A stretch of DNA of 60,561 nucleotides, filler included, from Globobulimina sp. (lineage: Eukaryota): NCBI GenBank assembly GCA_003354225.1. It is 9 parts of 9 records of this genome, joined end to end, with 100 filler letters (N's around TTAATTAATTAA, not from the genome) between each part and the next. Parts side by side here need not be neighbours in the genome. Positions count along the whole stretch, not along the records: positions 20,253 to 26,897 come from PIVH01000259.1; 8 more parts are not named here. One strand, written 5' to 3'. The notes beneath the pieces are model-generated. The model did no database searches. It saw nothing but the letters and a program-made list of their open reading frames with translations, and was not told the DNA's origin. How positions within the stretch are numbered: position 1 is the stretch's first letter; each line of letters opens with the position of its first letter. Below are positions 1 through 60,561 of this stretch, piece by piece. A program made the position numbers and the translations under genes.

Positions 1-112
1 GTCGATCACTTTCTTTAAGATGAACAAAGTTATCCCGCACAATTGTAAATTGCCCCTCAAACTGGGATAACTTTTGTTTCGCAATTGCAATAGAATCTTT
101 ATCTTGATCGGC
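1..112 (-). CDS. rsmH: Fragment resembling bacterial 16S rRNA methyltransferase RsmH (MraW) at a contig end
   Basis: Manual minus-strand translation gives ADQDKDSIAIAKQKLSQFEGQFTIVRDNFVHLKES, matching the RsmH pattern D-Q-D-x-x-A-I-x-x-A-K-x-x-L...F-T-I-V-x-x-N-F-x-x-L. Not in the ORF track and very short. Confidence 0.5.
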
Positions 113-275
113 AATCACAGCAAATTTAAAGCTGATTGACTCTTGTTTGGAGTCTTAATTGTTTGATTTTTTTGTTTGTATCAGTGTCAGTATTGAGAGA
201 TAATCAGATTTGTTGCTACTGTATATATATAAATAAATCATGTGTAAAACAACAAAATAATCTGATTATCTTCAA

Positions 276-590
276 CTAAGATACTAAGTTTTGGGTGTTT
301 TCAAAACCTGATTTTTTTTCTTCCGTTTTGATTTGGTAGCTACCATAAATACCAGTTGAATAAGATGGTTTATACACGATTGGCATTACTCGTTTTAAAT
401 TGGCTGATTTTAGGGCTAATTTATCTTTATCCCCATTATAAAGTTGAACTGGCCATCTTTCAATGTCTGTCAAATACGGACCAACAACCTCTGCTAATTT
501 ACCATTATATTTCTCTGTTTTTAATTCAATAATTTGTACAGTATCGCCAATACGAAATAAATCATTTGCCTCATTTTTTGACTCTGTCAT
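276..590 (-). CDS. Small protein with an SH3/KOW-like beta-barrel module
   Basis: FRIGDTVQIIELKTEKYNGKLAEVV...RWPVQL...LALKSANL. The same motif recurs at 59624. Confidence 0.5.
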   Translation of the reverse strand: MTESKNEANDLFRIGDTVQIIELKTEKYNGKLAEVVGPYLTDIERWPVQLYNGDKDKLALKSANLKRVMPIVYKPSYSTGIYGSYQIKTEEKKSGFENTQNLVS

Positions 591-653
591 TGTACGTGCG
601 ACTGTGATTGAGTGGTTTTTGCTTATTTTGAGAGAAAATCCTTCTGCTAAGCA

Positions 654-2495
654 ATGTCGCTATTATTATTCTTTCTGCTCGTATCAATCAAGATATTTTC
701 AAGTACGTATACACAAAGAACATATGACCAACAAAATCAAGAAGATGTCCCAGCAACGAATAGTGGCTACGACTGCATAATTAGATACCGAAGGAGTTGG
801 TATTCGTTAACTCCCTCTGAACAATTATTATACATTAACGGTTTTCAATCTATTCGTAAAAATGGAGCATTATCCATTATCAGTCGCTCATATTTAAAGG
901 CGACAGCCATAAATAAATGGCAAGACTCTTCGCTCTTTTTTATGATGCACGAACACTTAGTATATGAGTTAGAAAATGCAATCCGATCATTAGGTGGCAT
1001 ATATAACTGTTTCTCTATGCCATATTGGGATTTTACCATTGATTCAGGACTAGAAAACAATGCACCAATATTACAAACCTCCATTGGTGGCGATGGCGAT
1101 AATTCGATGCATCATTGCGTAACCTCCGAGTATTGGACTTTATGTGATAATGCTATCGATGATGAGTCATGTTATTGGACTCCATTTGCAATGAATTGCA
1201 ATGAAAACGAATTAGAATCAATGTGTTGTTTAAAACGATCGATATCAAGCACTCAAATTCTTGCCTCTTCCATACAGATTGCGTTTGAAATTGCAACCAA
1301 TCCAAATTATGAACAGTTTACACATAAAATCAAGCAATTTACAGATTATGTCCATGCATTCATTGCGTCCATTGATAATGCTCCAATGTCCAATATGTTT
1401 GCAACCGAAGACCCGATATTCTTTTTATTAGCTTCATTCATTGGATATATCCGAGCGATGTGGACTGACTGCAATGATTATGATTTTATACCAAACGAAG
1501 AGCTGCAAAATTATCCCAATGCATATCACGCATTTAAAACAAAAATAAAAAATGCACAGTTTAAATTCCACACTGATAATATTGATAATATGTATGAGTT
1601 AGACATGCATTTAAATGAAATGTTTTATGCGTTGAATAATGCAGAATGGTCAGATGGAAGTATATCCGTTCGGAGTTTATATGATATCTCGGAATTAAAT
1701 ATATTGTATGAAATGGGATCATTTTGGACCACATCCAAATTAAATACATGGTGTGAAGGGCATGTAAATGAGAATTGGTTTGTCGATAATCGCGCACTTA
1801 ACGCATATGGGGATATATTGGCAAATAGCAATCACGTAAACCAATATATTGATAAAGTATGGAATGAATTGGATTTACAAAGTGAGGATAAATTGGCGGA
1901 AATAGCGGCGTTGAGTTGCGATTATGTCCGGCGGACATCGTTAAATTCATGCTTTCGGAGAGAAATGTTGCAGAGTGACAGTGGGATATTAATGTGCGAT
2001 GATATGAATAGAAAGGAATTGGAAGATTTGACATTGGAGGATTTGTATGGTTTTGTTGGTGACGGTGATGGCAATGAGTGTTTCTTACAAATTCGAAATG
2101 AAACGTGGCCGTATGCAAAACATAATATTTTATTAAAACAATCGTTATGTAATGGACAGTTTGACTATAAATGCGATATATGGCCATTGATTACAAGTCA
2201 TCATGAATATGATGGATATGATGATTTATCGCCAATATTAAATGACGGAGAGACAGACTCTGAGGATGATATACAACACATTATACCGTCTAGTCATGAT
2301 GCAGATTTTCTGTCATTTAATATGAGTTTATGGAGTGTTATGGTTTGGTGCGCAATGTTTATTTTTATATTTATGATATCTTGTTATATGTTTACAGTTA
2401 AAAAAGATTTTGAAACTGAATTGATGTATAAAAAGAATAGGAAAATGGCTCATGTTGCAATATATGGATCTGTTGGTTGTTCTAACGCCGTATAA
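654..2495 (+). CDS. Tyrosinase-fold (type-3 copper family) membrane protein with most copper ligands substituted
   Basis: Signal peptide; RYRRSWYSLT..EQ..YI; FFMMHEHLVYELENAIR; CFSMPYWDF; DYVHAFI; EDPIFFL; C-terminal TM helix LWSVMVWCAMFIFIFMISCYMF. Confidence 0.8.
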   Translation: MSLLLFFLLVSIKIFSSTYTQRTYDQQNQEDVPATNSGYDCIIRYRRSWYSLTPSEQLLYINGFQSIRKNGALSIISRSYLKATAINKWQDSSLFFMMHEHLVYELENAIRSLGGIYNCFSMPYWDFTIDSGLENNAPILQTSIGGDGDNSMHHCVTSEYWTLCDNAIDDESCYWTPFAMNCNENELESMCCLKRSISSTQILASSIQIAFEIATNPNYEQFTHKIKQFTDYVHAFIASIDNAPMSNMFATEDPIFFLLASFIGYIRAMWTDCNDYDFIPNEELQNYPNAYHAFKTKIKNAQFKFHTDNIDNMYELDMHLNEMFYALNNAEWSDGSISVRSLYDISELNILYEMGSFWTTSKLNTWCEGHVNENWFVDNRALNAYGDILANSNHVNQYIDKVWNELDLQSEDKLAEIAALSCDYVRRTSLNSCFRREMLQSDSGILMCDDMNRKELEDLTLEDLYGFVGDGDGNECFLQIRNETWPYAKHNILLKQSLCNGQFDYKCDIWPLITSHHEYDGYDDLSPILNDGETDSEDDIQHIIPSSHDADFLSFNMSLWSVMVWCAMFIFIFMISCYMFTVKKDFETELMYKKNRKMAHVAIYGSVGCSNAV

Positions 2496-2783
2496 TAAAT
2501 TTAGTATATATTTATAGTTTATTGTATTTTATAATAATATTTATTTACTTCTATTGTATTGTATTTACATTTAGTTCAATAACTTTAATTGCTTCCTTAC
2601 TTTTATTTTTCGCAACAAGTTTTCAAGATTTTCTTTTAGCAACGTTTACCATCTCCATTTTCATCACAATTTGTATAATATTTGCAAATGGTGAAGTCAT
2701 TGCACCATTTTATCTAAGATATACTGAACAAGAAGCTTCATTACAAGAACAATAATAAAACAGTTGCGAAAGTTTATTATAAA

Positions 2784-4499
2784 TCATGACGACATATCAT
2801 TTAATGCGAGAACATATTGTTCTGTGAAGGAAAAGCGAGAATAAGAGTCTCTCATTAAAAAAGTAATTACTTCAACGGCGTCATCAAACACATTATACAA
2901 TTCCTCATTCACTAATGAGTTTGCAATTTGATATTGAACATAAATTTTATCCATGGTTGAATACGGTATATTTATTTGAAATTCAGCATTATGTAATATA
3001 TATTTCTCTGTCAATAATTTAAATTTTTCTTGAATGCTAAATGCTTTTGAATGGACGATATCAGATTTTGGTAAATCATCTGGCAAAATAATTATTGAGC
3101 TATCTTCCCCACTATTTTGTGCATCTGATTTTTGTTTTAATCGTCTTATCAGATCTCCTGAGAATTCCTCGTCTTTCTCTTCTTCGAACATTTGCGGTAT
3201 CAGAGCTTCGTACGGCGTATCTTTTTTATTCTGCTTCTTAACACATTTAACTTCATCTAATTCAACGCCACAATTTTTTTTAAATTGACTGGCTTCGTAA
3301 ATAAATAACATGTTTTCTGGACTGAATTCTGTTCAAACATAGAAATCGCAGTACAGTGAATAACTGACAAATGACAATGAAAACATTTTCTCGCAATTAT
3401 GTCTGAAACGTTTTGCCGAGAAAATTTTGTAGAAACACATAAACGAAACATACCATGACATAAATGCGTCATAAACGAATAGATTCCTTCTGATTTTGCT
3501 AAAAATTTGTTCAATGGGATCTTAGCGCTTTGCCCGGCGCCATCTGCGGACAGTGCGTTGGTATATTGTTTCATTAAGGAATCGTGGACAGCATTTTGTA
3601 GCACCCAATATGTGGAAATCATCACCATACAAAAAAACACAGCATCTAAAATAATCTCATTAAGAAGAACAACAAATGCGTACACTTCACCCGTTAATGC
3701 ATTAGTTTCATCCACGATGGCCACCAAAACAAATGAGGCGAAGCCAACCAGTCCCACATATAAAATATATCGAATTTCATCGCGTAATAGAAACACATCC
3801 ATAAACTGTGGGGTCATGCAATAAATAATCCACGTCGTAATAAGTAAGATCAACATTAATGAAGCGAGTGTCGGATAATACAAATCTCCTCCAAAGTTGG
3901 TCAAATTTGAGGTTAAAAACATAATAATAAATTGAACAAATAAAAGTGGGATAAATATTCTGTACATCCAATGCAAATCGCCAAGAGTTGCTTTGTGTGT
4001 TGCATACCAATTACTTTGTTGCGTCGATTCTGAATTTATATGTTTCATCCACGCGCCTTTGGTGATAACCATCGTATATCTTATCTTAAAATTTAATAAC
4101 CACAGTCTCCAAATTAAAATATTTACCATTGAAAAGGAACCAGAAATATAAAAAATTAAGTCGAGAATGTCATGGATTTGTTGGTTGATTATTCGTTCGC
4201 CGGCTCTCTTCAATAAAGCCACTGTTCTGCCTAGAAATTGAATTGAATTGAATTGAATGTCAAGTCAAAGTATATGGTATTCTTTACAAATACAAACCGA
4301 ATGTGGTGTAAATGATGCAAAATACGGACATGGCGACGACTAAGTTGGTGTATCTCTTGGAGATTTCCGGTTGATTTCTTGCTTTGAAATATTTTACAGT
4401 GTGGTATATGACAAATGGCGGTATGATCAACCAAATAAATCCCATCTCAATGGCATACATCACCAAACGCAAAACTCTGTCTTCATCCGCTAAACCCAT
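2784..4499 (-). CDS. 7TM-RGS protein (multi-TM receptor-like region plus C-terminal RGS domain), 3 exons
   Basis: GT-AG introns 4231-4297 and 3329-3453 join three ORFs in frame. Splicing creates the RGS motif HEFSPENMLF, followed by YILHNAEFQINIP and VFDDAVEVITFLMRDSYSRF. About seven hydrophobic helices lie upstream. Confidence 0.85.
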
Positions 4500-4831
4500 G
4501 TTTTTGCAAAAGCTACTACGAGAAAACCAATTGATTTATTATCAAGAACGAGGCTGTAATCTTCGTGGTTGATAGCACATCGGCCACATCCTAAAAAGAC
4601 TGACCTCCCACGACATATTTCCCACGACATATACTAAAAAGACTGACTGAAAGATGTACTCACATATATATATATACTGTAGTAACATTACTATATTATC
4701 CCATGCTATGTATCAATGAATCCGTAGTCGAGAGCCTAACTAACTTGATTATGAAATGAAGACTTGATTATGATTATGATCAAATATTTTATAAATGTTT
4801 AAAACATAATCAAAGTGCAGCAAAGATAAAG

Positions 4832-5655
4832 ATGGCTAAATCTCAATTTTCCTATGTCTACATGAATTTTTTTATAATGGGAGTATTAGCTACATTTTTA
4901 TTGGGTTTTATGGTTGTTGCATGTGAGAAAAGTTCAACAATCGCAAAATATCATGATACTATAAGCTCATTCTGTGCTGAAAGGGGATCTTGGGAGAACA
5001 GGTACGCATACTTTCATTACTTTGGGTATATATACAATACTTTTGTTGACTATGTGCCACAAACAGGTTTCTTCTGTTTTTCACCACCGCGGTTTCTTTC
5101 AATTTGATATCTTTGCATTTCGAAGAATTTAACTCAAGAACCTATTCTTCAACGATAGAATGCTTGTTATTTGGCATTGAGATTGTAGTCATATTTTTAT
5201 TTTCGATGGTTGGTGTTTTTTATACCTCGGGAAATAACCCAGACACAAAAAATAATATATTTGAAAGTGGTTTATGTGGTAATATCTCCATTGGAATATC
5301 ATCAAAATTACATTCGATATTTGCTATGCTATTTTTTGGCGTAATAAGTGTCATTGATTTTAGTTACGGTCTGATAATTATGCGAAAATATCCAAACAAA
5401 AAATGGACAAAGATTTTACTGGGTTGGTCAATTGGCAATTTTGTGATAGGACTGTCATTTATCACTGTTCAAGGAATTTTGAAATGGAACAAACGGAAAA
5501 CATCTGCTATTTTAATCGGAACGAGATTACAATCCGTCAGATTAACTTCCTTTGTATTGGAGTGCTTATGGGGAACTTCTATCATTTTACTGGATGGATT
5601 TTGTTCTGTTCGACGAAATAGAATGATTGAATGGTTTGGCAAAGTTGATTTATAA
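4832..5655 (+). CDS. Multi-pass membrane protein, Frag1/DRAM/Sfk1-like, 2 exons
   Basis: In-frame GT-AG intron 5002-5066. About six TM helices with TISS..GSWENRF, LHSIFAMLFF and SFVLECL. Confidence 0.55.
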
Positions 5656-5833
5656 TAATATTCGACGGATCATTTCTTTATAAACAAGCGGTTTGTGGTT
5701 AATCTATCGCATACCTTGGCTTTCATTGCTAGCTTATCGCATATCATATTTTCTTCAAATCTCTGACCAATATCCATATATATTCTCTTGACTAAACTTA
5801 AAAAACTTGAGCTTTCTGTATCTTTCAAAGATA

Positions 5834-6656
5834 ATGGCTGCTTTTCCTTCAACAGTCAATAATGGTGATGTAGAAGGGCACATATTAACAATTCCTAAAT
5901 ATAAAAAGTATAAAAATAAAACACCTGTTATTGAACACAAAAATTTGGATGATGGTTTTCGAAGTAATGATAGAGATATTATTAAATTAAAAGAGTTTGT
6001 ACAAAAATACAAATTACACAAACTTTCCAAAAAATTATTACGCGAAGGAATCACTGTCGATTTTCTAATCTCGCAAACTGACTCTGAAATTGATGTAATT
6101 TCCAAAGAATTGACTGCAAAATTAATTCAACAAAACAAAGTATGTATAAATAATTGATATAATATGTACTTTATATTTGGTGCATGCTTATATTTAGTTT
6201 AAATTTGCTGTGAAAGCATTACAAAAAAACAATTTGGAGTCACTCAAACTTATGATTGAAATACAAAATGTTATCAAAAATGCGGAATTTGAAAAAGCTG
6301 AAACACCAGAAACGCCAATCCCAAATGCACCATCTCTTCACGTTCACGATAAAGTGACTGCCATTGATACGCGAACAGAAACAATTAATCCAACGTTTGG
6401 CAACAAACATATTATAACATCCTGGTATTATAAAGGCAGTGATGAGTTACAGCATGAAATTATAATAAAACATGATACGAAACTCAACAAAAATATGAAA
6501 TCGAAAAGGAAAATAATTGTAGATGGAAAGGAGAGATATTCGAAAAAATCCAATGATATTAATTTTGTCATTGAAAACTGCGTCGATAATTTAAGGATAC
6601 AAATATTGCAAAATAAAGATTGTTTAAATTACGAATTGTTTATACATAATATCTCT
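5834..6656 (+). CDS. SAM-like plus FAIM1-like domain protein, 3'-truncated, at least 2 exons
   Basis: In-frame intron 6140-6197. SAM-like LKEFVQKYKLHKLSKKLLREGITVDFL...QQNKFKFAV. FAIM-like WYY...HEIIIKH...KRKIIVDGKE...YELFI. Confidence 0.5.
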
Positions 6657-6756
6657 NNNNNNNNNNNNNNNNNNNNNNNNNNNNNNNNNNNNNNNNNNNN
6701 TTAATTAATTAANNNNNNNNNNNNNNNNNNNNNNNNNNNNNNNNNNNNNNNNNNNN
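6657..6756. other. Artificial contig linker (44N-TTAATTAATTAA-44N)
   Basis: Identical 100-bp spacer with stops in all six frames; occurs eight times in the window. Confidence 0.99.
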
Positions 6757-9700
6757 GATCTTGACCTTGACATTGATATTGAATCTTCCCTTCCTTTCCC
6801 ATATCTTACATTTAAATGATTTACATTCGAATTAGTTCGCGCTCTCCTTCTTTTCTTGCCAGATTTGGAATAGTTCATAGTACAATGTCTTTTCCCCCAA
6901 AATTGAACTTCGTAGAATACAAATCTCGGCGCATCGTCCGTATCTTCGCCATGATTGCCGAGAAACAATATGCGCCAATACCTATCTTTTTTATTCACTT
7001 GAATCACTTGTTCGTCCTCTGTCTTCTCCAAATATGCATTGCTGATATCTCTCCACGGCGTCTCCTCATCTTTCGACGATTGTATAGTAACATATTTTGG
7101 ATCATTCATCATGCCTCGATTCCGCCATCTGATTTCTTGCACCATTCGTTTGTGTTTCATATCATATAATAGCCAACAATCCGAATATTTCTCCTCATCA
7201 TCCATATCATAGTAATCATCATGTTCATCATTATAACGTTCTAGTTCTTTGTTGGTCGGTGACACCCAATAAGTGGTGGAATGGTTGGCCAACACATACC
7301 ATTTCTGCAACATTGAACCCACCGGTTTCACCAATCCCGTATGGTGGGTCATTTCATTATATATCGATTGCACTTCGTTCAAACCGCGGCCAATCTTATT
7401 GTTAAACGCTTCATTCATAAAATCGTCATATTTGGGTATACGTTTCCGACCATTTTTATGTGCTTTCTTCAAAAATAAGCGTTGTTGTTGCTGCAATCTA
7501 TTGGGCATTTTATGTGGCACTGCTGATACAAACATTTTTTCTTCACTCATTCCAGTGGGTGATATACTGGCAAATCTATTTAATTTCAACTGTACCACAC
7601 TGGTTTTCGAGGCACGCAAATCATTCTCTTGGCTTTTCTTTCTGTTTCGAAACATTCCACTAAATATTTTACTCATTTTAGATTGCTTATTCTTGTTTTT
7701 ATCGTCGTTGTCTGTAACATTATGATTATTAATGGTATGCATTCCCTTTTTTTTCTCATCCATTACTTTTTTCATCATAATAATTTGTTCCTCGTCATAC
7801 TTATTCTCCATTGGTTTGCCAATACGGCTTAAAAAGGCGCCAATATCACTCAATTTTGGATGCATTATGCGTTTATGTCTCCGGGTTTTCACCATTTGCA
7901 TCGCATCCGATTCATCAAACTCATATTTACTTTCCGAGTATAAATCTTCCAACATTTTAGTGTCCGTCGATAGTGGCGACACTATATTTGTCGGCGTGTA
8001 GCTTTTCATATTCTCTGTGTTAAACAATGGATTCTCTGCGTCGATCCATTCCGGCGTACCATAAATGGCTACCTTTGCTTCATTCAATTTGGCGCATAAT
8101 TGCGACATTTTTGGTTTCAATTTCTCAAATTGTAATGTATTGTAAAAATCAGCAATGGTCTCTACAATTATTGGATTATTGCCTTCATCGTTATTGATGG
8201 CTCGAATTAGTACAGGTTCCAGGCCTTTGTCTTTAAACTTTTTGAGTAGTTTTTTGCTGTTTGGATCGGCTAAAATTATAGCAAGTATACCATCTAAAAC
8301 ATGGGTCAATACATTGTCGGTATTATTTTGTGAATATAAGTCAATGGCATCGATCAAATCATCAATAGTCACGTTTGCATTGTCGTGCAAAAATGCTTCC
8401 ACATCGGACACATGGTCGAAACACAAACCAAAGGCCGAACATACGCCCAAGTCATCCGCGCCATTGCTCAATGCGCAGCTGGTGGTAATATCTAATATGC
8501 CACAATCAATTAATGGCTTTAATAGATTTTCTTGATTTTCTGCATCAATTTTCTGTAATAACGCACCAAAATGGGTCAATAACTGCTTACCTTTATCGGT
8601 TGAATGGGTTTTCTTTAATATATGACATAATTTAACAACAATATCATCAATTTTTAATTTGTCCGCATCACTGGCATAGTCAGCGACTTTTGCAATGGAA
8701 TTTGCAATCGATTCACTGATTGGATACATGTGCTGCAAGGAATCCATGTTTGGTCCAAACAAGTCGTCAAAGATATAAATGCCACCCTTTTTAAAAAAAT
8801 CTCCTCTACATTTAGCATGCTCCAGTAATGGAACTAATGCTTTTAATGCAGCCTTGACCACTGGCAAATTATCCGTTGGATTGGATGCTATTAATTTCCC
8901 TTTAAACTGTATAATATCTAACAATGCATTTACAACATTATTACCAGAGATGTAATCCCTGCGATCATCCATTAAACCATTGGCATACACTGCCTTTGCT
9001 GCGTTTATAATGGCAGCGGCCGAATAATGCAGCGGATCACAGACAACATTCATAGCTTTGTCTATATCCATCACTGCCATGCCATCATTATCTACAATCA
9101 TAACCCCATTTGCATTGGCCATTGATTTTGATTTTGATGGTGAAGGTGTTGGCGGTGGCAACGAAGACACACTGCTCACCGCAATCATATCATTCATTCT
9201 CGTTCGACTCTTACCCAATACAGCAACATCATTATCATTTGGAGAGTTAATCCGAAGCCCATTGCTATCAAACCCTGCCTTCTGTTGTCTATTATTTCGA
9301 TTATTTATAGCGTTGCTATTATGGTATACCTCCTGCTGCGGATTATTATTATCCACTGCAGTCAAAAATGCATTTGTCGCTTGATGCGCAAACTGTTGCT
9401 TCATATCGCTTGCATTCCGATAATAACCCACATCCTCTGCCGATTTCATATATTTATATTCCGGCAAATCCGAATACGCCATCCGCATATACAGCTCTCT
9501 CAGCTGTTGTTTGCGTTTTGCTGCACGGATCTGCTCTTTCAAGTTATCAATCTCTATTTGTGCGCTGGCCAACCTCTCCGATAAATCCTCAATCACTCCG
9601 CGCAGTGTACCTGCTTCCTCCGCTTGCTCAGTCACCAAATGTTCCATTTTCGAGACTTGCTCCTCAAAGTCTGGAGCAACGATAGTCATTTTCTTCTCTA

Positions 9701-12677
9701 GTCTGCGCAATTCGAGTTCAAAGGCGTCCTCTGTGTCAAGCATGACTGCCTCGGGGGACTGTTCAATGCGGCTCAACGCCAATTCCATATCCATTTGTTT
9801 CAGCTCTTCTTCGCTGTCTTTTAAGCTCCGAGCTATCTCCAACTGCAACTTTTCCATTCCAGAAGCTTGACTGATATCTGCTTTCCGCATCTCAGACTCC
9901 TGAATCCGCTGCAATTCCAATTCAAACACGGAATCTGTTATTTGTAAATGTGGCGGTTGGGTCTTTTCCGAGTCTGCTTGGATTATATGCAATATTTCCG
10001 CTTCAAACTCTGGTTCGTGTATCTTCTGATTGCGGTAATTATTGCTCCCTTTCAATTCAAATCGTAACTGCGGTTTCTCTTCTTGCAGCTGCTCAATATC
10101 CATTTGTTGCTGTTCATAGACCTCACTTGGCTCACTATGCAATTCTTCCACAGTGGAGTCAATATCGTGCTGTACACTCATATACTCACTTTGCAACTCG
10201 TCCAATTCTTCCAATGCCTGCGCTAACTCACCATCTGCTTCCTGCGCCACATCCAATTCATCTGTTTTGTACATCAGTAATATTATATTATATTATGCGA
10301 CCTATATAACACAAACCTGTCTCTTTATCGATGACGGTCTCATCATCACTGGAATCACTCGAACCAGAACCACTGGAGTTCACATTGGCCCTTTCATAGT
10401 CAACCTCGCCTAATTTCGATTTCCTTTTGGTCCGATCCTGTTCATTTTTATTCTTATTCTTCTGCTTACGTCCTTTGTTATGTTTCTTTTTTTTGCTATC
10501 ATCCTTCTTCTGTCGTTTGTAATAATTCTTTTTATCAATCTTCTCCTCCAATGTCACAATACGTCGTTTAATGTGATTCAATTCTTTTCCTTTCGAGTTC
10601 AAATATCTTATCCGGGTGTCCCAATCATGTGTGCGTAGCACCACTTTCTTGCGCAAATCCCGATACACAATGCGAGTTTGCTTCGGTTTGTAATGAATAA
10701 CATCGCCCTTCCTCTCAAACGCTGGCCGTCTGTGCCTGGGATCGATATAGATTTTCTTCACCGTCTTATCCACGTACACTTTTGGATGATTCTCTCGTTT
10801 TTTCGGCGTCCATCTACTGCCACTATTTCGTTGCACCGCTTGTCGTTTTTTCAATCGATCGTGATCCACTCGCAACTGTCTGGTCAATATGGCCAATTTC
10901 CTCTTTTCCATATCAATATCTTTCATAGCTTTGAGCTTCTCAATGCGTATAAACCTTTGCAACTCTTTTTGCTGCCGACTATAATCCTGTTTCTGTACGG
11001 GACCAAGACGTTGATTGGCACTGCTCGGGTCTAACAAGCCTGGCTTATCGCCGCGTAGTCCACTTAAGATGTCCCGTTTGAACGAACTCATTCGTTTTTC
11101 GCCACTATGCTTCGCCCCAACTACCTCGCCTTGCAATCGCATGATTTCTGAGCGTAAATTCTTTCGTTCTTCACCCCATTGTTTCCTTTCTGCATAGAGC
11201 ATTTTGCGCAATTTATCCTCTTCTAATTGGCTGTATTTGCCCTTCTTTCCACTGCCGACATTATCTCGTTTGAGATTAAATGTTCTGCTGTCAATCTCAA
11301 ACTGCTCTCTGTCGCGGGATAACTTCTGCTGATCTTTCTTCGTTCGCCTTTTCTCAATTTCTAACGCTTTGCTGTCTGCTTTGAGTTTCTTTAAATCTTT
11401 CTTCAACGTTCTATATAGTTTCTGCATTTTTAAATACTCCAAATGTTGCTGGGCCTCATCCTGTTTGGTTTGGGTCAAACTCAAATCACTGGGTTTCCTG
11501 CTCGATCGTTTATTGCTTTTTTTAGCGGAACTCCAGCGAGCACTGGTTTTTATTGGTGTTTTTGGAGTGGATATACCACCATATTTGCGTTCAATTTCGT
11601 GCCTTTTGAAATCGACGGGTGTCTCTGGCCGATTACTGGTGTTATTTTTTCGTTTGGTGGCAGCCGCAGCGGCTTTTCTAGTGCTACTTTTACTGCGTAC
11701 TTCGGCTTTTTTGAACTTGTCATGATTTCGCTTGCTTTTTTTTAACGATTTGCTCTGTTTGGTTTGCTTCTTATTACTAGTTTGCTGCACAATTTTGACG
11801 GGTGTATCCTCAGGTTTTGGCGTTTCTGGATCCTCCAAATTGTCTAAGGACGGCGGTGAAAACAGTGGTGGCTTTGGTTGCTTTATAGGTTTTACTGGAG
11901 CTTTGGGCCATGATTTGTCGCCTTCCATCTGTGTGTACAAAATATTAATATGTGACTTTGTACAGTATACGTACAAGTATACAAAACTGTTTTTTCTTCC
12001 TCCTCCATACTGGTTGTTTCCACACTAATTGGTGTTGGTTGCAATGTCTTTGGCTTTGCTGTTTTTGCTGGTTTTGCGGTGGATGATGATCGCAGTGTTT
12101 TAGAGGGTGTTTTAGCGGTTGATTTAGACCGTGATCTTGATGGTTTATCAGAGTGCTTTGATTGTTTAGAGCGAGTACGCGGAGTAGGGGTCATTGTCTT
12201 TGATATTTTATGTTTTTTTTGTTTTTTCTTTTTTTTTGGATTTGATAAATGGATATCGTCTTTGGTGATTTTTTGTTTTTTTGCTTTGGATTTGGATTTC
12301 AAACTTTTTTGTCTCATTTTAATAGCAGCAACGCCAAGATCAGAGAATGATCGCTCTCGGCCATGCTTCTTAGATTTAGTTTTTTTAGTACTAAATTTGA
12401 TGTTTTTCTCATGATTCTTTTTGATAGTATGGAGTTGATTGGATGTGCCCCTTTTTTTCTTTTTTTTATGTGATTTTGCTGTTGATGCTGGATTTGGAGT
12501 GCTTGGTTTGTTTTTTTTCTTTGTCTTTTTCTTTCGGGTATTTGATGTATTCAAATTTATAGAAATATCATCCATCGATATTTGTCGTCTTACTTTTTTT
12601 TTTGTTTTAGGTTTAGATGTTCCATTTATATTGCTTTGTGTAGTTGGATTTGCATTGGTTTCTCCATCTTGTGACAT
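6757..12677 (-). CDS. Very large (>1900 aa) protein: Lys-rich N-terminus, coiled coils, ARM/HEAT-like helical region, C-terminal discoidin (F5/8 type C)-like domain; 3'-truncated
   Basis: Three long ORFs joined in frame by introns 11929-11987 and 10262-10316. The C-terminal WLLYDM...VTIQSS...W...RYWRILFLGNHG...FYEVQFWG matches the galactose-binding-like/discoidin fold. Confidence 0.65.
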
Positions 12678-13056
12678 GTTATCACAGTCCACTGTCTTAC
12701 TAAAAAGATTTTCCAAATTAATTTGTTCTCAAACCTGTTGGATTTGACTCAAAAATGCAAAATATTTATTTAGATTAAAAATAGCGGAAATAAAATCAAG
12801 GATTCAGCGGAAGAAAATTTTTTTTCACCCCTGTGTATGAGAAATTGACCGAATAATCAGAATTTCCGATCATGACATAATGATGAAGTGTAAAATCATG
12901 TGCACATCTGGTTGAAATATGGCGGTTGAATAATGAAATGAAAAAGGAAAGAAGTACCAAGACAGCAAACAGCTGAAAAAAAACTTGTCTTAGCTCCAAA
13001 ATTGAATAATTATATTTTCCAATATGGTTGAAAATGAGTTTTCCCCTTGTGATAAA

Positions 13057-13405
13057 TTCATATCTGAGAACATCAGGTCTCTTTGCCATATGAGGCAATG
13101 GCTTTATTGTTTTAAATACAGGCCAGTTACCTGTCTCACTGGCTTTCGAGATTCTGACCCTGAGATCAAACCACGCTGCCTGACCACTGATAGGATCACT
13201 ATTTGATATCCTTGTGCCGTCAACATGGTCCAGTTCTTCAGAGATCAGATGATTAAGAAGGAAACTCTTCCTCGCTTCATCGGCCTTTTCATCAAGGTTC
13301 CATGCACCAGGTATTTTACCCATACCATTCCAGGTCCATACTGTGTCAGCCTCAACTGCGTTTGAAAGCTTTATCTGAACCCTTATCTTACTTGTAGGTG
13401 ATTCG
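13057..13405 (-). CDS. soeA: C-terminal fragment of a bacterial molybdopterin oxidoreductase, SoeA (sulfite dehydrogenase)-like
   Basis: Frame is open from the contig end: ESPTSKIRVQIKLSNAVEADTVWTWNGMGKIPGAWNLDEKADEARKSFLLNHLISEEL...SNSDPISGQAAWFDLRVRISKA. This is the SoeA-type molybdopterin dinucleotide-binding C-terminus. The track ORF runs on to 12796 into non-homologous sequence. Confidence 0.85.
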
Positions 13406-13505
13406 NNNNNNNNNNNNNNNNNNNNNNNNNNNNNNNNNNNNNNNNNNNNTTAATTAATTAANNNNNNNNNNNNNNNNNNNNNNNNNNNNNNNNNNNNNNN
13501 NNNNN
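13406..13505. other. Artificial contig linker
   Basis: 44N-TTAATTAATTAA-44N. Confidence 0.99.
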
Positions 13506-13506
13506 A

Positions 13507-14112
13507 ACATATACCATATGGACATGGACCATAATTTGTGCTGTTATACATTTATTGACTGCAGATTATGAATTCGATAAATATAAAAATGGGAATACAA
13601 ATTTGTATGATTCTCATATAACAGCAACGGTATCATTGAATGCGTCTGTTTTTATGTCTGTTTTATTGGCATCGAGACTGAAATCAAATGATTTGGCATT
13701 GAGCTTCTTATTGTTTTCGTTTATTCTGTTTGGTGGAGCAACATATATTATACGTGATATTAAACTGATAAATACTTTTTTTAATGTTATTGTTTCTGTT
13801 GGTCTTTGTCTGTGCAATTATGGATTGATATGTGATCAGCAAGAAATAATCAACAATTTATCATTATTTTTCATGAATTTTATGAATGATCCGATTGTTG
13901 ATTTTGTGACCTCTGACTATAGGAAGGATATGCGGTTAATCAGTTTGTTATATGTTTATCAATATTCTATTTTTGTGATAGTTATTTTGGGACCGATTGG
14001 ATTTTATAGAATACAACAATACAAAGTTACAATTGGAGGACCATGGACATATGACACAGAAGGTGAAGCATCTCAATATATGGTCGATTCATCCAATATC
14101 AAGAAACAATAA
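13507..14112 (+). CDS. PIGC: GPI-GlcNAc transferase subunit PIG-C/GPI2, 5'-truncated
   Basis: VSLNASVFMSVLLASRL and C-terminal IQQYKVTIGGPW match the GPI2/PIG-C signatures. Frame is open from the contig start. Confidence 0.85.
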   Translation, partial: TYTIWTWTIICAVIHLLTADYEFDKYKNGNTNLYDSHITATVSLNASVFMSVLLASRLKSNDLALSFLLFSFILFGGATYIIRDIKLINTFFNVIVSVGLCLCNYGLICDQQEIINNLSLFFMNFMNDPIVDFVTSDYRKDMRLISLLYVYQYSIFVIVILGPIGFYRIQQYKVTIGGPWTYDTEGEASQYMVDSSNIKKQ

Positions 14113-14295
14113 ATGCACTTATTGTTTCTGGATATTGCAAGTTGGGACAGTTTCTGACAAAAAAAATATTTAATCTGTTTTTATAAATGCTGAGGCAGTT
14201 TTTTTGTACTATATACTACATAGCAGTAAGACTAATACACCAATAAATACAACAATGCAGTATTGGTCGATGCAGCGATTGCACCAATTATCAAT

Positions 14296-14847
14296 TTAAA
14301 CAACAGTTATATAAAAAAATAATTTTTCCTCGGAATGTCGCACTTCGAATTCTCTGCCATTTTCACGGAAAAACGTTTCCCACAGTTTTGATTGGTTAAG
14401 ATTCATTACAACAGTTTGTAATCCAATGCCATTCTCAAATTCTAATTGACCTGGCGATGTAATCCCTGAATCAAAAATGTTAATCCATCGTAATGTTTTG
14501 GGTATGTTTGCAAGTCTTGTTACATATTTACATCCTTTCATAATAAAGGACTCTGCCGTTGTAAGATTAGAATTGCATGCCTTGAAATCAATAACTCCTT
14601 GAATTGGATTATGAGAAATATCAACAGAGTGCACAGCGAATGGCATTCCAAATGTTTCATCATCTAAACGGGTAAACTTATTATTAGCAATGTTAATGGA
14701 AAAATAAGTAATACCATCGATATCAAATAAAAACGTTTGTAATGAATCTAAATTATTAAATTTTAATTGAACCTCAGTGGATGCTGGAATTTTAAATGTA
14801 TGGTCAGCAATTTCCAAATATTGTAACACCTCGTTTGAGTTAGTCAA
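14296..14847 (-). CDS. Leucine-rich-repeat-like protein, possibly the 3' part of the 14840-15307 gene
   Basis: SINIANNKFTRL, SVDISHNPIQGVIDF, IPKTLRWINIFDSGIT. No ATG start, and I could not resolve a splice junction. Confidence 0.5.
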   Translation of the reverse strand: MTNSNEVLQYLEIADHTFKIPASTEVQLKFNNLDSLQTFLFDIDGITYFSINIANNKFTRLDDETFGMPFAVHSVDISHNPIQGVIDFKACNSNLTTAESFIMKGCKYVTRLANIPKTLRWINIFDSGITSPGQLEFENGIGLQTVVMNLNQSKLWETFFRENGREFEVRHSEEKLFFYITVV

Positions 14848-15307
14848 ATTTCCAAATATTTTGTTTAATTTTAAATATATAGTTTGTTTTCAAATACCAA
14901 TCATGACAAGCACATTCTATTATTTTTCTATTAATCATTGAACCGATCATGTTTGAATATGTTGTTTTGATTTTTTGTTTGAAATTCTGATCAAAGTTTA
15001 ATCTTTCTGCGGACCGTGCAATTGTCCCATTTTGTTTTTCTTCGCTCATAAATGCATTTATTAATCTTGCGTAATCGTCTGAGCCTATTGTATTATTCAC
15101 AGTTCCTGAATCTCTTTGTTTCAGAACAGACTCTGCCACTTTCCTAAAACGAATGTTTTCAGGATTTAAATATTTGTCTACTAATTCAGTGGGTGCTAAC
15201 CATTGATAGATGTGACTTAATAAATCCTCTGAACCTAATTTAATGTGTGACAGCTGCACTGCACATTGACCAAGATAACTGAAGTACGTTAACAGTTTTT
15301 GACGCAA
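14840..15307 (-). CDS. Hypothetical protein with an F-box-like motif
   Basis: EDLLSHIYQWLAPTELVDKYLNPENIRFRKVA. True start unclear. Confidence 0.35.
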   Translation of the reverse strand: MRQKLLTYFSYLGQCAVQLSHIKLGSEDLLSHIYQWLAPTELVDKYLNPENIRFRKVAESVLKQRDSGTVNNTIGSDDYARLINAFMSEEKQNGTIARSAERLNFDQNFKQKIKTTYSNMIGSMINRKIIECACHDWYLKTNYIFKIKQNIWKFD

Positions 15308-15394
15308 AAAACAAGTGGAAAAAGGAATGCATTTTCGGATCGTGCATTAAATTAATCGTCTCCGACATTGCGGATGACGTTTATGTCTGATATG

Positions 15395-16159
15395 TTATGT
15401 TTTTAATTGTAATAAAATGTCGCATATTTTTGGAATCGTTTCCTCCTCCATCAGCCTTTCAAAATTCCCATCAACCAGATAGCCAACGTACTGATGAATG
15501 ATTCCATATTTCCTTATTTCGTCTGAATCCATACTAGCACTACGTTTTATAATTTGTGGTCTTGGCAACATTGCTGTATCATATTGCGAGGATTCTGATA
15601 CACCAACAACACATTGATGAGTCTTTACATACTGTGTTGGAACGCGCTCGTTCTTTGGGTCAAACTCAACACCAAATAGCGAAAAGGAAAGAAAATAATT
15701 CAAATCAGTCGATTGTTGGATGAGCAGATCATATTTATAAGCACTGTGAGGAAGGAATTCTGTTTCCGTTGGTTTGCATTGATATTTCTCTAAATCTGAC
15801 GGTATGCTATCCAATATTTTCTCAATTACATACATTGGTGATCCAAACGAAATGCTCGATAAACGGATAACTTCTTTGGCCCGCTTTATGGTGGAAACAG
15901 TTTCGACCACAGTGACCTTAAAAAATGCGATTGATAAATCAACGTTTGGTGTCAATACTACTTCCGTTGCATCATAAAAATCAGATTCTTCCAATAGCTC
16001 CTCTTGGTATACAGTTATTATATCCTTCATGTTATTGCTGCGAAGCGGTCTGGAACAACAAATGATTTCTGAAAGCTCGTCCAAATTAAAGAAATGAAAA
16101 AACCCAAATCCTGCCAATGGCATTGATGAAATTAATACGAAATAGATGAAAGTCAGCAT
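15395..16159 (-). CDS. Hypothetical protein with a hydrophobic N-terminus (possible signal peptide)
   Basis: 254-aa ATG ORF in AT-rich DNA; no family recognised. Confidence 0.55.
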   Translation of the reverse strand: MLTFIYFVLISSMPLAGFGFFHFFNLDELSEIICCSRPLRSNNMKDIITVYQEELLEESDFYDATEVVLTPNVDLSIAFFKVTVVETVSTIKRAKEVIRLSSISFGSPMYVIEKILDSIPSDLEKYQCKPTETEFLPHSAYKYDLLIQQSTDLNYFLSFSLFGVEFDPKNERVPTQYVKTHQCVVGVSESSQYDTAMLPRPQIIKRSASMDSDEIRKYGIIHQYVGYLVDGNFERLMEEETIPKICDILLQLKT

Positions 16160-16223
16160 AATATGTATTAAAAGCAGTACTTAAACAGTTTTCGAAACAC
16201 AAAACCTAATTCCAAGCGTAACA

Positions 16224-17599
16224 ATGGGCTGCATTTCGAGTTGCTACAGAGAATGTCCTAACGACGGATTAGATTTGAACAATTATTATGATATCATAAA
16301 ACTTCAAGAAAGAGAAAAAATCGACCCAGGCTCAGAAACCTGGGAAGTAGTCATTTCCGATCAAGAACAACGTTTCAATGACAAGCAGTTAGATTACGCC
16401 CATCATTGGCCAAAAGACCAAGAGTTTGACAATGCGACAATGTCATTTCGCAGAGATCTCATGAATCATAAAGCAGTTTGGGTTAATAACTGGAATAAAG
16501 ACTGGTGGAATTTCAGTTAAAAATTTTGTTTAATTTTTAACATATTAATAATGTATATAAGTATAACCACATCAAAACTAAACCGTACAGTGAAAACAAA
16601 CCATGCTTTAATCTCTATTTTCAGTGCACCCAAAGAAGATGAATACAGTCGCAGAGAACGAGCAGTGGTGTTATTGTGTTGCAGTTCATTATTCAGCATC
16701 GTCGCGTTGATTGCAGTAACAATCGAAGCCAAACAGATCGCATTAGGCCATCAATCATTGGGCATACTCGCATGGAACAATTTAATCACAGTCACCGGCG
16801 CTATCTCAGTCAGTGTCATTATGCTATATTTACAATGCATGGCAACCTGTTCCTGTTACCAGAATGATGAGGAAGTGAGGTACTGTACGATTCAAATAAA
16901 AATGTCCATCGTATGCACTGCACTCAACGTACATTTGTATTAATGGTCAGCAGAGTGCTTCGTTTTGATTGTGCACTGAGTGCAGTATACAATCTATGCT
17001 TAATTATAACTGCGACATTTTCATTTGAGTTTGTTGAAAGGGAACGAATGGAACTTTGGGGCCATGTTACTATGACAGTGTGGTTGTTGGCTGGTGCTTT
17101 TTTTTTCGTGTATGGCATAATTGAGAGCGAATCGGTTGGTTTATTGGATAAATTTTTTATTTCATTCTTCATTCAGGCCATTATGAATATTATTGTACCC
17201 ACTTTGTTGATGACCGGACAGTTCCATTTGATGTGGAAAGCAGAGCATAAAAACAGTGACGAATGTGAATGCGGAGAGAAATGGGAGGTTTGCTACCATG
17301 ATTACTTGGATTATAAAGCCGGAGAGCCATTGCGTAGAGAATGGAAACCGAGAGAAAGCAAAAAGAATTTAGTGAATAAAGTGGGTAATATCGGTAAACA
17401 ATTCGCTAAGAAGGTCGTTGTGGTTGAAAAAAAGACAGCAAATAAAGTTATTGATATAACAAAGAAATCAGCAGCAAAGGTTAAGGTGGCAGCGGTTGGC
17501 AGTAAACAAAAACAAACGCAAAATACAACGGATCCGGAGATAGTATATGACGGCAACGGGGATAATGTGCAACTTGAGCAACATGTAAAATTAGCATAG
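16224..17599 (+). CDS. Multi-pass membrane protein with N-terminal MGC acylation motif and a polycystin-1-like pre-TM motif, 3 exons
   Basis: In-frame introns 16516-16590 and 16880-16953. Spliced sequence reads WWNFMKTNHALISIFSAPKEDEYSRRERAVVLLCC, followed by about five TM helices. Confidence 0.6.
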
Positions 17600-18685
17600 A
17601 TTGAATGAGTATTTTGAAAACAAAGGGTTAGCTTAAAATTGTTTAAATTCTGCAAAGTAAATATTTTGGTTCGAGTCGAGAACACTATTTTTATTGAAAC
17701 TAAAGAGAAAGTGAGCACAATCTTCCGTGTGTGCGAGGATAAATCCTGAAGTAGCTAGAGTGTTTTTCAACATCAACCACAAATATTAATGCCTTCGTCA
17801 CCAACCATGTTTAAGTCGAAGTTCAAAGGATAAATGAATATCGTTCAGTCATCATAGTCCCGTCCCGTCACCAACTATGTCCGTCAATGAAAAGATAGGA
17901 CATCGACAAAGAAAGAGCCTTTAATTCATTGCTTTAAACAATTAAAAGTTAGTGCTATATAATATGTGCGATTTTGCGTAAATTAGCATCCAAATATTTT
18001 GCGTAAATGTGATGTGTGAGATTGTTTGCTGTCTATCGTTTCAATCAGCCTCTGTTGATGAGTTCTAGACACTTTCGTGCTGTACTAATTTGAAATTATA
18101 GTTAAAACAGTGCGGAGGTGAAAAATTCATCCGTACCGTCGCCTTCCTAAGTTGCGATCACTGTGCTCGAGCTGCTGAGCCATAGAATCTGCGACGGCAT
18201 AATCTCTACATGCCCCATTTATTTACATTTTGTGTGCCTCATATTAACCGCTAATATCATATACAGGAAATTAAAAATAAATATTGAGTTTATTCAAGCG
18301 AGAGACGGCATGAGGAACAGAACAGAAAGTCGATAGCGACAAAATGTGGCGTTTTGCACTGAAAATGCCGAGAGATTGGAATAACGAATTAAGATATAAT
18401 TAGTCTGGCGATAGTAAATGGATTGGAGAATGAACAAATATCTCTAATGCACGATTTGGACATAGCACAACTACTGATTGTAGTCACGTTCCTCATGCCA
18501 TATAATTCAAAGCAATAACAGTGTACAATTTATTACAGTCCACACCACTCCTTTTATTACAGAATTTTAGCGATTGCAAATTGACTCCGACTTGACATGT
18601 ATTACATTCTGCACAATGCCTTCTATCCTTCCATGGTGCAATAACAATGTGGTTTATTTAAAAATTTGTAAACAATCTTGTCATT

Positions 18686-18775
18686 ATAAAACTATAAAAC
18701 TATAAAACTATGAAACTGTAAAAAAATCTTGTCATTTAAAAATATGATACAACATTATAAAACTATAAAACTATA
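18686..18775. repeat. Short tandem repeat of the unit ATAAAACT in intergenic DNA
   Basis: ataaaact ataaaact ataaaact atgaaact, then two more copies near 18757-18772. Confidence 0.6.
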
Positions 18776-18911
18776 TATAAGCAATTAATATGTATAAAGA
18801 CATAAATATATTAACCAAAAAACGACAAATTAGGAAACTTACTTAATTATATCACACCACTATATAACAGAAACAATATAAATATAACAAAATGTCTCGT
18901 TTGGGAATTGA

Positions 18912-19907
18912 TTATTCCATTCTAATAATACGCAATTCATCTTGATCGATCGTATTGTCATTGGTCGTTGTTAATACTGTCTGTTCAGTCCTATCCATAG
19001 CCTTTGTAGTGACGGCCTTTTCCATTTCAACTTCAGTCCAATCAATTTTTTTGCCCAAAATCATTACTGAACAGCACCACTCACATCCAATATGACAACG
19101 TTTACATAAAATAAAATAATATCTCGCAAATGCATTATATGTGAGGATGAGACAGATGAAATTTGTGTAAACATCAAACCAAAACAGAAAAATAAAAACA
19201 TATATCGAAAATAAATCATTTGGATTTTGAATAATAATGACCATAGAAATGGCATATATAAAAGTACCAATGATGCAAATCGAGGCTAATAACGAGTTCT
19301 TAGTGATTGTAGGCAATAATGAGCGAGTATTTGATGTCGCGTTTATCGTTGATTTGTATACTTTGGTTAATTTATATATGAAATGTGCCGTTATCCAAAC
19401 TGAATAAATTATCGGAAGAGACAAAAAAAATGGAGTAAAAAATGATATATTCGATCCGTTGTTGACATATGCAATAAAGAAAAGGACTGCAACAAAGAAC
19501 CATAAAACAAAGAATGAGACAACGATACGTAGCGTGAGTAATGATACTCTAAATTCAGTGTCAATAAATACATAGTACACTCTACAAAATAATAATATGT
19601 TCAATGCAAATGTTTGCAATAGCCACAAAAATGCGTTAGCTAAATTGAGGATATAGAGTGTTAGAGCCACATTATTACAATTTACAATGAGAATAATGTG
19701 GAAAATTGTGTTTAGAATGGCTATTATACAAACTATACTGCTATTGAATATTTCGATCACAAATAATGGCATTGCTGGTTTGGTTTTTCTTCCTTTGTAA
19801 TCATTAATGAATTTGGGTAATGTAATAGGTGCTATAAATGAGAATATGAATGCTAGGATTAATACTATTATCCACAATGGCAATAATTCATTCACACATA
19901 CTGCCAT
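18912..19907 (-). CDS. Intronless 7TM GPCR-like membrane protein
   Basis: Seven hydrophobic segments, LFCRVYYVF at the end of TM3, DVYTNFICLIL in TM7, and a Cys-rich tail (LCKRCHIGCEWCC). Confidence 0.7.
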   Translation of the reverse strand: MAVCVNELLPLWIIVLILAFIFSFIAPITLPKFINDYKGRKTKPAMPLFVIEIFNSSIVCIIAILNTIFHIILIVNCNNVALTLYILNLANAFLWLLQTFALNILLFCRVYYVFIDTEFRVSLLTLRIVVSFFVLWFFVAVLFFIAYVNNGSNISFFTPFFLSLPIIYSVWITAHFIYKLTKVYKSTINATSNTRSLLPTITKNSLLASICIIGTFIYAISMVIIIQNPNDLFSIYVFIFLFWFDVYTNFICLILTYNAFARYYFILCKRCHIGCEWCCSVMILGKKIDWTEVEMEKAVTTKAMDRTEQTVLTTTNDNTIDQDELRIIRME

Positions 19908-20152
19908 TCTCAACAATAAAGTTTTGTAGCTTATTTATATTTGACTAGAGCTTTTAGTAACAAAGTTTTATCACTTTGAAATCAATGCTAACACTAAAAA
20001 TTAAACTAAAAATAAAAGAAAGACCACATCAATTATTGGACGACATCCAATGTTTATTATATGGCAAGGAAAGAGCATTTAATTCACAACACAACACATA
20101 CTTTTAAAGCACAAAAAGCAATTAAAAGCATTACCAGTGTATCAAAAAGGAG

Positions 20153-20252
20153 NNNNNNNNNNNNNNNNNNNNNNNNNNNNNNNNNNNNNNNNNNNNTTAA
20201 TTAATTAANNNNNNNNNNNNNNNNNNNNNNNNNNNNNNNNNNNNNNNNNNNN
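20153..20252. other. Artificial contig linker
   Basis: 44N-TTAATTAATTAA-44N. Confidence 0.99.
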
Positions 20253-20472
20253 GTGTGGTCAATATCGATGTGGCTTCCTTTCTGTTTTCGCCATGGATTG
20301 AGATTTTTGACAAATATACAAAATGGGCAAACATCCACATAATAACCAATAGGAAAGTGCCATGTCGGCAAAATTTCAATAGTTGTTTGTAACCGGAGGA
20401 TGACATGGTACTCTGAAGCAGATCAAATGTGAAATAAAACTTGCCATAAAAAAATAAAAAACACTTGTTTCA

Positions 20473-21150
20473 TCACATAAACGTAGGGTCAATTTGGTTT
20501 ATAATTTCGCAGAATGTGCCATAATTAGTTTCATTTGGTTTGTTGAAAGATTTCAGTGAGTTTAGAAAATCAAACTCAGTCAAAATCATCAATCCATTGT
20601 TATTGGATAAATTCGTTAACATCAACTTCAAATAATTGTATTCTTTTTCCTCCATCATACACCGAATAGATGCATGTATCATAAATGCTAAAATCTCATA
20701 AAAATCACGACTGTAATCATTAAACTGACCAAATTTTTCCAAATCGAATTGATTTTTGTTTTTAAACAATTTCATTATAAATCTAAATTGCAAATAGTCA
20801 GAGAACTCATCGCATTCATCAATACATGTTATGATTGCACTGTAATCAAAAAGATTATTTGATGTCCAGTTGCTGTTTAAAATATGCTTCCAATGACAAA
20901 GTGTGTTGTTTCTTTCCTCACCAATTACATTTCTTGTTATTATGGCAAACTGTTCCACATTAATCATATCACATAATTTATTAAAACATTGATTGAAATT
21001 CCGATTTATTAATCTTGCATTTTCCATATCATTCACTGGCAAATATCCAAATGATGTCAGTAATACGTTGGGGTCCATTTTTTGAGCAAAATGGCTGGAA
21101 TTAATGGATGATACCAATTGCAATGATAGGTAACAAATTTCTAACAGCAT
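20473..21150 (-). CDS. Hypothetical protein: signal-peptide-like N-terminus followed by an F-box-like motif
   Basis: From ATG 21150: MLLEICYLSLQLVSS, then MDPNVLLTSFGYLPVNDMENARLINRNFNQ. May have a further 3' exon. Confidence 0.5.
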   Translation of the reverse strand: MLLEICYLSLQLVSSINSSHFAQKMDPNVLLTSFGYLPVNDMENARLINRNFNQCFNKLCDMINVEQFAIITRNVIGEERNNTLCHWKHILNSNWTSNNLFDYSAIITCIDECDEFSDYLQFRFIMKLFKNKNQFDLEKFGQFNDYSRDFYEILAFMIHASIRCMMEEKEYNYLKLMLTNLSNNNGLMILTEFDFLNSLKSFNKPNETNYGTFCEIINQIDPTFM

Positions 21151-21266
21151 GGTAAGCAGTGGTGTTTGTTTCGCATGCAACAAAGTTATTTGATCATCAA
21201 CATGTATCAGATTAATTATCTTGTCAGACCCACAAAACACCTCACTCTAAAAATAGCAGATTAATA

Positions 21267-22274
21267 ATGGGCTCGTGTCTTATCACGGCCAAATCAACAA
21301 ATGCTGATTGCAACAATCGCTTAGAATATAAAAATGCCATTAATACACTGACCAAATGGTGGCATGAAAACGTCTCCATACTACCCGATACTGAATATTT
21401 AGAATTAGCAGTGGATCTATACAATAATTTATTTCTTAAAATGCCATCGGTACAAAAAATGTTTATGTCGCGCAACATCGATATGCACAGTCAGGCACTC
21501 AAAATGTTGGGCATGTTCCGATGGATAATATTAAGTTCGACAGATTCAACAATATCTGACAATACTTTAGTTGCATTGCATCAATTAGGCCGTTTACACG
21601 ATGGTCTCGGCATTACATTGGACGATTATTTATTGGCTGGCTCTATTTTTCAAGAAACAATGAGCAAAGCATTCGGCAATACATATAATTTAAGAACAAA
21701 ATGGTGTTTTAATATATTGTATGAAATCATGGTCGGTGTTATGACTGGAAAATCTTTCAACGAATTATGTAACAAACAAAATGATAAATTAATGTCACTC
21801 TGGAAACAATTTGACGATAACAGTATGTCCGTAAAAGATTGCTTGGGAAATGAAGAAATAATGTCATATTTACAGTTATTTATGAAAGAACGATTTTGCA
21901 TTGAATCATTTTTATTTATTGACGATTATAAGAAGTATAAATTGTTATTTTTTAATAATAATAATAATAAGAATGCGTTTGGTGAATATATGAAAGAATT
22001 ATATATCGAAAGTAATTCACAACAACAAATAAATATAAGTGGACCGTGTCGGATTTTATTTTATCAGACGTTGGCCACTCAAAATAATGTGTATACAGAT
22101 AATATTTTTGATGATTGTTATGATCAAGCAATGGAATTGATTCAAAGTTCTGTTTATCCAAAATTTAAACAGGCGATTAAGGAATGTATCAATTCAATAA
22201 ACGTGGAACCATCATCAACAAAAATTGATTTAGGGAAAGCCACGAATAGATCATTAATTGTTAAATTAGTATAA
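21267..22274 (+). CDS. Globin-RGS fusion protein with N-terminal MGSC acylation motif
   Basis: Residues ~20-160 form a 3/3 globin (LYNNLFLKMPSVQKMF, SQALKM, LHQLGRLHDGLGI). Residues ~187-302 form an RGS box (YLQLFMKERFCIESFLFIDDYKKYK, YIESNSQQQINIS, IFDDCYDQAMELIQSSVYPKF). Single uninterrupted ORF. Confidence 0.85.
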   Translation: MGSCLITAKSTNADCNNRLEYKNAINTLTKWWHENVSILPDTEYLELAVDLYNNLFLKMPSVQKMFMSRNIDMHSQALKMLGMFRWIILSSTDSTISDNTLVALHQLGRLHDGLGITLDDYLLAGSIFQETMSKAFGNTYNLRTKWCFNILYEIMVGVMTGKSFNELCNKQNDKLMSLWKQFDDNSMSVKDCLGNEEIMSYLQLFMKERFCIESFLFIDDYKKYKLLFFNNNNNKNAFGEYMKELYIESNSQQQINISGPCRILFYQTLATQNNVYTDNIFDDCYDQAMELIQSSVYPKFKQAIKECINSINVEPSSTKIDLGKATNRSLIVKLV

Positions 22275-22703
22275 TATATAACTAATGTTGTTTTTTGTGG
22301 CATCCCTTTTCTATAATAATTAATAATAAGTTAATATATATAATAAGTTATTTTTTTTTGTCGCGTCTCCTCTTTTTTGTTCTTAATGTTTATGTAATTT
22401 TAATATTTTAAATTTATAATACTTATGTATCACAGTTGTCAGTGAGAAACAAAAGCTTAATTATCTTGGTGTATATTGTAAAATCAACGTATATATATAA
22501 TTTAATACATGGTACATATAACTTAAAACGGATTAGAAATTTTTCAATCAACGCAGTGTGTGCCACAAAAATGTATGACAACATGTTGCGATGTTACCAT
22601 AACTCGTTGTTTGACTGTGCATATTTTTTTATCGCTGCGGAATAATAAGTGTTACTAACATAAACTTTTAAATATACAAACTTGAGAGTTGTTACCACAA
22701 ACA

Positions 22704-23543
22704 ATGGGTTGTTCCTTCTCAGACGACGATACTGATTCTAAATCGTATCAAAAAGTTGACACTCTTAAGAAGAAAACCAAATCCACCGCTAGGAAAATGT
22801 ATAATGGCATGAATGTATTGCAGAACATTCCGGCAGCATGGTATTACACAGCAACATCTGTAGCACCATCAAAATTACCAAGATCAATTCGAGCAAGAAC
22901 TTGTACAGATAGAAATTTGCAGAAATTGGGAGGAACTGCAGCTGACAGAAACAATTTTTACGATTTCATGAATAATAAAAAACATATATGGGGAATGGGA
23001 GGAACGCCTGACTCTAAGGGAATATTAGGAGGATCAAAACAAACTTATTCTTCAGGACACCATAGATTCGTAGCCATTGGAAATTTAGAGTTAGCCATAC
23101 AACAAGCAGCAGATACCTATAATTCATATCCTATACATGAGACTCAAGATAATCCGTTGGTATTTACTTATGCTGGGCACGGCGAAGAATATACCGGGAA
23201 TTGGGCGATAACGAATGGAGATACAGGCAAAGTAGACACAGTTTCATTGGAAGATATTTTAGCTCATTGGGATAGGGAATCGACTTCATATTTATTAATT
23301 ATTTCAGATTCGTGTTATTCAGGATGTTGGGTGAGACGAATGAAGAGTTATCATCGCAAAAGTAAATATTTGAATGTTGATGTGATTGCTTCATGTCAAG
23401 CAGATGAACTTTCCGGAGAGAATAAAAATGGTGGATTTTTTACCTACGCATTTTTACAAGCATTGAGAGATGGTGTTACTACAAAACAAGGTTTCATGGC
23501 AAGATGGAGAAGAACCGATCAAACTCCTTGCTTTTCATTTTAA
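22704..23543 (+). CDS. Caspase-fold (peptidase C14, metacaspase-like) cysteine protease with N-terminal MGC motif
   Basis: Intact His/Cys dyad motifs LVFTYAGHG and LLIISDSCYSG; p10-like VIASCQADELSGE..GGFFTYAF. Confidence 0.8.
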   Translation: MGCSFSDDDTDSKSYQKVDTLKKKTKSTARKMYNGMNVLQNIPAAWYYTATSVAPSKLPRSIRARTCTDRNLQKLGGTAADRNNFYDFMNNKKHIWGMGGTPDSKGILGGSKQTYSSGHHRFVAIGNLELAIQQAADTYNSYPIHETQDNPLVFTYAGHGEEYTGNWAITNGDTGKVDTVSLEDILAHWDRESTSYLLIISDSCYSGCWVRRMKSYHRKSKYLNVDVIASCQADELSGENKNGGFFTYAFLQALRDGVTTKQGFMARWRRTDQTPCFSF

Positions 23544-23778
23544 TTATTGTATACCACGTGCTATATACACCAGTTTTAATTATTATAATACTCATCACTT
23601 TTTCACATAAGTCAGATTGGATGGGTATCAAATCACTGAATTAAGTGTTGTGTGATTTTAAAATCACAGTTCTGAGGTTTACAAAATATTTTGCAGTGAA
23701 TAACTGAAATAAAGCAATGAGCACAAATAGTGGTTCAGCAATCAGCAGTTTCAGCACCAAACAAAAATTAATTCAATA

Positions 23779-25173
23779 TCATCTCGCCACCAATTTTTTA
23801 AACACCTCAACACCAGAAAGCAAGACTTTATTTTTCCAAACGGGATCATTTTGCGGATAAAAGACATTCTTTACATCCAATCCTCGCAAATAAAATTGCT
23901 TGTCATCTTCCACAGATTCACCTTTTGAATAATGATAGGCCATATTTTCCGCTCTCAATGCTTTAAACACTTTGACCGGTGATACAGTACCAAATTCTTG
24001 GACAATTGCAATTGTATCAACACTCTTTTTAAACAATGATAAATATCCATGTTTTGCAGTCACTAAACCAACACTGTCCGAATAAATCTCCTTATAAAAC
24101 CCATTCGATCCAATATCCTGAATTCTATCCCTTTCTGCCGCATATTTTGGTAATAATGTTTTCAATTTATTGCTTCCGTTATCAATCAATAAAGAATCTT
24201 TGCCGGAACTGCCTAATCCTGTATGCACGTCAATAATTGTTAATTTCTGGCCAATTTCACATAAATCTACCTCAAATTTATCATTTTCAATGCTTTGTTC
24301 CGTTAAAAATTGCACCAACATATCATGTTCGGCAGAAATATCCATCCCACCATAAAATAACCCATCTTTCTTAAAATATTGTCCCTCAACAATGCTTTTT
24401 TTAAGTGTTTCCATGCCATAAATTAGAATATTTTTAATTGCCTCCCACCAAAATAAAAAATCATCGCGAAACCATGTTGGTTTACGACACGGATTTAATA
24501 AATTATTCATTTCAACATATCCGGACTTATTCGGATCTCTATTTTTTACCTTAACATATACATCTATTTAAAGAAATTTCTATAATTTAATAAAAATATA
24601 CTAAACTGTGTCCCATAATTCTTTGTTTAACAAACAATTTCTATTCAAATCAATATTTGCTTTGTTCCATCGCCGGTTATGAGCCATTCCAAAAGGATTT
24701 AAAGTGTGGACAAATAGAATATGTGCTTTTGAATTTATGATTTGCTGCATTTCATTTTGTAATAAATATATTTGAATGGCGGAACCTGCATAACCTTCAA
24801 CACCGTGCGTGCCACAAAAATGTAGGACAACATGTTGCGAGGTTTTATCGCCAGGAATGTAGCATAAATCGATGGATAAATCACTTTCTGTATCAATTAT
24901 GATGGAATGTTGTTTGGCTGTCGATATTTTGGATGCGGCATTGCGGAATTTATCCCGTGCGGAATAATAAGTGTTACTAAAATATGCTTCTAATTCCGAG
25001 TTTTGTTTGTTTCGTTTGTTTTGTTTGTATAAACTTATGCAATATGCAATTGTTAACACTGATATTGATCCGATTGCTAAGTATTTTAATCGTTGATGTT
25101 TACTTTCTATATCTGCTGATGAATAAAGGTGGTCTCTTGTTTTGCTCATCCAGGATGATAAAGTGTTGTACAT
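23779..25173 (-). CDS. DUF2817 / M14-like zinc carboxypeptidase with an N-terminal TM anchor, 2 exons
   Basis: GTHGVEGYAGSAIQ, HTLNPFGMAHNRRWN...DLNRN, IDVHTGLG, QEFGTV. In-frame intron 24550-24606. Confidence 0.85.
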
Positions 25174-25301
25174 CTTAATTAATTGTTTTTTGATTATCCA
25201 CTCATAATTCCAGCTACATTTTTTTACTTAATCAGCCTTTACGCATTATCGAAGGTTCAGCGAATTAAAGTGTGCGTGCAACTCAGTAAAAATCAATAAA
25301 C

Positions 25302-26897
25302 ATGAAACTAATTTTATTCATTATTTTTTCATCTTATTGGTTGCAAATTGTATTATCAACATCGATGTTGATACACGAATTAGACACCGCTATTGAGATT
25401 GGTCTACCTTTCAATGCTTACAATACTAGCAATGAAATACAAATATCTGCGTGGAACACAGCAATCAGATCTCATTTATCGCAGATATCTATAAATAATT
25501 CTGACCAGCTCGCTTTACAAAAACAGAATTATTATAAATTGTGGGCCGAAACAATCAAATATAAAATGCCTTTAATGGACTTGGATTTGTATGCTGATTT
25601 AGCACAATTATTAGCTCAAAAATTCAGTGATCTACAGACGTTTTTTTACATTCATTCATGGTTACGACCACAATTCAAATTAGCAACACAATACAGCAAT
25701 GATGATGTTATTATAATGGATACAAAGACCATGCAAACAATCAATCAAATTGTAGAAACAAAACGTTTCCGGGATTTATTACACAGCGAATATAAACACG
25801 AAAACACAAACTGTTTTCCACATTTATTAATTTATTTAAATGGAGCAGTTGCAGATATTGCTCAGGAATATGATAATCAAAGTCAAAGACAATCATTATT
25901 TGCCTCGATTTTTGCTGCATTGTGGAAGTGCATCAAACGTTATGTATCGCCTATCGACACAAACAAAGCATGCCCATCAATCATATTTGCAGTGGCTTAC
26001 AAATTCCGTTGTATTGATATAATGTTAAACATAATGAACCCGCTCAATGTTAAATTAATCAAATATATCAGGCATAATAAGACTAAAGTCACTGAATACA
26101 CATATTTGGATAACGTTGCTGTTAAAGGAATGGTAAACTCATTAGCAAAATATGTAATTAGTGGTGAGTCATCAGAACAAATTGGTGCAATCAGTGCAGT
26201 CATCCAAGATATCAATTACATCAAAGAACAACTTCACGAACAACATATATTATTTGCATCTGGATATCGGCCATTACAATTGATTCAAGATTTAGATTTT
26301 GCCATTGAATCAAATAAATATATGACATTTTACCAATGTGAGTCAAATAAATGTGCTGCTTTTATATGGGAAGAATTAATGCGAAACCAGTTTATGAATA
26401 AATTTTCATTTTTGAAGAAATCTTCATATGGAATGATACAATTGTGAACAACCAATTATTTATGGAGTTGGATATGTATTGCAATTTACTCAACGTATTT
26501 GTGGACAAATTCGATGATTATAAAGTATTCGGTGAAATGTATGGTTGGTTCGTAAAACAATTAAACCGAAAACAATGGGATAAACGTATTTATTTCACAT
26601 TTATTCAATTATCATCAATTACGACACGTGCACTCATTGAGCATAATGCGTTGAAATTAATGTTTCATTTCGATAAAGATTTAGAATCAATTTGGCAAAC
26701 AACATTACATTATCCATTAAATGGAACATTGCCTCCTGCAATTTATGAAACGCGAACACGATTATTAGCCAATATATTAATATTATTCATTGATGCAAAA
26801 AAATGTAACAAATTTCGTCAATTTGTAACATCGGAATATTTTTCCTCTGCGGCTCGAAAAAATATTCATAGTGATATTTTGGAGATAATTTGGAGGA
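25302..26897 (+). CDS. Secreted-type hypothetical helical protein, apparently frameshifted near 26400, 3'-truncated
   Basis: Signal peptide MKLILFIIFSSYWLQIVLS. ORF 25302-26447 overlaps a second frame open from 26402 to the contig end. Confidence 0.5.
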
Positions 26898-26997
26898 NNN
26901 NNNNNNNNNNNNNNNNNNNNNNNNNNNNNNNNNNNNNNNNNTTAATTAATTAANNNNNNNNNNNNNNNNNNNNNNNNNNNNNNNNNNNNNNNNNNNN
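26898..26997. other. Artificial contig linker
   Basis: 44N-TTAATTAATTAA-44N. Confidence 0.99.
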
Positions 26998-27419
26998 AAA
27001 CAAAGCAATTTACCAAAGGCGTTGATATTTGCGACAAAATCAAACATTGTACAGATATCGATATAAAAGTAAAAAATGGATTAATCGAATTTTACGGAGA
27101 GTTTGGTGATATTTCAACTATGAAAGCTGTCTCAAATATGAGAGCTGTCTCAAATATGGGTGACGAGAGAAAGGGAATAATGATTCATTTGAATAATTTA
27201 TAAGAGATTTACTTGTCTAATATGGCAGTTATTACCTCATTGATTAATATGTATGGCTCTTTTATGGATATTGCAAAAGCATTGAACATATTCCATTCTA
27301 TAGATGATAAGAATAAAAATATTGTGATTATAAATTGTATGATGGATATGTATTTGAAAAACAATAAACATGAAGAATGCATGCAATTATTTCGAATATT
27401 TGAACTTTGCACATCTTAA
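26998..27419 (+). pseudogene. Degraded PPR gene fragment (same family as 50545-53781)
   Basis: KNGLIEFYGEFGDIST and ITSLINMYGSFMDIAKALNIFHSI lie in one frame, interrupted by TAA at 27201-27203. An 18-bp-period duplication (agctgtctcaaatatg twice) is present. Confidence 0.7.
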
Positions 27420-27596
27420 ACATGACATAATTTACTGATCATTGATTTATATTTACTGATCTTTGATTTTATCTCCATTTTATTCCATCTGTGTTGATTG
27501 CTGGCTGTTCTGCACAATTCTGAGATTTGCTGAATTGCAATGTAAGGTTACTAAGGGGTTGGGTTATCCAAACAGAGCGAGGTTATCATTTGATTA

Positions 27597-28984
27597 ATGG
27601 CAGCTGCAAAAAAAGTTTTGAAATATCTGTCGAGTTTAAAGCTAATTATATATTATACCAATGTATATACTACATAGAAAAATGCATTGAAACCCGTTTA
27701 TAAATACTATAAATGCAAAAAAAGGAAAAACGTCTTAACAGAGAAGGAATATTATTTCCTAACAGACGACGCTCGATTTCTACAACCATCATTTTTGTTG
27801 CATGATTTGCTATCAATTGCTTTCCCGGATACGGATGTAACGCAAGAGAAAATTCATCAATGGCGAACAAACTTATTGAAAAAATTAAAAAAGAATAATC
27901 AGACTGATTTCAGTCACATGAATGCCAAATGCTATATGCAAGATTGTGATTTTGATGCATGGAATGACAAACGCGACAATAAAACACGTGTCATTTCGAG
28001 TTTAGCGCAACATTATCGCACTTGTCGTAGTGGAAATAATCGATCTGAGGTTATTAATGGTATTTGTATTTTACAATGTAACAGCTGTATTACTATATAC
28101 GCATTTTCTACCGTTATCAACGAGTTGTACCTACTGAATTGTATGATAAATTAGGCTTAGATATTGATAAAAGATATGCATTTACGGGAATATGCAAGGC
28201 TTGTTTATCCCGCACGTATTATATGAGTATAGGGCTTGTAGCAGTGCCGTGTAGTTTTTGTCAATATGGAATGAGTAATCCACACAGGCGAATTGATGGA
28301 GAGGCAGCGTGCAAGAAATGTTTTATGAGATTAATTGGCTTAAAACAAACCCCGTATTTATTGTGGCAAACCAATTTTTTTGAAATACTACAGTTATATT
28401 TGCCTGATATTTTTATTCAAATGGAAACGTTTATTAAATTTAATTTCAAATCTCAAAGTGGCGCAGGTTGCGCTTTTGTGGACTATACATTTCTATCAAA
28501 AAAAGAGTTAAATAATAATGATAATAAAGAGGAAAGCATCGAAGAAACCAAGGAAGATTGCCAAGAGAGTCACATATTACTAATTGGCGAATTCTATGAC
28601 CCGGGAAATCATAACCATTGGGGTAAAAATATGGATGTGGACATTGGTCGCATGGAAGATATTTCGAAAGAAACTGGAAATGCCATTATAAATGTAATAA
28701 TTTACTTGGATGGTGGTCGCGTGCAAAAACAATGGACAGTAGACGGTGGTGATGTTGTTTATGAAAATGCATTTAAATTAATTTGTAAATCACGACATTA
28801 TGATAACGTGGAATTAAAAGGAATACATCAGTTTTTGAATCATATTCACTGCTCTGTTATTGGCGAGTGGTTGAAACGCCATTCTTACACTGCGAAAGGT
28901 GTAAAAGTTTTTTGCAACGAGAAAAATCGAAAATTAATTATTTACACTGGCAATCAAGCAATCAGGCATTACATTACATATTGA
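27597..28984 (+). CDS. Zinc-finger protein with a C-terminal PD-(D/E)xK/Vsr-like endonuclease-type domain, 3 exons
   Basis: In-frame introns 27615-27677 and 28060-28154. CYMQDC...HYRTC finger; CKAC, CSFC, CKKC; then FVDYTF...LLIGEFYDPGNH...DIGRMEDISKETG..IINVIIYLD. Confidence 0.5.
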
Positions 28985-29984
28985 CCTGATAAACCTCGTA
29001 CTCAGTCACTAAGAAATAGAACTCTCCGGTTAAGAAATCGTCTTCGGCGGGAGCCCCAAAACATGCATCATCATTATCTAATTGCGAGGAGGAGTCTTGT
29101 TTCTTATCGCATTCATTGCAAATACGGAGATCATAGCCGTAACCAAACACAGGTCCATAACCATTGTCACAACGTATTGTTTTCTCTTTTTTCTCTGCCA
29201 CAACATTCCATTTTTCAGGCAATACATCTTCTTTTGGCGAGCGTAACAAATAAATAAATGCACTTAAATCCTCTTTCCATTGTCCGGACTTACTGACAGA
29301 CTCATCCTTCCATGAACATTTTGTAAATCCGCCAAAAACATGCGTATGACTGCTCTGTGCCACACACAATGTCGGCCCGCCATTATCACAGCTCTCATGA
29401 AACCGAAACGCGTCAAATTCTTCCTCACTGCCTCGATATAGCATTTTCATGCTCTCTATGTGTTTGCCATCATTCTCAAAAAAGGACATTAATGTTTCAT
29501 ACTCATCATCTTCAATAATTTTCGATGCACCAAACCATGATTTATAATCTTTCATTCTATCCGCCTCTGCCTCTTCTGGTGAATCTTTCTTTTCTTCCTC
29601 CGCTTGTTGGGCGCTTTCAACTGCTGCCGCAGTCTCTGATTGTTGTAATGCGGTGGCTTGTTTTCCAAACATTGGAATGGATAATCCGCCGATTCCACTC
29701 ATAGCCATAGGCATAGCCATAGCAGAGGGTACTATTGCATTGCTATAATTATTATTGTTGTTATTATTATGCAACAGGAGCATCATAGCAGTCTGTTGCA
29801 TTTGCAATAATTGTTGCATTTGTTGTATTTGCATTTGCAAATCTGGTGTTAATTTGGAGACTAATTTTATTAACAATTCTTGCTCTCTTTCTTCCTCTGT
29901 TTGAGTCTCTTCTTCCTCTGCTTCTTCTTCTTTTTCTTTGTCTTCTTCTTTTTCCTTTTCGTCGGCTTGTATTGGTACTAAATC
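28974..29984 (-). CDS. TLDc-domain protein (3' exon)
   Basis: MLYRGSEEEFDAFRFHESCDNGGPTL, HVFGGFT..SW, AFIYLLRS, GPVFGYGYDL, LTGEFYFLVTEYEVY. Frame is open upstream to a CAG acceptor ending at 29985. Confidence 0.9.
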   Translation of the reverse strand, partial: DLVPIQADEKEKEEDKEKEEEAEEEETQTEEEREQELLIKLVSKLTPDLQMQIQQMQQLLQMQQTAMMLLLHNNNNNNNYSNAIVPSAMAMPMAMSGIGGLSIPMFGKQATALQQSETAAAVESAQQAEEEKKDSPEEAEADRMKDYKSWFGASKIIEDDEYETLMSFFENDGKHIESMKMLYRGSEEEFDAFRFHESCDNGGPTLCVAQSSHTHVFGGFTKCSWKDESVSKSGQWKEDLSAFIYLLRSPKEDVLPEKWNVVAEKKEKTIRCDNGYGPVFGYGYDLRICNECDKKQDSSSQLDNDDACFGAPAEDDFLTGEFYFLVTEYEVYQVNM

Positions 29985-30023
29985 CTGTGTTATATTTTAT
30001 TCTCTATAGATAATAGATTGAAA

Positions 30024-30857
30024 CTACTCTATTTTTCTTTCAATTTCGCCAATCAATTCTTTGTATTTCCCATCATATCTCAATTGAGACAGAGACACAG
30101 ATTCATCGCTGTCTTGGTCTTTTTTTTCATCATCACCCACTGCCACTGTTGCATCTCTTTCTTTTTTTTCATCCTCACCGCCATCCTCGGCCTCTGCATC
30201 TGCATCGACATCGTCCTTTTTTTCTCCATCTTCATTTGCTTCATTCTCTTTTTTGTGCTCATCACTTGCTTCTTGGTCTTTTTTTACACTTTCTGTATTT
30301 TCTGTATTTTCTACATTATCGATATCAGTTTTTGCATCTTCATTTTGTGCATTTTCATCAGTCTCTGGTAGTGGTGGCGGTGGTGGTATTTCAAGAGAAA
30401 TTAGCATTGATTTGAAGACATTGACCACATTTCTTGCATCAATAATTTGTTCGACTTTGCTTTTGAGATATTGAAGCTGTTCAAAATCAATACCATCGTC
30501 ATTTTCATTATCAACATCCTGTTCCTGTTCATCTGGTTTAGTATTTGTAGGATCTTGTATATAAATATGGGTTTTGTCGGGTAAATTGGATGATAATATT
30601 ATTGATTCTTCCTTTTTATTTACACATTGAAACCTATATAAATTGGTTAATTCGCGGATATGTTCAAATATTGCTTGTTCTGAAGTGCCACGATAGATAA
30701 TTAATGGAATTTGTTCATCTCCAAAGTGTATAATTAGAGTTAGTTTACGGGATTGAACACGATATTGTGGCTGTTGGGACTGGTACATTGTCAGACTAGC
30801 ACTCTGAAGTTTTGTTTGGCGTTTTCTTAATTTGTCTACAAGTACAACTGAACTCAT
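30024..30857 (-). CDS. Hypothetical protein with an acidic low-complexity tail, probably the 5' exon of the TLDc gene
   Basis: Same strand, 40 bp upstream of the TLDc frame, and the acidic composition continues. I found no clean in-frame GT-AG junction. Confidence 0.5.
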   Translation of the reverse strand: MSSVVLVDKLRKRQTKLQSASLTMYQSQQPQYRVQSRKLTLIIHFGDEQIPLIIYRGTSEQAIFEHIRELTNLYRFQCVNKKEESIILSSNLPDKTHIYIQDPTNTKPDEQEQDVDNENDDGIDFEQLQYLKSKVEQIIDARNVVNVFKSMLISLEIPPPPPLPETDENAQNEDAKTDIDNVENTENTESVKKDQEASDEHKKENEANEDGEKKDDVDADAEAEDGGEDEKKERDATVAVGDDEKKDQDSDESVSLSQLRYDGKYKELIGEIERKIE

Positions 30858-31842
30858 GTCTCTGTTTGTTCCACTCCCTCTATTTCGTGTTAATAATGAC
30901 AAAACTAACTATAATAATAATATAACACCACATAATCCTTGCACCAAATCTTTAGAATATGAAAACGAAGAATATCAACAAGAAAAAGCAAGATTTAAAG
31001 AGATTATTACAAGAAAAATGGTGAATAAAATTAAAAGCAGAAAAACATTTAAATCGCCGCTTGAAATCGCAGCGGATTTTGATGAACTTGATAAAATATT
31101 GCGCAGTGATCCTGTTTCTTTGAAAAAGAAAAAAGAGAATTTATCGCAATTACGTGCTATGTTAAATCCATTAAACCCATCAAACCCATCAAATGAAGAA
31201 AAGAGGGGAAATAAAGTAAAAAATATAAAATATGAAATGTCCAAACAAAGTTGGCATAAATTGTGGGATAAATTTGATTATTCAAAATATTGTGCAAATA
31301 ATAAGGTTAAATTACAAAGCAACGACCAATATTATTATTTTAATGAAGCAAATGATTATAAATTGATACAAAAATTAAAGAAAAATAAATGTCCAATCAT
31401 TAAAGAATTGCAATGTAATGCAACAAATGGTTTATTTAAAGATATATTAAATGAAAATGGCGATGGTCTGTTCAATCAGTTGTCAAATTATACATTTTTA
31501 AGACATAAATTTCCATGCTTAACATGTGTGGATTGCGGTGCTAAGTTAATGGTTATCCCATTGAGTTACATTGGAAATGGATATATTAATAATTGCATGG
31601 TTCGCTTGTATAAAATATGTGCGCTATGTTGCAATTACCCAAATTGTGAGTTTCCTCTTTATAGGTATTCTTACGCCAAATATTGGATACGATCCGCTTA
31701 TTTTGATCATCATAAACAAGAAAAACAAAGAAAAAGAAAAAGAAATCAAATATTAATGCAAGAAATAAATAATAATAAGACAAAAAAAAGGAAATTAAAC
31801 AACAATTCTTATAATTATTTGCAATCGTTATCATCGACTTAG
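30832..31842 (+). CDS. Basic hypothetical protein with a topoisomerase-type C4 zinc-ribbon-like motif and NLS-like tail
   Basis: CVDCGAKLMV...CCNYPNCEF; KQRKRKR and KKRK. Start uncertain; first in-frame ATGs are at 30856 and 31018. Confidence 0.5.
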   Translation: MSTSTTELMSLFVPLPLFRVNNDKTNYNNNITPHNPCTKSLEYENEEYQQEKARFKEIITRKMVNKIKSRKTFKSPLEIAADFDELDKILRSDPVSLKKKKENLSQLRAMLNPLNPSNPSNEEKRGNKVKNIKYEMSKQSWHKLWDKFDYSKYCANNKVKLQSNDQYYYFNEANDYKLIQKLKKNKCPIIKELQCNATNGLFKDILNENGDGLFNQLSNYTFLRHKFPCLTCVDCGAKLMVIPLSYIGNGYINNCMVRLYKICALCCNYPNCEFPLYRYSYAKYWIRSAYFDHHKQEKQRKRKRNQILMQEINNNKTKKRKLNNNSYNYLQSLSST

Positions 31843-32104
31843 TTTTTTTATGTTTATGTTTATGTTACATTTATCTCGAAATAATAAATATATACATACT
31901 TACACATACACATAATATTTAATTATGACAGAGAATTGCCTGTAACTACGAACTTTTGCATTGCACTCACCGCAATTGTTACGTATGTACTTTCCTTCAT
32001 ATAAATGTTGCATTTTTATTTTGTTTGTTTGTTGTTGTGTTGTATTGTTTTTTTATTTATCAACAACTTAAAAACTCTTTAGTATACATACTCAGCAGTC
32101 AGCA

Positions 32105-33082
32105 ATGTCCAACTCAGGAGTATATGCTTGCGCATGTTGTGGATTTGTAGTGTTTTTGACTTTGATGATTATGTTGATCACATCGTTCGTTTACGTAGAA
32201 TTTGGTAGGTACACTATATAAATATAATATAATATAATATAATATATTAAATATTAAAATATAAATATGTATTGAGATGAATATGCGTTTAAAAAATCAA
32301 CTACAACAAACAAAGTGGATCAATCTGAAGTTTATGGCAATGGCAGATATCTTTGGGGTTTTAATCATAAAAAAGTAGTATTCCCGAAATTATTTCAAGT
32401 GCAAGAGTTAAATTTATCAGTTGCGAATGAAGAAGGTGTATCTGTACAAATTGCTATTTCATTCTGGTATCGTTTACCAAAGGAAGATTTATCTAAAATA
32501 TATTCTCGATACGGCACCGCCTATCAAACGCAATTGAACTCCATCGCGAGGGCCGCCGTTCGAAACACAGCCGTTGATTTTTCAGTAAATGAATTTTTGA
32601 ATAATCGCTCGATTGTTCGCGACCAGATCGCAGAGAATGTATCCTTGGCATTGGCCGATATGTACATTGATTGTCCATCGTACACTGTGCAATTAAATGA
32701 AATTGAATTCTCAGCAACGTTATTAAGCACACATTTAAATGCTGCCATCACTTTAGAAAATAACTTAAAAAAAGACTATGAAAAAGACGCAGCTGAAATA
32801 AGAGCGGAAACCGGAAAATACGTTGAAGAATATCTTGCAAACACTACTGTCATCACACGGACAGCGGAGGCGAATAAAACTGCAAAGATCGAAACTGCCC
32901 AAGCTGAATATGACGAAATCATTGCCCAAGCACGAGGCGAGGGGATAGCTGACACTATGACTGCCCTAGGAATCACAAATCAAACCGAAAAGGCTCGATT
33001 TTTAAAATTAATGGCTATTTTAGATAACTCTCAAGCAAAAATCATCGATCTTACTGGTGCTGCCATTATTAATCTTAACTAA
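32105..33082 (+). CDS. SPFH/Band-7 (prohibitin-like) protein, 2 exons
   Basis: Exon 1 encodes a TM anchor; in-frame intron 32205-32276. EGVSVQIAISFWYRL, IARAAVRN, EFLNNRSIV, VQLNEIEF, then a coiled coil. Confidence 0.85.
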
Positions 33083-33271
33083 TTTTAATTCCATTTCATT
33101 TGAGTCGACTCGTGTTAAAGTTTTAAGTTTGTCTTTTTTTGTTTGTTTCCTCTTATTTTGAGCTCAATATCCTTGCACATGTTTCTATTAAGTGGATTGT
33201 TGATTGTTTCCGCAAACATAAAAAAATCAAACAAAAAAGCAAGCAAAGAAATGTGACGTGACAATGTTTAA

Positions 33272-33638
33272 TTAATCTAAAGTGGTGATTGGATCTTCAG
33301 CAACTTGTAATACCACAGAGGTTAAATATTGATAAACAAATTCTGCAGAGCTCATATTCATAGCTTGCTTAATTTTAAAATAAACGGCTTTTCTGTTTGC
33401 CCAGACCTGCACAATAGAGGTAGCTTTGGCAGTGGCTTCCGCCAAAACAGAGTCAACTTCAGCTTTTCCTTCGATTGCTAACTTATCCGCATTGATTACT
33501 GCCGTAAGTAACACCGTTTCAGCTTCGGTGATGCTGCCAGCCCTTTGATTCTGTGCAATTTCAATGTCATTTTCTGAGGCTCTCTTTAATTTAATCGCAT
33601 CGTCCAATCCAGTGGGAAACTCAAAATTTGATAATACG
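33272..33638 (-). CDS. Second SPFH/Band-7 protein, C-terminal part (5'-truncated)
   Basis: VLSNFEFPTGLDDAIKLKRASENDIEIAQNQR...EAET...AEVDSVLAEATAKA, typical of an SPFH coiled-coil tail. Confidence 0.7.
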
Positions 33639-33738
33639 NNNNNNNNNNNNNNNNNNNNNNNNNNNNNNNNNNNNNNNNNNNNTTAATTAATTAANNNNNN
33701 NNNNNNNNNNNNNNNNNNNNNNNNNNNNNNNNNNNNNN
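33639..33738. other. Artificial contig linker
   Basis: 44N-TTAATTAATTAA-44N. Confidence 0.99.
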
Positions 33739-33977
33739 TGTAGTGTTTGCATTGACTATGTGTGTCTTTTTTTGTTTGTATTTGTTACGATTCCCTTCTC
33801 CAATTCATTTCTATCAACATGCCTTAGCGGCGTGTTGACTGTTGAATAATTTGTTTAATATTATTATGTGTTGTTTGGGTCCCATGCACTAAGCAAGAAG
33901 GAAAAAAACGTTTTTATGTAAATCCTTGCACATAAATTTCTTTTTCTTTCACATTTAAAAACTCAAATCGATCGAGA

Positions 33978-34739
33978 ATGATGCGATTGTTTGGTGTATT
34001 AATTGCATTGATGCAATTATCTCGTGTAACAGCAACATGTAACTCCCTTTCAAGTGTGGGCTTACCATTCTATCCATTGGATGTTTGTACAGGAAGTATG
34101 TAATATGTATATACGCACAGTCGATTAAATGCATTACTACGTATAACCAATCCAAAAGGTTCAATTGGTGATGTTGAAAGTTCATATTTATGGGCATGTA
34201 GCGATACGAACACAGTGGAGGTTCGAACATATTCAGGCAATGCACAATGTTTAGGAACAGAGTATACGACATCAGATCTTTCAACTTTATATAGCGGCTA
34301 TGATACAAATTGTGGTGGTTCAGCCTGTGGATATGCGAAAATTACAACCTATGCGAATTCGGATTGTACAGCATCCGGTGATTATGTTGAAACAGCAATT
34401 GTAGCAAATGAATGTGTATCATATCAAGATATTTATGATGCAATGGGTTTAAACGATATAGATATACCAGGTGTAAATACGTACGTAGACGTTGATGGTT
34501 CATATGAAATAACTTGCAGTGCTGCTGATGGTTTGGGTGCTGTGTATTACGCAGAAAATAATTGTGTAGGAAGTGGCCAAGCCTATGCTGCCTATGATTC
34601 TGTATATGCAGAGTATGCGCCAGGATGTGAGGATGGTGTAACTTCATTTAATACAGTAACTTGTGGTGCTGCTGCGGATCGATTTAAATTATATTTTGTA
34701 TTTATTGCTTGCTTTGTAGCATTGTTTCAAATAATGTAA
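33978..34739 (+). CDS. Cys-rich secreted, probably GPI-anchored surface protein, 2 exons
   Basis: Signal peptide MMRLFGVLIALMQLSRVTA; in-frame intron 34096-34158; repeated Y-x-x-x-x-C modules; hydrophobic C-terminus LYFVFIACFVALFQIM. Confidence 0.75.
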
Positions 34740-35351
34740 ATTAAAAATTAGGTTCAAATAATTGTTAAAATTGGTTACCAAAAACGGTTCAAAGGTGTTT
34801 CAAATGATTATTCAGATTTTCATCCGGTTTTCAGCGTCAGATTTTTATTGTTTCTGAGAAACGAATGCAAACATGATGCTCTTGTACCATATGCTTTAAG
34901 ATATAACTTGAGATATGATCAAGATGTGTTTTGGATTTTTTAAAGATATACATTTTTTGATCCGATGTGTTTGCATGGACAAGCTGCGCTACACGAAAAC
35001 TGTTTAGAAACATGTTATTAAACTAGTCAACGAATGAATAAATCAGCAAAAAGTCTTGCGAAATGGCTCGGCAGTGGGTAAAATCAGCAAATTTGACACA
35101 TCGACAAACAACAAGTGGGTAAAATTCGAAGCAATAGTCTTAAGAAGTATGGTGCCATTTTGTCGACGTTCTATATAAACACAAATCTATTCAGAATGAC
35201 ATAGACATACAACATGTTAAGTGTTAATTACATTATTAGCGATTTATGCATATGCTACGTATTCTGCTTGTTTTATATTTATAATTATACGTCATGCTGT
35301 TTTGAAAATAAATATTAAGTTTGTATTTGTTTGCAATTGTGTTTCAAGACT

Positions 35352-38300
35352 ATGAGTCATAGACCCTTTGAATTAAAATGTTTCAAATCTCCTAAAAAAA
35401 TATCAAGAAAAGAATTGTATCATTTGTATACTCGACCCTTCAAACATAAAAAAAAAGCATCCAACTCTCAATCTTACGACCACATAAACGCAGATATAAT
35501 CAATCATGAATTGCATTTTGTGGATGCTCAGATATACGAAGAGATTCCACGCAAATCCATACCAATTCCATCGCAATATCGTCCAAACGCCATTACCTAT
35601 CCACTCAGCGCACAAAATACACTGTCTTGCAACGACTACAATAAAAAAGAAGACATAGCCACACAAACACAATGCGAAAGCAATGAAAAACGACAGAAAA
35701 AGCTAAGTAAAGCCGAATCTAAAAGGGTATTAAAAGACTCTCTAGCTTCATTCCATAGAGTTTATGATTTGTTATCGAATCAATTCTTTATTGATAATAA
35801 AATATATCATATTGATAAATCAGTAAACCCTCAACAACCAACAACTGACAGTATAGATTCAACAAAACAAAACTGCCCAACTGACGCTATCAGTGTAAAT
35901 CATACAGACAATGACACGAAAAATACATTGAATGTGTATGTCGGATCCAATACAAATTCGTATAATATTGCTTTGCAATCAAATATGGAAAATGCGCACC
36001 AATCGCAAAATGTAAATTGGAATGCGTTACGGAAACGGTTTTGCGAACATAATGCGAAAACAGCCAAAAACATGGAAAATTATTTTGCGTTTCAGGAACA
36101 GGAAAAACATCGCAAATTAAAGCTGCAACAACAAAAATTGCAAACGGCGTTGAAACCGAAAGCCAATGCCAATCTGAAAAATTTCATACAACAAAATAAA
36201 GAAAATATCGCCAATATTACGAGCAAAAAGAAAACCTTCCAACCAAAAAAAATGAAAATGCAAAAACGAAAACGAAAATCTCCACATTTCGACCATAAAT
36301 TAAAAATTATGATTGATGACAAAGCCGCATCCTTTGCCTCAACAATAAATACCGACAAAATGTTAATTGAAGTGACCAACAATGCAACATTGACAAATAT
36401 GCGAATTAAGATTTTACAAAATATAATAATCGAATTGTCGCAACATTATAAAAACTCGCAAAATGATATCAAACAAATTGACGACAGATATGACAAAATC
36501 GCAAAAGAATATAACCATTTATTGCGACAGTTTGTGATCAAAAATAATCCGAAAATAATTGAAATGCTCTCCAAATCCAAAGGGAAAGCGCTGGATTTGA
36601 CGGACTCTGTCATTCAGACACAAATACAAAACGGACAACAGTTTAAATTGACGATATTACACGATTTATTATTCAAGTTATCGCTGCAAAAAATATTTAT
36701 AAGATGGAAATGCCGAACTTATGTATCCTATTTACGATGGAAATTAATAAAACATAAATTACAGAGACGGTGCAACATCAACATCACTAAAACAGTGTTT
36801 ATGGAATGGACCGAATATAGCACAAAATGTAAAAATAAACAAAAACGATCGGTGTTGTTGAAAAATAAGAGGTATAATAAAACATTGTCATATTCATTCA
36901 AGAAATGGGTACAATCGACGCGGAAAATATTACGTCGCACTTATATTTGTAATGAATTTATAAAAGAGAAACAATTAAAATTACAATACAAATTATACGA
37001 GTTTTGGAAATATTGTTACATTCAAACTCAATTAAAATATTATTTGCGAGGCTGTGCATTGAGATTTTATTTAAGATGTTGCTTTTTCAAATGGTATAAA
37101 AATGTGCGGAAACGAATGTTAATAAAACGTAATTTGAACAATGCGCAAAATATACAATGTACAGAAAGTGCGATTATTCAAAATAGCTCCATTCGATTCC
37201 AAGCAAACGTATTGTTTTCGTGGAACGCACAAATATGTCAAGCGAAGAAAGCAATTGTTGTGAAATTAAAAAATAATAAATCTCCGATAGATTATGTCGA
37301 ATCAGTTATAAATAAGCAATCAAGAAATAAAAAACAAGCATTGCCTACGTTAGCAATATCTCTTTGTAATAAAAAACAAATAAAATATTGTTTAAAAATA
37401 TGGATAAATGCTACCAAATGTAAAAAATTACAAAAATATTGTAACAATGCATTGATTTCGACTGCAATGAGGACTGCGTTGATTAAATGGAATGTTGTCA
37501 GTAATAATTATGAGCAATGCGTAACAATTGCGATTGTTCGAGGAAATGTCAGCAGACAAAAACGGATATTTTATGCTTGGAAACGATATAAAGAGTACAT
37601 TAAAAAAATTACAATGAAAATAGAGATAAATTATAAACCATTCTCGATGCAAAAACGATATTTTCTAAAATGGCAACACTGGATACAGCAACACCGGGTA
37701 TTTCTAATGAAATTGCATAAATTTGAAGGTTATAGAGATAGAACATTGAAATATGAATATTTTTATTATATATTGGATAAATATCGAAGCAATCAAAAGA
37801 TGAAACAATATTTAATACAATTTGAAATTCGGAGATCTTACAAAATGCGGCGAAATTCTCTGCGAGTTTGGAGAGGCAAATTAAAAAATAGATTGTTATT
37901 ACGGAGGGTTTTTAATCAGACACAAAATATATGGAATTATCAACGGAGAAATATGTCTGAAATGAGAAGAAAACAGCAATTAAAACTGATTAAACAATGG
38001 AGAATATATACTATGCGACGTAAATCATTCAGAAGTCATAAATTACAGTCAATGATGGCTGATATTCATAGAAATATTGCATTGCAAAACATGTTTTATA
38101 GGAAATGGAGAGATTTATTTTTGATGATCACCGATCACCGATACCGTCAACAGCAAAAATTAAAAAAATATGAGACCAAATTACCAAAAAAAAGTGCAAA
38201 AACCAATGATTATTATATTGTGCCGCAATCAGTAATACATAATGTACAACAAATAAATAAAAAAAATAAAAAAAGTAAAAAAAAAAAGAAAAAAAAGAAA

Positions 38301-38858
38301 ATGAAAACACATCGGAATTCGCATAGTTTGCCCAAATTACAGCCATCAAAAGTTGCATTTACATCGACGCCCTCAATCAAATCAAATCCGATACGAACAC
38401 GCGAATTAAAATTAAATCACTCATTTGATTCCAATCAAACTGTGAATGATATATTATTATCATCGGTGTTACAAAGTAATCCGTCAAATCTAAGCATTGC
38501 TACATCGGACTTAGCACATGATTTAAATCAAGGCGATGGAAGCAGTGACATTTTGAATTTACCAAAAGAGCTTTATCACTTTGCTAGAAAATGGAGATAT
38601 TATAAACCATTAAAAAAAATATTCTTTTTATGGAAATATAAAACTTTACATCCTGTCACATTCAATAACTGCGCTACACAAAAAACAATCGATAGATACG
38701 AACACCGATCAAAACTAAATCAAAAAAGTGTAAATAAATTATGCCGCAAGAAACCCTCAAAACTGCGAAAAAAGAAAACCAAAACCAAATCAAATAAAAG
38801 TAAAAAAAAACGTAAAACTAAAAGTAAAAAAAAAGTTAAACAACGTCCAAAACGGTGA
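35352..38858 (+). CDS. Large basic protein with Sfi1-like (centrin-binding) F-x-x-W repeats
   Basis: Recurrent KIFIRWK, TVFMEWT, YSFKKWV, CCFFKWY, RIFYAWK, RYFLKWQ, MFYRKWR, many at roughly 22-33 aa spacing. Confidence 0.6.
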   Translation: MSHRPFELKCFKSPKKISRKELYHLYTRPFKHKKKASNSQSYDHINADIINHELHFVDAQIYEEIPRKSIPIPSQYRPNAITYPLSAQNTLSCNDYNKKEDIATQTQCESNEKRQKKLSKAESKRVLKDSLASFHRVYDLLSNQFFIDNKIYHIDKSVNPQQPTTDSIDSTKQNCPTDAISVNHTDNDTKNTLNVYVGSNTNSYNIALQSNMENAHQSQNVNWNALRKRFCEHNAKTAKNMENYFAFQEQEKHRKLKLQQQKLQTALKPKANANLKNFIQQNKENIANITSKKKTFQPKKMKMQKRKRKSPHFDHKLKIMIDDKAASFASTINTDKMLIEVTNNATLTNMRIKILQNIIIELSQHYKNSQNDIKQIDDRYDKIAKEYNHLLRQFVIKNNPKIIEMLSKSKGKALDLTDSVIQTQIQNGQQFKLTILHDLLFKLSLQKIFIRWKCRTYVSYLRWKLIKHKLQRRCNINITKTVFMEWTEYSTKCKNKQKRSVLLKNKRYNKTLSYSFKKWVQSTRKILRRTYICNEFIKEKQLKLQYKLYEFWKYCYIQTQLKYYLRGCALRFYLRCCFFKWYKNVRKRMLIKRNLNNAQNIQCTESAIIQNSSIRFQANVLFSWNAQICQAKKAIVVKLKNNKSPIDYVESVINKQSRNKKQALPTLAISLCNKKQIKYCLKIWINATKCKKLQKYCNNALISTAMRTALIKWNVVSNNYEQCVTIAIVRGNVSRQKRIFYAWKRYKEYIKKITMKIEINYKPFSMQKRYFLKWQHWIQQHRVFLMKLHKFEGYRDRTLKYEYFYYILDKYRSNQKMKQYLIQFEIRRSYKMRRNSLRVWRGKLKNRLLLRRVFNQTQNIWNYQRRNMSEMRRKQQLKLIKQWRIYTMRRKSFRSHKLQSMMADIHRNIALQNMFYRKWRDLFLMITDHRYRQQQKLKKYETKLPKKSAKTNDYYIVPQSVIHNVQQINKKNKKSKKKKKKKKMKTHRNSHSLPKLQPSKVAFTSTPSIKSNPIRTRELKLNHSFDSNQTVNDILLSSVLQSNPSNLSIATSDLAHDLNQGDGSSDILNLPKELYHFARKWRYYKPLKKIFFLWKYKTLHPVTFNNCATQKTIDRYEHRSKLNQKSVNKLCRKKPSKLRKKKTKTKSNKSKKKRKTKSKKKVKQRPKR

Positions 38859-39037
38859 AATGTGATTGGGATTATCCATATACTTTAATTGTTTACATAA
38901 ATTCCCATATATTGTATTCATAGTGTTACAAAAATCCTTCCTATTTATATTCATTCAAAAAAAGAGTTTGATGAAGTTTGATAAGATTACTTCAAAAAAC
39001 CTTGAACTGCCATCTTTTTTAGACTTGCATACTGTGC

Positions 39038-39610
39038 ATGATGTTTAGATGTCTGTCATACGTAAAACAGCGCAAATATAATGGCTTTTTATCATTGTTT
39101 ATGAGTGGAATGAGTGTTGCTGCGATTACTTTTGTTCCGATTGCAACCTCGACTGAAAATAAGAGAGAACCGCTATGCAGCAGTAACGATATGGGATGGA
39201 TAAAATTTAATAATATTGATAAAGATTCAAGTCAACGAAACAAATTATTAAAAGAAAAGATAAATTGTAGTAGCAAAATAACATTGGATTTAGACAGTGA
39301 TTTACAAAAATATTTAGATGTATTGCATGACGATTGGACAATATTTAAAGATTATGATAATAACAATAAATGCCATTTATTTCGAGAATTTAATGTGGAA
39401 ACATTTGATGAAATAATGGATATTACAAACACAGTGTTTGAAGTTGCAAATTATGCCAATTATCATCCGGATGTAATGATATATGGACATAAAAAGATAA
39501 CAATTGATATTTATTCATATAAATTAACTAATTTGAGAGTAAATGATTTTATATTTGCTGCGAGGATTGATGAAAATATTGAAAAATTAATGAAAGAATA
39601 TGTAGAGTAA
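39038..39610 (+). CDS. Pterin-4-alpha-carbinolamine dehydratase (PCD)-like protein with a possible organellar transit peptide
   Basis: W...LFREFNVETFDEIMDITNTVFEVANYANYHPDV...ITIDIYSY...LRVNDFIFAARID. Confidence 0.8.
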   Translation: MMFRCLSYVKQRKYNGFLSLFMSGMSVAAITFVPIATSTENKREPLCSSNDMGWIKFNNIDKDSSQRNKLLKEKINCSSKITLDLDSDLQKYLDVLHDDWTIFKDYDNNNKCHLFREFNVETFDEIMDITNTVFEVANYANYHPDVMIYGHKKITIDIYSYKLTNLRVNDFIFAARIDENIEKLMKEYVE

Positions 39611-40378
39611 CTGGATGATGATGTTATTAATTGCAACTTGCCCTTGATTTAAAACAAATAAATTGAATATAGTGTAAGATTTTAATATGCTACGATAATA
39701 TGACCATGCAAACATTTTCTGTATAAAAAGTATAACTGAACCAAATGTATACAACTTATCGACGATGTGATCGACCAGAGAGGGGTTATCTTTTGTAATA
39801 TCGGTGTTGGCAAAATGTATATAAATTCGTTATTCGTTAAGAAAACTTCAAAAAAAAACCCACCTCAAAACTTAAACTTTTTCTACTCATTTCTCAAATC
39901 TCAACCATTACTCCACCTTTCTAGATCTCGCAACTCATTAAACTGTGGTTTTTAATAATAATCTAATTTAAATTAATAAATTGCTGTATTTTATCGAGTC
40001 GCAGCTTCCATTGCATTGAAACAACAAAATCCTTGTGATTTTTTAGGCGCATCAATTATTGAATTTAATCAAATTGTATATTAGTTAAGAAATTGAATTA
40101 TATATTTAATTTGTATAAATGTGGTGCATTATTAAAACACACAGGAAATTAATTAGCTGCATTGGTAAACCCTTCTTCTCCACGCATAGAGATGATAGCA
40201 AAGCAAGATTGAACATAATAAGTGATGTATGATTAATATTAATATGATCATATATTGCATTATGCAAAAGTGAGCTGCCCATGCTATGTGGTGCTATGCT
40301 ATGCAGTCTGTACTCTCTACTCTGTGTGGTATGCTTTACCATTAAAATGGGATATGGACAGATGCTTTGTTCTATGTT

Positions 40379-40478
40379 NNNNNNNNNNNNNNNNNNNNNN
40401 NNNNNNNNNNNNNNNNNNNNNNTTAATTAATTAANNNNNNNNNNNNNNNNNNNNNNNNNNNNNNNNNNNNNNNNNNNN
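40379..40478. other. Artificial contig linker
   Basis: 44N-TTAATTAATTAA-44N. Confidence 0.99.
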
Positions 40479-40764
40479 TTGTTGGATTTATTGTTGGATT
40501 TATTGCTGGATTTATTGTTTGATTTATTGTTTGATTTATTGTTGGATTTATTGTTGGATTTATTGCTGGATTTATTGCTGGATTTATTGTTTGATTTATT
40601 GCTGGATTTATTGTTGGATTTATTGTTGGATTTATTGTTGGATTTATTGCTGGATTTATTGTTTGATTTATTGTTTGATTTATTGTTGGATTTATTGTTG
40701 GATTTATTGCTGGATTTATTGTTTGATTTATTGTTGGATGTATTGTTGGATTTATTGTTGGATT
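40479..40764. repeat. Coding 12-bp minisatellite, more than 20 units (atttattgttgg and variants)
   Basis: Variants encode PTIN, PAIN and QTIN on the minus strand. The contig breaks inside the array. Confidence 0.95.
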
Positions 40765-41085
40765 TGCTGTGGTTGGATCTGCTGTGGTTAACGTTGGATC
40801 TGATGTGGTGGAATTAGTGGTGGTTGGACTAGCTGTAGTTGGATTAGCTGTAGTGGTGGTTTGATTTGCTGTGGTTGGATTTGCTGTTGTGGGTTGACTT
40901 GTGATTGGACTTTCTGTGGTTGGATATGCTGTGGTTGGATCTGTTGTTGGGCTTATTGTTGGTTTGATTATTGGATTAATCGTTGGATCTGTTGACTCAG
41001 ATAATCGTCTTCTTGAAAGGTTCAAGTCTTCACCATAACTGATTGCGACACCTAATGATAAGATGATGATGGATAACATTTTCAT
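40479..41085 (-). CDS. Secreted mucin-like Pro/Thr-repeat protein, 3'-truncated
   Basis: Signal peptide MKMLSIIILSLGVAISYG, RRRL motif, PTTAN and (P/Q)(T/A)IN repeats. Confidence 0.75.
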
Positions 41086-41345
41086 TTATTGTGTTAAGAA
41101 TACTATGAATAGAAAGTATGAATAGATTTATATTAATAAATATTCTAAAATTATCATCACAGTGATTATGAAATTGAAATGTGTGATTCAGGAAGAATTG
41201 ATTTTATATTTATAACAAGATGATATTATTATCACTTACTTTCCAGTACTTTGATTTAGAGGGAGATGGTGATAACAATATTTTGGCAAAAAGTACAACA
41301 GGTTCTTTAATTAAATGAAAAACTAAAAATAAGTATTTAATCGGT

Positions 41346-44300
41346 TTATTTGTTTGACAAACACTGTCTCGCAACACCGGTAATAGCATCAATCAGCATA
41401 AACTCCGCACAATATATAGCACATGTAATCCTATCATTTGATTGTGTTTCCAAAGCAATCAAAACATCAGAATCATCCGCCAACAAATACGCCGCAAAAT
41501 ATCTCTGTTTATTGATATCAAACTTATGTTTATTTGCGCCGGAATTTACAATCCCCACATTAAATGATTTCAAAACACTGTTTGCCGCTTCCTCAATAGA
41601 CTTCATCTCACAATTTAAGTTCCTTTCGTTCATAGCACCGCTCTGTTCTTTTTTTTTAATAAAATCATCCACCGAATACGACACATTCGGCCTCATTAAC
41701 TCGCCGGGAATCCCTTTGATTTTCGCAGTGTGCCGTTTCTTATTCGTGCCTTGTTCCACATTGATATCAAACCTCATTTCCGATGTTTTGCCAAACTGCA
41801 CATGAATTAAATCAATCTTTTTCTGCCCGGGACTCAATTCATTAATGCCACCATCAAATATGTCATGGTAATCTTGCTGTGACTTATCCAAATTGTGCGG
41901 ACACAGCGATATCCCTTTCATGACATTGTCCCACCGATTCATAAATATTAACTTAATTTGATTGAAACGGACGCCATATCGCGAGGCTTGCCGCACAAAT
42001 TCGTACTCGATTTGCAAGCCTTGCGTATGAGTATGGTTTAATAGTTCCCCTTTAAAGCCAACAAAATCTTTCTCAGACTTCATCAGTGTCTCTGCAGAGG
42101 CTCCAAACAATATATCCTCACTCATATCAGTCACTGAATTGCTCGTAACAGTGGAGGTGCCCATAACAGATGAAAATAGATCACTTAATTGATCCGCTCG
42201 CTGCTTCTCTTTCTGTTTAATAGTGATCGTGTCCAATGCGTCCAATTTCTTTTCAGCGTCGTCCAGTTTTATATCTTTTATTTCCGCAGAGTCGCGATCG
42301 GAGTCCGTGTCACTGGCAAAATCATCAGAGCCTAAGCTATCACTTTCACTCTCTTCCTCGGACGAGGACTGTTTCTTTTTTTTAGCCTTACTTTTCTTCT
42401 TTGATTTTTTGCTTTTCTTTTCTGGTTCGGCAGTATCTTTTTTTTTGCTCTTCTTTTTGGATTTTTTCTTTGATTTTGTATCTGGATCCACAGCGTCGGC
42501 CGCTTGGGTTTTGGGCTTAGGATCAGTCTGTCCGCCACCTAACAAATCAAACATATCGAACGTAGCATTACTATGCGTATTCGCATTCGCATTGTCATCA
42601 TGCAATGGTACCATTACTGTAGCGACTTGCGCGGGTTTTGATTTTGCGGAAATATCACCGAACAAATCACCCAATAAATCACTTGGCTGTGGTTTCTCTT
42701 TCTGTCTATCCTTCACTTCACTGTCGCCTTCATTCTTTTTCTCCTTTTTATTTTTCTTTTTCTTGGCCTTTTTGCCCTTCTTTGCACTCACAATCTTGAC
42801 AAGTTCCTCACTCTCACTCTCATCCTCGGAACTGCCATCGCTCAGATCCTCAGAACTGGCGTCCTTAACCTTCAGCACCTTTACCTTCTTCTTATCCACT
42901 TCTGTCTTCTTATCCTTGTCCTCCTTTTTCTTATTACCCGCAGTCGCAGACACAAACAACTCCGCCACTTCCAATTCCTCACTCGAACTCTCTTCCTCTT
43001 CCACCGGTTCCTCCTCTTCCTCTTCCTCCTCACTCTCATCCTCCTCCTCCTCACTCGAACTCTGTGGCTTGCGCCTCTTCGATTTCTTATCCACTTTCTT
43101 CGCAGCCGCAGCTTTCTGAACTTCCACCTCCGACTCACTCTCACTCTCACTCTCATCCTCCGACTCGCTTTCACTCTCACTCTCGCTCTCAGAATCATCA
43201 CTATCTGAATCCGAATCTGACTCCGAATCAGAGTCTGAGTCATCACTATCACTGCCACTGTCACTCTCGCTCTCTGACTCATCGCTATCCGAATCACTGT
43301 CACTGCCATCAGTGTCCGACGACGTAAACTCCTCAATAGAGTCGTCAAAAAAGCCCAGTCCGCTCTTATCCTTGTCTTTGCCGCGCGGCGTGCCCGATTT
43401 CCACAGCTTATCACTCATCGTATTATCGACCGGCGTGCGCTTCTCGTGATTATCCGGCGGAATCTCTGGGAAAGCCTCCAAACTCTGATAATTGTCACCG
43501 GCGGAATGCAGCACCATATGCGACAATGTGTTCATTACAAAGCGGTCGCGGTCCTGGAACGGCGACACGATTTCCGGCAACTTCTTCTCCGACAAGAACA
43601 TTTCTTGCATTTTCGTCCGTAATTCGCGCTGCATTTCAGCGTCAATCTCGGCAGTGTTTTTGGCCGATTTCTTCTTCTTTTTCTGGAAGAATATGCACCG
43701 AACCAGCCGCGCGCGATCGCGTAGGTCGTAGTTTTGGTCATATTTGCAGAGATCTAAGATGTATTTGAATAATAAAATCACTTTCTTAGGGTCGGCGAGG
43801 TACACTTTCACGGCGAGGTTAAGTATCTGCATTTTCACCTCGTTGGCCTCATGGATGAATTTCTTGGCTAAAATGCGCAGAGCGTCTGGTACGTAGTCGC
43901 TTATATACTGACGGTATTCGCCAATGATCCAAACAATGGCACAGCGGGCCTGCGGCACGTTGGTTTTTTGCAACAAGCGGAGGAGTTTAAGCATGGATTT
44001 CTCGTAATGGCTGGGATTGCGTTGGATGATTTGCCGGATGACGATGACGGAGGAGGCCACGACGTCGGGTGACTGGTTGGAGGGCGACAGCAACGACATT
44101 AAGGAATGCATGGTTTTTTCCGCGACGTCGGGGATCATGGAACTGCAGCGGCCCATGGCTTCAATGGTGGAGCAACGGAATGAAATGTCCGAATCTTTGG
44201 CGTATGCCTCGAACTCACGCAATATAGGACCTTTATGCATATTTCTATAGTGAAGGAAAGCAAAAACGTTTTCGTTATAGAATTGAAAATATAACAGTAC

Positions 44301-45580
44301 CGATATTGCCTTCTGTAGCGATTTTGGACAAAATATCTAACTTTAATTCTTTGATGAAGCCGGCTTCAATGGGTTTGATATAGAAATCTTTGTAAAAGCC
44401 GGCGAATAAATCACTGCGCGCCGAGGCCATCGTGGATATATTGGCCAATATACAATATGTCAGTTCCCGTTTGCTGAAGTTTACAAACTGTACAAGTGCA
44501 CGGATTGACTCCATACAGTCATTTTTTGGCGCGCAATAAAACAACAATGTCACCACAGATAACACGACCGATGAGTTCATGGAATATACCAAGTTCTTAC
44601 ACGAATCAATCAGTAGTTTATGGTCAGAATCCAATTCAATAAAATCATCCGCGCCATCATTGGCTAACAAGTCAACATCGTCATCCTCGCTTTTCTCATC
44701 GTCATCGTCTGTTTTTTGCTCTTCTTTGAGAAAGGGAGACTTAAACTGATTCCTGCTGTATCTGAGCAACATTTGTAAGGCCACAACCTGTCCATATTCG
44801 TCCATGTCCGCCAATAGATGGCAGATTTTGCGGTAATTGAGATGGATTAAGTCGAATTGGTTGGGACAGAGCATGTTAAACGCGTACAATGCACCGGATA
44901 GTACATAGACGTTATCGTCAGCCAACAACGTGGTTAACATAGCAATGAGCTCCACTTTCCATTTGCTGTCCAGTTTACACACTGAGGGCAAGACTTGGGC
45001 CGCCGTGCGGCGTACATAAGCACTCGAGTCTTTGACTGCGTTTTTCAACGCCAAGATGATTAAATGTGTGACGGAGTTGACGCGCATACAAGACATTGCA
45101 TGCAAAGCTTTGGCGCGCACCAAGGGATTGGGAGAGGCCATGTCTTTCTGGAAGGAGGAGATGGATAACAAGGCGAGGTTGGGATTGGTGGAGGCGTAGT
45201 GGATGACGTACATATAAACCAATTTCTTGATTTCCATGGATTCGACCACTACATTTTTGACTACGGAGGGGAATAATTCAGAGACATCGCGGCCTAATGT
45301 CATCATCTGTTATTATATGGTCATCCTTGCACTGCCGGTGGAGAATGGGCTGTATATATTTAACTGCAATCAGTGTTTTCATAGCATCCAATTTTTGTTT
45401 CTCTGATTTGTTTTCTAATTTCTCACGCAACGCATCGAACTTCCCTTTGCCTTCTTGGAAGTGTTTGGCGTCGCCTACTAAACTGATGGAGCTCATCATG
45501 TTTTTTAAATTGCCCATTGAGGACTCGATTTGACGGCCCATTTGTTTCACTTTGCGTGAGGCTGTCTCTACGGTGTCCAT
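41346..45580 (-). CDS. AP3B: AP-3 adaptor complex beta subunit, 3 exons
   Basis: Introns 45307-45364 and 44231-44300. KLDAMKTLIAMMTLGRDVSELFPSVVKNV, ALLSISSFQKD, KYDQNYDLRDRAR, long Ser/Asp/Glu hinge, C-terminal ear domain. Confidence 0.95.
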
Positions 45581-45646
45581 GATGGTATTTTAAATGTGAT
45601 AAATTCTAAAAAAACTGTAAGTATTACTCAGCTAGCTATAATAGCT

Positions 45647-47115
45647 ATGAATGAGGCAGACAATAATTCCTTAGCCACTATAGATTGGGAATACGCTCAT
45701 TTAGCATCAGACGATAAACCAGGCCCAAATGGACGACATGGTTTTTTTTTAGGATCGCAAGTTCATTTTAAATTATCCCAAAATGGCATCGATTCTGGCG
45801 CCCAATTAATAGCAATCGGTGACTCCAACGTCGACACATGGGAATATTCAGCAATTAAATCATATTTAGATCAATTTTTAAGAGATGATGACGGTCCGCC
45901 TCAAAGGAATTTATTATTCAAAAATAACCCATCTGATACGAACAAAAAACAAGCAGTCAAAGCACAAAGTAATGAGAAAAATGCTCAAAAGTATCCAAGC
46001 AATCTAAATAATAATATCCAATCAGTTATAATTGCTTTTTGTACATTTACAGCCACATTTAAACGCATTTCTTTTTATTTTACAGTCACCAAATCAGTCC
46101 AAAGACCCCCAACAATCCAAACCTTATTCGAATGATGTTCGCAATACAAATTCACAAAAAACGTATCAAGAAGATAGCAATTTAAATTACAATAAAAACA
46201 AAAATAACAATCCGAGCAACACTAACAACAATAACAAGAATCCCAATGCCAATGATGATGATAATGGCATGAAACAGCTCAGTTATACTGATTACAAAAA
46301 ACAAAATGCCATGAAACAAAATAATAACATCAAGGATAATAATTATAATGTACCTCGCGACCGAGACCGTGACCGTGACCGTGACCGTGGGAGTCCAAAT
46401 AGAACATATAATAACAACAAAGATAATAATTATGATGCGCATGATGATAATAATATGTTTGGTTCAGGCAGACAACAATCGTATAATCGCGATCGATACG
46501 GATATGATAATAGAAATAGAAGTGGTAACACTGGGTACAGTGGCTATGGTGGCTATGGCGGTGGCGGTGGCTATAGATCCTATAACAGAGATAGTAGAGA
46601 TAATAAATATAAATCATATGATAATTCATAGAGAGGAAGCGGTGGCGGCGGCGGTGGTGGATATGGTAATAGTTCATACAGAGGCGGTGGCGGCGGAGGT
46701 GGTTATAATTCATCTCGAGGGGGTAGAGGGCGTGGTGGATATGGTTCATATCGAGGTGGCGGTTATAGAGGCGGTGGAGGTGGAGGTGGAAGTGGCGGCT
46801 ATTCATCATATAAATTTCGACAAAGTAATGATAATTCGCCAGCAAAATCATTTGATAGCAATAAAAGTACCATTACCACTGAGATATTACAGCAGATTTT
46901 GAATGAATTCTCATATCCAGTTAATATTTATTGTTCTGATGTGATATGACATGATATATACACAACACATACAGACCAAATCGAGTTATAATCCAAGGGA
47001 TATTGTCTGGGTACAAGGACATGATAAAAAATGGCGTATTTGTGTGGTGAAATATGTATTAAACGACACTGAATTAATAGTTCGTCCATTTGGTAAAAGT
47101 GAGATGCACGAAATC
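45647..47115 (+). CDS. Asn-rich and RGG/YGG-rich protein with a Tudor/PWWP-like C-terminal domain; one in-frame TAG; 3'-truncated
   Basis: In-frame introns 46025-46085 and 46920-46974. The RGG tract continues in frame after TAG 46629-46631. Last exon reads YNPRDIVWVQGHDKKWRICVV. Confidence 0.6.
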
Positions 47116-47215
47116 NNNNNNNNNNNNNNNNNNNNNNNNNNNNNNNNNNNNNNNNNNNNTTAATTAATTAANNNNNNNNNNNNNNNNNNNNNNNNNNNNN
47201 NNNNNNNNNNNNNNN
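47116..47215. other. Artificial contig linker
   Basis: 44N-TTAATTAATTAA-44N. Confidence 0.99.
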
Positions 47216-47317
47216 GACTAGGTAATATGGTTATTGGTCTGCACAACATTTGAAGAAAATCACAACACGTTCTTTATATATACACGAACAAAAATATACA
47301 AAAGCATATATATCTCA

Positions 47318-48121
47318 TTAATTATTTGTTAATGGAGCATAATATGTTATTTTCCCATTATCCACCATTTGGTTTTGCTGGTTTTGTTGATTATAATTTA
47401 TTCCATGGTTAATTTGGTTTTGTTGGTTCAGATTTAGTTGATTTTGTTGATTTTGCTGTTGTAATAAAAGCTGATCATTCCCATAAACCACTGATTGATA
47501 AATGGCCACATCATTTTTGCGATATTTGTGATTTTGCGGCTGCTTTGTAACATAACTCGAACTGCCTTGGCTGCCGGGCTCGATAACCTCAACTTTTTCA
47601 TCTTGGTCATCATCGTTTTTATTTTCCGTTTTGATCATACTTTTTTTAATGGTTTGTTTATCAGCATTCGTTTCAAATTTTGACAATTTCTTTGTTAAAA
47701 CAATATCTTTTAAATGTTTTTGTTGTGAATAAACCACAGCTAATTTACTCGCTGCATGTTGAAAAAATACATCTTTTAATAATTGAGCAATTTGATCTTT
47801 TTGTTTTGAAATGAAATGATAATCATACTCTGAGGGAATATGGATCACAAATTCCGGACTTGAAGCACTTAGTGTTAACATGCCAATATCTGCAATTTCA
47901 ATTCGTCGTTGACTGTTCTTATATTGGTTCTTTTTGAAATTATAAATGGCGGACTGAGTTATCATCATCACTCGCATTTGTTTCTTGCCTTTTGCGTTTA
48001 TTTTTTTTATTTCACCTGAAAATATCACGTTTTCGTTCGATAGACCCTCTGCCTCAAATGTTTGGCGAACATCTTCGTTTTCATTCAGATCTAATGTGTC
48101 TGTTAGGGAATAATTAGACAT
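47318..48121 (-). CDS. Stand-alone myosin-I tail homology 1 (TH1, PH-like) domain protein with a Q/N-rich tail
   Basis: ENVIFSGEIKKINAKGKKQMRVMMITQSAIYNF...RRIEIADIGMLTLS...EFVIHIPSEYDY. Confidence 0.8.
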   Translation of the reverse strand: MSNYSLTDTLDLNENEDVRQTFEAEGLSNENVIFSGEIKKINAKGKKQMRVMMITQSAIYNFKKNQYKNSQRRIEIADIGMLTLSASSPEFVIHIPSEYDYHFISKQKDQIAQLLKDVFFQHAASKLAVVYSQQKHLKDIVLTKKLSKFETNADKQTIKKSMIKTENKNDDDQDEKVEVIEPGSQGSSSYVTKQPQNHKYRKNDVAIYQSVVYGNDQLLLQQQNQQNQLNLNQQNQINHGINYNQQNQQNQMVDNGKITYYAPLTNN

Positions 48122-48297
48122 TATTGGAAAGCACTACTAGTATATAAAAAAAAACTTTACAATATAAAGCATCAAAAAACTACAGAAACTAACCAAGAAC
48201 GGTTTGTGTTTAGTTTGGGCGGAAAAAAGCTTGTTTTAAAATTAATCGATCAGTTTACTTTTTTTTTGATTTAAATAAATACATTTTATTTTGATAT

Positions 48298-50211
48298 TTA
48301 GCATCTTTGTGGATATATATGTTTTTGCAATTTATATTTATCCAATGCTTTAAAGAACTCATCAACGTCGATTTCACCGGAATTATCAACATCGAAATAC
48401 TTAAATATTGCTTTTAATTGATACGGATTTACATTCCAACCATATTTGGAACATAATGATTTCATTTCCGATGGACTAATAAATCTGTCTTTATCTTCAT
48501 CGATAAATCGAAATGTTTTTGTATGATTAACTGATCGATCCCATAATTTATCAGCCAATCCTTTTAATATTGTTTCTGGAGAATCTCTGGTGAATACATC
48601 AATATTATCATTCATAATGGCTGTGGTTTGCTTATCCGTTTCTATCAAATCAAAACGAAAACCATTAATCAATAAAGTGGCGCCAACATAAAAATCTTCG
48701 GCATGAAACCATTTGGCGCCGTTTCCATGATTTTTTAATTTGGTTCGTTCTAAAAATTTGCCAGAAACAATTCCGGAATTTCGTAATGGCCGTTCATATA
48801 TTTTTACTGTAGCGTCGGTCAAAAAAAATTCAATCACAAATCTTCTTTCATAATTTTCAAATTGAGTATGTTTCTCATTTAATTTGGCTAAAAACCTTAA
48901 ACAACATCCATCGTATTTCGTTAATTTGTGATGATCTTTTACCGGAGGTTTGGGGACCAATGATTTCCATGAACCTAAACTGTCCTCTTCTGTTCCAAAA
49001 CCATTATATGGCGGAACCTCTCTTTCTTGCTTATTTATTGCATCATTTGCATTTTCTTTCTTTTTTATTACAATTTCTTCAAAATCACACTCTTTTAAAT
49101 GATGTATTTGTTTATAAAATTCTTTCGTATATTTATCACACGAAGTTAATAAAACTTGTCTGCCATAAACATTTAAATAACCACCAATCCGTAAATCTGA
49201 ATGATTGTAATAATCATTATTTTTGGCAGATTTATCATGTTTAATACCAATAATACAACCCGCTGGAATATAGATTTTGGGCAAATTCTCTCTTTTCAAT
49301 GTCATTATTAATTTTTCACCTTTTTTATCATTCTCATCATACTGTAACACTTGGATTGTGTCATCGGATAAAAAATATAATATTACATAATATTTGGTGG
49401 TACCACCCCATGAGTTATCTACCCAACAACCATTAAATCGCAATACTTTGCCATCATTTGCCAAATATTTTTTCGATTTTGCCAATCTTTCCGAGGATAT
49501 TCGACCTAAAATCGCTTCAACATAAGATTTTACATCGGACGATTCATTGGCTGATAATTGGCAAAGTCGCTCTCTTTTCTCTAAATGGCGAATATAATCA
49601 TCTTTGGGATATGGCAATGCTTTATGTAATGCAATATTATGTGTCTCTGCATAATATTTTCTTGTTGCGACATCTGCATCGATTATATGAAATTTTCGAT
49701 TATAAATTTCTAATTCTCCACCAACTAAAAAATTTAAATAATTAAACCAACCGTTTTTACCATTTGGTATTTTTTGTCTTTTTAAAAATCTCGATTGAGG
49801 AATACCGGAATTTTCTTTACGAATTTCATCGATTGTCACAGTATCATCTTCTAAGAAATAATAAATTATACATTTTCTAACTCTTTCATTTTCAATGGGT
49901 GAATTAAATACATTTTCCGTGAAAAATGAATAAAATCTTAATACTTTTCGATCAAAGAGAACCCATTTTTGTAATACATTCATTGCTAATTTATTATTTG
50001 TATTTGCATTTTCTTTATCTTGTGCATCAATTTGTGTTTTTGATATTATTTTATTTTCCAATTCTTTTGGTGATAACTTTGTTGTTTCAATATCTGTCAC
50101 TGGCACATTATTGACAATATCAAATAAATGTGATTTATGAAATCTATTTCTTGTCTCTACGGACACTCTGAATCCTGGAATATTTGGTAAATCCGACTGA
50201 TTCAAATTCAT
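48298..50211 (-). CDS. EFHC1: EFHC1/RIB72-family protein (three DM10 domains plus EF-hands)
   Basis: DRKVLRFY...YFLEDDT...ENSGIPQ, GKVLRF, PPYNGFGTEEDSL, RNSGIVSGKFLER; EF loops DEDKDRFISPSE and DVDNSGEIDVDEF. Confidence 0.93.
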   Translation of the reverse strand: MNLNQSDLPNIPGFRVSVETRNRFHKSHLFDIVNNVPVTDIETTKLSPKELENKIISKTQIDAQDKENANTNNKLAMNVLQKWVLFDRKVLRFYSFFTENVFNSPIENERVRKCIIYYFLEDDTVTIDEIRKENSGIPQSRFLKRQKIPNGKNGWFNYLNFLVGGELEIYNRKFHIIDADVATRKYYAETHNIALHKALPYPKDDYIRHLEKRERLCQLSANESSDVKSYVEAILGRISSERLAKSKKYLANDGKVLRFNGCWVDNSWGGTTKYYVILYFLSDDTIQVLQYDENDKKGEKLIMTLKRENLPKIYIPAGCIIGIKHDKSAKNNDYYNHSDLRIGGYLNVYGRQVLLTSCDKYTKEFYKQIHHLKECDFEEIVIKKKENANDAINKQEREVPPYNGFGTEEDSLGSWKSLVPKPPVKDHHKLTKYDGCCLRFLAKLNEKHTQFENYERRFVIEFFLTDATVKIYERPLRNSGIVSGKFLERTKLKNHGNGAKWFHAEDFYVGATLLINGFRFDLIETDKQTTAIMNDNIDVFTRDSPETILKGLADKLWDRSVNHTKTFRFIDEDKDRFISPSEMKSLCSKYGWNVNPYQLKAIFKYFDVDNSGEIDVDEFFKALDKYKLQKHIYPQRC

Positions 50212-50458
50212 TCTTTCGGTTTGTTGTTTAATTAATTTTGTTTTTATAGATTAGATTATGATTCTGTTTTGACGTGACATTGGTAATAAGATGGAATTGC
50301 GAAAATATAAGCTAAGCATGGTAATAATGCATGAAAATGAATTAATTTGATCCATAAATAACATGAAAACAATATACAATTATTAATAATTGACAATAGC
50401 GAATCATTCTGTACAATTATTAATGAATAAGAGCACATTGCCACTAAAGTGAATTTGC

Positions 50459-50494
50459 TGTGCTGAGTGATGTGCTGAGTGCTGTGCTGAGTGC
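50459..50494. repeat. Three 12-bp tandem repeats (tgtgctgagtg-a/c) in the divergent EFHC1-PPR intergenic region
   Basis: tgtgctgagtga tgtgctgagtgc tgtgctgagtgc. Confidence 0.6.
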
Positions 50495-50544
50495 TATGCT
50501 CTGTATGTAAGGGTTGATACAGTTAAAAAACTTCATCTTAAATA

Positions 50545-53500
50545 ATGCATCAAAAAAAGATGTTACCATCAAAATTAAACAGGAAATTATCCAATTCTGA
50601 TGCCACTAAATTACTAAAAGAACTTTACTCAGCCAATCAAAATAAAATACCATCATCAAATATTGCACAAAATGCATTTGAAATCTATGACAATATTTAT
50701 GAACCGAAAAATAAATATGTTATCAACACATTATTAAAAGTTTTGTTTGAGTGCAAACAATCTCATCAAATAGAAAATATTTGGAAAGATATGGAACAAA
50801 TTCATAATATTTCATACATATTATTGCTAAAAGCATGCGTTCACTCGAAACACATCAACATTTATCATTGCATTCAAGTTTTAAAATGGATAAAAGAGTG
50901 TAATTATAAGCTGAAACACTATGAAATGGCGGATTTCTCCATCAATGTTTCTAAATTAATATCATTTGCAGCTACAAATCCAAAACAATTGAATGAAATC
51001 TATGCGATGATGAGTGAGACACATGACATATTTATAAAAACGGCATTAATTAATTCTTTTGGAAAAATCCGTCAAATTCAGAAAGCAGAAATAATATTTG
51101 ATTCCATTCCGAATAATCAACGTAATGTCATCACCATCAATACGATGCTAACTGCATTGAACCACAACCAACAATTCCAACACGCACTGACATTCTATGA
51201 CAAATATAACGAATTGAAACAAACGGATAATACATCAAACTTATTGGCGATTAAAGCGTGCTTAAAAATGAATGATGAGATGCATTACAAGAAAGGAATG
51301 GATATTGATAAGAATAAAGGAAAAGAGACAAGCATGGAATTAAGGAATACATTGATTGAGTTTTATGGCAATTTTAAAGATATGGACAATGCATTTAAAG
51401 TGTTTCACGAAATGGACGAGAATGAAAAGGATATGTTTGCAGTGAGCAATATGATGAAAGCAATGATTAGAAATGATTTGAATGGGCAATCCTTATTATT
51501 ATATGACAAATATTGTGAATTAAATGACAATGTCTCCCATTTACTGGCATTGCAAGCATGTATCAATGCAAATGATTTGGTGAAAGGCAAACAAATTCAT
51601 TCGAATATTTTATCACAAAATAAAAGCAATATTAATAACATTGCAATTGAAACATTAAATCAATTGATTATTTTTTACGGCCATTTTGGTGATGTTTTGC
51701 AAGCCGTAAAAATATTTAAATCTGTGCACAAAAAGAAAAAGAATGTGATAAGTTATGGTGTAATGATGAAGGTTTTTATTGATAATAATATGAATGAACA
51801 AACATTGTTATTATACGACGAGATTGCAGCCATATCATCGCTGACCAATAACATTACCGATTTATTAGTGATAAAAGCCTCAATAAATAGCAATAATTTT
51901 GAGAAAGGACATGAAATATTAAATAAATATGATAATAATAAACAATTTAATATATTTACACTCGAACTCAAATGTATTTCTATTGACTTTTATGGCCATT
52001 TTGGTGATATCTCGAATGCACAAAAAATATTTGATTCTATCGGCGCGTCACAGAAAGATGTGATTTGTATTGGTTGTCTGATGAAAGCATATCAAAATAA
52101 TAATTATCATCAACACGCCTTACAAATATATGATGCATTCAAATATTTACATAATGATATTCTTCATTTACAAGCAATTAATTCCTGCATAAAAAGCAAT
52201 AATTTCCAGAAAGGACTAGAGATTCAATTAAATATTGGTTGCAATGAAAATATTAAAATAAAGAGCGCATTTCTGGATTTTTATGGCCATTTTGGTGATG
52301 TTTCGCAAGCCATGAAAATATTCGATGCCATATTAGTAACAAGAAACATTAACATTGTTTGTCTCAATTCGATGATGACTGTGTTTAATAACAATCACAA
52401 ATATAAACAGACATTGTTGTTGTATGATAAATACGAATTTGATTTTTTAAATGATATCTCACATATTATAGCCATCAAAGCTTGTATGCACACAAATAAT
52501 GCAAGGAAATGGAAGGAGATCCAATCAAAACTGAGCATGCTAAACAATAAAGAATATAATATCGAATTAAATAATGTTTTGATTGATTGTAATGGATATT
52601 TTGGAGAGATTGAGAATGCATTGGATATATTTCAGAGTATTAATGATAAAATAAGGGACAAAGTGAGTATTAATTCGATAATGAATGTATTGATTGATGC
52701 AAATATGAATGAAAAAGCATTGCAAATCTATCAGAAATATAACAATTTACATGATAATATCTCCAATGTTTTAGCCATAAAATCTTGTATCAATTTACAA
52801 AATTATCAATATGCAAAAGAGATACATTCGAAATTAAAATGTGATGAAGAGAATGATAATAATATGCATTTGCAATGTGTCTTAATTGATTTATATGGAA
52901 ATTGCGGAGATATGGAGAGTGCCACAAATATATTTAATAAAATAAAAGAAAGTAATAAATTGAATATAATTTGTATTAATTGCATGTTGTCTGCCTATTG
53001 TGATAATAATTTAGATTTGCAATGCATTCAATTATTTAACAATATACAAACTATTAATAATTTACAATTACAATTGCAAGCAGATGGTATATCCTTTGCC
53101 ATTGCGTTCAAAGCCTGCAGCAATTCATCATTTATTGAAATCGGAGAAAATATACATCAGCAATTAAAAATAAATGAAAATCAGAAACATTTGTTACATG
53201 ATTTGAGCATAAATGTGCATTTAATAAATATGTATTCCACCTTTGGAATGTTGAATAAATGCAAAGAAATATTCGATGAATATAAGACAGCTGCGGATGA
53301 TGATGATATTTGTATTTACAATGCAATGATAAATGCGTATGGCCTGAATAGTGATATAATATCAGCCAAAGAGATTTATAACAAATTAAAAATCGAAGTT
53401 GGATTAACACCAAATTTAAGTACATTTATATTATTATTGAATGGGTGCAGTCATTGCGGTGATATGGAGACAGCAATGCAAATCTATGAAAATGAAATGG

Positions 53501-53781
53501 ATTCTGATGATATGAAATATGATGAATATGTGGTAACAAATATTATTGACTGTTATTCGAGGAATGGTTTATTAATGAAAGCATATCAATTAATATTAAA
53601 ATACGAACAATTTACAAATAATGCCAATACACAAATAATGTGGACCTCATTGTTAAGCGGTTGCAAAAAATATGAAAATAAATCAATGGCAATCACCATT
53701 TATAATGAAATGAGCAAACGATTTGATAATATTACAGATAAAAACAGTGCAACCTCGATTTTATTATCAAATCTCTTGTAA
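50545..53781 (+). CDS. Pentatricopeptide-repeat protein, PLS-like triplet array ending in an E-like motif, no DYW domain
   Basis: Eight (L/I)xxFYGxFGDxxxAxxIF-type motifs alternate with P- and L-type motifs. End: TFILLLNGCSHCG, IIDCYSRNGLL, WTSLLSGC, ILLSNL. Confidence 0.9.
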   Translation: MHQKKMLPSKLNRKLSNSDATKLLKELYSANQNKIPSSNIAQNAFEIYDNIYEPKNKYVINTLLKVLFECKQSHQIENIWKDMEQIHNISYILLLKACVHSKHINIYHCIQVLKWIKECNYKLKHYEMADFSINVSKLISFAATNPKQLNEIYAMMSETHDIFIKTALINSFGKIRQIQKAEIIFDSIPNNQRNVITINTMLTALNHNQQFQHALTFYDKYNELKQTDNTSNLLAIKACLKMNDEMHYKKGMDIDKNKGKETSMELRNTLIEFYGNFKDMDNAFKVFHEMDENEKDMFAVSNMMKAMIRNDLNGQSLLLYDKYCELNDNVSHLLALQACINANDLVKGKQIHSNILSQNKSNINNIAIETLNQLIIFYGHFGDVLQAVKIFKSVHKKKKNVISYGVMMKVFIDNNMNEQTLLLYDEIAAISSLTNNITDLLVIKASINSNNFEKGHEILNKYDNNKQFNIFTLELKCISIDFYGHFGDISNAQKIFDSIGASQKDVICIGCLMKAYQNNNYHQHALQIYDAFKYLHNDILHLQAINSCIKSNNFQKGLEIQLNIGCNENIKIKSAFLDFYGHFGDVSQAMKIFDAILVTRNINIVCLNSMMTVFNNNHKYKQTLLLYDKYEFDFLNDISHIIAIKACMHTNNARKWKEIQSKLSMLNNKEYNIELNNVLIDCNGYFGEIENALDIFQSINDKIRDKVSINSIMNVLIDANMNEKALQIYQKYNNLHDNISNVLAIKSCINLQNYQYAKEIHSKLKCDEENDNNMHLQCVLIDLYGNCGDMESATNIFNKIKESNKLNIICINCMLSAYCDNNLDLQCIQLFNNIQTINNLQLQLQADGISFAIAFKACSNSSFIEIGENIHQQLKINENQKHLLHDLSINVHLINMYSTFGMLNKCKEIFDEYKTAADDDDICIYNAMINAYGLNSDIISAKEIYNKLKIEVGLTPNLSTFILLLNGCSHCGDMETAMQIYENEMDSDDMKYDEYVVTNIIDCYSRNGLLMKAYQLILKYEQFTNNANTQIMWTSLLSGCKKYENKSMAITIYNEMSKRFDNITDKNSATSILLSNLL

Positions 53782-53840
53782 ATTATATATTATTATTCAT
53801 CATTTATTTACAGCTAGAAACAGTAATAAAACATTATGGA

Positions 53841-53940
53841 NNNNNNNNNNNNNNNNNNNNNNNNNNNNNNNNNNNNNNNNNNNNTTAATTAATTAANNNN
53901 NNNNNNNNNNNNNNNNNNNNNNNNNNNNNNNNNNNNNNNN
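53841..53940. other. Artificial contig linker
   Basis: 44N-TTAATTAATTAA-44N. Confidence 0.99.
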
Positions 53941-54007
53941 GTGGTAGTGGAGGAGGAGGACAGGTAAATTTCAGGGCCATTTAAGCGGATACAATTGGTT
54001 AATATAT

Positions 54008-54904
54008 CTAAGAATGTATTGGCCAATGACATATTGAATGAGGATGGCTTATATTTGGTTGCATTTGGTGAGGATGGATAGCTATTACTGGGCGATAAGG
54101 AGTCTGTTGATTAGAACGTTGCGAATGTGCGAATATGATAGGTTTGAGTATGAATGATGAATGTATACCTTTGGTGGTGGGTGGTTTTGAGCGGGATAGC
54201 AACCAATTATACATTTCAAATAAACGCGTAAAGCCATGTCGAAGGACACAGACTTTGCATGTGATGGATATTAATTTTATAATTGCCATGCAGTGCTCTT
54301 GCAAGTGATGATTGTTGAAATCATTTATTTCTGCACATATTATTATGACTAAATCGCAAAAAGCGTCAATTAATAAGTCGCCGATTTGGGGCCGTCTTAA
54401 TTGGCCTATTTTGGATATGGTTTCGAATTTGTTGTCAAAGCGTTGTATGAATGAGTCTATGGCTTGTTGGGACAGTGAGGATGACTCAGAATCTGATGAT
54501 GAGGAATTGGTTAAATACGTTGTAAATTCAATGATATCTTCGGATATTAATATATTTTCGCCACGTATTCCTGATTCAATTGATGCTAATAAAAACTCTA
54601 AACGCTCAATTGAATGTTCCTCAAAATCATCCAAAAGCAATGCCTTTGTGGGTTTGGGTTTGTGTTTGTGTTATAATGTGTTGTTGGGTTCATGCATTGT
54701 TTATGTTTGTAAATCATCGCAAAATCGCAAACAAAATACCTGAAGTTTCTGCTTTGCTAATTCTAAAACAGAAGTATTGAACTCAACGATATTATCTTTC
54801 ATTTCTGCTTCTTGGATATCATCATTTTGTAGTGTTACATTAAACAGATTTTGGTGTGGCAGTTCATTCCCTCCAGCTTCGGGTGAACCATGTTCATCTG
54901 TCAT
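54008..54904 (-). CDS. Hypothetical protein, at least 2 exons
   Basis: In-frame GT-AG intron 54644-54739 joins MTDEHGSPE...KLQ to ALLLDDFEEH. No family recognised. Confidence 0.5.
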
Positions 54905-55510
54905 ACTTTTTAGCTGAAATATAAAACTTTTTGGAAACGATGAAGCAAATACCACCCTGATAGTTACCGCTTTAGATATGGTAATATTATACCCCATAAG
55001 TTTATCAATGATATAAAGAAGCAGTATTTATACATCTTCGATTGTATGGTGATGTCAAGTGCTGTTTACTTCTGTTTACTTCAAGTAGATATCCATATTT
55101 TGCAGCTTCTAAACGTGAACCGAGATAATGGTTTAAATTTTAAAGTAATAAACAATATGCAAAGATCGATCACAAGCATGCAATGAAAAAATAAAACAAA
55201 AACAATATAATTTAAAATACAATCAACATTACATTTGATAATCATCAAAGGGACGTTGTCAGTTCAGTTGTCACAAGAATATAAATTGATTGGTGATAGA
55301 TAGCGGTGGCAAATCTATATATAATTATAAGTATAACAATAAAGTGTGCGATTGGTAACACTAAAAGTTACGTATACATACATGTAACTTGAGGCGGATT
55401 TGGCGGAAATAACGGAACCATTTGATATTGTAATGGTGTGTATCTTGCGTCTATAAAAAATACGATTATAATTATATTATTTACAAATTATAATGACTTG
55501 TAGAACGCCT

Positions 55511-56558
55511 TTAATTTACAGTACCTCTGGCCACATATGTCGGGGCTTGATGATATGATTGATATCCGTTATAGCCAATATTAAAAATACTGCTCCGTCT
55601 ACTCGTTACATGATTGTGTACATCAAACTGTGGCATAACTGCCATTGTGGTAACGTCTACGCTTTGATTGTGATTGTGATTGTGGTCTTGGTTGCTTGCG
55701 CCTGAAATAATTTGAGCAAGTTGATGTTGTATTTTATTTGTAATTACCTTTGGTTTTTGCCCACCGCCGTTGTCATGTATCCATTTGTTAATTGTTACCG
55801 AACTATTTATTTTGAATAAATAATCATGAATCTCTTTTGAATGTATTATGGTATTATGATTAATCAGTGGCTGTAGTCGTGTATTATTATATTTAACTGT
55901 ACCGTCAAATAATGCGGCAATAATTTTTAATAACAAAAGAGAATCATCGGACACGATCTGTATATGTATACAAATTACAAAAAGCTACTCAAATTACAAA
56001 AAGGAACTTATATATATTATTATTTTGTATATATATATTATATACCTTTTGAATGTGAGCAAAACTAGTTAACCAAAATAAGGCACCAAACAGCCGTGTT
56101 TTTGTTCGATCCCACCATTTCTTACCCACACCCCAATAATCTCTATATCGAGCGAATGCGGATTGTCTTCGCCTAATATTGATTCCATTCCATTCATTAA
56201 TTTTATTGCTTAATACTGTTAATGTGTTCTCAATTGTTTCTTGTTTAACTGTGAATTGTTTTGGCTGAAAGCCATTTAAAACTAATTCGTTGGTTACAAT
56301 TGATTGGAGTTTTTGTATTTTGATGTTTATTAACACGCGATCACGCTCCTTTTGTTTCAGGTGCTTGAAGTTTATACATCTAATTATAAATTACATACAC
56401 TCCGTACGTACCTTGAGCAGTTGTTTGGTTATTTTTATCCATTCACGATAATTGTGGCCAGGTTGAGCAGTTACACCATCAATATCTACGTACGCATTTT
56501 TTACTACGCGTTGTTTTCTTTTCGTTTCAACGTAACTTTCATGCGTTGGTTGGGTCAT
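55511..56558 (-). CDS. Hypothetical multi-exon protein; 3' end unresolved
   Basis: Three same-strand ORFs separated by short AT-rich segments that begin GTAC or GTAT. Confidence 0.4.
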
Positions 56559-56650
56559 TTTGGAGTTATGAAAAGTGTAAGTTATGAAAACTGCGCTTGC
56601 AGACTGTCCGCGCACTAAAATGAAAAACAATTACAATTATATAAACAGGA

Positions 56651-59464
56651 TCATTTTTTATTTGAATTTGTTAATTTATTCAATTTATTTATATCCAACG
56701 AAGCCAATACGTTTTTATAAACATGCGGCATGTGATCCGAAGCCATTCGCGAAGATATAATAATTTGATTAAATCCTTGTGGATCCGCTCTATATATAAT
56801 ATACTTATCATTTTTCAATGGATTTATTGATGATGGATTACAACATTTGCACCGACAGCAATTACAAAGTGTACTGCATAAACATGAACAACAAACAATT
56901 TCTTTAAATGTCGTATAACTGTTATTGTTTACTTCATTATCATTTATAATATGAAATATCATTCCAATTTGCTGTAATTTAATATTCCATAACGATGGTC
57001 CAAATGCAATATTCTTTTGCACTGCCAAACGACCCAATTCTTTAATATCATTATTTACATCACGCATAAACGCATTATGCACTTTATTTAAACATTCCAT
57101 ATACGTTTCTCTTCCTTCTTCCTCCGCTTCTTTCTCTTCTTCATTGCTATTAACAGCATTTGACTTTGGTGACTCTGGCAATATATCGATATCCACCATC
57201 ATATCATTTCGAATATAGTCCATTGACTGTTTCCTAACAGCCCGGTCACCGTCGTACAATACATAATTGTTTGCAACCAATGCATTTAATATAGTTTCAT
57301 TATTAACACTTAAGCCCTGTCTATACACCCACCATGACGACTGATCGCATTCTCTCAACAATCTCATTATCGCACATTTTACTTGCAACAAACTATTCCA
57401 TTGCGCTCGAGGCACCATATCCTTGTTATAAATAAAACATGTAATATGTTGCTCCAATCTCTGCCTATTCCGAGAGCCATATTCTGTATCAATGGATGGC
57501 GGTGCTGCTATACCGTAACAGTGAATATCTCGCTTATAATTGTTATTGTTACCCTGATTACGCAGCAAATGCAACGTCAACAATATAGAAACACCAGCAC
57601 CCAATGAATGACCAGTGACAATAATGCCATAATCGCGGTTATTTGCTAAGAATGTCTGTGTAATATTATGCTTTTCCAAGGCATCAAATAATTGTAACAT
57701 AGTCAATTTAAAGCCATCGTGTGCATAGCAATCACCATTCTCATCAATACTATGACATTGCGTGGGTTTACAATTGAAATCAATCATGCCATCAGGCATC
57801 GACTCTGAGCCACGTATCGCTATCACAACTTTCCTCTTCTTTCGATCAATGGCTATAAAGAACGTGATTTGATTCAAACCACTGAACTGTGAGGCTAATA
57901 ATAAGTCATTTCCCTTTATTCCAGCTCTACGGAGGAATACTTTGATAGTTGATAAACCACAGCAAGCTTTGCCATATATTCTATCGTCGGAATCATTCTT
58001 CATTCCGCTGGGTAAACAGCAGGGCATTGCGCATAATATACCCAATGGATATTCTAATGTATATAACGGCAATCCATAGGCTGCGATGGCATATTTGGAG
58101 AAATAGATACCTTCAGATACACGACATAACTCATCTGCACTCAATGCGGGTTGAATGCCGTTATATAAATAGGATTGAACTTTTTCTATATCATTTGCCG
58201 GTGCTTTATATTCACTGCTTTTAATATCATAATCGATGTCAGCATTAAATGTACCAAAACCATCAGCTTTATGAGTATGATTACAGTTTGTTAATAATGG
58301 CGATTCGGGTGTGACAGAGTGCGAATCTGAATGTGATTTTTCATATTTTTCATCCAATTGATGTGGTATTATGATCTCGGATACTTTTGTTTTATCATTT
58401 TTGCTTTCATCCTCTGTTGAAGTGTCTGCCAATGATATAAAATCATTATTTGCCAGCTCTTTATGTTTCTTCTTTTGATCCGTACCAACTTCTAATAATA
58501 TATCATTAGATTCCATTTTGAGAAACTGCATATTGTAGCATGCCATTCATAATTTGTAATTAATATAATTTTAAACGCAAAATCGCAAACAAAAATACGT
58601 AACTTTATGTTTATACTGTTTTGCATTGTATGGTTGATAGAATTTAACATCATGTATTTGATAATGTTTCTGTAACATTCTATACAACTGTAATCCAGTA
58701 AAAACATCCGAAGCGGCTAAGTCTTTGACATCATTCAAATAATCAGTTTCCATTAATAAGCCAATCATTGATGTCATTTCATTGAATGCCACATCAACAT
58801 TGTATCGATTCCACGCTCTGTTTTCCCATAAACACGCACAGCAAACACCTCGTAATTTTGACTCTATTTTCTTTGTTGTTACATCGTTTTCATGCAAATG
58901 CCCAGTGGAAGATGGACGTATTCTGCTTATTCCAGTACGGATGCTGGCATTGCTTCTATTCATTTCAGATAATGACTCAGTTTTTTGTTTGCTTTGTTGG
59001 CGAGACGTTGTTAAACAACAAACACCACAACACCCAATAAATAGAATGATCCAATTTATGAGAACAGACACAATTAATAAGATATCTGGTGTGGATCCTA
59101 AACAGTTTAGATCGCCAGCAATGATAAGGTATAAACCCCAAATTGCGATTGAAACATCCAGCAAATTCAATGCAGAGCGAATGTATAAAACCCGGGTCAA
59201 CCATACAGAATAAGCCATAACTTTCAACCGAACGCCAATGGATGTCCCGATAAAATTAATTAACACAATTAAACCATGGCAACCTAATGCTGCGTAAATA
59301 TAGTAATACAATATTTTCGAACAATCAGTGGTTGGTAAAAAATAATGTGTGATCAATAACGATATCACGAAAAACAAATGTAAAACAATCCCGCAACATA
59401 ATGGTAACACCAAATCCGATGCGCTTAGCAATAATCGACGACCCCCAAACTTAACCGATGGCAT
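56651..59464 (-). CDS. sn-1 diacylglycerol lipase (DAGL)-like protein: four TM helices plus lipase class 3 domain, 2 exons
   Basis: N-terminus MPSVKFGGRRLLLSASDLVLP; intron 58526-58603; YAIAAYG, VVIAIRGS, AHDGF, TGHSLGAG (Ser), KDMVPR (Asp), DHMP (His). Confidence 0.88.
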
Positions 59465-59623
59465 GGTCGTTGAGGGAAAAGCGGCGAATTTTTGAAAAAA
59501 CTTACTAAGTTATATAGTTAGCAGTGGGAAATGCTTTTATTGTTGCTATTTGTGATTGTATTGGTGCTGATTGGAATTTTTGTATTCATTGGGCGTAATT
59601 ATTTGTTAGAAAAATGGAATTCA

Positions 59624-60561
59624 ATGGTGATGAAACGGAAACCATTTGAAAAAGGAGACCATGTGTTCATATCCGATTTAATATTATCACCTCAGTATAA
59701 TAATTTGATTGGCGTAATCGCTTCAGATTTAGATACGAAAAAAAAGAGGTTTCCAGTCCAAATACAGTATCAAGAGAAGTACATTACTGTGAAACCTGAG
59801 AATTTATCATTTTTAACAAATGGAAAACACATTGAATCAATATTGAGAAACATTGGAATAAATGAAAGATCAAAGTACGCAGCAAATACTTCGGATGATT
59901 TTATACAAATATTATCAACAAAATATAGATCGTGTTCTCTGCCTCCATTAAATCGAATGTTTAATGCATCGCTTAAAAATTACCGAGAAAATGCCGATGC
60001 ACTTTATTGTGTTATTCAATATTTATCATTGTTTGGCTCGATTGGATTGAATAAATATTTTACTAAGTCATTTTGGACAAAGTATGTGGATAAATATGCT
60101 GCTTCTAATGCATTAAAATCTTTTTCAAACAGCAATTATTATCAAACTAATAATAATGATGTGGATAGTGATAGATTATCAGTCTTATTTTTGCATTTAT
60201 TTAATCATAAAATGTGTATAATTAAATATGAAAATTCATTCCGTGTTTTACAATCATTAAGCGACATTTGTAAATTTTCACTCATTCAAGAATTAAATCA
60301 AAGAAATTGGTTAAATACATTAGAAATGGATCATTTTTGGGATGCATTAATTGATATCATTTATTGCAAAACGTTAAATCAATCGAAATGGTTATTTGGT
60401 GATGAAATTGAGGAAAAGTATTTTGATGAAAATGAATCATTAAATGAAAAATTCCAAATTTGTATCATGGATGATTTGAATGTTGAAATGTTTATAAAAT
60501 CAGCAAATAATAGTATTTTATCACAAGTCAGTAAAATCGTGCCTGGAAACGTGTTTGTAAA
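59624..60561 (+). CDS. Protein with an N-terminal SH3/KOW-like module, open to the window end (absent from the ORF track)
   Basis: MVMKRKPFEKGDHVFISDLILSPQYNNLIGVI...RFPVQI...ITVKPENL; no stop in 312 codons. Confidence 0.7.
   Translation, partial: MVMKRKPFEKGDHVFISDLILSPQYNNLIGVIASDLDTKKKRFPVQIQYQEKYITVKPENLSFLTNGKHIESILRNIGINERSKYAANTSDDFIQILSTKYRSCSLPPLNRMFNASLKNYRENADALYCVIQYLSLFGSIGLNKYFTKSFWTKYVDKYAASNALKSFSNSNYYQTNNNDVDSDRLSVLFLHLFNHKMCIIKYENSFRVLQSLSDICKFSLIQELNQRNWLNTLEMDHFWDALIDIIYCKTLNQSKWLFGDEIEEKYFDENESLNEKFQICIMDDLNVEMFIKSANNSILSQVSKIVPGNVFV

Follow-up and report, generated by a model that had tools for sequence, protein, structure and literature searches.

A foraminiferal protein joining a globin to an RGS domain: a candidate haem-gated regulator of G-alpha

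A stretch of 60,561 nucleotides of Globobulimina sp. DNA (assembly GCA_003354225.1; the whole stretch that was analyzed, hereafter the window) encodes a protein in which a globin domain is followed, in one continuous chain, by an RGS domain. The protein is built like the sensor-type globin fusions but carries an apparently new output domain (RGS), and it is one paralogue of a foraminiferal family. We hold with moderate confidence that it is a probably lipid-anchored haem globin joined to an RGS domain, and that the state of the haem tunes GAP action; O2 or NO levels may in this way be coupled directly to G-protein signalling in these sediment protists. More tentatively, and short of an even chance in our estimate, the family could consist of haem sensors, held by lipid or, in one protein, by a 7TM anchor, that are ligand-controlled GAPs for G-alpha. 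Its paralogues, with their different distal pockets (Tyr/Gln, Phe/Thr, Phe/Leu and others), would each respond to O2, to NO or to redox state, and it would then constitute the first eukaryotic globin-coupled sensor in heterotrimeric G-protein signalling.

A foraminiferal family of globin–RGS proteins

The features of the gene and its product are collected in Table 1.

Table 1. Features of the globin–RGS gene and its product, in window coordinates
Feature	Position	Strand	Basis
Probable 5' untranslated leader	21240–21266	+	Contig starts, depth
Complete intronless CDS, globin–RGS protein, 335 aa and TAA stop	21267–22274	+	ORF, joint-free contigs, Bolivina orthologue
MGSCLIT at the N-terminus, candidate site of N-myristoylation (at Gly2) and palmitoylation (at Cys4)	21267–21287	+	Met-Gly starts in the family
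Globin domain, residues 21–162	21327–21752	+	Pfam, family profile, model, Foldseek
His111 codon (CAC), putative proximal (F8) haem ligand	21597–21599	+	Invariant column
Helical connector, residues 163–189, from globin helix H to the Pfam RGS box	21753–21833	+	Model, profile alignment
RGS domain, residues 190–312	21834–22202	+	Pfam, family profile, Foldseek
Asn256 codon (AAT), in QINIS	22032–22034	+	Aligned with Asn of RGS1 and RGS2
C-terminal tail, residues 313–335, predicted disordered	22203–22271	+	pLDDT, poor conservation
Probable 3' untranslated region	22275–22448	+	Contig ends, indel placement

Both domains are present in 54 of the 133 proteins that were collected, and globin–RGS proteins make up a large, paralogous and apparently undescribed foraminiferal family. 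A wider occurrence among Rhizaria had been guessed at in a first-pass annotation of the DNA, and each named relative is indeed a foraminiferan: 28 clusters were looked up, and the 21 that carry an organism name are foraminiferal without exception (Bolivina, Nonionella, Ammonia and Elphidium). Most family members are transcriptome entries, transcripts span the fusion in four genera besides that of the window, and the full-length orthologue from Bolivina argentea is 58–61% identical to the protein described here. The order of the domains is not fixed. In one protein of Nonionella stella (P0061), seven hydrophobic segments are followed by the RGS domain and then by the globin, and in a metagenome protein (P0046/P0134) the RGS domain also precedes the globin; a search for relatives of the latter, with P0134 as the query, returned its own cluster alone. 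The repeated pairing of globin and RGS domains in different layouts argues for a functional link between the two.

The globin domain

Residues 50–146 score 24.4 bits with the Pfam Globin family (PF00042; cut-off 22), and a profile of 30 family members finds Hell's Gate globin I (3s1i) with an E-value of 4.6e-20, its best match among solved chains. In an AlphaFold model of the protein (overall pLDDT 83.3, pTM 0.68), the globin block, with pLDDT mostly at 83–98, adopts a 3-on-3 fold with helices at residues 22–35, 41–58, 60–67, 73–90, 98–113, 118–136 and 142–159. Foldseek superposes it on 3s1i_A with a TM-score of 0.78 and on neuroglobins with scores of about 0.7.

The pocket residues and the proximal histidine proposed in the first-pass annotation are recovered by alignment with a solved structure: phmmer pairs Tyr52, Phe66 and Gln76 with Tyr29, Phe43 and Gln50 of 3s1i, respectively, and His111 with the His of the 3s1i motif LGRRH. 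We take the helix positions of Tyr52, Phe66, Gln76 and His111 to be B10, CD1, E7 and F8. The Protoglobin family (PF11563) scores 18.2 bits, under its cut-off of 25, and is matched at E ≤ 0.001 by four of 30 family members. These profiles place the globin with the Hell's Gate or flavohaemoglobin-like type and outside the protoglobin-related sensor lineage. Many globins with Tyr at B10 and Gln at E7 act as enzymes or bind O2 with high affinity and are not sensors. Within the family, Tyr or Phe at B10 is combined with Gln at E7 in the clade of the window's protein, in groups B, F and H, in the reversed RGS–globin form and in one member of the large clade, and most of the large clade has Phe at B10 and, at E7, Thr, Leu or some other residue. 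Such subfamily-specific distal pockets are what would be expected of sensors tuned to different ligands.

The RGS domain

With the Pfam RGS family (PF00615; cut-off 23.9), residues 190–302 score 26.8 bits over profile positions 3–110 of 117, and all 30 family members match it as well. A domain check had been called for in the first-pass annotation; both domains pass their Pfam cut-offs, and the model superposes on RGS structures as well as on that of Hell's Gate globin, with target-normalised TM-scores of 0.78–0.90 to RGS1, RGS8 and RGS16. The RGS domain is divergent, since a single-sequence phmmer search of the PDB matched no RGS chain. The family profile does so readily, with E-values of 2e-18 for RGS1, 2.1e-18 for RGS2 and 5.7e-15 for RGS4, as compared with 2.4e-11 for axin.

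Asn256, noted earlier as part of a QINIS motif within the RGS box, aligns with the Asn of QINID in RGS1 and of EINID in RGS2, and the column holds Asn in 41 of the 46 members covering it. We take Asn256 to be the equivalent of RGS4 Asn128, the Asn through which R4-type RGS proteins touch the switch regions. Two departures from the canonical domain, already flagged as caveats in the first-pass annotation, are evident in the same alignments: CIES in place of the SEEN motif of RGS1, and SVYPKF in place of DSYPRF. The Glu–Asn pair of SEEN presumably corresponds to Glu87/Asn88 of RGS4. Its Glu is present (Glu213; 51 of 53 members), and the Asn88-equivalent is Ser in this protein, Leu or Ile in most members and Asn in three of 53. 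The Asp and Arg of DSYxRF, which we assume to be Asp163 and Arg167 of RGS4, are replaced by Ser at position 295 (Asn in 28 of 42 members) and by Lys at position 299 (among 41 members, Lys in 14 and Arg in five). On this alignment, two canonical G-alpha contacts are changed in the protein. The family further carries Cys at position 211 (48 of 53 members), and in the profile alignment Cys211 and the Asn at position 295 are the residues that RGS2 has at these places. RGS2 is an active GAP, and its preference for G-alpha-q is set by its Cys and Asn substitutions; a literature search on the RGS2 selectivity residues returned no matches.

The altered contacts bear on a second reading of the protein, in which the globin is the working part (as a NO dioxygenase, nitrite reductase or high-affinity O2 buffer) and the RGS domain a docking or scaffold module devoid of GAP activity, which would bring the globin to G-alpha or to another membrane partner. 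Docking-type, non-GAP examples are provided by the RGS-homology domains of axin, GRKs and sorting nexins, and foraminifera of these genera live amid nitrate, NO and low O2, a habitat that speaks for this reading. So do the Tyr52/Gln76 pocket, which is that of Hell's Gate globin I, the name "hemoglobin-like flavoprotein" borne by the nearest solved chains, the lack of the Asn88-equivalent (50 of 53 members) and the variability of the Arg167-equivalent. That GAP activity is not universal among RGS domains is stated in PMC3971589. We nevertheless consider a docking role possible but unlikely: the profile favours GAP-type R4 RGS domains over axin by about seven orders of magnitude, the catalytically important Asn and its neighbouring Glu are both conserved in the family (Asn in 41/46, Glu in 51/53), the Cys and Asn substitutions match those of an active GAP, and a NO dioxygenase needs a reductase domain or partner, none of which is found within the protein by Pfam.

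Connector, membrane anchor and proposed mechanism

A linker of about 25 residues had been proposed between the two domains. A segment between them does exist, but it is no floppy tether, since the model shows helices at residues 164–170, 172–182 and 189–193 (block pLDDT 77–86); the family profile aligns the connector with the residues preceding the RGS box of RGS1. Co-folding of the globin domain (with haem) and the RGS domain as two chains, run with no alignment and no controls, returned no verdict (score 0.13, mark 0.34), and we read nothing into it. The C-terminal tail has pLDDT values below 50 at residues 316–335 and is unconserved in the 30-sequence family alignment.

At the other end of the chain, the acylation-type motif noted previously is present as MGSC, and its Gly2 is conserved in the family, where 30 of 39 complete N-termini start with Met-Gly. 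The myristoylation consensus asks for Gly2 and, at position 6, for a residue that is small or bears a hydroxyl group. Ser, Thr, Ala, Gly, Cys or Asn occupies position 6 in 22 of the 32 members starting with Met-Gly, including the Bolivina orthologue (Ser6), and the Ile6 of the present protein is a poor fit to the consensus. Cys is found within residues 3–6 in ten of the 32. The N-terminus is probably acylated, and the protein probably lipid-anchored.

In the mechanism that we propose, haem would be held by the globin via His111, and whenever O2 or NO bound in the Tyr52/Gln76 pocket, or the iron there changed its redox state, the connector and the packing of the globin against the RGS domain would be altered. 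The change in packing would in turn alter how the RGS domain binds active G-alpha and how far it speeds GTP hydrolysis, such that the lifetime of G-alpha–GTP would be set by gas or redox state, receptor-free. G-alpha binding, GAP activity and coupling between the domains are here deduced from the assigned domains and their conserved residues. A haem-gated GAP is a reasonable mechanism on these grounds; because the globin lies outside the sensor lineage and the Asn88-equivalent is lost in all but three of 53 members, we infer the gating and claim no more for it. Foraminifera are known to position themselves vertically along the oxygen and nitrate gradients of sediments, and the more tentative, family-wide reading, if true, would amount to a receptor-independent gas-taxis pathway that could underlie this positioning.

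Control might also run in the opposite direction, such that G-alpha, once bound to the RGS domain, would change how tightly the globin binds its ligand or how it reacts. Alternatively, both domains might act on G-alpha, with the globin binding G-alpha–GDP in the manner of neuroglobin; the protein would then clamp G-alpha in a redox-dependent manner, beyond accelerating GTP hydrolysis. Ferric human neuroglobin binds G-alpha-i/o–GDP and acts as a GDI, as described in PMC4842972, and neuroglobins are among both the fold and the sequence matches of the globin domain. These sequence matches are weak, however, with E-values no better than 0.24 when the single sequence is searched and no better than 2e-7 with the profile, and PMC4842972 restricts the GDI property to mammalian proteins; zebrafish neuroglobin is described there as devoid of it, which suggests that GDI activity is not general to globins. 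We regard reverse control or clamping as improbable.

Residue conservation in the putative haem pocket

The preferred reading, a haem-gated GAP, presupposes a globin that binds haem. The proximal His is the sole invariant column in the 30-sequence alignment and is found in each of the 51 members with coverage there. Tyr or Phe occupies B10 in 43 of 46 members, and CD1 is Phe or another hydrophobic residue. Retained haem binding fits the combination of an invariant His111, a hydrophobic CD1 and Tyr or Phe at B10, and from the alignment we infer a haem-binding globin with His111 as a haem ligand. A haem-free globin fold, acting as a sensor or dimerisation domain in the manner of RsbR-type non-haem globins, would account for the high variability of E7, for the residues other than Phe at CD1 (18 of 48 members) and for the fact that Pfam Globin is matched at E ≤ 0.001 by no more than 21 of the 30 members, but the invariance of the proximal His is hard to explain without haem, and we give this explanation very little credence.

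Gene structure and transcript ends

An intronless ORF of 335 codons starting with MGSC had been described, and the contigs of four public runs (X1, X3, X6 and X8) agree: they are colinear with the DNA and joint-free. An in-frame TAA lies upstream at 21213–21215, the sequence from there to the start of the ORF is ATG-free, and a stop-free run of 335 codons has a chance probability of about 5e-13 at the local base composition. Mapping across the domain junction (21745–21825) was recommended in the first-pass annotation; public contigs of all four runs bridge it free of joints, as single contigs in X1 (record 2), X6 (record 11) and X8 (record 12), which represent three studies, and as overlapping contigs in X3.

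The X3 and X8 contigs, from two studies, both start at 21240 with sequencing adapter immediately before this position, the X1 contig starts at 21246, and depth is 54.8 over the gene as against 3.5 upstream. The contig starts hint at a transcript start near 21240, in runs that carry no RNA record; among the listed runs holding the stretch, none is recorded as RNA, and it is solely the shape of the contigs that hints at expression in Globobulimina sp. At the 3' side, contigs end at 22448 (X1), 22416 (X6) and 22359 (X3). Run X6 contains a roughly 93%-identical copy, relative to which all ten listed indels fall 3' of the stop codon and 21 of the 39 listed coding differences are synonymous. The coding substitutions are biased to synonymous changes, which indicates selection.

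A mis-assembly artefact or decaying pseudogene is scarcely credible: the assembly is unannotated and the window differs at 22125 and 22128 from all four read sets, but the junction is crossed by contigs of X1, X6, X8 and X3, four further genera show the same layout in their transcriptome entries, and the long open frame has accumulated synonymous-biased substitutions, so that, given the joint-free contigs, the open frame and the family layout, we find this reading unsupported.

Elsewhere in the window, a Pfam scan of all 26 remaining ORFs with 200 residues or more found no G-alpha, G-beta or GPCR domains. A scan of the protein against NCBIfam returned no family, which is unsurprising given its eukaryotic origin, and a look-alike search of the ESM Atlas gave no usable match. 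A sigma-70 promoter scan returned 14 sites, compared with 12.7 expected, and 0 terminators, and is uninformative for a eukaryote.

Comparison with known systems

The first-pass annotation knew of no characterised globin–RGS protein, and the searchable literature likewise yielded no description of this architecture. Literature searches combining foraminifera or Reticulomyxa with globin found nothing relevant among the papers listed, as judged by titles and the beginnings of abstracts. To our knowledge, globin-type haem gas sensors are known almost solely from prokaryotes, and we know of no RGS protein regulated by a gas-binding cofactor. The globin–RGS protein is therefore a candidate both for O2/NO sensing in amoeboid protists and for a new input to heterotrimeric G-protein signalling, in organisms (benthic foraminifera) that matter for nitrogen and carbon cycling in low-oxygen sediments. 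A globin directed to G-alpha would be a novelty even with an RGS domain that serves for docking alone, and would bear on the debated link between neuroglobin and G-alpha.

The globin-coupled sensors, among them HemAT, DosC/DgcO, AfGcHK and BpeGReg, have MCP, GGDEF, kinase or similar outputs. The globin–RGS protein shares with them the single-chain order of an N-terminal haem globin, a helical connector and, at the C-terminus, a signalling domain, and the expectation that the ligand state of the haem sets the output. It differs from these bacterial and archaeal proteins in its Hell's Gate-type globin, its RGS output and its eukaryotic origin. With Protoglobin under its cut-off and the best matches of Hell's Gate type, the protein may be said to work like a globin-coupled sensor and is not a member of that group.

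The best single-sequence match (7.1e-6) is HGbRL of Methylacidiphilum infernorum (3wfw), in which a globin is joined to a Roadblock/LC7 domain. The Tyr, Phe, Gln and His positions of the pocket are common to HGbRL, Hell's Gate globin I (3s1i) and the globin–RGS protein. The Roadblock fold family regulates GTPases (the MglB/Roadblock link), and in HGbRL, as here, a globin is thus joined to a domain of a GTPase-regulating fold family. Both HGbRL and Hell's Gate globin I are bacterial and without an N-terminal acylation motif, and the partner domain of HGbRL is Roadblock/LC7, not RGS.

With R4 RGS proteins, the protein has in common the RGS fold and the Asn of INI(D/S) together with the preceding Glu; with RGS2 in particular, Cys in place of the RGS1 Ser and, in most family members, Asn in place of the RGS1 Asp. 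Unlike in R4 proteins, which are without a sensor domain, the Asn of the Glu–Asn pair and the Arg of DSYPRF are replaced.

The 7TM-RGS receptor-GAPs of the plant AtRGS1 type are widespread in bikonts and are described in PMC3971589 as fusions of a ligand-sensing module to RGS at the membrane, whose signal acts on the G-alpha off-rate and not via a GPCR-type exchange factor. A sensing module fused to RGS is common to both systems, and the Nonionella stella protein even has seven hydrophobic segments. In the globin–RGS protein, however, the sensor would be a cytoplasmic haem globin, and a putative lipid anchor takes the place of the 7TM domain.

Finally, neuroglobin offers a precedent, according to PMC4842972, for a globin that acts on heterotrimeric G-alpha under the control of its oxidation state. 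Neuroglobin is a single-domain protein that binds G-alpha–GDP directly and, unlike the foraminiferal protein, is devoid of an RGS domain.

Gene and domain architecture

The globin-RGS gene is a single ATG-to-TAA frame with an in-frame stop codon upstream, set in DNA of 30% G+C, where a stop-free run of 335 codons has a chance of about 5e-13 at the local base composition. Translation bears out the N-terminal MGSC read in the first-pass annotation, and its proposal of a globin and an RGS domain in one chain holds, both families scoring over their Pfam-A curated cut-offs: Globin at 24.4 bits (cut-off 22; residues 50-146) and RGS at 26.8 bits (cut-off 23.9; residues 190-302, profile positions 3-110 of 117). 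Protoglobin reached 18.2 bits in this protein, under its cut-off of 25. When the window protein alone was used as query against solved structures, the best match, at 7.1e-6, was to a globin-Roadblock/LC7 fusion (the globin chain 3wfw); Hell's Gate globin I (3s1i) matched at 1.7e-4 and neuroglobins at E 0.24 and worse. This single-sequence search matched globins only and no RGS chain, and we therefore regard the RGS domain as divergent and its lone-sequence support as modest.

Coordinates of features in the window
Feature	Position	Strand	Content
Globin-RGS gene	21267-22274	+	335 codons
Upstream in-frame stop	21213-21215		TAA; no ATG between it and the gene
Domain junction	~21745-21825
Contig of run X1	21246-22448		one contig, 1203 letters, exact
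Pieces of run X3	21240-22359		overlapping
Coverage in run X6	21288-22416
Coverage in run X8	21240-22249
Match of extra contigs	21492-21534		conserved E-helix region near GMFRW
Base mismatches	22125, 22128		C, G in window; G, A in all four read sets
Next gene downstream	22704-23543	+	start MGCSFS; Peptidase_C14 28.5 bits (cut-off 21.4)
RGS-like frame	2787-3332	-	stop to stop; family RGS HMM 4.1e-5; Pfam RGS 18.8 bits (threshold 23.9)
AP-3 beta-type adaptin	41346-45306	-	two long frames, 44275-45306 and 41346-44240, ~34 bases apart
EFHC1-like protein	48298-50211	-	three DM10 domains and EF-hands; 267.9 bits

An AlphaFold2 model of the window protein, computed with a 30-sequence family alignment (A1), has a mean pLDDT of 83.3 and a pTM of 0.68, with pLDDT below 50 only at residues 1-20 and 316-335. 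The globin is modelled as seven helices within residues 22-159, and connector helices (164-170, 172-182 and 189-193) are predicted to lead from it into the RGS bundle (196-312). Among PDB structures, Foldseek matched the model to RGS16 (3c7k_D; TM 0.90), RGS8 (0.81), RGS1 (2bv1; 0.80, TM to the target), RGS4 with G-alpha-i1 (1agr_E; 0.80), Hell's Gate globin I (0.78) and neuroglobins (~0.7). The 30-sequence profile matched 3s1i at 4.6e-20, RGS1 at 2e-18, RGS2 at 2.1e-18, RGS4 at 5.7e-15 and axin at 2.4e-11; by these E-values the family RGS is far nearer to GAP-type RGS proteins than to axin.

Pocket and contact residues

Pairwise alignment with 3s1i and family profile alignment with RGS1 and RGS2 show that the pocket and RGS residues listed in the first-pass annotation were correctly assigned. 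Asn256, within QINIS, falls on the QINID Asn in RGS1 and on the EINID Asn in RGS2. Both deviations that the annotation had cautioned about, EN read as ES and DSYPRF read as SVYPKF, are real: CIES aligns with SEEN (RGS1) and CEEN (RGS2), and SVYPKF with DSYPRF (RGS1) and NSYPRF (RGS2). Conservation was counted over 54 proteins with both domains, using only those that cover a given column; His111 is the sole invariant column of A1.

Conservation of pocket and contact residues (helix names are those we take to apply to the Hell's Gate globin I positions)
Residue	Name	In 3s1i	Residues found	n
Y52	B10	Y29	Tyr 30, Phe 13, Leu 2, Trp 1	46
F66	CD1	F43	Phe 30, Met 9, Leu 7, other 2	48
Q76	E7	Q50	Gln 18, Thr 9, Leu 6, His 3, Ser 3, others 10	49
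H111	F8	His of LGRRH	His 51	51
C211			Cys 48	53
E213			Glu 51	53
S214	Asn88-equivalent		Leu 25, Ile 11, Asn only 3	53
N256			Asn 41	46
S295			Asn 28, Ser 5, Asp 3	42
K299			Lys 14, Arg 5	41

The family Cys at position 211 and Asn at position 295 are the residues of RGS2, whereas RGS1 has Ser and Asp; in RGS2 these residues probably shape which G-alpha is preferred, a point on which a literature search returned no paper. At the two mismatched bases, the read sets, including the near-identical X1 and X3, would give Q287 to E and A288 to T, and the mismatch is an allele or an assembly consensus error.

A foraminiferal family

A word-indexed search yielded one full-length relative (348 aa, 58% identical). 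At E <= 0.001, an exhaustive representative search yielded 122 proteins, with 21 at <= 1e-10 and 5 at <= 1e-30; many of the 122 aligned in one stretch that spans both domains. When separate globin and RGS HMMs built from A1 were scored on 133 collected proteins, 54 had both domains (among them the window protein, some fragments and, as near-duplicates, seven cluster members), 35 the globin only, 42 the RGS only and 2 neither. The globin-only proteins include truncated family members as well as bacterial-looking multi-globin giants. Giant multi-globin proteins found in this way are P0003, P0132, P0027, P0123 and P0045; among them are proteins of 2461 and 3326 aa with 14 and 20 tandem globin units, called 'hemoglobin-like flavoprotein' by a JGI source, and one of 1208 aa from the diplonemid Sulcionema specki, which starts MGC and carries 7 globins and a cytochrome b5 domain. 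Pfam, applied per sequence at E <= 0.001, finds RGS in 30/30 members of A1 and Globin in 21/30.

Every named cluster with this architecture is foraminiferal: 28 both-domain clusters were looked up, and all 21 with an organism name belong to foraminifera (Bolivina argentea, Nonionella stella, Ammonia sp. and Elphidium margaritaceum), the seven nameless clusters (P0008, P0021, P0041, P0116, P0046, P0033 and P0096) standing outside this tally. One of these, P0033, is already in NCBI/ENA as an unnamed protein. The named entries come from EukProt or MMETSP, and some bear the label 'Transcript'; we take these collections to be transcriptomes, and if they are, a single message carries the fusion in four genera. 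Elsewhere in the window, the RGS-like frame may be the final exon of another, divergent RGS gene continuing into ORF 3257-4129(-).

A maximum-likelihood tree built from 35 rows by quick search, with SH-aLRT support values, groups the window protein with Bolivina P0002 (support 100), Bolivina P0125 joining next (93). Several genera are mixed in each of at least five well-supported groups, and B. argentea alone accounts for nine rows; the expansion is therefore older than the divergence of these rotaliid genera. Pocket residues track the groups: the window clade combines Tyr B10 with Phe CD1 and Gln E7; Gln E7 also occurs in most or all rows of groups B, F and H, in P0046 and in P0050 of the large clade; and in most rows of that 15-row clade B10 is Phe, CD1 is Met or Leu, and E7 is Thr, Leu, Ser or some other residue.

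Other domain orders occur. In P0046 and P0134 (JGI; Pfam scores 49.3 and 47.3 bits) the order is reversed, RGS then globin, with the canonical D..R RGS motif, and a search for relatives of P0134 returned its own cluster only. In P0061 (Nonionella stella, EukProt, 908 aa), the first ~290 residues hold seven hydrophobic segments; an RGS domain follows (residues 314-492, Pfam 27.8 bits), and then a globin (family HMM 2e-42, residues 658-801). The protein is a candidate 7TM-RGS-globin receptor unless the transcript assembly is chimeric.

Read evidence

The gene stretch is present, whole or in part, in eight read-set rows from four studies, none of the eight recorded as RNA. No joints were reported in the contigs of X1, X3, X6 and X8; the gene is therefore colinear with the DNA, and the domain junction, singled out earlier for read mapping, is bridged in all four runs. 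The X1 contig has a depth of 54.8 and its upstream flank is a separate contig of depth 3.5; in X3 and X8, adapter sequence immediately precedes 21240. Gene-bounded contigs, a depth step where the gene begins and a start common to two runs would be expected of transcripts, and in runs not recorded as RNA we take them as a hint of expression. The copy present in X6 and X8 differs from the window at 67 places; among the differences listed, all 10 indels fall past the stop codon and the 39 coding differences comprise 21 synonymous and 18 non-synonymous changes. X3 and X8 also have short additional contigs whose match is confined to the E-helix region, beyond which they run into unlike sequence; these are most simply paralogue transcripts or genes from the same samples.

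N-terminus and neighbouring genes

A Met-Gly start is found in 30 of the 39 both-domain proteins with a Met start, a complete globin N-terminus and at least 14 residues ahead of the globin match; several of the nine exceptions resemble truncated or over-extended models (for example P0038, whose cluster mate P0131 starts MGSK). Among the 32 MG-starting members, 21 have Asn at position 3, 22 have S/T/A/G/C/N at position 6, as in the N-myristoyl transferase consensus, and 10 have a Cys among residues 3-6. Cys4 is shared by the window protein and its Bolivina orthologue, but position 6 is Ile in the former and Ser in the latter. Membrane anchoring may therefore be proposed at the level of the family, and more weakly for the window copy.

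The next gene downstream, with its acylation-type start and caspase-family match, encodes a metacaspase-like protein that may be lipid-anchored. The gap between the two adaptin frames suggests a very short intron. DM10/EF-hand proteins of the EFHC1 type are usually tied to flagellar or ciliary axonemes, and the one in the window may relate to flagellated gametes in a foraminiferan.

Likely function

The invariance of the proximal His argues that haem binding would be the constraint holding the family together. The RGS domain retains the Asn and Glu which R4-type GAPs use at the switch regions of G-alpha, and at least two different orders of the two domains exist, possibly three. Based on the invariant His, the kept Asn and Glu, the resemblance to GAP-type RGS proteins, the repeated joining, the Met-Gly starts and a distal pocket that varies between paralogues, we propose, with roughly even confidence, that these proteins are membrane-proximal haem sensors with RGS action on G-alpha as their output. 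The main rival, which we consider a good deal less probable, is that the RGS domain serves solely to dock a globin with an enzymatic or O2-binding role, on G-alpha or on some other partner, as the lost Asn88-equivalent, the variable Arg167-equivalent and a globin type known more for chemistry than for sensing would suggest. A neuroglobin-like clamp on G-alpha-GDP, by analogy with ferric human neuroglobin, which works as a GDI according to PMC4842972, is improbable.

Comparison with known systems

A literature search that covered few subscription papers found no description of a globin-RGS protein, and the architecture is probably undescribed. A eukaryote-wide survey of GPCR-pathway architectures describes 7TM-RGS receptor-GAPs (PMC3971589); the word 'globin' is absent from its main text, the full list of RGS architectures being in its supplementary figure S6. 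The logic of these receptor-GAPs resembles that of the window protein. Read as a haem sensor with RGS output, the window protein would also work like the globin-coupled sensors, but its globin is not of the sensor lineage, and we therefore place it outside the classical globin-coupled sensor family.
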